Positions 1 to 64,000 of a stretch of DNA of 64,000 nucleotides are shown here, in pieces; positions within the stretch are counted from its first letter, which is position 1, and each line of letters starts with the position of its first letter. Source of the stretch: Octopus vulgaris. Its lineage: Eukaryota. A model generated the notes under the pieces. That model did not search any database. It was not told the origin of the DNA and was given only the letters and a program-made list of their open reading frames with translations. A program made the position numbers and the translations under genes. The stretch lies in contig OX597816.1 in the NCBI GenBank assembly GCA_951406725.2, forward strand, positions 20,708,001-20,772,000. The letters run 5' to 3'.

Positions 1-301
1 TCTGTGGTACTTTTTTCTCTCTACTACAACTGCAGCATTTAAAGGAGTTGCACTTGCAACAGGAAATGTCAAATAAATCTTTTGTTGCATTGTTTTTAAA
101 CATATTACACTTTGTTTGAAATGATGGCACATTTTTTTTTCTATTTTTCACAGATTTTAGTAATGCTTGGTACTTTGGATAAAAGTTTAAGATTCTCGGT
201 TTAACTGACTCAATTGTAACACAAGGGATGGATGCCTTTTGCCAAAGAAGAATTATCTTTTCTGTTACAGTGTTAACTATTTGTTTAATTGAAGGATCTT
301 A

Positions 302-717
302 CTTAATTAGTTAGTTAGTTAATTTTTTGGCTCAAAAAGCAAAAAAGCAAGGCGATGTAAGGGGATATGGAGTTATGTACAGGGTGGTGTTCATGTAAAG
401 AGTTCAGGCCACTTGTGGTCAAGGGAGACTTTGAACTGAGCGGTCGTCGGCATCTTCACCATCTCGTCCGGCAGCTTATTCCACGGATCCGCAAACCGGA
501 CGGAGAAAGCCCCTCTCCTTCGATTGAGACGAAATCGTCGCAGATAGAGCTTTTCGGAGTGACCCCACAGCTGACGCTCTGGAGCAGGAGTGAACAGCTC
601 TTTCGAGAGGTTACACTTTCCGCTAATGATGTTGTGAGCAAGAATGAGATCACCACGGCGTCGTCGTTTTTCTAGAGAATAAAGGTCGAGCGTCTTCAGC
701 CTTTCTTCATAAGACAA
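302..717 (-). mobile_element. 5'-truncated CR1/L2-like LINE 3' end (ORF2 C-terminus, short 3'UTR, (TAAC)n tail)
   Basis: ORF 391-717(-) YEERLKTLDLYSLEKRRRRGDLI...GH..KL...FSVR...WNKLP matches the conserved CR1-group ORF2 C-terminus. The (TTAG)n run at ~306-322 is the tail on the minus strand. Confidence 0.85.
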
Positions 718-914
718 ATTCTTAACTACATTCTTTTCTTTTTCTCATTCAGATAAAACACATTTTAGTACATCCTTGTAAATTGGCCAAACAGGATCTA
801 CGTAGACATACATTTCTTTGATTGCACTATTCTGAAGATGGGCCTTTGTGCTTAAAATGTGTAAGGGTTTTTCAACTTTCATTTCTGCCTCATTATAAGC
901 TTTCTTCGTTCTCC

Positions 915-1422
915 TTTTTCATATTTTTTTCTTGTTTCAGCTCAGAGCTGCGGCCATGCTGATGCACCGTCGTTTTGTGCTACACTGTTATTACTAAGAG
1001 CCTCCTCTAATATGTGGCACTTGGTGACGAATGGAGTTTGATATAGCTACCCTCGTTTGCACCTCTTGCCGTGAGGTATGTTCATCTGGGACTCTCGACA
1101 TGAAGAGGTCCAGCTTTGATTTAAAAACCGCTACATCTACATTGTGCAAGTTCCTCAGACTCTTTGGGAGAATATTAAAAAGCTGTGGGCCCTTGAAACC
1201 CAGGCTGTTGCAGTGGCTGGTCCTGAAGCGTGGTGGCATTGTTGGGATCTTTGGCACTATGAAGTGTCGTCCCGTTCTAGCATTGGTGCAGCTTTCAATG
1301 CCAAAATTTGGCCCAATTCCTTCCAGGATCTTCCAGACTGCATACCTCTCCCGTTTTCTCTCCAGGGAGTAGAGTCTTAGCTGTTGCAACCTTTCCCAGT
1401 AGTTGAGCTGTTGCAAATACAT
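915..1422 (-). mobile_element. Second CR1-group LINE 3' fragment whose 3'UTR matches the SINE A tail
   Basis: ORF 994-1422(-) YWERLQQLRLYSLERKRERY...GPQLFNILPKSLRN...FKSKLD.F...VPD. The 3'UTR ggtgcatcagcatggccgcagctctgagctgaaacaag resembles the SINE A tail. Confidence 0.85.
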
Positions 1423-2121
1423 TTTTATAAAATATTACTTTAGAACATAACATTGGAAATATATTAATAGCAGGAACGCCATTTCATGAGGATAGTACTT
1501 AGAATAAGCTTCTTTGTATGAATTTTAAGACGGTTTGAGAATTCCAATGAGAGACAGAAATAATTTGGAATGGAAATAGTAAGCATAAAACAGCCATTTT
1601 TTCACGTCTCATTCTCAATGTTTTTTTCAAACATAAACAAACGTTTTTTGTGTGTTTTTTTTTTCTTCACTGTATTCATATAAGATTCCAAAACATATCT
1701 AAGCAACAGATAATTCGAGAAAACAAAAAAGAAAAAAAAAAAAAAAACAGGCTCGGATTACCAGCTAAATTATTTCAAATCTGAAACTCAGAACGCAGGT
1801 ATTATAAAACTTTCAGTTTTAAGGCATTAAGACTATTCTACATTTACGGTTTGGGTTCAGTAATTTATTGCTTTTCGGGGAAACAACAGACATTTATGCA
1901 TAAATATGAACAGACGTATGACTGTATTTATGTATGCATATTAAATGACGTAGCGTGGCTTTAGTTTACTTCGTATAGTAACCAAATTCACCGCCACCAT
2001 CGTTAAATGTAACATAGCTTCGCCTGTTGCAAACACACATACATGAAGAGGCGATGGTGCGGCCTGCACAACCCTTGCTGTCCTGTATTGTGTGTGTTTA
2101 TATATCTGTGTATACACACAC

Positions 2122-2446
<325 letters not shown>

Positions 2447-2456
2447 ACACACACAC

Positions 2457-2521
<65 letters not shown>

Positions 2522-2879
2522 TATATACATATACATATATATATATACAGTGTACATTTAAACACATAAGAGGTATCCATCATAGGACTCATTGCACGCT
2601 AATAGTCGTTTGGAACTTAACTGTCCTCTCTAGTGTGCAAGGTGTCCTATGATAGATACCTCTTATCCTCTTATATGTTTAAATGTTCACTGTGTTTATC
2701 TGAATAATATATAGTCTATTGACAACATTTTTACACGCTAGGCCACTGCTAATGGAAATTTCTAATATTTCTGATTACCATTTGATATTACATATATATA
2801 TATATACATAATATATAAATATACGCATATATACGTACATATATGTACATACCTACATCTATATGCATATACACATGCA

Positions 2880-3105
2880 TATATGGGTACAGGACATTAA
2901 AAGAATGTTGAACACAATGAGAAACGAAAACATAAAAACAAAAACATGGAAACGAACTTTTTTTCAAACAACGAAAAAACAGAGTACAACACATACAACA
3001 CAAGGAATATTCCCCTTCTTCAGTTGTCCTTGTTTCGTCTACTCCGCGTTACGAAGATAAGGACAAGACGCAACTTCGTTGAAACAGTCTTCCCCGCAAA
3101 GCAAA
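2880..3105 (-). mobile_element. Probable Penelope-like pLTR remnant between TA microsatellites
   Basis: A-rich/T-rich strand asymmetry, TA-repeat flanks, CTGAAGA and GAAAC-like words on the minus strand. Core not cleanly assembled. Confidence 0.35.
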
Positions 3106-3117
3106 TATATATATATA

Positions 3118-3330
3118 CTAGCAGAAATACCCAGCGTTGCCCGAAGTTAAAGAAAATAGCGAAATTTTAAAATGCCTTTTAGATCTCTAACAGGAAACAC
3201 TCAGGTGTTATCTCCTAGTAGGTGAGATGCCAACTTTATAAATAAATAACCCGGCATTTCCCAGGTTATTGGAAATTATGAAATTTAAGTCTACTTTTTA
3301 AATCTCTAAGAAAAATGAAACATGGATTAT
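3118..3330 (-). mobile_element. Helitron-like 3' terminus
   Basis: Minus strand cgggcaacgctgggtatttctgCTAG|T: subterminal GC hairpin plus CTAG before T. A diverged second copy of the hairpin region lies at ~3245-3310. Confidence 0.55.
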
Positions 3331-3929
3331 GCAGTTCTCAACAGTAATTAGCTGATGTACAAGCTATTAATTTCAATAACATATTTTATCCGATGTTATC
3401 GCTGTTAAAATTTGACACATATTCCTGAATGGCATCGAACTCCATAACTTTTCATTCGTATTATCACAACTGATTATATTTTTAATTCACTCTTAACATT
3501 CAATTATGAAACTATTTAGAGAACGGAAGTATTCGATAATGGAACTACCTACGTTCATATTATGTCTCCAAGGTCATTCCATAGTTAATATTAATTAGTG
3601 TTAATGGAAGGGCCATATGTTTTCCGGTAATGCTGAAAAGTTTAATGGTAAGTAATAAAACTTCAATGCAAAATGCTGATACTATATTAATTAAGCTATT
3701 TTACAGTATTATTTACAACAGTGAGTGATTTACACGTAAGTATCTTTATTCCATAGGCTCTTTAATTCTGAGTAAAATTTTATTCAGAGTAAAATAGCGA
3801 GGTTTCACTCCCTTTCTTTTGAATTTCTCATACTCCTATGCAAGTTCGTCTGCATGTTACTCTTGCATTATTTGTGATTTGACAGCTTCATGCTACCCTT
3901 ATGTTTTTTGGTATGACAGTACACCAAAG

Positions 3930-4299
3930 TGGAGGCGCAATCGCCCAGTGGTTAGGGCAGCGAACTCGCGGTCATAGGATCGCGGTTTCGACTCCCAGAC
4001 CGGGCGTTGTGAGTGTTTATTGAGCGAAAACACCTAAATCACCTCAGTGGTGATCCCTGCTGTACTCTTTCACCACAACTTTCTCTCACTCTTACTTCCT
4101 GTTTCTGTTGTACCTGTATTTCAAAGGGCCGGCCTTGTCACTCTCTGTGTCACGCTGAATATCCCCGAGAACTGCGTTAAGGGTACACGTGCCTGTGGAG
4201 TGCTCAGCCACTTACACGTTAATTTCACGAGCAGGCTGTTCCGTTGATTCGGATCAACCGGAACCCTCATCGTCGTAACCGACGGAGTGCTTCCACCAC
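3930..4299 (+). mobile_element. tRNA-derived SINE family C, near full length
   Basis: Head ggaggcgcaatcgcccagtggttagggcag...gtttcgactcc (A/B boxes). TSD acaccaaag at 3921-3929 and 4300-4308. Sister copy at 28905. Confidence 0.9.
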
Positions 4300-4324
4300 A
4301 CACCAAAGCACTAGGCTCATTTAA

Positions 4325-4545
4325 CCCTTTAGTGTTCGCATCATTCTGCCAAAATTAATGCCTTTTCATCCACATTGTTTTGAACTAATCATGAATTATC
4401 TTGTAGCTATGAGATTTTGATGAGGTAGCTATTAATTTTTAAAACGATATTGTAGGGTTGGTCTGAGAGACCAGATCTGGGCAGTTTGAACATAAAACAG
4501 GCAGAATACTTTTGGCTGGATATGGCCGGTTTAAATGCTAAAGGG
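4325..4545. mobile_element. piggyBac-like MITE
   Basis: TTAA|CCCTTTAG...CTAAAGGG|TTAA termini. A diverged copy lies at ~59252-60495. Confidence 0.8.
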
Positions 4546-4641
4546 TTAAACGTAAATATTATCTATCCATTCCATGTGTGTGTATAGATGTTCAAGGTGA
4601 AATGTAGTGTGATCATCTAATAACGGCTCAGATCAGAAGGC

Positions 4642-5546
4642 TGTAGTAAGGCATTTGATGTGCCAGTTGGAAAAAGAGAAGAGACACAGCCGAGTAGAAT
4701 GTTTGGAGAGAGAGTTTATTGGTATGTCAACATGTGTGTGTCAGGTAAACAAAATGAATGACAAACCGTCATGAGAGCAAAGCGTATGTGTGTCTGTGTG
4801 TGCGTTAAGTACATATAAGAACAATGAAGATGAAGAAAGTGAAAGGCTAAAATGAGAAGTTAGAGGAATGTTCATAGACACATGAATGAGAAATACCACT
4901 TCGTAGTCAATTGTACACGGTGGTAGAAATACTGTATCAAGTTGTGGCGATGATGCAGAACCGGTTGCAGTACATGTCGTACGAAGTTGTGACTGTAATG
5001 CTACTGCCTAGGTCATTTGTACAGTTCTGGCAGGTTGTATGTTTGTTGTTAACCATGGTGAAGTAATTCACGAACAGCGCTATGTTAAAACCTGTGCAGT
5101 GCTGCTGGTGCTATGTACGTAGAGATGTTGTTGACAACTTTGGAGAGAGACATGATGGTGGTGACTAAGATGGAGCTCGCTGTAATGTTGTTGGACGGGT
5201 GTTGCCTGGCGTTTACACTGGAACTGGCTGTGTCGTGTGGTCAGTGGCTAGATCTTAAAAGGTCTGGCACCTAAGACCTCGAGACGAGGAGTAGCTGGGT
5301 TTTTATAAGTAACAGTAGGCTCAAATTGGATTATGAACAGGCTGTCTCACATGATCTTATTTATGGACTCCGATTGGTTAGGTTGCATATTGGCGCGATA
5401 GAAGAAGAGACAAATTGCGCCAATACAAACCAATCAGAGTAGTGGACACAACGGGGTCCAAATAGCGGCCAAATGTTAGCTGTTATCTGCTACGTATTTA
5501 TAATAAAGGAGAGAGAGAGAGGAATTTCACTCGAGTGTATACTACA
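4642..5546 (-). mobile_element. Possible solo LTR
   Basis: 7-bp inverted ends TGTAGTA...TACTACA. Minus strand has CCAAT (~5375), TATAAAA (~5301-5307) and AATAAA (~4716-4721) in LTR order. No TSD found. Confidence 0.3.
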
Positions 5547-6114
5547 TGTGTATGTATGTATATGAGGGATGCAAATTTGTTTAGCGTCATCTACATACTG
5601 GTTTTCCGCCAATATATGCATGTGCACGCGCATTGTGAATATGTGTAATTTATTTATATGATGCACTTTGGCCGCATCGCTACCATAATGGAACAGAATC
5701 TTGTGTTCGTTTATCTTCTCTGGAATCTTCCCTAACGTCTGCGCTGATTCTAGCATGCTTTCATTTTTAACCTATTTGTTTGTGCGGGAATGGAACAACT
5801 TGAACATGATAAAACATTCCTGCAAGCTGATTGGTTGATATTCAGAGCACATCGCCTAATCTATGTGTTGTTTGCTCCTATTTACTAAAGCTGTAAGGTT
5901 GCGATTCTACATCAGTCGCTCTCCGGTGAGCTTTGGACAGAAAGCGAATAAAGATGACAATTGTAGCGAAAACTGGTCGTCAATACAGCCACATAGTGAA
6001 GAATTTTCATACAGAAGGAATGTATCTGAAAATGTAAATAACCAAAAGTGAATCAAATAAAATATTGCTTATATCTAGAGTCAATGTGAGCGAAAGTGTA
6101 TTGGAAACATATGC

Positions 6115-6155
<41 letters not shown>

Positions 6156-6379
6156 TCAAGTATGCTTTACTTAAAGAACGATGTGGTGCTTATATTTTGT
6201 GTATTGAAGGTAGAAAATTTCATTGAAAACTAACCATTTTCCGTAAAATTATGAGAAAATCATATCGGATTGAGACTTACTTGTGTAGGTTTCTTCTTGC
6301 TATGCCCTTTATTTTTGAAACCTTTTCTCAAGTGTTGTAGTGTACCTGAGCCCTGTATAAAATAAGTTCAATAACGAAA

Positions 6380-6930
6380 TAAACATTTAATTATCTTAAA
6401 TGAATTTACAAGGGAAGTGGGGCATGGTAGCAACTTCTTGCAAAATGGGGCTACAAAATTATCAAGCAGTCCTTGTAATATATTTTCGAATTCTTGCAGT
6501 TTGTATGCTATTCCATTATCAGATATTGTAATTTACTCTTCTGCTGAGATTAGGAAATTGACTAAAGTTTCTTGACAATATGTCTCTTTAGAAACTTTTT
6601 CCTCTGAACGCTGAAAATTATTCCAGTAAAATCATAAACAATCTTATCCTTCTAGAGTGCCAAGCTGAGAATTTGTTGGTGATTCATTATATCAGAATGG
6701 AACATCATATCTTGTATGTTATCATCATTTTTCATTTGAGCATAGAATCTCTCCTTTTCTTCAAGAAAACTAATAATAGGGCCCAACAGTCTCATAAAAT
6801 TCCTCGTGATATTGTTGGTTGACAAACACCTCACAATACAAAGGAAAGAGATATCACAAGGTTTATCTTCAAGCGTTTATCTTCAAGCTTTGTTTCTTCA
6901 ATAAAATTTCTGAAATATCATGGGTTCCTA
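6380..6930 (-). pseudogene. Decayed hAT transposase (Charlie/SPIN/GTF2IRD2-like), C-terminal portion
   Basis: Minus translation FRNFIEETKLEDKPCDISFLCIVRCLSTNNITRNFMRLLGPIISFLEEKE...QDMMFHSDIMNHQQILSLAL*..KDKIV. Corresponds to the family motif VRWLS...DL.F.TDI..HL..LNL.LQG. Contains stops and frameshifts. Confidence 0.8.
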
Positions 6931-7044
6931 TTTAACCCTTTTGTTACCGTATTCCTGTTGAAATACACTGCCATTGTTTCAATAAATTTTGGAAATGATG
7001 AAGAATTTAGTAAAATAACTGTCCTTATTAAGTTGATGTTTGAA

Positions 7045-7830
7045 GGATGCGAGCTGACAGAAACGTTAGCACATCGGGTAAAATGCTTAATGGCATTTCG
7101 TCTGACTTTACGTTCTGAGTTCAAATTCCGCCGAGGTCGACTTTGCCTTTCATCCTCTAGAGGTCGATAAATTAAGTACCAGTAATGCACTGGGGTCGAT
7201 GTAATCGACTTAATCCGTTTGTCTGTCCTTGTTTGTCCTCTCTGTGTTTAACCCCTCGAGGGTAGTAAAGAAATAAGTATTTCTTCTGTCTTTACGTTCT
7301 GAGTTCAAATTCCGCCGAGGTCGACTTTGCCTTTCATCATTTCGGGGTCGATAGATTAAGTACCAGTTATGCACTAGGGTCAATGTAATCGACTTAATCC
7401 CTTTGTCTGTCCTTGTTTGTCTCCTCTATGTTTAGTGCCTTGTGAGCAATAATGAAATAAACGTTGGCATGCCGGGCGAAATGCTTAGCGGTATTTCGTC
7501 TGTCTTCACATTCTGAGTTCAAATTCCGCCCAGGTCGACTTTGCCTTTTTAATCCTTTCGGAGTCGATAAATCAAGGACCCGTTGCGTACTGGGGTCAAT
7601 CTAATCGACTGGCCTCCACCCCCAAAAATGTCGGGCCTTGTGCCTAGAGTAGAAAAAGAATCGTTAGTGCGACGAACAAAATACTTAGCAACATATTATA
7701 TGTTTTTACGCTCCGAGTTCAAATTCAGCCGAGGTCGATAAAACAAGTATTAGTTAAGCACTGATGTCAAAATAAATAAATGACCCTCACCAACAAAATT
7801 TCGGCCTCGGTGCCTATAGTAGAAAGGCTT
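7045..7830 (+). mobile_element. Tandem multimer of tRNA-derived SINE family B (about 4 partial copies)
   Basis: Repeated gttctgagttcaaattccgccgaggtcgactttgcctttcatcctttcggggtcgataaattaagtaccag blocks at ~7110, 7295, 7510 and 7710. Confidence 0.9.
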
Positions 7831-7882
7831 ATTAAGCAGGTGTTTGGAACATAAATTAACTTGGAATTTTGACGGAAGGTTT

Positions 7883-8404
7883 GGCAAGTTTTCGGAATAG
7901 CTGTTTATTTCTTTCTATTTGATGTTGTCTTGTGTGGAAGATGAAATAATGGTTTGTAAAATTAAATTTGAAGGGAATTATGTCAACGTAAATAAAGAAA
8001 GTGTTAATATATTTTTGGTTTTCTTTGGATTTAGTTTTTATGTCGTATAGAACGATTTTTCAATATGGTAAATGTATGAAAAAAAAAAAGCATATGCAAA
8101 ATAACGAAAATAAAACGAAAAAATTTTTATCATGACAGGTACGATGAAGTCGAGAAAAAAATTTTTTTTTTTGTTAAATGCGAATTTCAAGTACTTCAGA
8201 ATGTGGAATACAATAAAATTACAAGAAATAAGGAAAAACAAAAAAAAAAAAATCATTTTAGAGGTGGTTACTATTCCAAAGACACGATGCTGGGGTTGGG
8301 TGTGATATTTAAATTATATGGATTAAATTCCAACCCACCTACTCCATTTGAAAATGCCAAATACATGTGGTTCAGAATAAAAAACATAACACAAGGGAGA
8401 AGTA

Positions 8405-8443
<39 letters not shown>

Positions 8444-8592
8444 GGCTCCCAGGAGAGAGAGAAGAGTAGCATAGACATTTAAAAAATTATTGTTTAAATT
8501 GTGAAGTTCATGGTACAAAAACATTGAAAAATTCCGACGTTAACGAAAAAAATATCCTATTTTATGTGAGATAGCTATTCCAAAAGTCCACC
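7883..8592. mobile_element. Non-autonomous DNA transposon with GG-ended ~20-bp TIRs and an ~8-bp TSD (MULE/Merlin-like, unclassified)
   Basis: Left ggcaagttttcggaatagct, right agctattccaaaagtccacc. Flanks gaaggttt and gaagtttt. Confidence 0.5.
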
Positions 8593-8793
8593 GAAGTTTT
8601 TAGTTTCCTTTAAGACAAAACGTTTGTATCATAGAACCAGGGGCAGTTCCCCAGGCGGATTATCAAGGGGATTAACTCGTTGCCTGTCCAAAGCATTTCC
8701 ATTTCTTTGTCCCGAATGCCAATGCTTGTTTTCAGACTTAGTTAACCCTTGTTTCATGTGTTTTGAGTAATATAAATCTCACTTTTTAGGGAT

Positions 8794-9161
8794 ACTCTCT
8801 TTTACTCTTTTACTTGTTTCAGTCATTTGACTGCGGCCATGCTGGAGCACAACCTTTTAGTACTTATTCTATCGGTCTCTTTTTGCCGAACCGCTAAGTG
8901 ACGGGGACCTAAACACACCAGCATCGGTTGTCAAGCAATGCTAGGGGGACAAACACAGACACACAAACACACGCATACATATATATATACATATATACGA
9001 CAGGCTTCTTTCAGTTTCCGTCTACCAAATCCACTCACAAGGCATTGGTCGGCCCGGGGCTATAGCAGAAGACACTTGCCCAAGATGCCACGCAGTGGGA
9101 CTGAACCCGCAACCGTGTGGTTGGTTAGCAAGCTACTTACTACACAGCCACTCCTGCGCCT
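8794..9161 (-). mobile_element. SINE family A (tRNA head, CORE-like block, central microsatellite, CR1-type tail)
   Basis: Minus ggcgcaggagtggctgtgtagtaag...gggttcagtcccactgcgtggcatcttgggcaagt...ccagcatggccgcagtcaaatgactgaaacaagtaaaagag. Confidence 0.9.
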
Positions 9162-9245
9162 CAAGTTTTTCTAGTGATTAAGAGAAAAATTTAAATGGGC
9201 ATCATATATGATGCATGGATATCAAGGAAATAAATGTTTCTGATT

Positions 9246-9418
9246 CTTTATTGCCCACAAGGGGCTAAACATAGAGGGGACAAACAAGGACAGACAAACG
9301 GATTAAATCGATTACATCGACCCCAGTGCGTAACTGGTACTTTATTTATTGACCCCGAAAGGATGAAAGGCAAAGTCGACCTCGGCGGAATTTGAACTCA
9401 GAATGCAACGACAGACGT
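9246..9418 (-). mobile_element. SINE B fragment
   Basis: Reverse complement of the SINE B body and tail. Confidence 0.85.
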
Positions 9419-9438
9419 ATGTGATAAACAGGACAAAG

Positions 9439-9724
9439 TTTGTTCCTTCTCGAACCACGTCTGGCTCATAAGGGCCGGTTTCCCGGTTTCCTTGGCGTAT
9501 AGGTTCTCCACCTGGACGGGACGCTAGTCTGTCGCAGATGAGGAAAGAGTGAGAGAAAGTTGTGGTGAAAGAGTCAGCATAAGTTTGCCATTACCTTCTG
9601 CCGGAGCCGCGTGGAGCTTAGGTGTTTTCGCTCATAAACAAACACATCACCCGGTCTGAGATTCGAACCCGCGATCCCTCAACCGTGAGTCCACTGCTCT
9701 AACCACTAGGCCATGTGCCTCCAC
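9439..9724 (-). mobile_element. tRNA-derived SINE with a family-C head and a different (V-domain-like) 3' body
   Basis: 13-bp TSD aaacaggacaaag at 9426-9438 and 9725-9737. Head gtggaggcacatggcctagtggttagagcag. Body gactagcgtcccgtccagg...gaaaccggg. Confidence 0.85.
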
Positions 9725-9739
9725 AAACAGGACAAAGAG

Positions 9740-10042
9740 TTGAATGTGTGAATTTGACAGTATCTAAGGCAGCTTTCATAGCATCTTCATTGTGAACCCC
9801 TTTAACAGAGAGAGAGAGAGAGAGAAACTTTGGAAATCTGGGACCTCTTTTTATCAGTGAATTATTACTGCTTTTACCCTTCCATTGAACGTGAAGTATT
9901 TTTTGCGACAAAAGATAATTTATTCAGTAGAGAACATCAGCACTTGTTCAGGCTCTGTTATGCGCATTTTTAATATAAACACCAGCTGCTTCTTTTTAAT
10001 GTCACAAAGTCCAACATCTCTTCTTTCACAGATATATCAGAG

Positions 10043-10073
<31 letters not shown>

Positions 10074-10420
10074 GAACGAATATTGACAGTCTTAGGGTGT
10101 CATGTGTGTTAGATTTTTGAAGAGCTAAGCTGAATGCAAAGAAATTCTTTAATCATAATGCATTTTGCCTGCAACATTAGCACTGATTTAGGAGATACGC
10201 CTATCTGTAGTGTGGCAAGAAACTTGTGTTTGTATTATTAACTGCTAAAGTTCTCTTTTTTTTTTTATCTAATGTTGCAACAACTTCATATATATTCTTA
10301 ACAAATTTGCCTCCAGAATATGGGCGTTTAGTACAAACAAAATTCCACGAAATAAAATTAGCTTTAGTCGTTGTATTGGTTCATTACAGAATATTGTCAA
10401 GAGTGTTTGCAGGCAATTAA
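9740..10420 (-). pseudogene. Decayed hAT transposase, N-terminal/central portion (same element as 6380-6930)
   Basis: Minus pieces ISWNFVCTKRPYSGGKFVK; VSCHTTDRRIS*ISANV; FAFSLALQKSNTHDTLRLSIFVR (family FSLALDESTD...QLAIFVR); VKEEMLDFVTLK; PRFPKFL; MKAALDTVKFTHS. Confidence 0.8.
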
Positions 10421-10844
10421 GTGGTGATTTTTAACATAGATAACTTGATATTATTTTTTTCCCCCTTAATTCTGATTTAGGTAGATAATCACAGGTAAAG
10501 ATTGTATGATTTGATTTATAATACTTTCAGATGTTGGCACAAGGCTAACGGGTTTTGAGGTGAGGAGAAAGGTGAATACAACGACCCAGTATTCAACTGG
10601 TACTAATTTTATTGACCCTGAAATGATGAAAGATAAAATTGACCACGGCGGGATTTGAACTCAGGACGGAAAGAGGCAGAAGAAATACCACTAAGTATTT
10701 TACCTGGCGCCCTGAGATGTTTGGCAGCTCACAGCCTTTAGTGGTTTAAAATTTTGGTACAAAGCTAGCAATTTTATGAGGAAGGTGTTACTCAATTACA
10801 TCAACCCCAGTATTTAACTGGTATTTATTTCATTGATCCTGAAA

Positions 10845-11452
10845 GGCGCAGAAGTGGCTGTGTAACATGTAGCTTGCTTACGAACTACATGGTTCCAGGT
10901 TCAGTCCCACTGTGTGGCACCTTGGATAAGTGTCTACTACTATAGCCTCGGGCCGACCAAAGCCTTGTGAGTGGATCAGGTAGAGGGAAACTGAAAGAAG
11001 CCTGTTGTATATATGTGTATATGTGACCGCACGTGTACCATTGGCGATTTTCTTTCTCCGTCTTCTCTTCCTTGAACCTTTCCTTTTTCTGTGTTTCTGA
11101 CAAAGAGCTCCGCTCGAAACGTTAAATCTTCCCTCTTTCTTTCCTTTCCTGAGCATCCAATAACACTATACTTGTTCCATGTCCTTGCGTTGTGTTTTCT
11201 CTTTGTTCATGTTGGGATTAACTATGTATGTGTGTATGTGTATCTGTGTTTGTCCCCCCCCCCCCAACATCGCTTGACAACCAATGCTTGTGTGTTTACG
11301 TCCCCGTAACTTAGCAGTTTGGCAAAAGAGACCAATAGAATAAGTACTAGGCTTACAAAGAATAAGTCCTGGAGTCGTTTTGCTCGACTAAAGGCGGTGC
11401 TCCAGCATGGCCACAGTCAAATGACTGAAACAAGTAAAAGAGTAAAAGAGTA
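10845..11452 (+). mobile_element. SINE A carrying a nested Penelope-like H1 pLTR remnant (11022-11224; hammerhead-like motif 11093-11127)
   Basis: SINE A head and tail intact. The H1 sequence sits inside the central TA/TG microsatellite. Confidence 0.85.
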
Positions 11453-11675
11453 GACAATAAAAGGTAAAGTTTACATTGGCAGAAATTGAATCCAGAACGT
11501 AAAGGGCTGGAAGAAATAACACTTCGACCAACCGGCCAACAATTCTCCATTCCCTGCCTTTAATGGTTTCAAATTTTCACATGCGACCAGCAGTTTTTGG
11601 GAAGGGTTAAGTTGATTAAATCGACTCCAGTAATCTACTGATAATATTTTACTGACTCCAAAAAGATGACAGGTG

Positions 11676-12077
11676 AAGCTGGCAGAAGCGTTAGCACGCT
11701 GGGCGAAACGCTCAGCGGTATTTCGTCTGCCGTTACGCTCTGAGTTCAAATTCCGCCGAGGTCGACTTTGCCTTTCATCCTTTTGGGGTTGATTAACTAA
11801 GTACCAGTTACCCACTGGGGTCGATATAATCGACTTAATTCGTTTATCTGTCCTTGTTTGTCCCCTCTGTGTTTAGCCCCTTGTGGGTAGTAAAGAAATA
11901 GGTATTTCGTCTGTCTTTACGTTCTGAGTTCAAATTCTCCCAAGGTCGACTTTGCCATTCGTCCTTTCGGGGTCGACTAAATAAGTACCAGTTACGCACT
12001 GAGATCGATATAATCGACTTAATTCGTTTGTCTGTCCCCTCTGTGTTTAGCTCTGTGTGGGTAGTAAAGAAATAGGT
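11676..12077 (+). mobile_element. SINE B tandem dimer
   Basis: Full copy followed by a headless copy, joined at gaaatag|gtatttcgtc. Confidence 0.9.
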
Positions 12078-12519
12078 AAAGCAAAGCTTTGGCAGGATTT
12101 GAACTCAAGAAATGCTGCTAAACATTTGGCATGATGCCCTGAAAATTCTGCCAGCTCGTCAGCTCAATTTGTTTCATAACGGCTGATCATATTTCTGGCA
12201 TTGCTGTGTATAAAGTAACAGATAGAAATTAGACACAATGAATGCAAGTTTTTCTTCTTGCTTTGGCTTGAAGTGTTTTTTCCCATCTCTTTATTTCCAT
12301 TTCTTGCAGTTTTATGATGCCATCTGCCATAAAAATTTCACTGTCACTTGGAACAAAAGTTGCCTCTGGGGTGTACCATGGTGGGCCTCTGACACCAGGT
12401 TCATAGGAATAATTTCCAATAAAACCAAAGGACATTCGCATTTCACTACTCCATAACTTTACATATTATTATTTTGCTACATTAAAGGAAAGTGGTAAGC
12501 TACTAAAATCGATAACAAA

Positions 12520-12733
12520 CTCTTTTACTCTTTTACATGTTTCAGTCACTTGACTGTGGTCATGCTGGAGCACCATCTTTAGTTGAACAAATCGACCCCA
12601 GGACTTATTCTTCGTAGCCTAGTACTTATTCTATTGGTCTCTTTTGCCGAACCGCTAAGTTACGAGAACGCAAACACACCAGCATAGGTTGTCAAGCAAT
12701 GTTGGGAGGACAAACACTGACACACAAACATAT

Positions 12734-12780
<47 letters not shown>

Positions 12781-12944
12781 CGACTGGCTTCTTTCAGTTT
12801 CTGTCTACCAAATCCACTCACAAGACTTTGGTCGGCCTGAGGCTATAGTAGGAGACACTTGCCCAAGGTGCTACACAGTGGGACTGAACCCAGAACCATG
12901 TGGTTCATAAGCAATTTACTTACCACATAGCCACTCCAACACCT
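12520..12944 (-). mobile_element. SINE A
   Basis: Family match along its length. Confidence 0.9.
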
Positions 12945-12984
12945 GAAGCTGCACAAAATGTTTTAACAGTATTTTGAACAACGC

Positions 12985-13530
12985 TAGGTTCTGAGTTCAA
13001 ACTCTGCTAACGTCAACTTTGCTTTTCATCCTTTCAGGGTTGATAAATCAAGTACCAGTTCTGTACTGAGGTGGATCCCATCGACTGGCCCCGTCTTCCT
13101 CTGCCTGTAGTAGAAAGGATTAATTTACTCTATAAAAAGAATGCAGCGAGCTGGCAGAATTGTTAACAAGCTGGGCAAACTGCTTAACGGTATTTCGCCC
13201 GTCCCTATGTTCTGAGTTCAAATTTCACCAAGGTCGAATTTGCTTTTCATCTTTTCAGGATCAATAAAATGAAGTCCCAGTGAAACACTGGGGTCGATGT
13301 AAATGACATACCCCTTCCCCTAAAATGGCTTCCCTTGTGGCAAAATTTGAAACCGTTCTTTCTAACTCTAGAAACCAGGAGACTGGCAGAATCATTAGAG
13401 CACCATGTAAAATGCTTAAAATCATTTCTTGTAGTTCTTTAAGATACGAGTTCAAATCCTGCCAAGCTTGACTTTACTTTTCATCTTTTCGGAGTTGGTA
13501 AAATATGCATATGGAGTCGATCTAATCTTA
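12985..13530 (+). mobile_element. Three older SINE B-related copies in tandem
   Basis: Repeated gagttcaaa...gtcgactttgcctttcatc-like blocks with 15-25% divergence (estimated by eye). Confidence 0.7.
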
Positions 13531-13856
13531 CCACACAGTCACCCCTGCGCCCATACATGGATATCAACGGGACATTACACAACAATTTCTTTATCTAAAA
13601 GGGAAAGTGGTATTTGAAGGAGATTTAGCTGCTATTTCCAGCATGTTGAATAACTTCGTAGAGGCTCCTTCATTTGCGTGTACTGGCTCTCTTGGTTTTA
13701 TGCAGTTGAGAAACTGGAGCGAATGTATGCAAAACAATTATTTTAGATACGAAGTGAATTGTGTTAGAAAATAGCCCTAGAGGAACATTTTGCTAGCTCA
13801 TGTATGTGTATATATACATATATATATATATGTGTGTGCATGTGTGTGCGTGCATG

Positions 13857-13932
<76 letters not shown>

Positions 13933-14581
13933 GATGTATATATATGTAAATATAATGTATGTATGTTAGAGGATTGCCTGTAGGTCAGTTCTAATTTACT
14001 TAGTTGATAATTTAATATATTCAATAAGATTATTTCTTTCTCTTAAAAATCAGCATTTTAAAATATCGAGAATTGTATTCCCTTTACTAATTTCTATGCT
14101 TTTGTAGTTGTCTCAGAGAAAAATCATAACAGTAAATGTTTTGTTCCAGTTTCATTGTTAATTATATTTACAAAAATAGTTCCCTTCTTTACATATTTCT
14201 TTGTATGACTGCGGTGGCAGTTACTCTTGAAAATATTCTTTTAACTGTGGTATTACACTTAATGTATATTCTGACAAATCTGGTGCTTGGTTACCATGCA
14301 ATTTACCTGTTGATATCATACCTGCATACCCACAGTTTATACGGGTAGAGTAGAATAGTTAGCGGGCTGTTATGTGGATAGATTTGTTGTAACAACCATG
14401 CTCTCAAAAGGTGTTTTTTATGTGCTACCAGCACAGGAGCCAGTCTGGTGTCACTGGCAATGACCATGCTCGAATGTTGTTTTACATGTGCCAGTAAGGC
14501 AACACTAGCAACGATCACGCTCGAATGGTGCTTTTCACGTGCCACCAGCATGGAAGCCAATCCATGGCCCTGTCGACGATC

Positions 14582-14748
14582 ACACTCACTGGTGAAATTT
14601 CCACTTATTTCTTATTTTTATTTTCATAAAATTTTCGTTGCATCTTGCAAATTTTTCAATAGTCTTGACTCAAAGTTTGCAAGATACAACAAAAATTTTA
14701 GGAAAATAAAAATAAGAAATAAGTAGAAATTTCACCGGTGAGAGTGTT
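14582..14748. mobile_element. Foldback (inverted pLTR-like) element with a U3-A8 hammerhead-like motif
   Basis: Arms of ~75 bp, acactcactggtgaaatttcc... and ...gaaatttcaccggtgagagtgt. Motif reconstructed from both arms: CUA-UUGAAAA-N-GUUGC-AAGAU-GCAAC-GAAAAUUU-UAG. Confidence 0.6.
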
Positions 14749-15036
14749 AAATTATAAGGCCCAAAAAGAAAAATGACTCTCCCCAGACACAACAAATTCT
14801 GTCTTTATGTTCTAAGTTCAAAATCTGCCAAGGTCGACTTTGCCTTTCATTCTCTCAGGGTTGGTGAATTAAGTACCAGTTGTGTACTGGGGTTGATCTA
14901 ATTTTGGGCCTTGGGCCTAGAGTAGAAAAGAATATTTCTTGGTACATGACTGATTAGTTCTTTGCATTCCTGTTCTAGTCAAATCAGGAAGTTTCCTTGC
15001 AACAATTCTTTATTCTTAGGAAACATGCTTTAATCT

Positions 15037-15438
15037 TTACTCTTTTACTTGTTTCAGTCATTTGACTGTGGCCATACTGGAGCACCACCTTTAGTTGAGC
15101 AAATCGACCCCTGGCCTTATTCTTTGTAAGCCTAGTACTTATTCTATCAGTCTCTTTTGCCGAACTGCTAAGTTATGGGGACGGAAACATACCAGCATCG
15201 ACTGTCAAGTGATGCTGGAGGGACAAACTCAGACACACAAACATACACACACACATATATATATACATATATACGATGGGCTTCTTTCAGTTTCCGTGTA
15301 CCAAATCTACTCACAAGGCTTTGGTCGGCCCAAGGCTACAGTAGAAGACACTTGTCCAAGGTGTCCCGCAGTGTGACTGAACCCAGAACCATGTGGTTGG
15401 TAAGCAAGCTACTTACCACAGAGCCACTCATACGCCTA
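15037..15438 (-). mobile_element. SINE A
   Basis: Family match. Confidence 0.9.
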
Positions 15439-15777
15439 GATGAAATTTTAGTTATCGAAATGTTGAGCATATTCACCATCATTTTAAAATCCACTTTTCA
15501 TGCTTGCATCGATCAGATGGAATTTGTTGTGACAGATATTTCTAAGTCAGACAGCCTTCCTGTCGCCATCCTTTACCTGTTTTCATGTGAAGTCATAATT
15601 TCCCATTAGCAGGTATGTTTCCTCAGATTGGAAAGTAAGGACACAACCTGCATGACAGTGAAGCTTGTTTACAAACATCACATGAAATCAAGACAAGAAG
15701 ATAGTAATGTGGATGTATGCACATACACAACACACACAAACACACATACACACACACATATGATGGGCTTACAGTTT

Positions 15778-16196
15778 CTTATTTCTTTACTGCCCACAAG
15801 GGGTTATACACAGAGGGAACAAACGAGGACAGACAAACGGACTAAGTCGATTATATCGACCCCAGTGCATAACTAGTACTTATTTAATTGACCCTGAAAG
15901 GATGAAAGGCGTGGTCGAATTTGGTGGAATTTGAACTCAGAACATAGCGGCAGACGAAATACCTAATTCTTTACTACCCACAAGGGGCCAAACACAGAGA
16001 GGACAAACAAAGACAGTCAAACGGATTAAGTCGATTATATCAACTTCAGTGCGTAACTGGTACTTATTTAATCAACCCCAAAAGGATGAAAGGCAAAGTC
16101 GACCCCTGCAGAATTTGAACTCAGAACATAGCAGCAGAAGAAATACCGCTAAGCATTTCGTTCGGCGTGCTCACGTTTCTGCCAGCTCACTGCCTT
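15778..16196 (-). mobile_element. SINE B dimer
   Basis: Two copies with the same junction type as 11676-12077. Confidence 0.85.
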
Positions 16197-16839
16197 CTGA
16201 TTGGCCTTCAGTTTCTGTCTACCAGATCTACCCACAAGCCTTTGGTCAATCTGAGGGTGTAGTAAAAGACCCTTCCTCAAGATAGCATGCTGTGGGAATG
16301 AATCCCAAAGCATGTGGATAGAAAGCAAAATTCTTTCCACACAGCCATGCATCCATCCATATATCTAAATCCCTTTTTTCCTTTTTCACACAGTATTTAC
16401 AGTAATTCAGTACCTAAATTCGTTTTAAGATTCACATACCAAAAATTGGGAACACAGACAATACAAAATTGCTTTGTTCATTCAAAACAGTTATAGTAAT
16501 ATAACTTTTCCTTTTAGAACACTAAATTTTTCTTCAAATGCACCAATTCCAGGTTTCATAAATGTCAAAGATCATTAGATGCATCTGGGTACATAACATA
16601 AAATTTCTGGTACTTTCCTGTTATTGACAGCTATTCTTTTTTTATTTAATAAAAGGTAAGCAAATAAGCTATTATATTCATGAGTCAGGTGTAATAGTTG
16701 ATAAACAGACTTTTGAAATAGCTTTGACCGTCTCATGGCGGAGGAAAAAGTGCAAGAAATTGGGTGATTCTTTCCTCTTGTGAAAGAAGATTTTGTTCAA
16801 AACACTTAATTCCTTACATTTTTGCCCTCCACTTCCTTT

Positions 16840-17080
16840 ATCATCATCATCATCTTCATTATTTAACATCCGTTTTCCATCTAGCATGGGTTGGACGGTT
16901 CGACTGGGTCTGGGAAGCCAGGAGGCTGCACCAGGCTCCAGTCTGATCTGGCAGTGTTTTTACAGCTGCTTGCCCTTCTTAAGGCCAACCACTCTGTGAG
17001 TGTAGTGGGTGCTTTTTACATGCCACTAGCACAGGTGCCAGGGGAGGCTGGCAACAGCCACGATCAGTTGGTGCTTTTTA
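16840..17080 (-). mobile_element. RTE-family 3'UTR fragment with (GAT)n tail
   Basis: catcatc...tttaacatccgttttccatctagcatgggttggacgg matches the 3' end of 23755-24540. Confidence 0.8.
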
Positions 17081-17572
17081 GTAAATAATTTTTAAAAAAT
17101 TGTCAATAATAGAGTGGTTCCAAGTTTCCTCACATGAGATCTGTTGCAAGCAGCAGATATATGAAAATGGAATCTTAATGCATGCTGCAAATGTAATGCC
17201 ATCTAACTCGATCTTGCACAATCTCAACTCACTTATTTCTCCTCCTTACTTCCCCTATATTATGACCAAAATCATGGGCCCTTTGCACTAACTCCATACA
17301 ATAGTTTTAATGTCACATTAAACAAAGGCTATATAACTCACCATTTTACATACCTCATGTTTATCATTCATATCTCTGAAGATGACCAGATTAGCAGATT
17401 TTCTCTTTGTGCTCATACGGTGACTTATTAGGCCAGTAGTGGCACAAAATCCACAGTGAAATTGCAGGCACACTTAAGGGCAGAGCCAGGAACCAGTGGG
17501 ACCCTTGCCATCTGTGCAGCTCTCCTCTAGACCATTATGGAATTATGTTTTATTTACTTGAAGTTCCAAGTC

Positions 17573-17581
17573 CATCATCAG

Positions 17582-17614
<33 letters not shown>

Positions 17615-18185
17615 TTAACATCTGCTTTCCATGCTGGCATGGGTGGACGGTTTGACTGAGGACTGGTGAGCCAGAGGCTGCACCAGGCTCCAATCCAATC
17701 TGGCAATGTTTCTATAGCTGAATGCCCTTCCTAACGCCAACCACTCCGAGAGTGTAGCAGGTGCTTTTACATGAAACTGGCACAGGTGCCAGTCAGGCAG
17801 TTCTGGCAACAACCATACTCAAAAGGTGTTTTTTATGTGCTACCTGCACAGGAGCCAGTCTGGTGTCACTGGCAATGACCACACTCGAATGGTTCTTTTC
17901 ATGTGCCACCGGCATATGTGCCAGTAAGGCGACACTGGCAACGATCACACTCAAATGGTGCTTTTCACGTGCCACCAGCATGGGAGCCAATCGATGGCCC
18001 TAGCAATGATCACGCTCGGATGTGCTTTTAACGTTCCACTGGCACAAGTGCCAATCAGGCCGTACTGTCATTGGCCACGTTAGCAATTTTGATTTGTCTT
18101 CACTTGCCTCAACAGGTCTTCGCAAGCAAAGTTCATTGTTCAATGAATGAGGGGTACTCATAAGTGGGCCAGTTACACCCCACAT
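17573..18185 (-). mobile_element. RTE-family 3'UTR with ~65-bp minisatellite
   Basis: (CAT)n tail plus ggatgcccttcctaacgccaacc-type block plus tandem units. Confidence 0.85.
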
Positions 18186-18292
18186 TCAGATGAGCTTCAA
18201 TTTCTCCATAAAATTCCCCATTTGCCATAGACCAGCTTCTCATTGCACAACAATAGAAAGGTGTCTCCATCACTTAACACTATAGAAGCATA

Positions 18293-18610
18293 CTTTACTT
18301 GTACTTGTGGCGACATTTACCCTGGGCGGGTTCAGTCGGCTTCTTCCTTGGAAGAAGCTTCGTGGGAATATGTGGATTTCACAAGCGGTCCCCAACAATC
18401 CCGCACGTAGAGACATCCTGTTTGCTGCTGATTGTCTGCAGACGCAGGGACAGAATGACCGAGGAGCCACCGGTTGCTGAAACAGACACTCCGAGGATTT
18501 TAACCAGAGCCCCCGTCTGCCGGGTTGTGGCCCTAATACTACTCGGTGTCAGACCAATCCGCCTTGGCTGGCCCTACCAGGAACCGAAATTCCCGACGGC
18601 ATAGCTCTGA
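18293..18610 (-). mobile_element. Short GC-rich RTE-like non-autonomous retroelement (5'UTR-like start joined to a (CAAGTA)n tail)
   Basis: Minus start gagctatgccgtcgggaatttcggttcctggtagggcc resembles RTE 5'UTRs. Imperfect TSD cactatagaagcata (18278-18292) and cactatatagcagcata (18611-18627). Confidence 0.6.
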
Positions 18611-19029
18611 CACTATATAGCAGCATAAGATAAGCAACATTCCGATGGATCATTAAAATTTGAAAGAGGACAAAAATCTAATAGAAATTCAGAACCGAAT
18701 TTTATCAATGGCCTCTGAAGAGTAACACCACTCCATACCGATTTAGATGAGACTGTTTCACAATGTGTGGCCACTAGACTGAATCACACGGCAAATGTAT
18801 TTTTTAAAAGATCTGATTGACTGAAGTTTTATGTTTAATAATTTTTGAAATTCAAATGGATTCAGAGTAAGTTTTACAAGTAATTGCTTCTGAAGATTTC
18901 AAATAACTGTGTTACTTTAATGTTATGAAGCTCCCTTTAAGTGGAAAGCAGAAAAATAAAAACATCTTCTTACACGTTAATACACAAGTAGGCATGTTCA
19001 CATAAACACATGTAACATTTTAAAAGCAC

Positions 19030-19066
<37 letters not shown>

Positions 19067-19074
19067 CACACACA

Positions 19075-19120
<46 letters not shown>

Positions 19121-19568
19121 AACACATATTTATATATATATATACACACACACACACAGCTATATATATATACACACATACACACACACACGCACACATA
19201 TACATATATACAGATGCTCGTATACACACAGGTGTTTTTATTTTTCATAGATAAACATATATGCAAGGTGTATGTTTTCAAAGACACACACATGTGTGTG
19301 CACACATGCACATTCACACACACACATATACACATATATATATATATGATATATACAAATATCCATTAATTTAAATAGATGTACACATGCACACATACAT
19401 ATGCATATACACAGATGTGTGTGTATATATATTAACACACACACACATATATATATACACACACACACACATATATGAACACTTATATATACAGATGTAG
19501 ATATATGTATATATGTATATATACATGTAGATACGTACATAGGTATAAATGTGTGTGTGTGTTTATGT

Positions 19569-19613
<45 letters not shown>

Positions 19614-19650
19614 CATACATACATACATACATACATGGATAGGTAGATAT

Positions 19651-19682
<32 letters not shown>

Positions 19683-19760
19683 TTAAATAGACAGGTAGAT
19701 AGATAGGTAGATAGATAGATAGATATAAAGAAAGAAAGATATATAGATAGAAAGAAAGAA

Positions 19761-19831
<71 letters not shown>

Positions 19832-19910
19832 CAGATAGATAGATAGACAGATAGACAGACAGATAGATAGATATAAATATATGTCCATGTTTTTATATAT
19901 GTATACAAAC
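19030..19910. repeat. Long compound microsatellite field (TA, CA, TACA, GATA)
   Basis: Seen directly. Confidence 0.95.
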
Positions 19911-20684
19911 ATATTCTACACAATCTCGTAGTTTCAGGTTTTCATAAGTAGCAGTCACAGACATGCTTATATTTTCAATATTTTCTCAATACATACACAC
20001 GCACACAAACATTTCCTCCCCACCTCCTTTCTCTCTTCTTTTTCACATTCTTGTGCATTCATACACAATTCTACACATTCACATACGCAAAACGAAGCCA
20101 AAATAAAAATAGAATTTCACAACAACACTCTTAGACTTAAACCATTTTTCATTCACATATTCCCATACATACATTCATCATACTCATGAATATATATTTA
20201 TATAGACAATCACCGAAACCTACCCTCACAGCAAAGCTTACTCTTTCTACCTCCATCCCCCGCTCTCTCTCTCTCTCTCTCTCTCTTTCTATCTCTCTAT
20301 CCCTTTCATTCCCTGGCTGGCGAAGAGAAGTGGGGATATTGAATTTTGCTCTGTATCATACAGGCAAAGATGATTTAAATTGTGCTCCAGAAACCCAGTG
20401 CATTGGGTCTCAGGGTAAAATACTTATAAATAGCTTTGATATTCGTTTCTCAATCTATTTTCTACATATTTATGAGTTCTGCACAGTTTTAAAACTTTGT
20501 ACATTTTCTAGCAGTAGAATATTCAATGTTGTACATTTTATCCATTCTATAAACTGACATTTGCATCAAGATATATTTTGATTTACATCTTAAGAGTATT
20601 CTTTTAGCTATGTATCTATTGATCGATCGATTGGGCCATCTACCTCTCTAACCCTCATCCCTATACATATATACATAGATACAT

Positions 20685-20740
<56 letters not shown>

Positions 20741-20952
20741 ATATATATACATACATGCATACACACACACGCACACATATATATATATATGTGTGTGTGT
20801 GTGTATATATATATACATGCATACACACACACACACATATATATATATATAATTTTATTTTTTTATTTCTTTCAGTCATTTGACTGTGGCCATGTGGCCA
20901 TGCTGGAGGCACCATCTTTAGTTGAGCAAGTCAACCCCAGGACTTATTCTAG

Positions 20953-21413
20953 TCCTCTATAGATCACATCCCTACTTCTCAACATAGTCACCGTTACTCT
21001 CAATAGCATTGTTCCACCTTCAAAGGAGAGCATGTATCCCTGCCCCGTAAAATTCTGTTGACTGTTCTTTGAGCCACTTCTTCACTACAGTTTTCACTTC
21101 CTCATCACTAGAATTATGTTTGCCTCTCAAATCCTCTTTCATGGGGTCGAAGAGATGATAGTCCAGTTACGAGGAAGTGAAAACCACAGTGAAGAAGTGG
21201 CTCAAAGAACAGTCAACAGAATTTTACGGGGCAGGGATACATGCTCTCCTTTGAAGGTGGAACATTGCTATTGAGAGAAATGGTAACTATGTTGAGAAGC
21301 AGGGATGTGATCCATAGAGGACCAGCTTCATTTTAATGTATGATGCATGTTCCTGTGCTGGTAATTATACCTGTCCTAAACAAAATGGCATTACTTTTTG
21401 ACTCACCTTCGTA
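20953..21413 (+). mobile_element. Mariner 3' remnant with TIR and an inverted duplication
   Basis: EEVKTTVKKWLKEQSTEFYGAGIHALL*RWNIAIERNGNYVEK at ~21170-21300. TIR attactttttgactcaccttcgta. 20953-21102 is its reverse complement. Confidence 0.85.
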
Positions 21414-21894
21414 CTTAAGGGCACCAAAAGCTTTTAAGTGCTTAGGGCTTTTATGGGCCTTGATCCGGCCCTGGCTTCAAGGTCCTGAGATCAACCTTCA
21501 CCATTTCATTACCTGTCTTGCCGGGTCTCCCTGTTCTGCAAGTTCCATCCACATCAAGTCCATATATAATTACATACGGAGGTTTACGTGAATATGTGTC
21601 ATGTTAAACATATGTGAAAACATTTACTTATAGAATATTACAATCAAAACAGACATTTCCTTACTCCAATTACCAACCTTTCAAATAATCAATACATTCT
21701 GAAGCATTCAATGGACTTTTTGCTATTTATTTATATTGTTATTTGTAACGGAACATGATGAATAGTTAATTGATAATTAGGATTATATATATATAATGTA
21801 CTACAGTTGATGGATAATTGCTTCTGTATGTATAGTGTATTAAAAATGTAGTCGATTGATAATTGGTACTGGGTGTATAATGTACAGCAAATAT

Positions 21895-22067
21895 ATGTAT
21901 GTGTGTGTATTTATGTATATATATCAATATATTATCTGTACATAGGTATGTGAGTGTATCTACATATGTGTATGTTTGTATGTGTGTGCTATGTTTTTAT
22001 GTGAGGATATATGTTTTTATCTGTATGTGTATATATATATATATACATATATATATGTATATGTATA

Positions 22068-22131
<64 letters not shown>

Positions 22132-22145
22132 GATATATGTGTGTG

Positions 22146-22178
<33 letters not shown>

Positions 22179-22265
22179 GTGTGTATGTGTGTGTGTGTGT
22201 ATGTATGTATGTATTTATGTTTATATACGTATGTATTTTGATGTATATGTGTTTATGTATATGGA
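21895..22265. repeat. TA/TG microsatellite field
   Basis: Seen directly. Confidence 0.95.
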
Positions 22266-22397
22266 TGTACTAGTGATGATAAATGTCAAAAGAACACTAA
22301 TTACGTAATTAAGTTCATTAGCTGCCTCAGCAATGAGAGTGAAACAATACTTAGTGATGTGTATTATTACATTCATTATGTACCTTATCACAACACC

Positions 22398-22928
22398 CCT
22401 CACTCACTCACTCACTCACTCACTCTCACACTCACTCACACACAAACTCACACACTGACACAGTCACTCACTCATTCACTCACTCATGCACTCACTCACT
22501 CACACACTCACTCACTCACACACACACTCACTTACTCACTCACACACTCACTCATTCACTCTCACACACACTCACTTACTCACTCACACACTCACTCATT
22601 CACTCTCACACACACACTCACACACTCACACACTCAGTTACTCACTCATTCACTCACTAACTCATTCGCTCGCTCACTCACTCTCACCCTCACTCACTCA
22701 CTCATTCACTCACTCATTCACTCACACATTCAGTCACTCACTAGTGCACTCACTCACTCACACACTCACTCTCACCCTCTCTCATTCACTCACTTACACA
22801 CTCACTCACTCATCACTCACATGTTCGCACACTCATGCGCTCACACACACACACACACACTTACTCACTCACACACTCACTCACTCACACACTCACTCAT
22901 CCACTCACTCACTCACTCATTCACTCAG
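22398..22928. repeat. Degenerate (CACT)n/(CA)n simple repeat of ~530 bp
   Basis: Seen directly. Source of the THS/LTH-repeat ORFs. Confidence 0.95.
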
Positions 22929-23129
22929 AGTGTTAAATAATAAGGCACTAAAAGAGAATGACTCTCCCCAGACACAACAGAATATGCTTCAACACACCAA
23001 CTCATATAAAGAATCTTACAAACCAAATCCTAAACACGACCTGCAATATCAATTCACTGAGAATTGATTTCAACCAAACAATTCAGATGACTTAAGTTTA
23101 GCTTCATAATATTGTTAAAAATAAATGAT

Positions 23130-23452
23130 GTGAGGGCGCGTGGCTTAGTGGTTAGGGCATTCGGCTCATGATCGTAAGGTTGTGAGTTCGATTCCCGGCG
23201 ACGCGTTGTGTCCTTGAGCAAGACACTTTATTTCACGTTGCTCCAGTCCACTCAGCTGGCAAAAATGAGTTGTACTTGTATTTCAAAGGGTCAGCCTTGT
23301 CACTCTCTGTGTCACGCTGATTATCCCCGAGAACTACGTTAAGGGTACACGTGTCTGTGGAATGCTCAGCCATTTGCACGTTAATTTCACGAGCAAGCTG
23401 TTCCGTTGATAGTATCAGCTGGGACCCTCGTCGTCGTAACTGGCGGAGTCTT
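23130..23452 (+). mobile_element. tRNA-derived SINE with a distinct head/CORE-like block and a family-C 3' half
   Basis: Head gagggcgcgtggcttagtggttagggcattcggctc...gagttcgattcc and tgtgtccttgagcaagacactt. 3' half identical in type to ~4110-4290. Confidence 0.85.
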
Positions 23453-23754
23453 TAAGAAGAAAAATAAATGAATAAATAAGTAACAAATTTAAAATTAAAT
23501 TTTGCTCAATTTTGTTTTATTTTCTGGATAAAAAAAACATGCCGGGAACATTTTGCAAAATATCTAACTAATTTACATAATTATAGTAAATGAATTATTT
23601 TCCTAATCAATAAATTTCCAATATCTACTGCAGAGCTTGGGGATATATATTGTATTCTTAGATTATTTTCTCTCTGGAATGGAAAAGAAGAAGTTTCCAA
23701 AATGGTTATATGGTTCTTGATCTTCATCATTTAATGTCAATGTCCTGTGCTGGC

Positions 23755-24471
23755 ATGAGGATAGCTGTGTGAAAAAGTGCCACACCCTAGCGGTTGGGGT
23801 AACCTGTGGAAGAGGTAGACCCAGGAAGACCTGGGATGAGGTGGTGAAGAACGACCTTCAAACATTAAGCCTCACCGAGGCAATGACTAGTGACTGAGAC
23901 CTTTGGAAATATGCAGTGCGTGAGAAGACCCTGCAAGCCAAGTGAGACCATAACCCGTAGCTTATGCCAGGGGTGTAACCAGCCCACTTTGCGTACCTTT
24001 CCTTATTGGACACTAAGCTCTGCTTGCAAAGACCTGTTGAGGCAAATGAAATTGAAATCGAATCAAATTCGATGACTGGCACCTGTGCCAATGGAGCACT
24101 AAGCGCACCATCCGAGTGTGATTGTTACCAGAGCAGCTGACTGGCTTTTGTGCCAGTGGCACATAAAAATGCCGGTGGCATGTGAAAAAATATTCGAGTG
24201 AGGTCATTGCCAGTGTCACTGGACTGGCTCCTGTGCAGGTGGCACATAAAAAACACCATTTGAGCATGGTCATTGCCAGTACCGCCTAACTGGCCCTCAT
24301 GTCGATGGCACGTAAAAACACCCACTACTCTCTCAGAGTGGTTGCCATTAGGAAGGGCATCCAGCTTTAGAAACTCTGCCAGATCAGATTGGAGCTTGGT
24401 GCAGCCATCTGGTTCACCAGTCCTCAGTCAAACCGTCCAACCCATGCTAGCATGGAAAGCAGACGTTAAAC

Positions 24472-24510
<39 letters not shown>

Positions 24511-24540
24511 GATGACGATGATGACGACGATGACGATTAT
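23755..24540 (+). mobile_element. RTE-clade LINE 3' end: ORF C-terminus, minisatellite 3'UTR, (GAT)n tail
   Basis: Translation KCHTLAVGVTCGRGRPRKTWDEVVKNDLQTLSLTEAMTSD*DLWKYAV. GRGRP.KTW is the RTE C-terminal motif. Confidence 0.85.
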
Positions 24541-24814
24541 AAGTAGCATTTTGATGAAATTTCCCCCAGTATTTTATATAAAGGTACCCAAACTTCTTTT
24601 ATGAACGTCAGTAGCTCCAAAAATAATCATTCAGTAAGCATTGTATCTCGTTTTAGAAAGAAAATTATTTCATTCTACTGTTCTTACCTTGAATAAATTA
24701 TTGAAGTAGCTCTAGAATCATTTATAAATTGTAATTTTAACATTTTATTTGCATTTCACATACTTAAAGCTCCATTTCACCACATTCTTTTTTTTATATA
24801 TATATTCTTTTAAT

Positions 24815-25765
24815 CTTTTATTCTTTTACTTGATTCAGTCATTTGACTGTGGCCATGCTGGTGCACCACCTTTAGTCGAGCAAATTGACCCCAGGACTTA
24901 TTCTTTTGTAAGACTAGTACTTATTCTATCAATCTCTTTTGCCGAAGGACGTAAACGCAACAGCATCGATTGTGAAGTGATGTTGGGGGGGACAAATATA
25001 TACACACACATACATATATACATATATACGTATTTCTTTATTACCCACAAGGGGCTAAACATAGAGGGGACAAACAATGACAGACATAGGTATTAAGTCG
25101 ATTACATCGACTCCAGTGCATAACTGGTACTTTATTTATCGACCCCGAAAGGATGAAAGGCAAAGTCGACCTCGGCAGAATTTGAACTCAGAACGTAACG
25201 GCAGACGAAATACCGCTAAGCATTTCACCCGGCGTGCTAACGTGTCTGCCAGCTCACCGCCACATATATATACATATATACGACGAGCTTCTTTCAGTTT
25301 CCATCTACCAAATTCACTCACAAGGCTTTGGTCGGCCCAAGGCTGCCATGCAGTGGGACTGAACCCGGAACCATGTGATTGGTAAGCAAGCTACTTACTA
25401 CACAACCACTCCTGCACCTATATATACTCTCTTTTACTTGCTCTTTTACTCTTTTACATGTTTCAGTCATTTTGACTGTGACCATGCTGGAGCATCGCCT
25501 TTAGTCAAGCAGATCGACCACAGGACTTATTCTTTTGGAGGGGACAAACACAGACATGCAAACATATACACACACACACACATATATATATGTATATATA
25601 CGATGGGCTTCTTTCAGTTTCCGTCTATCAGATCCACTCACAAGGCTTTGGTTGGCCCGAGGCTATAGTAGAAGACACTTGCCCGAGGTGTCATGCAGTG
25701 GGACTGAACTCGTAACCATGTGATTGGTAAGCAAGCTACTTACCTCACAGCCACTCCTGCACCTA
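24815..25765 (-). mobile_element. Two SINE A copies, the first with a nested SINE B (25031-25262)
   Basis: Family matches. SINE B sits in the SINE A central microsatellite. Confidence 0.85.
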
Positions 25766-28700
25766 TATATACATATGTTTTTCTCCTCTACATTGCCCAC
25801 ACATTAGACATTCTCATAACCAAGGTAACTGAATCACATTTACAATCCACAGATTTGTTATATTCAATTCTGCCCTCTTTTTAACCTCTTTCATTTTCCT
25901 TCTTGCTCTTTTCCTATTTCTACTTCTGGCTTCTTCAAGATGATTCCATTTTTCCAAGGTGCCATGCAGTGGGACTGAACCCGGAACCATGTGATTGGTA
26001 AGCAAGCTACTTACCTCACAGCCACTCCTGCACCTATATATACATATGTTTTTCTCCTCTACATTGCCCACACATTAGACATTCTCATAACCAAGGTAAC
26101 TGAATCACATTTACAATCCACAGATTTGTTATATTCAATTCTGCCCTCTTTTTAACCTCTTTCATTTTCCTTCTTGCTCTTTTCCTATTTCTACTTCTGG
26201 CTTCTTCAAGATGATTCCATTTTTCCAAGGTGCCATGCAGTGGGACTGAACCCGGAACCATGTGATTGGTAAGCAAGCTACTTGCCACACAGCCTCTCCT
26301 GCACCTATATATACATATTTTTTTTTCCTCTACATTGCCCACACATTAGACATTCTCATAACCAAGGTAACTGAATCCCATTTACAATCCACAGATTCGT
26401 TATATTCAATTCTGCCCTCTTTTTAACCTCTTTCATTTTCCTTCTTGCTCTTTTCCTATTTCTACTTCTGGCTTCTTCAAGATGATTCCATTTTTCCAAG
26501 GTGCCATGCAGTGGGACTGAACCCGGAACCATGTGATTGGTAAGCAAGCTACTTGCCACACAGCCTCTCCTGCACCTATATATACATTTTTTTTTTCCTC
26601 TACATTGCCCACACATTAGACATTCTCATAACCAAGGTAACTGAATCCCATTTACAATCCACAGATTCGTTATATTCAATTCTGCCCTCTTTTTAACCTC
26701 TTTCATTTTCCTTCTTGCTCTTTTCCTATTTCTACTTCTGGCTTCTTCAAGATGATTCCATTTTTCCAAGGTGCCATGCAGTGGGACTGAACCCGGAACC
26801 ATGTGATTGGTAAGCAAGCTACTTGCCACACAGCCTCTCCTGCACCTATATATACATATTTTTTTCCTCTACATTGCCCACACATTAGACATTCTCATAA
26901 CCAAGGTAACTGAATCCCATTTACAATCCACAGATTCGTTATATTCAATTCTGCCCTCTTTTTAACCTCTTTCATTTTCCTTCTTGCTCTTTTCCTATTT
27001 CTACTTCTGGCTTCTTCAAGATGATTCCATTTTTCCAAGGTGCCATGCAGTGGGACTGAACCCGGAACCATGTGATTGGTAAGCAAGCTACTTGCCACAC
27101 AGCCTCTCCTGCACCTATATATACATATTTTTTTTCCTCTACATTGCCCACACATTAGACATTCTCATAACCAAGGTAACTGAATCCCATTTACAATCCA
27201 CAGATTCGTTATATTCAATTCTGCCCTCTTTTTAACCTCTTTCATTTTCCTTCTTGCTCTTTTCCTATTTCTACTTCTGGCTTCTTCAAGATGATTCCAT
27301 TTTTCCAAGGTGCCATGCAGTGGGACTGAACCCGGAACCATGTGATTGGTAAGCAAGCTACTTACCTCACAGCCACTCCTGCACCTATATATACATATGT
27401 TTTTCTCCTCTACATTGCCCACACATTAGACATTCTCATAACCAAGGTAACTGAATCCCATTTACAATCCACAGATTTGTTATATTCAATTCTGCCCTCT
27501 TTTTAACCTCTTTCATTTTCCTTCTTGCTCTTTTCCTATTTCTACTTCTGGCTTCTTCAAGATGATTCCATTTTTCCAAGGTGCCATGCAGTGGGACTGA
27601 ACCCGGAACCATGTGATTGGTAAGCAAGCTACTTGCCACACAGCCTCTCCTGCACCTATATATACATATTTTTTTTTCCTCTACATTGCCCACACATTAG
27701 ACATTCTCATAACCAAGGTAACTGAATCCCATTTACAATCCACAGATTCGTTATATTCAATTCTGCCCTCTTTTTAACCTCTTTCATTTTCCTTCTTGCT
27801 CTTTTCCTATTTCTACTTCTGGCTTCTTCAAGATGATTCCATTTTTCCAAGGTGCCATGCAGTGGGACTGAACCCGGAACCATGTGATTGGTAAGCAAGC
27901 TACTTACCTCACAGCCACTCCTGCACCTATATATACATATGTTTTTCTCCTCTACATTGCCCACACATTAGACATTCTCATAGCCAAGATAACTGAATCA
28001 CATTTATAATCCACAGATTTGTTATATTCAATTCTGCCCTCTTTTTAACCTCTTTCATTTTCCTTCTTGCTCTTTTCCTATTTCTACTTCTGGCTTCTTC
28101 AAGATGATTCCATTTTTCCAAGGTGCCATGCAGTGGGACTGAACCCGGAACCATGTGATTGGTAAGCAAGCTACTTACCTCACAGCCACTCCTGCACCTA
28201 TATATACATATGTTTTTCTCCTCTACATTGCCCACACATTAGACATTCTCATAGCCAAGATAACTGAATCACATTTATAATCCACAGATTTGTTATATTC
28301 AATTCTGCCCTCTTTTTAACCTCTTTCATTTTCCTTCTTGCTCTTTTCCTATTTCTACTTCTGGCTTCTTCAAGATGATTCCATTTTTCCAAGGTGCCAT
28401 GCAGTGGGACTGAACCCGGAACCATGTGATTGGTAAGCAAGCTACTTACCTCACAGCCACTCCTGCACCTATATATACATATGTTTTTCTCCTCTACATT
28501 GCCCACACATTAGACATTCTCATAGCCAAGATAACTGAATCACATTTATAATCCACAGATTTGTTATATTCAATTCTGCCCTCTTTTTAACCTCTTTCAT
28601 TTTCCTTCTTGCTCTTTTCCTATTTCTACTTCTGGCTTCTTCAAGATGATTCCATTTTTCCAAGGTGCCATGCAGTGGGACTGAACCCGGAACCATGTGA

Positions 28701-29330
28701 TTGGTAAGCAAGCTACTTACCTCACAGCCTCTCCTGCACCTATATATACATATTTTTTTTTCCTCTACATTGCCCACACATTAGACATTCTCATAGCCAA
28801 GGTAACTGAATCACATTTACAATCCACAGATTTGTTATATTCAATTCTGCCCTCTTTTTAACCTCTTTCATTTTCCTTCTTGCTCTTTTCCTATTTCTAC
28901 TTCTGTGGAGGCGCAATGGCCCAGTGGTTAGGGCAGCGTACTCGCGGTCATAGGATCGCGGTTTCGATTCCCAGACCGGGCGTTGTGAGTGTTTATTGAG
29001 CGAAAACACCTAAAGCTGCACGAGGCTCCAGCAGGGATGGTGGTGATCCCTGCTGTACTCTTTCACCACAACTTTCTCTCACTCATACTTCCTGTTTCTG
29101 TTGTACCTGTATTTCAAAGGGCCGGCCTTGTCACTCTCTGTGTCACGCTGAATATCCCCGAGAACTACGTTAAGGGTACACGTGTCTGTGGAGTGCTCAG
29201 CCACTTACACGTTAATTTCATGAGCAGGCTGTTCCGCTGATCGGATCAACCGGAACCCTCGTCGTCGTAACCGACGGAATGCTTCCAAAAATTTCTACTT
29301 GTGGCTTCTTCAAGATGATTCCATTTTTTT
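25683..29330. repeat. Tandem array of 12 units of ~270-271 bp (SINE A tRNA head plus ~185 bp of flank)
   Basis: Repeated ORF ends at 25814, 26085, 26356, 26626, 26895, 27165, 27436, 27707, 27978, 28249, 28520 and 28791. Units differ at only a few sites. Confidence 0.97.
28905..29290 (+). mobile_element. SINE C inserted in the last array unit
   Basis: TSD atttctacttctg / atttctacttgtg. The unit sequence resumes at ~29291. Confidence 0.9.
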
Positions 29331-30481
29331 CCCTTTTTCAGCTATCATTGGTTGTTGATTCAAAACGATTTGGCTTTTTAGTTTTTCTAATTCTTACTCC
29401 TTAACCTTTCGCAGTTCATTGCCATGTTCTTTCTAATGATGTTCTGATTCAGAAATCCAGGAAGCATTTACTGCTTGAGCTTTTGAAGAAGAACGGCATA
29501 AAGTATGCACTCTCTTTGGTCTCTTGACGAAAATAATTTTTTTTTTAATCAGTTATGAGCAAACACATTATTGTAACAAGGAGAGGGAATAAATGGGAAT
29601 AAATGGATTCTTTAATATTTTCCAAAATATGCAAATATTTTTTAAAACTCCATTTAATTATTCAGCATTTATATTATTTGTAATCTACACATTAAAAGAT
29701 ATTGCCTAGAGGCAAAGCATAACCGACCATTATCAGTTAAGCACTTTTTTTAATTTTTTTTTATTTCTCTTTTCTTTTGTTTCTTTTCCTTTTTTTTTTC
29801 CTTTTTTTCTTTTTATTTTTTGTTCTTTTTTTCCCTTTTACGATCCCTTTTGATTGAAAACCTACGCCACCTTTTTTTTTGTTTCTTTTGTTTTTTGTTT
29901 TTTTCATCCCCCAAAAGAAAAGCTCTACCTTGTAACTTGTCCCATCTGTGTGCAGCCCTGTGTGGCCAATAAAGAAACTTATCAGTTAAGCACTTTATGG
30001 AAATTAGAATTTCTTTTTTTCTGTTTTACTATATATTGTGCTTAAATAAATACTCATCAGACCTCCCACAGAATTATACATGAAAGGATCAGGGCTCTTC
30101 TAATGGCAACCCAACTGGCCTTGACATTTCTTAATAAACGAAAGATAACATAAATTTTATGGATGCTTATGGAAGGGCGGTGAATATCGCCATGTCACAA
30201 GATCATTCTCATTCATCAATAGCATAAAAATTTCAATGTATATAATATAATGTATTCATGAACAGATATTGATGTCGCATTTATAATTATGATACTAATA
30301 TCGTAATTTTTTAAAAATTCATTTTATGTTATCCTATGCTGTTGACATAAATCTCTTGGGTTTTACGGTCTGTATGGATACTTTGTTTTACTGGATTGAT
30401 TTTCCTCCTAAGCAATATCCATACGAGTGCTGATTGAGGCAAACATCTGGATTTCACATCTCCTTTCATATGTGTGTGTAT

Positions 30482-30901
30482 ATAGGCACAGGAGTGGCTG
30501 TGTGGTAAGTAGCTTGCTAACCAACCACATGGTTCCGGGTTCAGTCCCACAGTGTGGCAACTTGGGCAAGTGTCTTCTGCTATAGCCCCGGACCAACCAA
30601 TGCCTTGTGAGTGGATTTGGTAGGCGGAAACTGAAAGAAGCCTGTCGTATATATGTATATATATATATATGTATGTGTGTGTGTATGTGTTTGTTTGTCT
30701 GTGTTTGTCCCCCTAGCATTGCTTGACAACCGATGCTGGTGTGTTTACATCCCTGTCACTTAGCGGTTCGGCAAAAGAGACCGATAGAATAAGTACTGGG
30801 CTTACAAAGAATAAGTCCTGGTGTCGATTAGCTTGACTAAAGGCGGTGCTCCAGCATGGCCACTGTTAAAGGACTGAAACAAGTAAAAGATAAATGATAA
30901 A

Positions 30902-30905
<4 letters not shown>
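30482..30905 (+). mobile_element. SINE A
   Basis: Full-length family match. Confidence 0.92.
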
Positions 30906-30960
<55 letters not shown>

Positions 30961-30967
<7 letters not shown>

Positions 30968-31670
30968 AAGGGTTAGGCAAAAGAATTTGCTTCACCACAC
31001 ACCGAACTTTAGAAATAGCAGCAAAAAAAAAAAAAGAAACTAGCTATTTCTCCTACTGTAAGAAACAACTTCCAGACAATATATGCTCAAAAACAAATCA
31101 TGTAGGCAGAGAAAGAAAATAACGAAATTCACCCGGCATAAGATTAACTGTACACGTTTCGAAATTAGATAGATATGAAAAATGTAAGAATTGCATTTCC
31201 ATTCTGATCATTTTTCATACCATTATCATACCGATAATGGTCTTTTACATACCGAATCACTACTTGGTGGAATTATTAATTATTAATTAATTAATTAATT
31301 TTACCCTTATTATATATATATATATTTATAAATATATTAAAGAATGGAGTTGAACGATGAATTAACAAAATTCCTTTATTTTCGACATATGTTTCGAAGG
31401 CTGCATATTCCTAATTGCAAAGGAATAAGGAGTATATTATGCCGCTTTCTCATGAGGAAAAGCAAGGAACTTATGTCAACATCAAGATGCACAAAAAACT
31501 TTTAGATGACTGCTCACACGGGGCCCATAGCGATAATCTTTTAAAAAAAACATACAAATTTCCACACGAAAGCACGTAACTTCAAACGTGTCTTCTCTGA
31601 TGTGAATTTGCTATCCAGGTATCGGTTAACCGAATTACCCATAACAAGATAATTCATTCTACTACACAAA
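30961..31670 (-). mobile_element. Penelope-like pLTR remnants in TA repeats, with a hammerhead-like motif at 31379-31461
   Basis: Minus UUUUC-CUcAUGA-long stem II (gaaagcggcata/tatgcagccttc)-GAAAC-AUAU-GUC-GAAAA. A partial GAAACGUGUA lies at ~31148-31162. Confidence 0.6.
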
Positions 31671-31855
31671 TATATATATATATATTTATATATATATTTA
31701 TATATATATCATATATAATATATATATATATGTATTATATATATATATATAATATCCCTGCATAACTCACATCTATTTTCATTCCTCCACCTTACTCTCT
31801 ATTTCATACCAAAGGTAAACCATACAGATTAAAGCCACTTAGCACAGATTGACCT

Positions 31856-32562
31856 TGAACTCTGTTGTGCATGTGCAATAAGTTTTAAAGTTCTTGCTCA
31901 CTTCCACTGTTTACAGCAGTGCTTGGAAGGAAGGTGTGTAGCATGTGATCGTCACAAGGACCATGGCAGAGAAAATTGAGCTGAAAATCTGCATCAAATT
32001 TTGCCAAAAGCTTGGCGATACCTGCTCAGAGGCCTACACAAAGTTTTTGAAAAGTTTTCATCGTTCTTGACACAATCAAGGTCTGAAACCCGAGTGTCTC
32101 TTTGGTCTGCAAAAGCATTTTTGGTGCAAATTTGGCAGACACATGACCCATAACCAAATCTTCAGTGATAATGGACTGAACTGAATGATAACTAATCTGC
32201 ACATCCTCTGATAACTCACAGATGGTGATTTGATTATTTCCCCTCACATCTGCATGCACATCTGCAATGTTTTTCTCAGTTCTGCTGGTTGTGAGTCTCC
32301 CATAATGTTCACCAATATCAACATTTTTTGGCCATCTTGTAAATGTCTGAAGCACTCATACACTTGTGTGCAGCTCACACACTCCTCACCATGCACTTTC
32401 TGCAACTCTGCATAGGCCTCTGAGCAAGTATCACCATGACAACTTTCTCCGTCAAGGTCAATGCGATAATCATACGCTACACACTTTCCTTCCAAGCACT
32501 GCTGTAAACAGTTGAAGTAAAGTAGAGTGTTAAAACTTAGTGTACATGCTCAGCAGAGTTCA
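31856..32562 (-). mobile_element. Mariner 5' remnant (N-terminal HTH) with an inverted duplication of its 5' end
   Basis: CSEAYAELQKVHGEECVSCTQVYECFRHLQDG...GRLTTSRTEKNIADV...QITICELSEDVQISYHSVQSIITEDL..VSAKFAPKML. 31856-32050 mirrors ~32400-32562. Confidence 0.8.
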
Positions 32563-33244
32563 TATGCTTAATGATTTATAGGTACACAGTACTTCATTAT
32601 GCAAAAATAATACACCATAAAGTATATTAAATTATTTTATAAGTCAACAGCATGTAATTCTGTGCTAGCAGTGCTTTTTACATTATTTTGTTTAGGTTAT
32701 TTCTACCGATATTCTATAAGAATTTTAGCGAGCACTGATTTTTCTACAATGTCTTGGTGTTTAATTGAATCTTTTTCTAGAAATTAAAATGTTTGAAGTA
32801 GCAAGCAGTTCAAGTTAAAAGAAATTAATCAGCTAATTATGCCTCAGCTTCGTTGTCGAGTACCAAGCACATGCAAATGATATATCATGACATTCATAAA
32901 TTCCAGCGTAGAATACATTTGCAATAGTTTATTGAGATATAAGAGGCATTATGTACATATGTTTATAGGAATGATTCAAAGAAATGAGAAAACCCAGACT
33001 CTGGTTGAACCGTCCAACACATGCTAGCATGGAAAACGGACGTTAAACAATGATGATGTTGATGATGGTGACCTTGTAAATATAAATAATACAGGAATAG
33101 AAGAGAAAAAAAACTAATTCAACATTTATATCAGATACGGAAAAAATAACTTTGTCCTGTTTATTACATTTAAACAAGGTTTATTTTGGCTTTGAACACA
33201 TTTGAGCTTTTTTAAACTTATAAATATATTTCCATTCTTAGTAT

Positions 33245-33740
33245 ATAGGCGCAGGAGAGGCTGTGTGGTAAGTAGCTTGCTTACCAACCACATGGTTCCG
33301 GGCTCAGTCCCACTGTGTGGCACCTTGGTCAAGTATCTTCTCAGGCCGACCAAAGCCTTGTGAGTGGATTTGGTAGATGGAAACTGAAAGAAGCCCGTCG
33401 TATATGTGTGTGTGTGTGTGCCTTTGTGTCTGTGTTTGTCCCCCACCACCACTTGAGAATAGTGTGCTGAAGTGTTTACATCCCTGTAACTTAGCAGCTT
33501 AACTAAGTTTAGCAGAGACTGATAGAGTAAGTACCAGGCACATAAAAAGCACCCACTACATTCTTTGGTTGGCATTAGGAAGAGCTTCCAGCTGTAGAAA
33601 CCTTGCCAGCTCAGATTGGAGCCTGGTGCAGCATACTGGCTTACCAGTCCTCAATCAAATCGTCCAACCCATGCCAGTATGGAAAGCAGACATTAAACAA
33701 TGATGATAATGTTGATGATGATGATGACGATGATGATGAT
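33245..33740 (+). mobile_element. SINE A 5' part fused to an RTE 3'UTR with (GAT)n tail
   Basis: Sequence switches family at ~33538. Confidence 0.8.
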
Positions 33741-34313
33741 ATATTTATTCTCTGTTTGTCTTTCTGTTCTGATTAAAAAACCATTTCTTTGTACAGAATA
33801 ATAATTTACATTCTCAGATTTAGGTTTGTCATACTCAGACAATGAATTAACCATTAAGCAAAACAAGCATGTGCTTAGAGCATCTAGGGGAGGGAAACCA
33901 CAGAAATGGTAATTGGTTTACAGCACAAAAGAAATCTCTTTAAACTTACTAAAATAATATTCAAAATGTTTTTTATGACTGGAACTATAATTTCAAAGTG
34001 TTCATGTTTTCATAGTGTGGATCTGACCAAGAACTTTACAATTAAATGAAAGTAGGAGAAAACTTCACAAATATAAATACATATGCACAAATAAACATTA
34101 TTTTCCATCTTACTGTCAGTTTTGTTTCATTTTGGAAAAATAAATTTGCTTAATGGTTTATTATTTATATTTTAAATTACATATAAATTGAGGGCACTAG
34201 AGTCTTATATGTGCTTAGGGCCTGTATGGGTCTTAATCCAACTCAGGACTTAGGACATTTAAAGCTGGATCTTAATTCAGTTTCCATGGTCTATAAATAA
34301 CTGAGATTACAAC

Positions 34314-35900
34314 ACACCCTGACTCCAAATGGGATGTCAGTTCTTTGTAGGTTTAGCTTCCCAGTTATTACTAGAGTCATATACAGCTAAGTGGACTGAA
34401 GCAACATTAAATGAAGTATTTTCTCCAAGAACACAATAAACTGTCCCATTTAGGAATTAAAACCACACTCTTACAATCATGAGGTCAACATGCTAACCAT
34501 CAGACCATGCACATTCTCTAAGTTTTTTAAAAACCACTAAAAGTGACATAGACTTTGAACTTGTCTTTGAAAAGCTAACTATACAAATGTCAAGTCGGAC
34601 TGCTGAAATCTACAAATTTTTTTTTTCATTTTCTCACTGTTTATTTTCTGTTGTTCCTTTCTGCTGAAGAGCGTTTGCTCAAAACATAAATGACTTTTCA
34701 TTTTTCCCGAGCATCAAACTAATACACTTGCTTGTTGTTCAAACACCTGTCTTCATCTTTTATTTTTCTATAAATTTTAACTATACTATACAAGCTTCCA
34801 GCTAGTAATTTGCAAAACTGTAACCCTTCAACTTAGAGTATACAAGTCTAGACTTTATTTCCGAATGTCATTGTATTCACACAGCCATTTGCAACTGACA
34901 GCAGTGTGCAAACAATACATCGATTTTACTATCAATTCATCCAGCTGAGGAGGTTGAAGTAGTCTTGAATCATTTATAGAATTAGGAATTCAACTGTTCC
35001 TAATTAAGCTATAAGGAACTAATAAGGAAATATGAAATGTTCTAAATATAAGGGATTAACCTCAAACACAAGATTCCCATCTTTATTACATGTTTCAAAG
35101 ACGGGCTGTTTGCATATGCTGTCCAATAGATGAGGTGTGTGTGTGTGGATAGATGGATGGACGGATGGATGGATAGACAGATAGGCAGACAAACAGGCAG
35201 ATAAACTGACAGACAGGCAGGCAGATAGACAGATAGACAGATCTTTTTTTGCTTGTTTCACTCATTGAACTGTGGCAATGCTGGAGCACAACTTTGAAGG
35301 GTTTAGTTAAACAAATTGATGTATACATAGGCACAGGAGTGACTGTGTGATAAGTAGCTTACTTACCAACTACATGGTTCTGGGTTCAGTCCCACTGCAT
35401 AGCACCTTGGGCAAGTGTTTTCTACTATAGCCTCAGGCCGACCAAAGCCATGTGAGTGGATTTGGTAGACGGAAACTGGAAGAAGCCCGTTGTACATATG
35501 TATATCTATATATATGTGAGTGTGTGTGTGTGTTTGTGTGTCTGTTTGTCCCCCCAACATTGCTTGACAACCTATGCTGGTGTGTTTACGTCCCCATAAC
35601 TTAGCAGTTCGGCAAAAGAGACCAATAGAATACATACTAGGCTTACAAAGAATAAGTACTAGGGTCAATTTGCTCGATTAAAGGCAGTGCTCCAGCATGG
35701 CCACAGTCACATGACTGAAACAAGTAAACGAGGAAAGAGTAAAGAGTATACTTTCACACAGTTTCTGTCTACCACATTTCCTAACACAGCTTTGGTTGGC
35801 CTGGGACTATAAAACTACTGGCCCAGGGTTCCACATAGTGAAAGTGAAACTAACTGTGTAGTTGTAAAGCAAGATTCTCAACTACACAACCAAGATCCGT

Positions 35901-35954
<54 letters not shown>

Positions 35955-37372
35955 GCATTAATAGATAGATGAGAATTATCCTTTTACTTGTTTCAGTCAT
36001 TTGACTGTGGCCATATTGGAGCACCGCCTTTAGTGAAGCAAATCGACACCAGGACTTATTCTTTGTAAGCCTAGCACTTATTCTATTGGATCTTTTGCCG
36101 AACTGCTAAGATATGGGGAAGTAAACACACCAGCATCGGTTGTCAAGCAATATTGGGGGACAAACAGAGATACACAAACTCCTCTCTCTCTTTCGGAGAG
36201 GCACTGATCAGCTATACGCACACATACACACACGGCAGTATCTTCCGCCTACCAAATTCAATCACAAAGCTTCGGTCGGCTTGGGGCTATAGTGGAAGAC
36301 ACCTGCCCAAAGTGCCACGCAGTGGGACTGAACCCGAAACCACGTAGCTAGGAAGCAAGCTCCCTTACCACACAGCCATATATACATACATACATACATA
36401 CGACTGGCTTCTTTCAGTTTCTGTCTACCAAATCGACTCACAAGGCTTTGGTTGGCCCGAGGTTATAGTAGAAGACACTCCCCCAAGGTGCCACACAGTA
36501 GGTCTGAACCTGGAACCATGTGGTTGGTAAGCAAGCTACTTACCACACAGCCATTCCTATGCCTATAAATAATTTATCATGCATACTCTTTTACTCTTTT
36601 ACTCTTTTACTTGTTTCAGTCATTTGACTGTGGTCATGCTGGAGCACCACCTTTAATCGGGCAACTCGACCCCGGGACTTATTCTTTGTAATCCCAGTAC
36701 TTATTCTATCGGTCTCTTTTGTCGAACTGCTAAGTGACGGGGACATAAACACACCAGCATCGGTTGTCAAGCAATGCTACGGGGACAAACACAAACATAC
36801 ACGCACACATATATATACATATATATATGACGGGCTTCTTTCAGTTTCCGTCTGCCAAATCGACTCACTAGGCTTTGGTCGGCCCGAGGCTATAGTAGAA
36901 GACACTCGACCAAGGTGCCACGCAGTGGGTCTGAACCTGGAACCATGTGGTTGGTAAGCAAGCTACTTACCACGCAGCCATTCCTACGCCTATAAATAAT
37001 TTATCATGCATGCTTAGGAAACTTTCATTTAGCCTCATTACATAAACAAATGCATGATTTGAGGAAAGATGTATATTTATTCATGTGAACTATTTTCCAA
37101 TTTATTCACAAACATGCTGCCTTGTTACTTTTGTTAATTAACATGCCACCAGCGAAAGTAATGGTATGCAAATATACGAAATCACTGAATAATACTTACA
37201 GCATTTTAGATAAGTAACTCTAAGATGCTTTATATTTCTGTTCTGTGAAATGAAGGAGACAGTCTTAGCAAGAGCCTAAAGAAAGTAATCTACTCATCTG
37301 TTCAATAATTTCTCTGCAAAGAAAGAAAGTGAGAGCCTCGTGGTTAGACCTCAAGTATTTTACTTATACAGT
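34314..37372 (+). repeat. Copy 1 of a ~3.06-kb direct duplication (contains several SINE A copies and a degenerate hammerhead-like motif at 34657-34692)
   Basis: Matches 37473-40527 (offset 3159, then 3155). Confidence 0.97.
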
Positions 37373-37472
37373 NNNNNNNNNNNNNNNNNNNNNNNNNNNN
37401 NNNNNNNNNNNNNNNNNNNNNNNNNNNNNNNNNNNNNNNNNNNNNNNNNNNNNNNNNNNNNNNNNNNNNNNN
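37373..37472. other. Assembly gap (100 N)
   Basis: Seen directly. Confidence 1.
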
Positions 37473-39059
37473 ACACCCTGACTCCAAATGGGATGTCAGT
37501 TCTTTGTAGGTTTAGCTTCCCAGTTATTACTAGAGTCATATACAGCTAAGTGGACTGAAGCAACATTAAATGAAGTATTTTCTCCAAGAACACAATAAAC
37601 TGTCCCATTTAGGAATTAAAACCACACTCTTACAATCATGAGGTCAACATGCTAACCATCAGACCATGCACATTCTCTAAGTTTTTTAAAAACCACTAAA
37701 AGTGACATAGACTTTGAACTTGTCTTTGAAAAGCTAACTATACAAATGTCAAGTCGGACTGCTGAAATCTACAAATTTTTTTTTTCATTTTCTCACTGTT
37801 TATTTTCTGTTGTTCCTTTCTGCTGAAGAGCGTTTGCTCAAAACATAAATGACTTTTCATTTTTCCCGAGCATCAAACTAATACACTTGCTTGTTGTTCA
37901 AACACCTGTCTTCATCTTTTATTTTTCTATAAATTTTAACTATACTATACAAGCTTCCAGCTAGTAATTTGCAAAACTGTAACCCTTCAACTTAGAGTAT
38001 ACAAGTCTAGACTTTATTTCCGAATGTCATTGTATTCACACAGCCATTTGCAACTGACAGCAGTGTGCAAACAATACATCGATTTTACTATCAATTCATC
38101 CAGCTGAGGAGGTTGAAGTAGTCTTGAATCATTTATAGAATTAGGAATTCAACTGTTCCTAATTAAGCTATAAGGAACTAATAAGGAAATATGAAATGTT
38201 CTAAATATAAGGGATTAACCTCAAACACAAGATTCCCATCTTTATTACATGTTTCAAAGACGGGCTGTTTGCATATGCTGTCCAATAGATGAGGTGTGTG
38301 TGTGTGGATAGATGGATGGACGGATGGATGGATAGACAGATAGGCAGACAAACAGGCAGATAAACTGACAGACAGGCAGGCAGATAGACAGATAGACAGA
38401 TCTTTTTTTGCTTGTTTCACTCATTGAACTGTGGCAATGCTGGAGCACAACTTTGAAGGGTTTAGTTAAACAAATTGATGTATACATAGGCACAGGAGTG
38501 ACTGTGTGATAAGTAGCTTACTTACCAACTACATGGTTCTGGGTTCAGTCCCACTGCATAGCACCTTGGGCAAGTGTTTTCTACTATAGCCTCAGGCCGA
38601 CCAAAGCCATGTGAGTGGATTTGGTAGACGGAAACTGGAAGAAGCCCGTTGTACATATGTATATCTATATATATGTGAGTGTGTGTGTGTGTTTGTGTGT
38701 CTGTTTGTCCCCCCAACATTGCTTGACAACCTATGCTGGTGTGTTTACGTCCCCATAACTTAGCAGTTCGGCAAAAGAGACCAATAGAATACATACTAGG
38801 CTTACAAAGAATAAGTACTAGGGTCAATTTGCTCGATTAAAGGCAGTGCTCCAGCATGGCCACAGTCACATGACTGAAACAAGTAAACGAGGAAAGAGTA
38901 AAGAGTATACTTTCACACAGTTTCTGTCTACCACATTTCCTAACACAGCTTTGGTTGGCCTGGGACTATAAAACTACTGGCCCAGGGTTCCACATAGTGA
39001 AAGTGAAACTAACTGTGTAGTTGTAAAGCAAGATTCTCAACTACACAACCAAGATCCGT

Positions 39060-39113
<54 letters not shown>

Positions 39114-40527
39114 GCATTAATAGATAGATGAGAATTATCCTTTTACTTGTTTCAGTCATTTGACTGTGGCCATATTGGAGCACCGCCTTTAGTGAAGCAA
39201 ATCGACACCAGGACTTATTCTTTGTAAGCCTAGCACTTATTCTATTGGATCTTTTGCCGAACTGCTAAGATATGGGGAAGTAAACACACCAGCATCGGTT
39301 GTCAAGCAATATTGGGGGACAAACAGAGATACACAAACTCCTCTCTCTCTTTCGGAGAGGCACTGATCAGCTATACGCACACATACACACACGGCAGTAT
39401 CTTCCGCCTACCAAATTCAATCACAAAGCTTCGGTCGGCTTGGGGCTATAGTGGAAGACACCTGCCCAAAGTGCCACGCAGTGGGACTGAACCCGAAACC
39501 ACGTAGCTAGGAAGCAAGCTCCCTTACCACACAGCCATATATACATACATACATACGACTGGCTTCTTTCAGTTTCTGTCTACCAAATCGACTCACAAGG
39601 CTTTGGTTGGCCCGAGGTTATAGTAGAAGACACTCCCCCAAGGTGCCACACAGTAGGTCTGAACCTGGAACCATGTGGTTGGTAAGCAAGCTACTTACCA
39701 CACAGCCATTCCTATGCCTATAAATAATTTATCATGCATACTCTTTTACTCTTTTACTCTTTTACTTGTTTCAGTCATTTGACTGTGGTCATGCTGGAGC
39801 ACCACCTTTAATCGGGCAACTCGACCCCGGGACTTATTCTTTGTAATCCCAGTACTTATTCTATCGGTCTCTTTTGTCGAACTGCTAAGTGACGGGGACA
39901 TAAACACACCAGCATCGGTTGTCAAGCAATGCTACGGGGACAAACACAAACATACACGCACACATATATATACATATATATATGACGGGCTTCTTTCAGT
40001 TTCCGTCTGCCAAATCGACTCACTAGGCTTTGGTCGGCCCGAGGCTATAGTAGAAGACACTCGACCAAGGTGCCACGCAGTGGGTCTGAACCTGGAACCA
40101 TGTGGTTGGTAAGCAAGCTACTTACCACGCAGCCATTCCTACGCCTATAAATAATTTATCATGCATGCTTAGGAAACTTTCATTTAGCCTCATTACATAA
40201 ACAAATGCATGATTTGAGGAAAGATGTATATTTATTCATGTGAACTATTTTCCAATTTATTCACAAACATGCTGCCTTGTTACTTTTGTTAATTAACATG
40301 CCACCAGCGAAAGTAATGGTATGCAAATATACGAAATCACTGAATAATACTTACAGCATTTTAGATAAGTAACTCTAAGATGCTTTATATTTCTGTTCTG
40401 TGAAATGAAGGAGACAGTCTTAGCAAGAGCCTAAAGAAAGTAATCTACTCATCTGTTCAATAATTTCTCTGCAAAGAAAGAAAGTGAGAGCCTCGTGGTT
40501 AGACCTCAAGTATTTTACTTATACAGT
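37473..40527 (+). repeat. Copy 2 of the ~3.06-kb duplication (probable contig overlap)
   Basis: Starts exactly after the gap. The only difference I noticed is one ACAT microsatellite unit. Confidence 0.97.
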
Positions 40528-40650
40528 AATTCTAAATGTAATTTTATTAAACATATGCATGTAAATTCATGCATAATTTATCCACACTTAGATTGCTTCA
40601 TCCTTCAGAGAATATCTCGCTCAGAGATTTATTATTACTTATATCTTATA

Positions 40651-41358
40651 TAGGCACAGGAGTGGCTGTGTGGTAAGTAGCTTGCTTACTGACCACATGG
40701 TTCCAGGTTCAGTCTCACTGTGTGGCACCTTGGGCAAGTGTCTGCTACTATAGCCTCGGGCCGACCAAAGCTTTGTGAGTAAATTTGGTACGGAAACTGA
40801 AAGAAGTCTGTCATGTATATGTATATATATATATATATGTACGTAAAAAGTACGTAAAAAGCACTATCCGACTCGTGGCCGATGCCAGCACCGCCTCGAC
40901 TGGCTTCCGTGCCGGTGGCACATAAAATACACCAATCCGACCGTGGCCGTTGCCAGCCTCGCCTGGCACCTGTGCAGGTGGCACGTAAAAAGCACCCACT
41001 ACACTCACGGAGTGGTTGGTGTTAGGAAGGGTATCCAGCTGTAGAAACATTGCCAGATTAGACTGGAGCCTGGTGCAGCCTTCTGGCTTCCCAGAACCCC
41101 GGTCGAACCGTCCAACCCATTCTAGCATGGAGAACGGACGTTAAACGATGATGATGATGATGATGATGTATGTGTGCGTATCTGTTTGTGTGTCTGTGTT
41201 TGTCCCCCAACATTGCTTGACAACTGATGCTGGTGTGTTTACGTCCCCGTAACTTAGCAGTTCGGCAAAAGAGACCAATAGAATAAGTACTAGGCTTACA
41301 AAGAATAAGTCCAGGGGTTGATTTGCTCGACTCAAAGGTGGTGCTCCAGCATGGCCCT
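40651..41358 (+). mobile_element. SINE A with a nested RTE 3'UTR (~40850-41168)
   Basis: The RTE segment ending in (GAT)n lies within the SINE A central microsatellite. Confidence 0.85.
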
Positions 41359-41439
41359 AGACCCAGGTGTATTTATTGCTCACTGTGTCCTTGGAAAAAT
41401 CTTTGAACATATTTTTGATCTTGGCTCTTAGCTTAGCCT

Positions 41440-41830
41440 TGGTCTTACTGGCAGAGTGGTTATATATTTCTCAACGGTGTCCTACACATTGTAATCTATA
41501 TGATTAAAATCAAGCGGACGGAATTAGAAAGCCAGAAATTGAGGTTGTAGCAGTCATAGAAATTTTCCATCAATCACTTCTGAGGTTTGGCAAAGAGCAA
41601 AATCTTGCTGCCAAACATATAACCCTCCAGTAGCAACCTTGTCCAGTCAAGGATTGATCACAATCTCCAGCAGCTTCACATAGTCATTTAAATTGACCCT
41701 AAGGACCTGTTCAAAGATGTGGGGTGCATAACGTCACCTTCACGAGAGACACACCCAAAGACCATCATCGTTTGGGGTAACTTGGTTTTCATGATGACCC
41801 TGCTACATCTTTCGTGTAGAAAATGCTGGT
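41440..41830 (-). pseudogene. Decayed Tc1/mariner-superfamily (maT/DD37D-like) transposase catalytic region
   Basis: Minus MKTKLPQTMMVFGCVSREGDVMHP..EQVLRVNLNDYVKLLE...LYVWQQDFA...NFW.SNS..DFNHIDYNV. Family motifs are QQD.AP.H and WPPNSPDLNPLDY. Confidence 0.75.
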
Positions 41831-41856
41831 ATCATCTAGAAATATTAAGCATAAAC

Positions 41857-42055
41857 TACGAGGGTGAGTCAAAAAGTAATGCCATTTTGTATAGAACAGG
41901 TATAATTACCAGCACAGGAACATGTATCATACATCAAAATGAAGTTGGTCTACTGTGTATCACAGCCCTAATTCTCAACATAGTCACTGTTTCTCTCAAT
42001 AGCTATGTTCCACCTTCGAATGAGAGCATGTATCCCTGACCTGTAAAATTCTGGG
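41857..42055 (-). mobile_element. Mariner 3' end with TIR (same family as 20953-21413)
   Basis: tacgagggtgagtcaaaaagtaatgccattttg. Confidence 0.85.
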
Positions 42056-42380
42056 ATTAGACAGCACATAACAATCCCTGGGTCCAAAATACTTAGAATT
42101 CAATCCTTCAGAATCTGATGGTAATGGTCAACTTCCAAGATCAACAGTAACATATGCTAAATATTTGTATGTTTTAGAATCAATCATCTAACGACTGAGG
42201 TTATCTTTATTTGGTTTATATTAACATTTTTTGTACAACAGTTACGTTGAAATATACTATTTTTATTTCAATTAATTTTGAAACTTATGAATAATTTATC
42301 AAAATAACTTTATCATTTTTGTTGGAAGAAATATAATAGTCCTAACACCATCACCCGACCATTAAGCATTTGGCAGTTTC

Positions 42381-42804
42381 AGATCTTTTCGGTTTGACCA
42401 GCAGTTTTTAAAAGTAATTTCCACATAACTAAACACTTTTAAATTTCGTATGCTGGTAGGATGTGTTTATAAAACATCTTTTTCTCTTGGCTTTATTGAG
42501 AAAATTCTATAGTTTGTAAGATATTTGTTGTTTTTTTTCTTCAATTTCTGCAATTTCAACCAATCGATGACGTTTATTGTGCCATATGAATATGTCCCTC
42601 GTTTAAGAAACAGATTGGGTTTACTTACATTCCTGAAGAGAAAAATATACCCTTCCCCCCCAACCCTATCTCTAACTAACCCTAACTCTAACCATAACCC
42701 TAAATCAGATTGAAATGCAATAGATCGATATTAGGATCATAATTATGGGTGACAATTTCATATGACACCGGTAGAAAAAACTGCCGGTCAAACCGAAAAG
42801 ATCC
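42381..42804. mobile_element. Non-autonomous DNA transposon with ~28-bp TIRs, an 8-bp TSD and internal (CCTAAC)-like repeats
   Basis: TIRs gatcttttcggtttgaccagcagttttt and aaaaactgccggtcaaaccgaaaagatc. TSD gcagtttc at 42373-42380 and 42805-42812. Confidence 0.85.
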
Positions 42805-43184
42805 GCAGTTTCCACTCTGTTACAAGTATTTATACCAGGTTCACTTATACTTATTTCAGCTCTTTGCTCTCTTCAGAGTATAGGCCATCGGTGTCTTTGC
42901 TTTACTAATCTCATCTTTGAACTGTCTTTTCTTTCTTCTACCAGGTCTTTTTAGCTTTCAATTGTCATTGATATTTGTCATTGGCTATCAATTGCCATTG
43001 ATACTTGCCAGATCAAATTGGAGCCAATTGCAGCCTTCTGGCTTACCAGTCCTCAATCAAACCATCCAACTCATACCAGGATGGAAAGTGGACGTTAAAC
43101 GATCATGATGATAATGATGATGATGAACGCGAACCTTCCCCAAAAATTTCCTCACGTTGGGCCAAAATTTGAAATCATTATTGT

Positions 43185-43970
43185 CATTGGACAATAAACT
43201 TCGCTTGCAAAGACCTGTTGAGGCAAGTAAAATCAAAATCACTGACGTGGCCGATGACAGTACAGCCAGATTGGCACTCATGCCAGTGGAACGTTAAAAG
43301 CACCCTCCAAGCATGATCATTGCCAGGGCCGCTGACTGGCTCCTGTGCTGGTGGCATGTAAAAAGCACAATTCGAGCGTAATCGTTGCCGGCGTTGCCTT
43401 ACTGGAACACGTGCTGGTGGCATGTGAAAAACAACATTCAAGCATGGTCATTGCCAGTGCCACCGGACTGGCTCCCATGCTGGTGGCATGTAAAAAGCAC
43501 CTTTTGACAGTACTGTCAAAAGGCAGCGAACTGGCAGAAACGTTAGCACGCCAGGCGAAATGCTTAGCAGTAATTTTGTCTGCCATTACATCCCGAGTTC
43601 AAATTCCACCGAGGTCGACTTTGCCTTTCATCTTTTCGGGGTCGATAAATTAAGTACCAGTTATGCACTGGGATTGATGTAATTGACTTAATCCCTTTTT
43701 CTGTCATTGTTTATCCCCTCCTTGTTTAGCCCCTTGTGAGCAATAAAGAAATAAGTGCTGCCTGACTGGCCCTTGTGCCTGTGGCACGTAAAAGTACCCA
43801 CTACACTCTCGGAGTGGTTGGCATTACAAAGGGCATCCAGCTGTAGAAACTCTGCCAGATCCGAGTGGAACCTGGTGCAGCCTTCTGGCTCACCAGTTCT
43901 TAGTCAAATAGTCCAACCCATGCCAGCATGGAAAGCAGATGTTAAACAACGATGATGATGATGATGATGA
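43185..43970 (+). mobile_element. RTE 3'UTR with minisatellite, interrupted by SINE B (~43521-43755)
   Basis: Family matches. Confidence 0.85.
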
Positions 43971-44397
43971 CTTTCATAAATTTGCATTTTTTCTAGATAA
44001 GGATGTTGGCCTTATGCAAACCCATTTTTGCCTCTATGAAGTGGTGATCTATGTTTGTCTGGCCCCTATCCTTTGACCTCTCCAACAAGAGAAGCCTTAT
44101 CAAGAGCTAGCTCTCTGCTCGTACAGCTCTCTGAATCATCAAAGATCACAAGCCACCACAACAAGGATTGGACCTAGTGGGGTAAGATTAACATACCCAC
44201 ACCCTTTGCAATCAATTTCTGAGGTCCTATAGATGGTCACAAGTACTGTCCTCCCTCATCTGCATAATCATTTAAAATATAACAATTTCACACACTAATA
44301 AAAAACCAGAAATATCTGGGGATGTGGCATAAGCTGGACAGACCTTATTTATGCATAAAAGTCCTAGAATTCCATGCTCATGGAGTTTTGTCAGCAA

Positions 44398-44561
44398 ACG
44401 CAGGAGTGGCTGTGTGGTAAGTAGCTTCCTTACAAACCACATGGTTCCGGGTTCAGTCCTACTGCGTGGCCTCTTGGGCAAGTGTCTTCTGCTATAGCTC
44501 CGGGCCGACCAATGCCTTGTGAGTGGATTTGGTAGATGGAAACTGAAAGAAGCCTGTCGTA

Positions 44562-44626
<65 letters not shown>

Positions 44627-44860
44627 ATATGTTTGTGTGTCTGTGTTTGTTCCCCTAGCATTGCTTGACAACCGATGCTGGTGTGTTTACGTCCCCGTCA
44701 CTTAGCGGTACAGCAAAAGAGACCGATAGAATAAGTACTGGGATTACAAAGAATAAGTCCCGGGGTCGATTTGCTTGACTAAAGGCGGTGCTCCAGCATG
44801 GCCGCAGTCAAATGACTGAAACAAGTAAAAGAGTAAAAGAGTAAAAGAGAGTAAAGAGTA
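44398..44860 (+). mobile_element. SINE A (young, near consensus)
   Basis: Full length with an (AAAAGAGT)n tail. Confidence 0.92.
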
Positions 44861-45331
44861 AACAGGTCTCAGTCAAATTTAAATGTTGAAGTGAATCTAA
44901 CGGTTTTTGTGTGTTTCTTAAATTGGCTTATAAACACCTTCCTGGCTGCAATTGTTTTCGTTCCAGCACGCGATCTCAGATCAGGTCACTTGCTATGCAA
45001 GTACATCTCTGTAAGTCCAAGAATTATCAGCCATAAACTGCTCTTAATATTTTAAGCAAAACTGTAGCAGAAAATAACTAAATTGGCAAAATAGTTTTGT
45101 CCATTACTATCAGTTCTGTCTTCGCAATGACACAGATTAAGTTAACTTAGCACCGATGCCACCTACATTCTTGAAAGAGAGAATTTGTATGCGATCAATA
45201 CACACACGAAAAACACACACACATGCATGGAATTCACACGTATCATGCATATGTTTCCATGACGATCTAAGTATTGCAGATAAATACATGAATAGAAAGA
45301 GTCAGAAAGAAACAGATAATTAATAAAGGGT

Positions 45332-45334
<3 letters not shown>

Positions 45335-45382
<48 letters not shown>

Positions 45383-45463
45383 CAGACACAAAGTTCTAGG
45401 GAAAAGTGGAAGAAACATATACATACATATATATATATATATATATATTTTATTAAATATATA

Positions 45464-45510
<47 letters not shown>

Positions 45511-45890
45511 CACACACACACATACACACTCACGTATATATATATGTCAACATATATGTGTATATATGCATGTATGAGTATAATCTATCTATCTATCTAT
45601 ATATATATGTATACACACATATGTATATATATATATATGTATACACACAAATGTGTATATATATATATACACACATATATATAAATGTATGTAGTTATGC
45701 ATGCATATGTGTGTGGGTGAAAGGAGAAAGAGGGAGAGAAGACAGAGCAAGAGAGAGAGAGAGACAGACAGAACGAGAGAGAGAGAGAAAGTTATGGTTA
45801 GATCTGTATATGTTTGTATATGTGTATATATGTATGTATGTGAAGAGAAAAAGAAAGAGAAAGAGAGGGAAACAAGACAGAGTGAGAGAG
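45335..45890. repeat. (GA)n/(TA)n/(CA)n microsatellite field
   Basis: Seen directly. Confidence 0.95.
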
Positions 45891-47188
45891 ATCGTTATGG
45901 GTAGAACTATGACGAAACTAAAGAATAATTAACCAAATTTATGCATAACACACACACGCACACACGCACTCACAGACATTATGTATTTCTTCTTCCTTTT
46001 TTTTCTTTTTGTTATTTACTTTATTTACTTTATTTATAAGATATTTTGCATACATATTGCACTAAACAGAGATTGATGTATTAATTGTACATATTGATTC
46101 CTAAATCAAACAATCGATGCAAGACTCTTAGAATTTCAACAATGGTCGAGACGATAGTTTAGGGTAATTTGTTACCAAGACAAATGTTAAACATAGAGCA
46201 AATCTTTGGCTGTCTCCAAAACCTATTTTGATTTCTATGGTTCAATTGCCAACCAAATAGTTTACCAAGATATTAAATAATGCTGTCGGCTAACAGCTAT
46301 TGAAATTGACTTTGGAAATACCAAGTATTTTTACCGTTTTGTTTTGTTTTGTTTCAATGTTTTAATACTTTCCCCTTTTATTTTATTTTTTTTTTTTTTA
46401 TATTTTGGTATTTGATATCGTTTAATTAGCATTTTGCCTCGCAAACATTCCATCGTCAGACAAAAGCCAAAAAACGTTTATCTTAATAAAAGGATATAAA
46501 ATGATTTCTAAAAATATGCAACTATATATAAAAATATCTATACAGAGCTATTTCTAGACTGGTGGAATCATCACCAAACAGCACCGACAATGAAAGCCAT
46601 TAATACCAACAACGACAACACTAACAACAACTGCGTTACTATTATTACCGATACTAGTATTTCGGTGGATTCATTCTTGTCCATCTCCTGTACCTTTATC
46701 GCATTACAGAGTGTTCGTGTCATTGTTTTGTATTCATTATCATGGCTTCACCCATCAATGACACTGACACAGTTAAAAAAACAAAAAAAAACAACAATAA
46801 CAACAACAATAATTGCTATCATCATCATCATCATCGTCGTCATCATTGTCATCTCATCTCATGAGTTTAGTTACAAAATGCAATTATTTAAATGTCCTAT
46901 TTCACTTACTTCCCAAATGAATAAGCTTTTTATTCAAATGGAATTAGGATGAAATTGAAGAAGTGATGTACTGGGTCATAATTATGAATGCAAATATCAC
47001 CATTTCAGCATGGACACACGGACACACACATGCACACACACCCACACACACTCATTAGTTATTTCGAATTTGCTTTGTTTAGTGCAGTGCAGCAAATAGT
47101 AAGAGCAATTACCAAGTTCACACACATTTCTCAATAGTTTCCATACATAGCTACATACAAACATGCACAGGCATGCATACACAAACAC

Positions 47189-47225
<37 letters not shown>

Positions 47226-47506
47226 AGCAGACACATTCTCACACAGATGAAAATATATAGACACAAGTGTGGTAACGTCACTAAAAAATTCCCTCAAGAT
47301 TATCTACATCGCTAAATACTTCCATTCCTATGTACAAGCATGCACACAGACAGATAGAGAGGCACATTTGTTAGCAAATATCTAAGAAGTGATCTCGAAA
47401 AAGCAAGAGTTTTTAGGCAAAGAGAGCAGCTAAGCTAAAATGCACTTGACAAAATAAAGTAAATAAAATTATTAAAAAAATATACATGGGTTCTTTCTAA
47501 AAATTC

Positions 47507-48160
47507 AATCATCATCACCATCATCATCATCATCATCATCTTCATCATCATCATCATCATCATCACCATCATCATCTTCATCTTCATCATCATCATCGTC
47601 ATCATCTTCATCGGCATCATCATCATCGTCATCATCATCACCATCTTCATCACCATCATCATCATCATCATCTTCATCATCATCATCATCATTGTCGTCG
47701 TCGTCGTCATCATCATCATTATCGTCATCATCATCGTCATCATCGTCACCATCATCATCATCATCATCATCATCATCGTCGTCGTTTAATGTCCGCTTTC
47801 CATGCTGGCATGGGTTGGACGGTTTGACTGAGGTCTGGAGAGCCAGGAGGCTGCACCAGGCTCCAATCTGTGTAGTGGGTGCCTTTTACGTGTCACCGGC
47901 ACGAGAGCCAGTCAAATGGGCTTGGCATCGGCTATGTTTGGATGGTGCTTTTTATGTGCCACCAGCATGACAGCCAATCAGGTGGGCTTGGCATCAGTCA
48001 TGTTCGGATAGTGCTTTCTATGTGCCCTCAGCACAAGAGCCAGTCAGGTGGCTCTGACATTGGCCACATTTGGATGGTGCTTTTTACATGCCACCAGCAT
48101 GGGAGCCAGTCAGGGGGCACTGACCACAGCTACGATTTTAGTTTTACTTGACTCAACAGG
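47507..48160 (-). mobile_element. RTE 3'UTR with a greatly expanded (~280 bp) (GAT)n tail, followed by a SINE A 5' part (48160-48436)
   Basis: (CAT)n at 47507-47784 is contiguous with the RTE terminal motif. Confidence 0.85.
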
Positions 48161-48823
48161 CTATAAACACACCAGCATCGACTGTCAAGCAATGTTGCAG
48201 GGACAAGCACAGACACACAAACATATACACACCACACACATACAAATATATATATATATACATATATATATGACGGGCTTCTTTCAGTTTCCGTCTACCA
48301 AATTCACTCACAAGGCTTTGGTCGGCCCAAGGTTATAGTAAAAGACATTTGCCCAAGGTGTCACACAGTGGGACTGAACCCAGAACCATGTGGTTGGTAA
48401 GCAAGCTACTTACCACACAGCCACTCCTGCACCTGATAATTGTGATAAACATCATCATCATCTTACAAGCACTGTTACTCGTTTCCAGTCTCCAGTAAAA
48501 GACACACGTTACCATTGGAAAATATTACTTTGCCTAGAAAGAGATAACAGCTACCAACAGGAAAGGCAACCTGTTGTCAAACAGCTGCTTCAAAAAATTC
48601 TGTTTAACCCTTGCAAGTATGGAGAACTGGATGATAAATGATGATGAAATAAAATTAGGTTGTCTAGAACATTTCCAAGGATTTTGCTTATAGAGGTAGT
48701 GTGCATCTGACAAAATGTAACCAAGTTGCAGAGAGCTGAAACAAGTTTATAAAAGCTGGTGCTATTATTATTATTATTATTGTTGTTGTTATTATTATTA
48801 TTATTATTATGATTATTATTATG

Positions 48824-48856
<33 letters not shown>

Positions 48857-48875
48857 GTTGCTGTTGTTTTTGTTG

Positions 48876-48923
<48 letters not shown>

Positions 48924-48933
48924 TTATTATTAT

Positions 48934-49383
48934 TCAATAGTTTAATTTTTAATAGCGTGCTTTCACTTCACTATCGAGCGCAGCTCTGTGTGCCTTGGGT
49001 ATGTGCTGTGATTTGTTGTGATGCTCTGATGGTCACTGTATGGAAAGTGTTCTGCGTAGGATGTGTGCAGTACCTAGTAGTGCAATTTTCTGTATGTTAT
49101 ATGTGTTTGTAAGTCCTGGTGTTTTTGTTATGTACTTGTCTGAATATTTTTTTCTCATGCCTAATGCACCTAGTATGATAGGAATTGTTTCTGTTTTTAG
49201 ATTCCACATTCTGGTTACCTCTATTTCCAGGTCATTGTATTTTGAAAGTTTCTCCATTTCTTTTAGAGACACGTTGTCATCTGCCGGTATTGATACATCA
49301 ATTAGAAAGCATTTTTTTTTTCTTCATCATCTCTGACAACAATATCTGGTCTGTTGGCCTTAATTTCTCTATCTGTGTTTATG

Positions 49384-49384
<1 letters not shown>
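48934..49384 (-). mobile_element. R4/Dong-like (restriction-like endonuclease) LINE 3' fragment inserted in (TAA)n
   Basis: TDREIKANRPDIVVRD..EKKCFLIDVSIP.D.NV..KE.EKLSKY.DL..E..RMW....IPIILGALG...IQK.ALLGTAHILR (PD..D RLE, one frameshift). (ATT)n on both sides. Confidence 0.9.
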
Positions 49385-49451
<67 letters not shown>

Positions 49452-49459
49452 CATTATTA

Positions 49460-50060
49460 TTATCATCTTGGTATCATCACAATAAGAGTGTGTTTGACAA
49501 TAAGTAATGGAACTTTGGTCATTAATATACATAAGGAAGAGTGTCAGAAGCATAACAAAACTATATGTACAGAAAATAAACAGAATACTGGTGAAACGGA
49601 ACCACTTTAATATTGCAATGAAATAGTCTAACAGGAAATTCAGATCAAATGAATGATGGAAAGAGCCCTTAGGCAAGCAATTTTGCTAAGATTTTACTTA
49701 TATCAGACACATTTAATGGTGCTGCTGATGTCAGCAGGAACAACATTACTTTTACATAAGTGTTTGTGAGGGAGGTCAGCAGTGTTAGATGTGGAGTAGC
49801 TGATTTCCAATTGATCTAATGCTATTGGAAACCATATTGGTGGTCAATGAGAAGGAAAAGAGATTCGGTGTGATATAAAAAGTGATTGTTTAAGGCCAGT
49901 ACTTCAAACACATCAAATATATTGGAAGCACAAACGACAGATTTGCTGTTAGCAGAATCAAAGCAAACAGGTTACTATTTTCTGTGACTGGTACTATCAT
50001 GTGTGTCTATTGGACAAATAGCTTAAAGGGGAAAAAGGATAAAGAATTTAGTGAGGATAT
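49460..50060 (-). pseudogene. Highly decayed LINE reverse transcriptase (CR1/Jockey group)
   Basis: Minus LIDHQYGFQ...ADIS...TLFLMYINDQ...HSYCDDT. Corresponds to QYGFR, DISKAFD, PTLFL.FINDL and YADD. Confidence 0.65.
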
Positions 50061-50258
50061 GGGTTCAATCAGGAACACACTGTGTGTTAATTATAACGGG
50101 AGCACTGTTGCACTGAAATGAATAGAGATGCTGGTACACTCAATAAGAGAGATGAGAGAGAGAAAACAGAATGATGTAGGGATGTATTCTGTGGATTGTG
50201 TTATATGTAAAATTCAAGGCAAGCATGCAGAAACTAAAAAGGGGTGTACCAAAAGCCT

Positions 50259-50458
50259 TACTCTTTTACTTGTTTCAGTCATTTGACTGCAGCCATGCTG
50301 GAGCACCACCTTTAGTCGAGCAAATTGACCCCGGGACTTATTCTTTGTAAGCCCAGTACTTATTCTATCAGTCTCTTTTGCCAAACCACTAAGTTACGGG
50401 AACGTAAACACACCAGCATCAGTTGTCAAGCGATGTTGGGGGCACAAACACAGACACA

Positions 50459-50502
<44 letters not shown>

Positions 50503-50669
50503 AACGACGGCTTCTTTCAGTTTCCATCTACCAAATCAACTCACAAGGCTTTGGTTGACCCAAGGCTATAGTAGAATACATTTGCCCAAGGTGCCACGCA
50601 GTGGGATTGAACCTGGAACCATGTGGTTGCTAGGCAAGCTACATACCACACAGCCACTCCTGCACCTAT
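50259..50669 (-). mobile_element. SINE A
   Basis: Family match. Confidence 0.9.
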
Positions 50670-51644
50670 AACTGTCATAATAATCCAACAATTCTGCAGA
50701 ATGGTGTATTCTGCATTGTTTATTTATCTTTTTATTTTTTTTATTTTAGTATACTATATTGCCATCATCAATTCAAACTCTGCGCAATGTTTTGTGAGAT
50801 GGGAAATTTTAACAGACAGATATATATGATCAGTGAATAGCACTTGTCATTCTTTGGTACGTTTACTTAGCAGTTTTACTTTTTAATAGTGCAGTTGATA
50901 TCCCAAATGATCCTATAAATGGAAGTTAGAAATCCAGTATTCATTTCAGTAGAGAAGAGAAAATGGGAAAAAATTTCTTCAAAATCTTTTTTTCATATGT
51001 TTTGAATAATCTAATTTTAAACTACGTCTCTTTTATGTAACACAGTCGAGTGCTCTTGAAATAGAAAGCAAAATTAAAACAAATCAAATAATAATTGCAA
51101 ATGTATCATTTGTTTCCTGGATTTTCCATTTTATTTCTTTATATTTATCTTTCTATTATTTCTTTGAAATTGTAACATTTTCTCTCTTGAGCTTCCTGTT
51201 GCTCAAATTGTTCTTTATTTAAAAAAAAAGCAAAAAAAAGCACACAATCCTTCATTCTTTAACCAACTGAAGTTCTTCACTGTAAAAATAGATATCACAA
51301 AGCAAATTCCCATAAGAATTCAGCATCAATTTAAATTATATTTGCATTTAATCAATTACTGTCCATTTATTAGAATTTCATGGATTTAGCGAACACTAAC
51401 TCTTATATTAGCAATTTACTGCATATAGAAACTATATTCATTTCAGATTTGAATAATGTTTACATTCCTCTTTTCTTTACCTCAGTTAGATATTTGTTAT
51501 ACTGTTGTCCCTTTCATTTCTCTTCCCGGTATTCTTGCAGTATATTTCTCATAGAATTGATCCCCTTCACCACATCTTCCTCTTCTCCTGCTCCTTCTTC
51601 CTGTCCCTGTGATGCTCAATAGTAATGTAATTTTTATTCAACAG

Positions 51645-51815
51645 ATAGGTGCAGGAGTGGCTGTGTGATAAGTAGCTTGCTTACCAACCACATGGTTCTG
51701 GGTTCCATCTCACTGCATGGCTCCTTGGATAAGTCTCTTCTACTATAGCCTAAGGCCAACCAAAGCCTTGTGAGTGGATTTGGTAGACGGAAACTGAAAG
51801 AAGCCCATCGTATAT
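51645..51815 (+). mobile_element. SINE A 5' half
   Basis: Family match. Confidence 0.85.
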
Positions 51816-52083
51816 ACACTGTTGTCCCTTTATGATCTTGCAGTATATTTCTCATATATTTGACCCTCCTCAGCTCTTCCAACATATTTTTGTGTATGTT
51901 TCAATTCATAAAGCATGTTGCCTAAATATTTTTCAAAATATGAGCAAGTTAAGTCATCAAGTTAAATCTAAATCACAGAATATATCATAGAAATATTTCA
52001 TAATGGAAAATGAAGCAATTAAAAGGAAAAAAATGTTCTTCCTTCTGTAGTATTCGAAACTATGTAGCAACTTTTCAAAGATG

Positions 52084-52240
52084 CAGGGGCGGACTGAGCT
52101 GTCAGTTTATCGGGCACTGCCTGAGGACTGAAGCTCTGAGGGGCCTGCACACTACATGTTAATTTTTCTAAAACACACATTCAAAGAGGCCCGGTAAGCA
52201 GTTATGCTTGAGGGTCCTTAATAATCTCAGTCCACCCCTG
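52084..52240. mobile_element. hAT MITE
   Basis: TIRs CAGGGGCGGACTGAG and CTCAGTCCACCCCTG. 8-bp TSD caaagatg/caaagatt. Confidence 0.85.
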
Positions 52241-52554
52241 CAAAGATTTTAAAAAGTGAATTTGTATTATAGAACCAAGGGCAGTTCCATGCAGATTGAT
52301 TTTAAGGGTTGAGTACTTGTTAATATAATGGCAAGTACATGTTGCTGAAGATTCACAATTTATACTAAAATCACAGGATACAACCATCCCATCCACCAGT
52401 GATGATGAAATTTTCATCAGCCGATACAATCTGTGCATTTTATAGCACCTAATGTTTACTCAAGATAATTTTTAAATTCAGAATGTTAGTAGCTACATTG
52501 TTCCAATTTTATGCTGTCTACATTGTTTGCTAAAGGAGGTGAGAAAGTATGTAT

Positions 52555-52586
<32 letters not shown>

Positions 52587-52609
52587 GAGAGACAGAGAGA
52601 GACAGAGAC

Positions 52610-52645
<36 letters not shown>

Positions 52646-53005
52646 TCAGAGACTGAGAATTAGTATGAGAGAGAAAGAGAAACAGGACAATAGTGATTCC
52701 GTTATAACCCAATCTTCTAAAAATCCTCAGTTTTGTCCCAAGTGGATCCAATTCCCAGGTCCCTTCTTTCATGTATCATTGCAGATGATTTCGGAATATG
52801 TGTGCAAATTTTGGAGAATATTCTTTGAAACACGGTGGTTCAGAATGAACATGCATCAGTACTATACACACAAAACACATATACACCACACATGCACACA
52901 ACTGTACATCTATAATTACTACCACCACTGGCAACGTTTCTGTGTATATATGATTCACTTGTGCATCTGTCTTTATGTGTATGCCTTTATGCACATGCGC
53001 GCACA

Positions 53006-53038
<33 letters not shown>

Positions 53039-53230
53039 ATATATATCCGTAAGGATGTATTTGCACATATGTCTATAAGTGCTTATTCAGTGAGTGTATG
53101 TGTGTGTGTGTGTGTGTAAATATTTATGTTTGTATGCACTTATGTATGGATGCATTTGTGTGTGAGTGTATATATATGCATATATATATGCTGGTTAGTA
53201 ATAATAACTCTCTCTCTCCATATATAAATA

Positions 53231-53285
<55 letters not shown>

Positions 53286-53714
53286 TTATACACCTACCTG
53301 AAAACAAATATGAACTAAAAACCAAAATACAATCAACCATACCAACAAACTAGCAAAACCAAACTCGTTTTCACTCACACCCCCAACACCCACTCACCCA
53401 TGCCCACACAGCAGTTTTCATTTACTAATTAACAAGTAATCCAACTAATATGACTGCCCACAGTTATTGTCTGTTATTTCTAAGTCTTCACAATTAGCCA
53501 TGTTTGACTATTTTAGCATTTATTGTTATTGTTAATCATATTTCCAGTCTTATAATTAACCATGTAATCACTCACCTGCTAAGCCAATTAAAACTGGCAA
53601 AGTAACAACCCACCCTACTCTCACCCATTATTCATCTGTGAATCATTACTCAGTTTTCTCTATTCTCACTTGATCAAACTTTGTTGGCCTCAACACCTAT
53701 TTACCAAAACGACC

Positions 53715-54407
53715 TCAACATGGGTGTGTGGTAAGAAGCTTACTTTCCAACTGTGTGATCCTGGTTTCAGTCCCACTGTGCCACACCTTGGGCAAGTGTC
53801 TTCTATTATATCCTTGAGCAGACCAAAACCTTATGAGTTTGTAAGCCTAGTACTTATTCTATCGGTCTCTTTTCCCAAACCCACAGCGTGGCACCTTGGG
53901 CAAGTGTCTTCTATTATATCCTCAAGCAGATCAAAACCTTATGAGTTTGTAAGCCTAGTACATATTCTATTGGTCCCTTTTCTCGAACCTTACTTTCCAA
54001 CTGTATGATCCTGGTAGGAGTGGCTGTGTGGTAAGTAGCTTCCTTACCAACCACATGGTTCCGGGTTCAGTCCCACAGTGTGGCACCTTGAGCAAGTGTC
54101 TTCTATTATATCCTCGAGCAGACCAAAACCTTATGAGTGGATTTGGTAGATGGAAACTGAAAGAAGCCCATAATACACTCACACAAACACACACACATAT
54201 ATTATTTTATTCTTTTACTTGTTTCAGTCATGACTGCAGCCATGCTGGAGCATCACCTTTAGTCAAACAAATCGACCTGAGGACATATTTTTTGTAAGCC
54301 CAGTACTTATTCTATCAGTCTCTTTTCCCAAACCTCTAAGTTATGAGGACATAAACACACCAACATCTGTTGTCAAGCGATAGTGACAGGACAAACACAG
54401 ACACACG
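53715..54407. mobile_element. Rearranged SINE A cluster (three partial + copies, then a minus 3' half)
   Basis: accttgggcaagtgtcttctattatatcct..agcagaccaaaaccttatgagt occurs three times. Confidence 0.8.
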
Positions 54408-54537
54408 ATGATATTGTTATCTCCAACAATAAGTCTATTGTATTACCATTTAGTATTAGTTTTCGCAACTTTTCGGAAGAGAGTCACTTCCGGTTTGTAT
54501 CTGAGATCGAGGTCATTTTGTTTTCCAGAAAAGGGAT

Positions 54538-55010
54538 CATCATCAACATCATCATCGTTTAGCGTCTGTTTTCCATGCTAGCATGGGTTGGACAGTTCGA
54601 CCAGGGTCTGGGAAGCCAGGAGGCTTCACCAGGGTCCAGTCTAATCTGGCAGTGTTTCTACAGCTGGATGCCCTTCCTAACACCAACCAATCTGTGAGTG
54701 TTGTGGGTGCTTTTTACGTGCCAGCAGCAAATAGGCCAGAAGAGGCTGGCAACATCCATGATCAGTCGGCGCTTTTTATGTGCCACCGGTATCGTTCAGA
54801 TGGTATTTTTACAATTTCCATTTGATTTTTATTTTGGTGTTGATGTAGTTGACTCAATAGGTTTCCTCATGCACAGCATGTCACCCTATGATCCAAGGTA
54901 AGCACAGCAGGCCATCCTGCGAGCCATGAATTCACTTAATTTGTCGGGTCTTCATAGTCACAGCATATCTCCAGAGGTCTCAGTCTTTCGTCATTGCCTC
55001 TGTGAAGCCC
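54538..55010 (-). mobile_element. RTE LINE 3' end
   Basis: Minus GFTEAMTKD*DLWRYAV plus 3'UTR and (GAT)n tail. Confidence 0.8.
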
Positions 55011-55129
55011 ACCTGCTGTCATTCTTGAATGTTCTTCTTTAGTTATTTCATGTTACAACAAACGTGGCTTTGTACCAGTGTTACCAATTTTCTGCTGTTT
55101 CTAGAATGATGAATTGACAAAGTTTTTTC

Positions 55130-55421
55130 TACTGTTGATGTTTTGTGTAGAAATCTAGGCAAGTGGGGTAACAATTACCACTGTGATTACAAAGACGAAC
55201 AATGGTTTAAATTTTTCAGAGCCATTTGTTTTCTACTCTTACGTAACACCGTGCAGGCATACACTTGCCATACATTTGTATAAACTTATGGTACACTTGC
55301 ACGATGTTACGTTTGAGTAGAAAATAAATGGCTCCGAAAATTTTAAAACCTTGTTCATCTTTGCTATCACACTGGTGATTGTGACTCTGTTTGCCTAGAT
55401 TTCTACAGAAAGCAGCAATAG
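55130..55421. mobile_element. Foldback MITE with ~125-bp imperfect arms
   Basis: tgtagaaatctaggcaa...ttttctactc...cgtaaca is mirrored by tgttacg...gagtagaaaa...ttgcctagatttctaca. Confidence 0.75.
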
Positions 55422-55433
55422 ATATACATACAT

Positions 55434-55481
<48 letters not shown>

Positions 55482-55487
55482 ATATAT

Positions 55488-55537
<50 letters not shown>

Positions 55538-55760
55538 TAGCCTTTTTTCAGCTTCTGTCTACCAAATCCACTTTGGTTGGCACGAGGCTATAGTAAAAGA
55601 CACTTGCCCAAGGTGGCATGCAGTGAGACTGAACCCAAAACCATGTGGTTGGGAGGCAAGCTTCTTACTATACAGCATATCTGCACCTATATGTGTGTGT
55701 GTGTGTATATTCCAAGAAAGTTAGAAGTTGTGAATCCAACCAAGGTATAATATCTATCTC

Positions 55761-55800
<40 letters not shown>

Positions 55801-55802
<2 letters not shown>

Positions 55803-57460
55803 GTTTAAATATTTGTTGTGCAAGATTTTTTATGTGAAGTCGTGTGTTGAAACAGATATTGTTATATTTCGGAATGGTCATATTGCCAGTTTAGCCAATA
55901 AAAACACACGCACTATATATTTGGTGTTATTTTGCTTCAGTGATATTTATTTTTTACATTAATCTTAATCTTATTTCGGCCAAAGTTCTTTCGTCACACT
56001 CCTGTGACCGCATCAGTGGTCCTTTGTTTTCTTCTCACTTACTTGTGTCTCTCCTTACTAACCGTCAGCCATTTTGTATTTCTATTGTATGTCTTCATTT
56101 GCGCATGCTTATATCTCTATGTGCGTCTATGTTTATTTAGTGTGTGTGTGGGGGGGATGCCTGTAATATTTGTATCTTCTGGTTATATACATTCTTGTAA
56201 TTTGTATTTTGTTTTTGTTGTTGTTGCTTTTGTTCTAATTTTGTTCATGTGTTTACATTCACCCATTATTATCATTACATATGCTTGTATGTATGTATAA
56301 CAACAATATTACTAATAATAATAATAAATCTAATCGAAAAAAAAAAAAAAAGAATATACATATACATATATATATATACATACATATACATATACATATA
56401 CATATATACACACATATATACACATATAGATATTCATTTCTATTTCTTTAATTACCTGTGTATTTATTATGTTTGCAGGATCCACTATTGTCATATGTTG
56501 TGGTGTGCGCTATTGCTCCATTCTAGTTTTCTATTCAGGCTAGGTTTATTTTCTATTATATGTGTAGCTTCTGTAATTTGTCTAATTGTTGCATCTGTTC
56601 TATGTGTGGACAATATCTTAATCTCTTGTTCGGCGTGTTGGTACAGAATCGATGAGCTTTTACCTTCCTTGAGTTGTCTCCAATGTTCATTCACCCGCTC
56701 ACCAATGCTTCTTGCAGTTTCCCCTACGTATGTTACTGTCTTGTTACTGCATCGTCCCTCTATACATCTCATACTATAGACCACATTTCTGGCTTTACAG
56801 TTCGTTTGTGGGCTAAATCTACATACAGTGCAATAGTTATCCGTACAGAGAGTTCTACTAAAAGGATAGCTTCTACCAATTATAGATCTGATAGGATTGC
56901 CTGGCTTTTCAACAACCTTAATTCTTAGTTTAAGTTTATCTAGGGTCCTTCTAAAGCGGTACGCTAGTTCACCTCCAGTGGTGGTGTCAACGAACATGAC
57001 ACTCTGGTATTTATGGCTATCATACCAAGAGTTGGCCTTCCCTATTTTCTTTTTTGTCCTTTCTATAGTGTTCCATGACTTGTTCCTATAGAGTGGGCAA
57101 ATCCCATTCCTATCATTACATAATATATTATCAAATTTCTTCATGGCTCCTTTGTATACTCTGATCCTAAATAAACATATACACTAAATAAACATAGACG
57201 CACATAGAGATATAAGCATGCGCAAATGAAGACATACAATAGAAATACAAAATGGCTGACGGTTAGTAAGGAGAGACACAAGTAAGTGAGAAGAAAACAA
57301 AGGACCACTGATGCGGTCACAGGAGTGTGACGAAAGAACTTTGGCCGAAATAAGATTAAGATTAATGTAAAAAATAAATATCACTGAAGCAAAATAACAC
57401 CAAATATATAGTGCGTGTGTTTTTATTGGCTAAACTGGCAATATGACCATTCCGAAATAT

Positions 57461-57468
<8 letters not shown>
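55801..57468 (-). mobile_element. 5'-truncated Penelope-like element with an inverted pLTR
   Basis: GIY-YIG ORF, 288-bp inverted repeats at 55856-56143 and 57181-57468, flanked by (TA)n. Confidence 0.92.
56491..57144 (-). CDS. Penelope-like GIY-YIG endonuclease domain (C-terminal fragment of the PLE ORF)
   Basis: C..C....NCKARNVVYSMRC...YVGETARSIGERVNEH...HA...RQITEA.HI....PSLN, typical of PLE GIY-YIG domains with the upstream Cys linker. Confidence 0.88.
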   Translation of the reverse strand: MKKFDNILCNDRNGICPLYRNKSWNTIERTKKKIGKANSWYDSHKYQSVMFVDTTTGGELAYRFRRTLDKLKLRIKVVEKPGNPIRSIIGRSYPFSRTLCTDNYCTVCRFSPQTNCKARNVVYSMRCIEGRCSNKTVTYVGETARSIGERVNEHWRQLKEGKSSSILYQHAEQEIKILSTHRTDATIRQITEATHIIENKPSLNRKLEWSNSAHHNI

Positions 57469-57536
<68 letters not shown>

Positions 57537-57560
57537 TTATTTATTTATTTATATATGTAT

Positions 57561-57749
57561 AGAAAGTTAATTGTCTGGCCAGTCATAGAGTGACCAATGG
57601 TTTCACACACATGTGCTTAGCCTTGTATGTGATTCATCAGTCTTTAGTGGCCATGGCTACTGGAGTCTTACGAGTAATATATAAGGCTAAATGCTTCATG
57701 AATGTGAAACCATTGGTCACTCTGTGGCTGGCCATACAATTAACTTCCT
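57561..57749. mobile_element. Palindromic MITE (~190-bp hairpin)
   Basis: aagttaattgtctggccagtcatagagtgaccaatggtttcaca is mirrored by tgtgaaaccattggtcactctgtggctggccatacaattaactt. Confidence 0.75.
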
Positions 57750-58179
57750 GCAAATACATTACTGTTCTAGCCTTTGGAGTGTGCTTCTTTTGTGTATGTA
57801 TGTGTGTGTGCGTATGTGTGTGTACGTGTGCGTGTATGTGCAATAAAGGCACAGTCAAACACCTATTTTGTGATTCTATACAGCGATGACATGGTATGCA
57901 GTGACTTCAATCAGTTGCCATGGTACCAGACCCTTCTGCAAAGATCAAAAGGAAATGAAATGGATAGTGGAGTATTATTTGCAATAGGACTGTGCTCTGT
58001 TGTTTATTTCCTCCAAATTTTTTATGGGATAACTTTATACAAATGGTGGTGCTCCAGCATAGCCACAGCTCTGAGCTGAAACTAGAATAAAAATAAACAA
58101 AACTTTATGTAATTATGATTTCATCTACTATTGCAGCATAACCAGTTCATTTAAATGTACCCTTCAATCATTGGGGAAT

Positions 58180-59045
58180 AAACTGCACTTGCAAAGGCCT
58201 GTTGAGGCAAGTGAAATCGTTGTCGTGGCCGATGACAGTACCTATTTCTTTATTACCCACAAGGGGCTAAACATAGAGGGGACAAACAAGGACAGACATA
58301 GGTATTAAGTCGATTACATCGACCCCAGTGCGTAACTGGTACTTAATTTATCGACCCCGAAAGGATGAAAGGCAAAGTCGACCTTGGCGGAATTTGAACT
58401 CACAACGTAACGGCAGCCGAAATACCGCTAAGCATTTCGCCCGACGTGCTAACAATTCTGCCAGCTCACCGCCTTGACAGTACCTCCTGATTGGCACCCA
58501 TGCCGGTGGCACGTGGAGATCACAATTTAAGCATGGTTGATGCCAGTCCTGGCTGACTGGTCCTGTGCCAGTGGTATTTGGAAAGCACCATTCAAGCGTG
58601 GTTGTTGCCAGTACCATCTGACTGGCCTCCATGCTAGTGGCACATAAAAAGCACCATTCGAGTGTGGCCAATTTCAGTACTACCTGATTGGCACCCATGC
58701 TGGTGGCATGTGGAGAGCACCATTCAAGCATGGTTGATGCCAGTGCTGGCTGACTGGTCCCATGCCGGTGTTACGTGGCAAACACCATTTGAGCATGGCC
58801 GATGTCAGTACTGCTCTTGTGCTGGTGGCTGGCCCTTGTGCCGGTGGCTCGCCCTTGTGCCAGTGACAAGTAAAAAGCACCCAGTACACACTCGGAGTGG
58901 TTGGCGTTAGGAAGGGCATCCAGCTGTAGAAACATTGCTAGATCGGATTGGAGCCTGGTGCAGCCTTCTGGCTCACCAGCCCTGAGTCAAACCATGCAAC
59001 CCATGCCAGCATGGAAAGTGGATGCTAAACGACGACGACGATGAT
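58180..59045 (+). mobile_element. RTE 3'UTR with ~5-6 minisatellite units, interrupted by a minus-strand SINE B (58244-58474)
   Basis: Units start at ~58492, 58558, 58623, 58689 and 58755. SINE TSD tgacagtacct at 58233-58243 and 58475-58485. Confidence 0.9.
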
Positions 59046-59466
59046 ACCAGATAATTTTTATTGATTTTATAATTTCAGATACAAAATATATACAAAAACA
59101 ACTTTGATGAGGTACAGCCGAAACTCTATAATTCTCTGCAGCCAAATAATTAAAATTGATTTCTCAACATTAAAGATGACAAATTGAATTGTTGGCTTTT
59201 AATTTTTCACTTTTGTCTTCATTCAGAAATGGATGTCAATGGTTTCACTTCAAACCTTTAGCATTCAGCTTACTGAGTTAAATGTAATGCTTATTGATTC
59301 CCATTGTTTTGAATTAATCATGCATTGTCTTGTAGCTTTAAGATTTTGTTATTGTGATTGTTCGTTTTTAGAATGACGTTGTGTAGAGTGGGTGTGAGAG
59401 GCTGAATCTGTCCAGTCACTTCATAAAACAGACAGAATATCTGGATGGTATATAGTTGGTTTAAAT

Positions 59467-59549
59467 CAGTGGTTCCCAACCTGTGGTCCACAGAACTTTG
59501 GTGGCCCACAATTGTAGTACTGAGGTCCATGAACTAAATTCAAAATTTC

Positions 59550-59600
<51 letters not shown>

Positions 59601-60475
59601 ACAGGGGGGGGGGGTGATCCCTGCTGTATTCTTTCACCACTCTTTCTCCCACTCTTCCTTCTGTTGGCCTGCTCACTTAGCCAGTGGGGTGGTGTCATTC
59701 GAAGGCTAAAACAATGCGAACGCATTGTGACCAGCGATGTGTAACTACATCTGATGGAAGGTCGATGGAAGGTCGGTCATATATATATATATATATATAT
59801 AAATATATAATAGAAATATGTTACAAAAAGAAAATAGAAACTACACATGGAAATGTAGTGAAAATAGTGAAAATGTAGTGAAAAATAAGTGAAAATGCAC
59901 ATTGGAAATAAAAAAAAGTAAAGGACTTTTATGAAAAGTAACGATAGATATATATACAATTAGATGAACTGAGGTAAGAATAAAAGTAATAAAAGTCATT
60001 ATTGTGAATTGTTAGAGAGATTCAAAAGCATACCGGTTTCGTGAATTTACTAATCATTGCTTTGAATGCACATCGATTATATATATGGCAAATGAAAGAT
60101 GGAAGATGGAATATACGAGAATTTATTATTAATCACGACAATTGTTTTGACACATCTAGCATCGATCCCTCATGGGTGGGACATCCAACAACTGGTTCAG
60201 GAGCATCCAGTGGTGCAGATGTATCTCATCGGGCGATAAGTGAATACAGCAGATTAAAATAACTCTTCCGCAATGTAACTTCTCGTTTTGTAGAGAGAAA
60301 GGCAGCTATACGGAGGAAATGTCTTCATTTATATAGAAGATCAAAAATAAAATCACAGATGGCAAAAAGAGAAACGAACACGCAATCAAGTGAGAAAGGT
60401 ATTAAGGATAAGCATATTAAAAGGGGTCTGCGGGAAAACTTATTTAAATAAAAGTGAAAAGGTTAGGAACCACTG
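59467..60475. mobile_element. Non-autonomous hAT (Charlie-type) element nested in a piggyBac-like MITE
   Basis: TIRs CAGTGGTTCCCAACCT and AGGTTAGGAACCACTG. Perfect 8-bp TSD GTTTAAAT at 59459-59466 and 60476-60483. Confidence 0.9.
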
Positions 60476-60529
60476 GTTTAAATGCTAAAAGGTTATGAAA
60501 AGTAAACAACCATTTGTGTATTAAGATTA

Positions 60530-60748
60530 GTGGCAGAAATGTTTGCACGCTGAGCAAAATGCTTAGTGGTATTTCGTTTGCCGCTATGTTCTGAGTTCAA
60601 ATTTCACCAAGGACAACTTTGCCTTTCATCCTTTCGGGGTCGATAAATTAAGTACCAGTTATGCACTGGGGTCGATGTAATCGACTTATTCCGTTTGTCT
60701 TTGTTTGCCCCCTCTGTGTGTAGCCCCTTGTGGGCAGTAAAGAAATAA
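60530..60748 (+). mobile_element. SINE B
   Basis: Family match. TSD-like taagattag on both sides. Confidence 0.88.
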
Positions 60749-61677
60749 GATTAGAGTTATTTTATCAATAAAACTATAATTATGCCACATTCCTAGCAAG
60801 ATCATCAATTGGGTAACTGGAAGTTGTTCACTGTGCTAGAAATAGTAACCAAATCTCCCTCAAATCCCCCACACACCACATCTTCTTAGAAAAGAAAGCA
60901 TTTCTTGAATATATTGTAGTTCTAGATAAAACAGATAATTGTGTTCTAGATAATGTGGTTCTAGATGTAAAAGGTGTGGTCAAGGTTGGAAGGCTTTTGA
61001 TCATTGGTGAGTATGATCAAAGCTGATCTGGGGTCACACAACAACAACAGCAACAGCAACAGTAAGAGGCGTCATATAATAAAAACAGTTATTTGTGTAT
61101 AAACAGAATATGAAAACATTAAAATCAAGAGGTGTCAATCGTCTGAACCAACAAATGTTTCCATGCAATTTGGTAATTCATGTTTAATGAAGTGATGATG
61201 ACTTCATTAAAAGATCGATCAGAGATTTTTTTTCACTAGAAATGATGATTTATAGTCACCAGTCATAAAGAAATTGAAAATAAATGAACAAAAACGTACG
61301 CGACTCTCATGCTGAAGTAGAAAGAAATAAGAATAAAAGAGAGAAGCACACGTATTTATTATAAATCAAATATAATTACTAGAATTTAAGGTGACTTCTG
61401 ATGGTCTGTGTCTGTCTCAGCTAGCATCAATATAGTAAAAATTCTATTTAAAAAAGTGATAAAAGGCCTCACACAGATCGTTAGATGTTTTCTTTGTTCA
61501 TGGTAACATTTATTCATTTCTTTATTGTTATTACTATTATTGATATTATTGTTGTTGTTATTTATTTGAAAGACAAGGATTCTCTCTATGGTAGATACAT
61601 AGACATAATTCTCATTGTGAACGAATAAGTAAGTAAATGAGTTCAGCATATGTTGAAGAGAATTTTAGCAAAATGAT

Positions 61678-61975
61678 CGTTACCAGCGCCGCCTTACTGG
61701 CACCTGTGCTGGTCGCATGTGTAAAAAGATTCGAGTGATGAGGTTGTTGTTAGTACCGCCTGACTGGCCCTGTGCTGGTGACACATAAAAAGCACCCACT
61801 ACACTCTCGGAGTGGTTGGCGTTAGGAAGGACATCCAGCTGTAGAAACCATGCCAGATCAATATTGGAGCCTGGTGCAGCCATCTGGTTCGCTAGCCCTC
61901 AGTCAAAATCGTCCAACCCATGCTAGCATGGAAAGTAGACGTTAACCGATGATGATGATGATGACGATCATGATT
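61678..61975 (+). mobile_element. RTE 3'UTR fragment
   Basis: Family match with (GAT)n tail. Confidence 0.85.
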
Positions 61976-62644
61976 CTCTTTTGAGGGAAACTAAATGGAT
62001 TTAGGTACCTAGGGGTTCCAAAGGTGCTTGGAAAATATTCTTCATTGATTTGTTTTTAAATTCATGGTGCTTTGTAATAAATTCTTTCAAGTCTTTTGGT
62101 ACCAGATAATATTCCATTTGTTTGGAACTTACAATTCTGTAAAATTTTGGATTTTCTCTTTCTCTGTCTGTCTAGTTAAGTCTGTCCATAGTGTATTGTA
62201 GGTGTATATGCATCCATATATACGTATATGCATACTTATAAATGTATATACATGCATATGTATACATACACTTATAAATGTGTGTATCTATTTATATATT
62301 TATCTACATATCAACCTATCTATCTATCTATCTAACCTCTCTGTCTATATATCTACCCTCTTTATAATGTTGGCAAATGAAATAGGGATAAGAATGTGCA
62401 TTGTCCATTTAATTGGAAAATTCTGTAAGTGGCTGAAGATTGCTCGACATTTTAAAACTGATATAATACTTACAGTGTTTAATAGAATGAAGCAGCATGA
62501 AACAATTGTACTAGTCTACCTTGGATATACTTGCTGCTTATTTTCATTATAATCACCCCATTTGATTTACATGGATAATACCATACAAAATTCTGGTGCT
62601 GTTAACTTAAGTACCATATTCATCTGAATTTAAAATTTGCTGAA

Positions 62645-62699
<55 letters not shown>

Positions 62700-63035
62700 T
62701 ACCAGCGTTGCTTTACTGGCACTTGTGCTGGTGGCACGTGGAAAAACATTCGACCAAGGTCGTTTCCAGTACCGCTGGACTGGTTATTGTGCAGGTGGCA
62801 TGTAAAAAACACCATTTGAGTGTGGCTGTTGCCAGTACCGCCTGACTGGTCCTCATGCCTGTGGCACATAAAAGCACCCACTACAATCTCGGAGTGGTTG
62901 GCATTAGGAAGGGCATCCAGCTGTAGATCTGCCAGATCAAGATTGGAGCCTGGGGCAGCCATCTGGTTCGCCAGTCCTCAGTCAAATCATCCAATCCATG
63001 CTAGCATGGAAAGTAGACGTTAAATGACAATGATG

Positions 63036-63036
<1 letters not shown>
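62700..63036 (+). mobile_element. RTE 3'UTR fragment
   Basis: Family match. Confidence 0.85.
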
Positions 63037-63069
<33 letters not shown>

Positions 63070-63077
<8 letters not shown>

Positions 63078-63510
63078 GAAAAAAGTCAAGATAGAAAATG
63101 CTAAAATAATTTTATAAAAACATTTCAGTACCGGTTTCAGTCATTGAGACTTTTTCAACTGTAACAATTTAATAATTAAATTTAGAAAAATTTGTTTTTT
63201 TAAAAGAATATTTGTATAGTATTCAAATACAAGGGGCATTTTCCTTTTTTTTCTGCCTGTCTCTGCCTGCCTTCTGACAGAGACAGGCAGAAACAAGGAA
63301 AATGTCACTTGTATTTGAACACTATAAAAATATTCTTTTAAAAAAACTTTTCTTTTAATTTTTCTAAATTTAATTATTTAATTGTTTCAGTTGAAAAGTC
63401 TCAATGACTGAAACCGGTACTGAAATGTTTTTTATAAAATTATTTTAACATTTTCTATCTTGACTTTTTTTCCATATATATCAACTCGTGTGTTCCTTTT
63501 CATTCTTATA
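63070..63510. mobile_element. ~400-bp foldback (inverted Penelope-like pLTR pair) with a U3-A8 hammerhead motif in each arm
   Basis: Arms ~63070-63265 and ~63278-63479. Plus-strand motif 63385-63425: UUUCAG-UUGAAAA-GUC-UCAAU-GACU-GAAAC-CG-GUA-CUGAAA. Confidence 0.75.
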
Positions 63511-63518
63511 CATATATA

Positions 63519-63710
63519 AGCACAAAAAAACACAACAACGCGAGGACGTGGAACAAATATAGTATTATTGGACGCTCAAGAAAGAAGGAAAGAAGGTGGG
63601 TTTAACGTTTCGAGCGGAGCTCTTCGTCAGAAACATAGGAGAAGGAAAGATCCAGAGAAGGGAAGACAGAGGGAAAAAATCGCCAACGGTACACACGAGG
63701 TCACATTTTG

Positions 63711-63713
<3 letters not shown>
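63519..63713 (-). mobile_element. Penelope-like H1 pLTR remnant
   Basis: Homologous to 2243-2446 and 11022-11224. Confidence 0.75.
63600..63634 (-). ncRNA. Minimal type I hammerhead ribozyme motif with an intact core
   Basis: GUUU-CUGACGA-A-GAGC-UCC-GCUC-GAAAC-GUU-AAAC. Stem I GUUU/AAAC, stem II GAGC/GCUC, palindromic AACGUU in place of stem III. Confidence 0.75.
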
Positions 63714-63765
<52 letters not shown>

Positions 63766-64000
63766 TGTATGTATGTATGTATGTATGTATGTATGTATAC
63801 AGAAAACATATGTTAGATAATAATGGTGATGATATATACATTTCTAAGCCATACCTTAAGCTGATGGGTCATTGTGCTTGAGATATATAAAGGTTTCTCT
63901 TTTTGCATTGTAAGAAACTCCCCATGTTCATTGTTATTTTATATATAAGTAAGCAAAGAAGCACCTACATACACAAAAAATAAAACCTACATTAATGTAG

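What the first reader, a model, noticed from the sequence alone, without database searches (positions are those of the whole stretch)
63070..63479. Foldback element with paired hammerheads bearing a compensatory U3-A8 core: candidate undescribed ribozyme-bearing retroelement class
Seen: a ~400-bp hairpin with one motif per arm, so either strand's transcript has one sense copy. Plus motif 63385-63425 has a 6-bp stem I UUUCAG/CUGAAA, core UUGAAAA, stem II (A)GUC/GACU, and GAAAC-CG-GUA with palindromic ACCGGU. The minus motif at ~63123-63164 has the same core. Known: C3-G8 is a Watson-Crick pair in active hammerheads, U3-A8 swaps retain activity, and minimal PLE hammerheads cleave as dimers. Inference: a double compensatory change in both arms, also seen in an unrelated family at 14.6 kb, suggests selection for catalysis rather than decay. 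Standard CUGANGA searches would miss these. Full foldback pairing would sequester the ribozyme, a possible co-transcriptional switch.
Basis: partly seen in the sequence, partly recalled or inferred. Interest (0 to 1): 0.8.

Follow-up and report, generated by a model that had tools for sequence, protein, structure and literature searches.

The report
Penelope retroelement end with swapped hammerhead
This hairpin is two short, back-to-back copies of the end of a common Penelope-like jumping gene, and the self-cutting RNA motif it carries has a base-pair swap already described for such elements, so it is a new example of a known thing and likely inert at this spot.

Summary
The hairpin (63076-63473) and the U3-A8 hammerhead-shaped motif are real, but they are not a new class. 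Each arm is the 5'-truncated 3' end (pLTR) of an autonomous Penelope-like element of about 4.3-4.4 kb with RT, a zinc linker and GIY-YIG. The arm follows the endonuclease in 26 of 30 loci, and one full-length copy carries the same foldback at its 5' end. Foldbacks have 18 of 18 different junctions, so the palindrome does not spread as a unit. U3-A8 is fixed in the family (3,797 exact copies against 2 C3-G8), so it is not decay. The two arms are copies of one motif, not two independent swaps. U3-A8 cores and opposite-strand hammerhead pairs in PLEs were published in 2014 (PMC4209133); inverted copies and tails are standard (PMC8557442). The + arm motif has lost one A. The antisense arm is always transcribed first, which argues against a switch. 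Cleavage is untested. A G3-C8 family of 6,746 copies turned up in passing. Earlier notes of this scan report such swapped cores elsewhere in this genome.

The parts
63076..63268 (-). Inverted, 5'-truncated copy of the Penelope-like element's 3' end (pLTR), about 200 nt; no tail
   Evidence: 5' end about 203 nt from the unit end
63123..63164 (-). Intact minimal type-I hammerhead motif: CAG / UUGAAAA / AGUC-UCAAU-GACU / GAAAC CG GUA / CUG; U3-A8 core, A-U at 10.1-11.1; predicted cut between 63129 and 63128
   Evidence: matches the subfamily consensus
63269..63275 (.). 7-nt filler at the head-to-head junction of the two truncated copies
63276..63473 (+). Direct, 5'-truncated copy of the same pLTR end; 95-97% identical to single arms elsewhere
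63385..63425 (+). Degenerate copy of the motif: one A lost from the core/stem II run, private A-to-T in stem I
   Evidence: missed by the strict descriptor
63474..63515 (+). PLE 'tail': short TA run plus about 35 nt that follow the 5' pLTR in full-length elements, just upstream of the ORF1 start; on one arm only
63039..63075 (.). (TA)n microsatellite flank, likely the target site
   Evidence: the same kind of flank at most copies
63527..63708 (-). Neighbouring separate repeat with a canonical C3-G8 minimal hammerhead (core start 63630); not part of the foldback

Best explanation
The hairpin consists of two 5'-truncated copies of the 3' end of an endonuclease-bearing Penelope-like retrotransposon joined head to head in a (TA)n repeat, likely made in a single insertion event, and its U3-A8 motif is that family's pLTR hammerhead, predicted to cut weakly and only with help (dimer or element protein) in the parent RNA and likely inert here. 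Shown: identity of the arm with the pLTR of a 4.3-4.4-kb element (ORF1, RT, CX4CXXC linker, GIY-YIG); fixed 3' end, variable 5' ends, tail on one arm, unique junctions; U3-A8 fixed in all four subfamilies. Inferred: the endonuclease cuts (TA)n; reverse transcription starts at the unit end for one arm and at the tail end for the other (by analogy to PMC11167929); both cDNAs stop early and are joined. Inferred: the ribozyme matters, if at all, in the tandem pLTR-ORF-pLTR transcript. In a read-through transcript of this locus the antisense arm is made first and would pair with the sense motif as it emerges.
For: Single arms have a fixed 3' end and extend 5' to different lengths into a shared sequence. 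One extends to a GIY-YIG domain (PF01541, 24.1 bits, cut-off 22.6). 26 of 30 top endonuclease loci (25 of 29 without the query's own) have the arm downstream in sense. 20 of 20 fetched long-ORF loci do too; 5 have direct copies 4.3-4.4 kb apart; 10 have an inverted arm upstream of or facing away from the ORF; L081 has the 400-bp foldback on a full-length element. RVT_1 passes its cut-off in 2 of 2 full ORFs. Among the first 100 of 3,797 motif hits, all 14 neighbour pairs under 10 kb are minus-then-plus, spaced 118-3,688 bp. 18 of 18 junctions differ. 22 of 26 inverted pairs have the tail on exactly one arm, 3 on none, 1 on both. Stem II position 10.1-11.1 pairs in 92 of 95 parsed arms (of 108): A-U 41, G-C 39, G-U 12. 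Other families in the genome keep other Watson-Crick 3-8 pairs. Literature: PMC4209133, PMC8557442, PMC11167929, PMC3088659.
Against: No cleavage or RNA end was shown. Invariance of the core across the four subfamilies is not special, because the flank 3' of it is about as invariant. The stem II covariation is one lineage event. 5' ends of truncated copies do not clearly pile up at the predicted cut (read by hand: 6 of 35 loci at the cut, 3 of them unambiguous, against 5 at a TA-microhomology site six bases further on). At least 2 of 26 inverted pairs (L003, L006) have arms from different subfamilies, which a strict single-template event does not explain. GIY-YIG scores 21.1 and 22.4 bits in the two full ORFs, just under Pfam's 22.6. 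Neptune versus Nematis was not resolved.
Confidence: 0.9

Rival explanations
1. New class of palindromic, ribozyme-bearing retroelement that moves as a 400-bp unit and uses the foldback as a co-transcriptional switch.
For: 18 places among the 40 scored candidates match the whole palindrome; the full foldback is predicted to pair the motif completely (-233.6 kcal/mol).
Against: The query selects for palindromes of this size. 18 of 18 junctions differ, spacings are continuous, the arm is a PLE pLTR, and the antisense arm precedes the sense motif on both strands.
Confidence: 0.02
2. Same PLE origin, but the U3-A8 motif no longer cuts in this family and is kept as a protein-binding, splicing or priming signal, or simply hitchhikes.
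For: PLE hammerheads cut poorly in vitro (PMC4209133). In the anole PAc element, hammerhead mutants did not affect insertion in vitro and no reads ended at the cut (PMC11167929). Flanks are as conserved as the core. No clear excess of 5' ends at the cut.
Against: The 3-8 positions stay Watson-Crick paired across separate families (C-G, U-A, G-C). Stem II is kept through A-U, G-U and G-C. Young, nearly intact elements carry the full motif.
Confidence: 0.3
3. The two arms come from two separate RNA molecules or two successive insertions (a second copy landing at the 5' end of the first) rather than from one template.
For: L003 and L006 have arms from different subfamilies. The PAc protein cuts and extends both strands and is predicted to be a dimer (PMC11167929).
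Against: Most pairs have arms among each other's nearest relatives, and young ones are 0-1.3% apart. The tail sits on one arm in 22 of 26 pairs, which fits one coordinated event better than two independent insertions.
Confidence: 0.3
4. MITE or foldback DNA transposon with terminal inverted repeats and a TA target duplication; the motif is chance.
For: Inverted arms between TA runs.
Against: Single arms with variable 5' truncation, linkage to RT and GIY-YIG, a tail, and descriptor control 0.
Confidence: 0.01

Closest known systems
Minimal hammerheads of metazoan PLE pLTRs, including the U3-A8 variant of Schistosoma mansoni Cercyon elements (Cervera and De la Pena 2014, PMC4209133; parts 1-2 of 4 read, figures and supplements not seen)
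   Same: Type-I topology, short stem I, palindromic vestigial stem III, location in pLTRs, U3-A8 covariation (about 1,300 hits there), dual motifs 100-700 bp apart on opposite strands, mostly truncated copies.
   Different: Different host and family. Here U3-A8 is fixed in a large family with young, nearly intact members. Stem II is 4 bp with a 2-nt loop III insert, and this window's subfamily has A-U, not G-C, at 10.1-11.1.
Neptune/Nematis-type EN+ Penelope-like elements (as defined in Craig et al. 2021, PMC8557442; introduction and passages read)
   Same: RT with C-terminal GIY-YIG and CCHH, CX2-5CxxC linker, pLTRs, 5' truncation, inverted 5'-truncated copy, 30-40-bp tail at one end, (TA)n bias, hammerhead near the 3' end.
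   Different: No RT tree was built, so the clade is not resolved. ORF1 is separated from RT-EN by a conserved -1 frame overlap (their Fig. 1 legend allows this for some PLE types; figure not seen).
PAc (Poseidon, Anolis) in vitro system (Frangieh et al. 2024, PMC11167929; parts 1-2 of 4 read)
   Same: The tail lies between two RT start sites; AT-rich targets; protein-assisted hammerhead; 3-8 double mutant partly rescues.
   Different: Poseidon clade with a C3-G8 core and the hammerhead overlapping the ORF start; here the motif ends about 135 nt before the ORF1 ATG.
Natural U3-A8 hammerheads (Perreault et al. 2011, PMC3088659; passages read)
   Same: U3-A8 covariation seen in nature and described there as already proven active in vitro.
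   Different: The passages I read do not tie those examples to PLEs.
Animal non-LTR retrozymes (bioRxiv 10.64898/2026.07.22.740005; passages read)
   Same: Hammerhead-bearing and PLE-related.
   Different: Those are tandem direct non-coding monomers; this is an inverted pair cut from an autonomous element's end.

Membership tests
EN+ Penelope-like element (Neptune/Nematis type) | RT domain in the parent element, with DKG motif | tested here: met
   RVT_1 33.6 and 34.1 bits (cut-off 29.6); ADKGS and YLDD visible in the translation
EN+ Penelope-like element (Neptune/Nematis type) | C-terminal GIY-YIG with two cysteines between GIY and YIG (CCHH) | tested here: met
   24.1 bits, above cut-off; 21.1 and 22.4, just under; LIYSLTCSGCQEQYIG plus two His
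EN+ Penelope-like element (Neptune/Nematis type) | CX2-5CxxC linker between RT and EN | tested here: met
   CGRPNCGIC in all six long ORFs printed
EN+ Penelope-like element (Neptune/Nematis type) | pLTR direct repeats, 5' truncation, inverted 5'-truncated copy | tested here: met
EN+ Penelope-like element (Neptune/Nematis type) | 30-40-bp tail at one end; (TA)n target bias | tested here: met
   (tail after 40 of 108 arms; on one arm only in 22 of 26 inverted pairs)
EN+ Penelope-like element (Neptune/Nematis type) | RT phylogeny placing it in Neptune rather than Nematis | not tested
   no reference RT set was fetched
EN+ Penelope-like element (Neptune/Nematis type) | Spliceosomal intron (optional) | tested here: inconclusive
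   no joints in 4 contig sets over 1 kb; runs only guessed to be RNA, and a donor could lie outside the stretch
Minimal type-I PLE hammerhead | 13 core positions with a Watson-Crick 3-8 pair | tested here: met
   met for the family and the - arm (UUGAAAA in 88 of 95 parsed arms); the + arm lacks one A
Minimal type-I PLE hammerhead | Stem II closed by 10.1-11.1, usually G-C | tested here: inconclusive
   paired in 92 of 95; G-C in the youngest subfamily but A-U in this window's
Minimal type-I PLE hammerhead | Palindromic stem III allowing a dimer; NUH cut site | tested here: met
   ACCGGU and GUA in the sequence; cofold pairs two young copies through this region (prediction only)
Minimal type-I PLE hammerhead | Self-cleavage | not testable with these tools
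   no assay; genomic 5'-end proxy inconclusive
Rfam hammerhead families | Match to a curated hammerhead model | tested here: not met
   none among 117 matches at E<=1 (the canonical-core neighbour at 63630 is missed too)
MITE / foldback DNA transposon | Palindrome copied as a unit with a shared interior | tested here: not met
Non-LTR retrozyme | Tandem direct non-coding monomers, each with a hammerhead | tested here: not met
   arms are inverted and derive from a coding element

The most novel reading that the evidence does not exclude
These foldbacks are footprints of double-ended, two-template priming: a PLE protein dimer primes both ends of a cut (TA)n site on separate RNAs, one at the unit end and one at the tail end, and joins the cDNAs head to head, which is why some pairs mix subfamilies. 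In the same genome, PLE hammerheads form a natural 3-8 swap series under selection for assisted cleavage (C-G, U-A in a recently active autonomous family, and G-C in a 6,746-copy family that I did not find in print).
Probability: 0.3. Interest if true: 0.5.

Novelty: new member of a known kind. Interest (0 to 1): 0.2.

Why it matters
As filed, it matters little: it is the standard inverted insertion of a Penelope-like element with a published core variant. Its use is practical. It leads to a young, nearly intact autonomous family with a U3-A8 hammerhead, which can test whether non-canonical cores cut with the element's own protein. It shows that CUGANGA-only searches and Rfam miss thousands of motifs in this genome. 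The thousands of inverted pairs allow a direct count of one-template versus two-template insertions, a step of PLE transposition that is still open (PMC8557442, PMC11167929).

Tried and rejected
Rfam scan of the window: no hammerhead family, only repeat-driven miRNA-like hits. RNA evidence: no RNA holder listed on record; contigs of 4 runs guessed to be RNA cover the young element's pLTR/ORF1 junction with no joints and no end pile-ups; contigs cannot show ends, so this counts neither way. Cut-site footprint in 5'-truncated copies: 35 distinct loci read by hand, 6 at the cut (3 unambiguous), 3 one base after, 5 at a TA-microhomology position; inconclusive. C3-G8 revertants in the family: 2 seen against 0.48 expected from the singles, P about 0.085; not a subfamily. 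The 19 C3-G8 hits in the flanks of the G3-C8 family first looked like within-family covariation, but all 19 belong to other, more diverged repeat families; of 11 U3-A8 hits in those flanks 8 were viewed, 2 being G3-C8-family copies and 6 other families. Monomer folding predicts stems I and II only, as expected for a minimal motif. A bacterial promoter scan was irrelevant. Lunse et al. 2017 (dimer cleavage of PLE hammerhead variants) is not held; I saw only its reference and a review's summary, so it and the unseen supplements of PMC4209133 may already list G3-C8 or mollusc examples. Searches for print: 'hammerhead'+'U3-A8' 1 paper, 'hammerhead'+'G3-C8' 1 paper, an engineered variant, C3G/G8C 2 papers, hammerhead/octopus/Penelope.

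Full report
Observation. The window is G000:C3:20708001-20772000 in a 2.8-Gb genome of 227 contigs; the host is probably an octopus (my inference from size and repeats). An inverted repeat runs from 63076 to 63473 between (TA)n tracts, with arms 93% alike by column. Each arm holds a hammerhead-shaped motif: core at 63391 on + and at 63158 on -. The - copy reads CAG UUGAAAA AGUC UCAAU GACU GAAAC CG GUA CUG, as the family does.

What the arm is. A DNA search of the own genome scored 40 of 3,297 candidates and returned whole palindromes and single 200-bp arms 95-97% identical to the right arm. I fetched 19 of the single-arm places. They share a fixed 3' end at a TA run and extend 5' to different lengths into common sequence. 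In L045 that sequence reaches a GIY-YIG domain. Searching with this domain gave 17,740 candidates, 150 scored. Of the 30 loci returned, 26 carry the arm downstream in sense. I then fetched 20 of the 150, chosen for long ORFs or paired hits. All 20 have the arm 3' of the ORF, five have a second direct copy 4.3-4.4 kb upstream, and ten have an inverted copy at varying distance; L081 has a foldback of the window's size on the 5' end of a full-length element. The long ORF has RVT_1, DKG, YLDD, a CGRPNCGIC linker and GIY-YIG with cysteines between GIY and YIG. By the criteria of PMC8557442 (introduction and passages read) this is an EN+ Penelope-like element of Neptune/Nematis type; I built no tree.

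Tail and target. The 42 nt right of the window's hairpin (63474-63515) are the bases that follow the 5' pLTR in full-length copies, just before ORF1. They follow 40 of 108 arms, and exactly one arm in 22 of 26 inverted pairs. PMC8557442 describes both the inverted 5'-truncated copy and the 30-40-bp tail at one end. PMC11167929 (parts 1-2 of 4 read) maps the tail between two RT start sites.

The palindrome is not a unit. In the first 100 of 3,797 motif hits, the 14 neighbour pairs under 10 kb are all minus-then-plus, 118 to 3,688 bp apart. All 18 foldbacks examined have different pairs of 5' breakpoints, with 0-15 nt of filler or 1-3 nt of overlap in 17 of them.

The core. Exact counts in the family's flanks: U3-A8 3,797, C3-A8 36, U3-G8 51, C3-G8 2, reversed-pattern controls 0. 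It is one inherited state, so both arms having it adds nothing. Better evidence for selection is indirect. Position 10.1-11.1 pairs in 92 of 95 parsed arms as A-U (41), G-U (12) or G-C (39), with G-C in the least diverged subfamily (2.1% from consensus against 3.2%, 3.9% and 7.0%; sampling favours young full-length copies). Separate families keep Watson-Crick 3-8 pairs: U-A in the 14.6-kb family (CUA UUGAAAA G GUUGC..GCAAC GAAAAUUU UAG) and in L046/L100, C-G at 63630, and G-C in L079. Against: the flank 3' of the motif is about as conserved as the core, and 3 C3-A8 hits, 1 A3-A8 and 1 U3-C8 also pass the descriptor.

Prior art. PMC4209133 (parts 1-2 of 4 read) reports U3-A8 in Cercyon PLE hammerheads, about 1,300 hits in S. 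mansoni, and dual minimal hammerheads 100-700 bp apart on opposite strands, attributed to truncated PLEs; activity in vitro was low and needed dimers. PMC3088659 (passages) reports natural U3-A8. So the two features that made the finding look new are both in print.

How it most likely works. Parent: a tandem pLTR-ORF-pLTR transcript carries the motif about 55 nt before the unit end. It is predicted to cut weakly as a dimer through ACCGGU or with the element's protein, by analogy with PAc, where cutting needed protein and was dispensable for insertion in vitro. Insertion (inferred): cut in (TA)n, cDNA synthesis from the unit end and from the tail end, early stops, head-to-head joining. This copy: a dead-end fragment about 3% from its subfamily consensus per arm. 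Any read-through RNA makes the antisense arm first, and the whole hairpin is predicted to pair the motif, so a ribozyme switch is unlikely. A long double-stranded RNA would sooner be a substrate for editing or small-RNA pathways (inference, untested).

Tests that gave nothing. No RNA holder is on record; contigs of four runs show no joints. 5' ends of truncated copies show no clear excess at the cut (6 of 35 loci, read by hand).

Leads. At least two inverted pairs (L003, L006) join arms of different subfamilies, which points to two templates in some events; nesting or conversion are alternatives. A short repeat family with UUUGUCA GUGAACA G GUCGC..GCGAC GAAAAUAUUU UGACAAA has a G3-C8 core in 6,746 exact copies (control 1; 261 C3-C8 plus G3-G8 singles by subtraction) and the same foldback-plus-tail anatomy. 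My searches found G3-C8 only as an engineered variant, but Lunse et al. 2017 and several supplements were not available. Earlier notes of this scan (e1-9541059, e1-9593535) report this family and swapped cores on other pieces of the genome; I found it before reading them.

Verdict. Real feature, known kind: a new family member of EN+ Penelope-like elements with a published hammerhead core variant in a standard inverted insertion. Interest 0.2.

Noticed in passing
L079:341-390; L133-L144 (G000, 6,746 exact pattern hits): Short (TA)n-flanked repeat with a G3-C8 minimal hammerhead, 7-bp stem I, 5-bp stem II, foldbacks and a roughly 60-nt tail on one arm. Not found in print as a natural variant in my searches; no parent ORF was sought.
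   Followed up: partly
window:14583-14748 and onward to about 14795: Foldback of a second family with a U3-A8 minimal hammerhead (unpaired G, 5-bp stem II, AAAUUU palindrome, cut after UUU). In 28 copies viewed the inversion point lies just 5' of or within the core, but the query selects for that.
   Followed up: partly
window:63527-63708 (-) and 11030-11205 (+): Two copies of a repeat with a canonical-type minimal hammerhead (C3-G8 at 63630, C3-A8 at 11097). The same repeat sits right behind this family's end in L078, L081 and L094 too, probably through shared (TA)n targeting.
   Followed up: partly
L081-L086, ORF1/ORF2 overlap: In 6 of 6 copies where the site was found (8 looked at), a 411-aa ORF1 (intact in L081) overlaps the RT-EN ORF in the -1 frame at a U UUU UUA heptamer, with no stable structure predicted downstream: a candidate programmed frameshift.
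   Followed up: partly
window:63385-63390 and family consensus: The 5' strand of stem I ends in UUACAG after a long U-rich tract, like a 3' splice site; in D. virilis Penelope the intron ends at helix I (PMC4209133). No splice joint was seen.
   Followed up: partly
L003, L006: Inverted pairs whose two arms belong to different subfamilies.
   Followed up: partly
L046:713(-), L100:2402(+), L065, L067, L033: Further unrelated families with U3-A8 hammerhead-like motifs (GGGG/CCCC stem II; a U-rich stem II type).
   Followed up: no
L153-L171: 19 diverged repeats with GUCA CUGAAGA G GUCGC, canonical-core relatives in architecture of the G3-C8 family but with different flanks.
   Followed up: partly
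window:61680-61959 and 62699-63037: Two copies of an abundant SINE-like repeat ending in (GAT)n, 85-95% alike over their matching parts.
   Followed up: no
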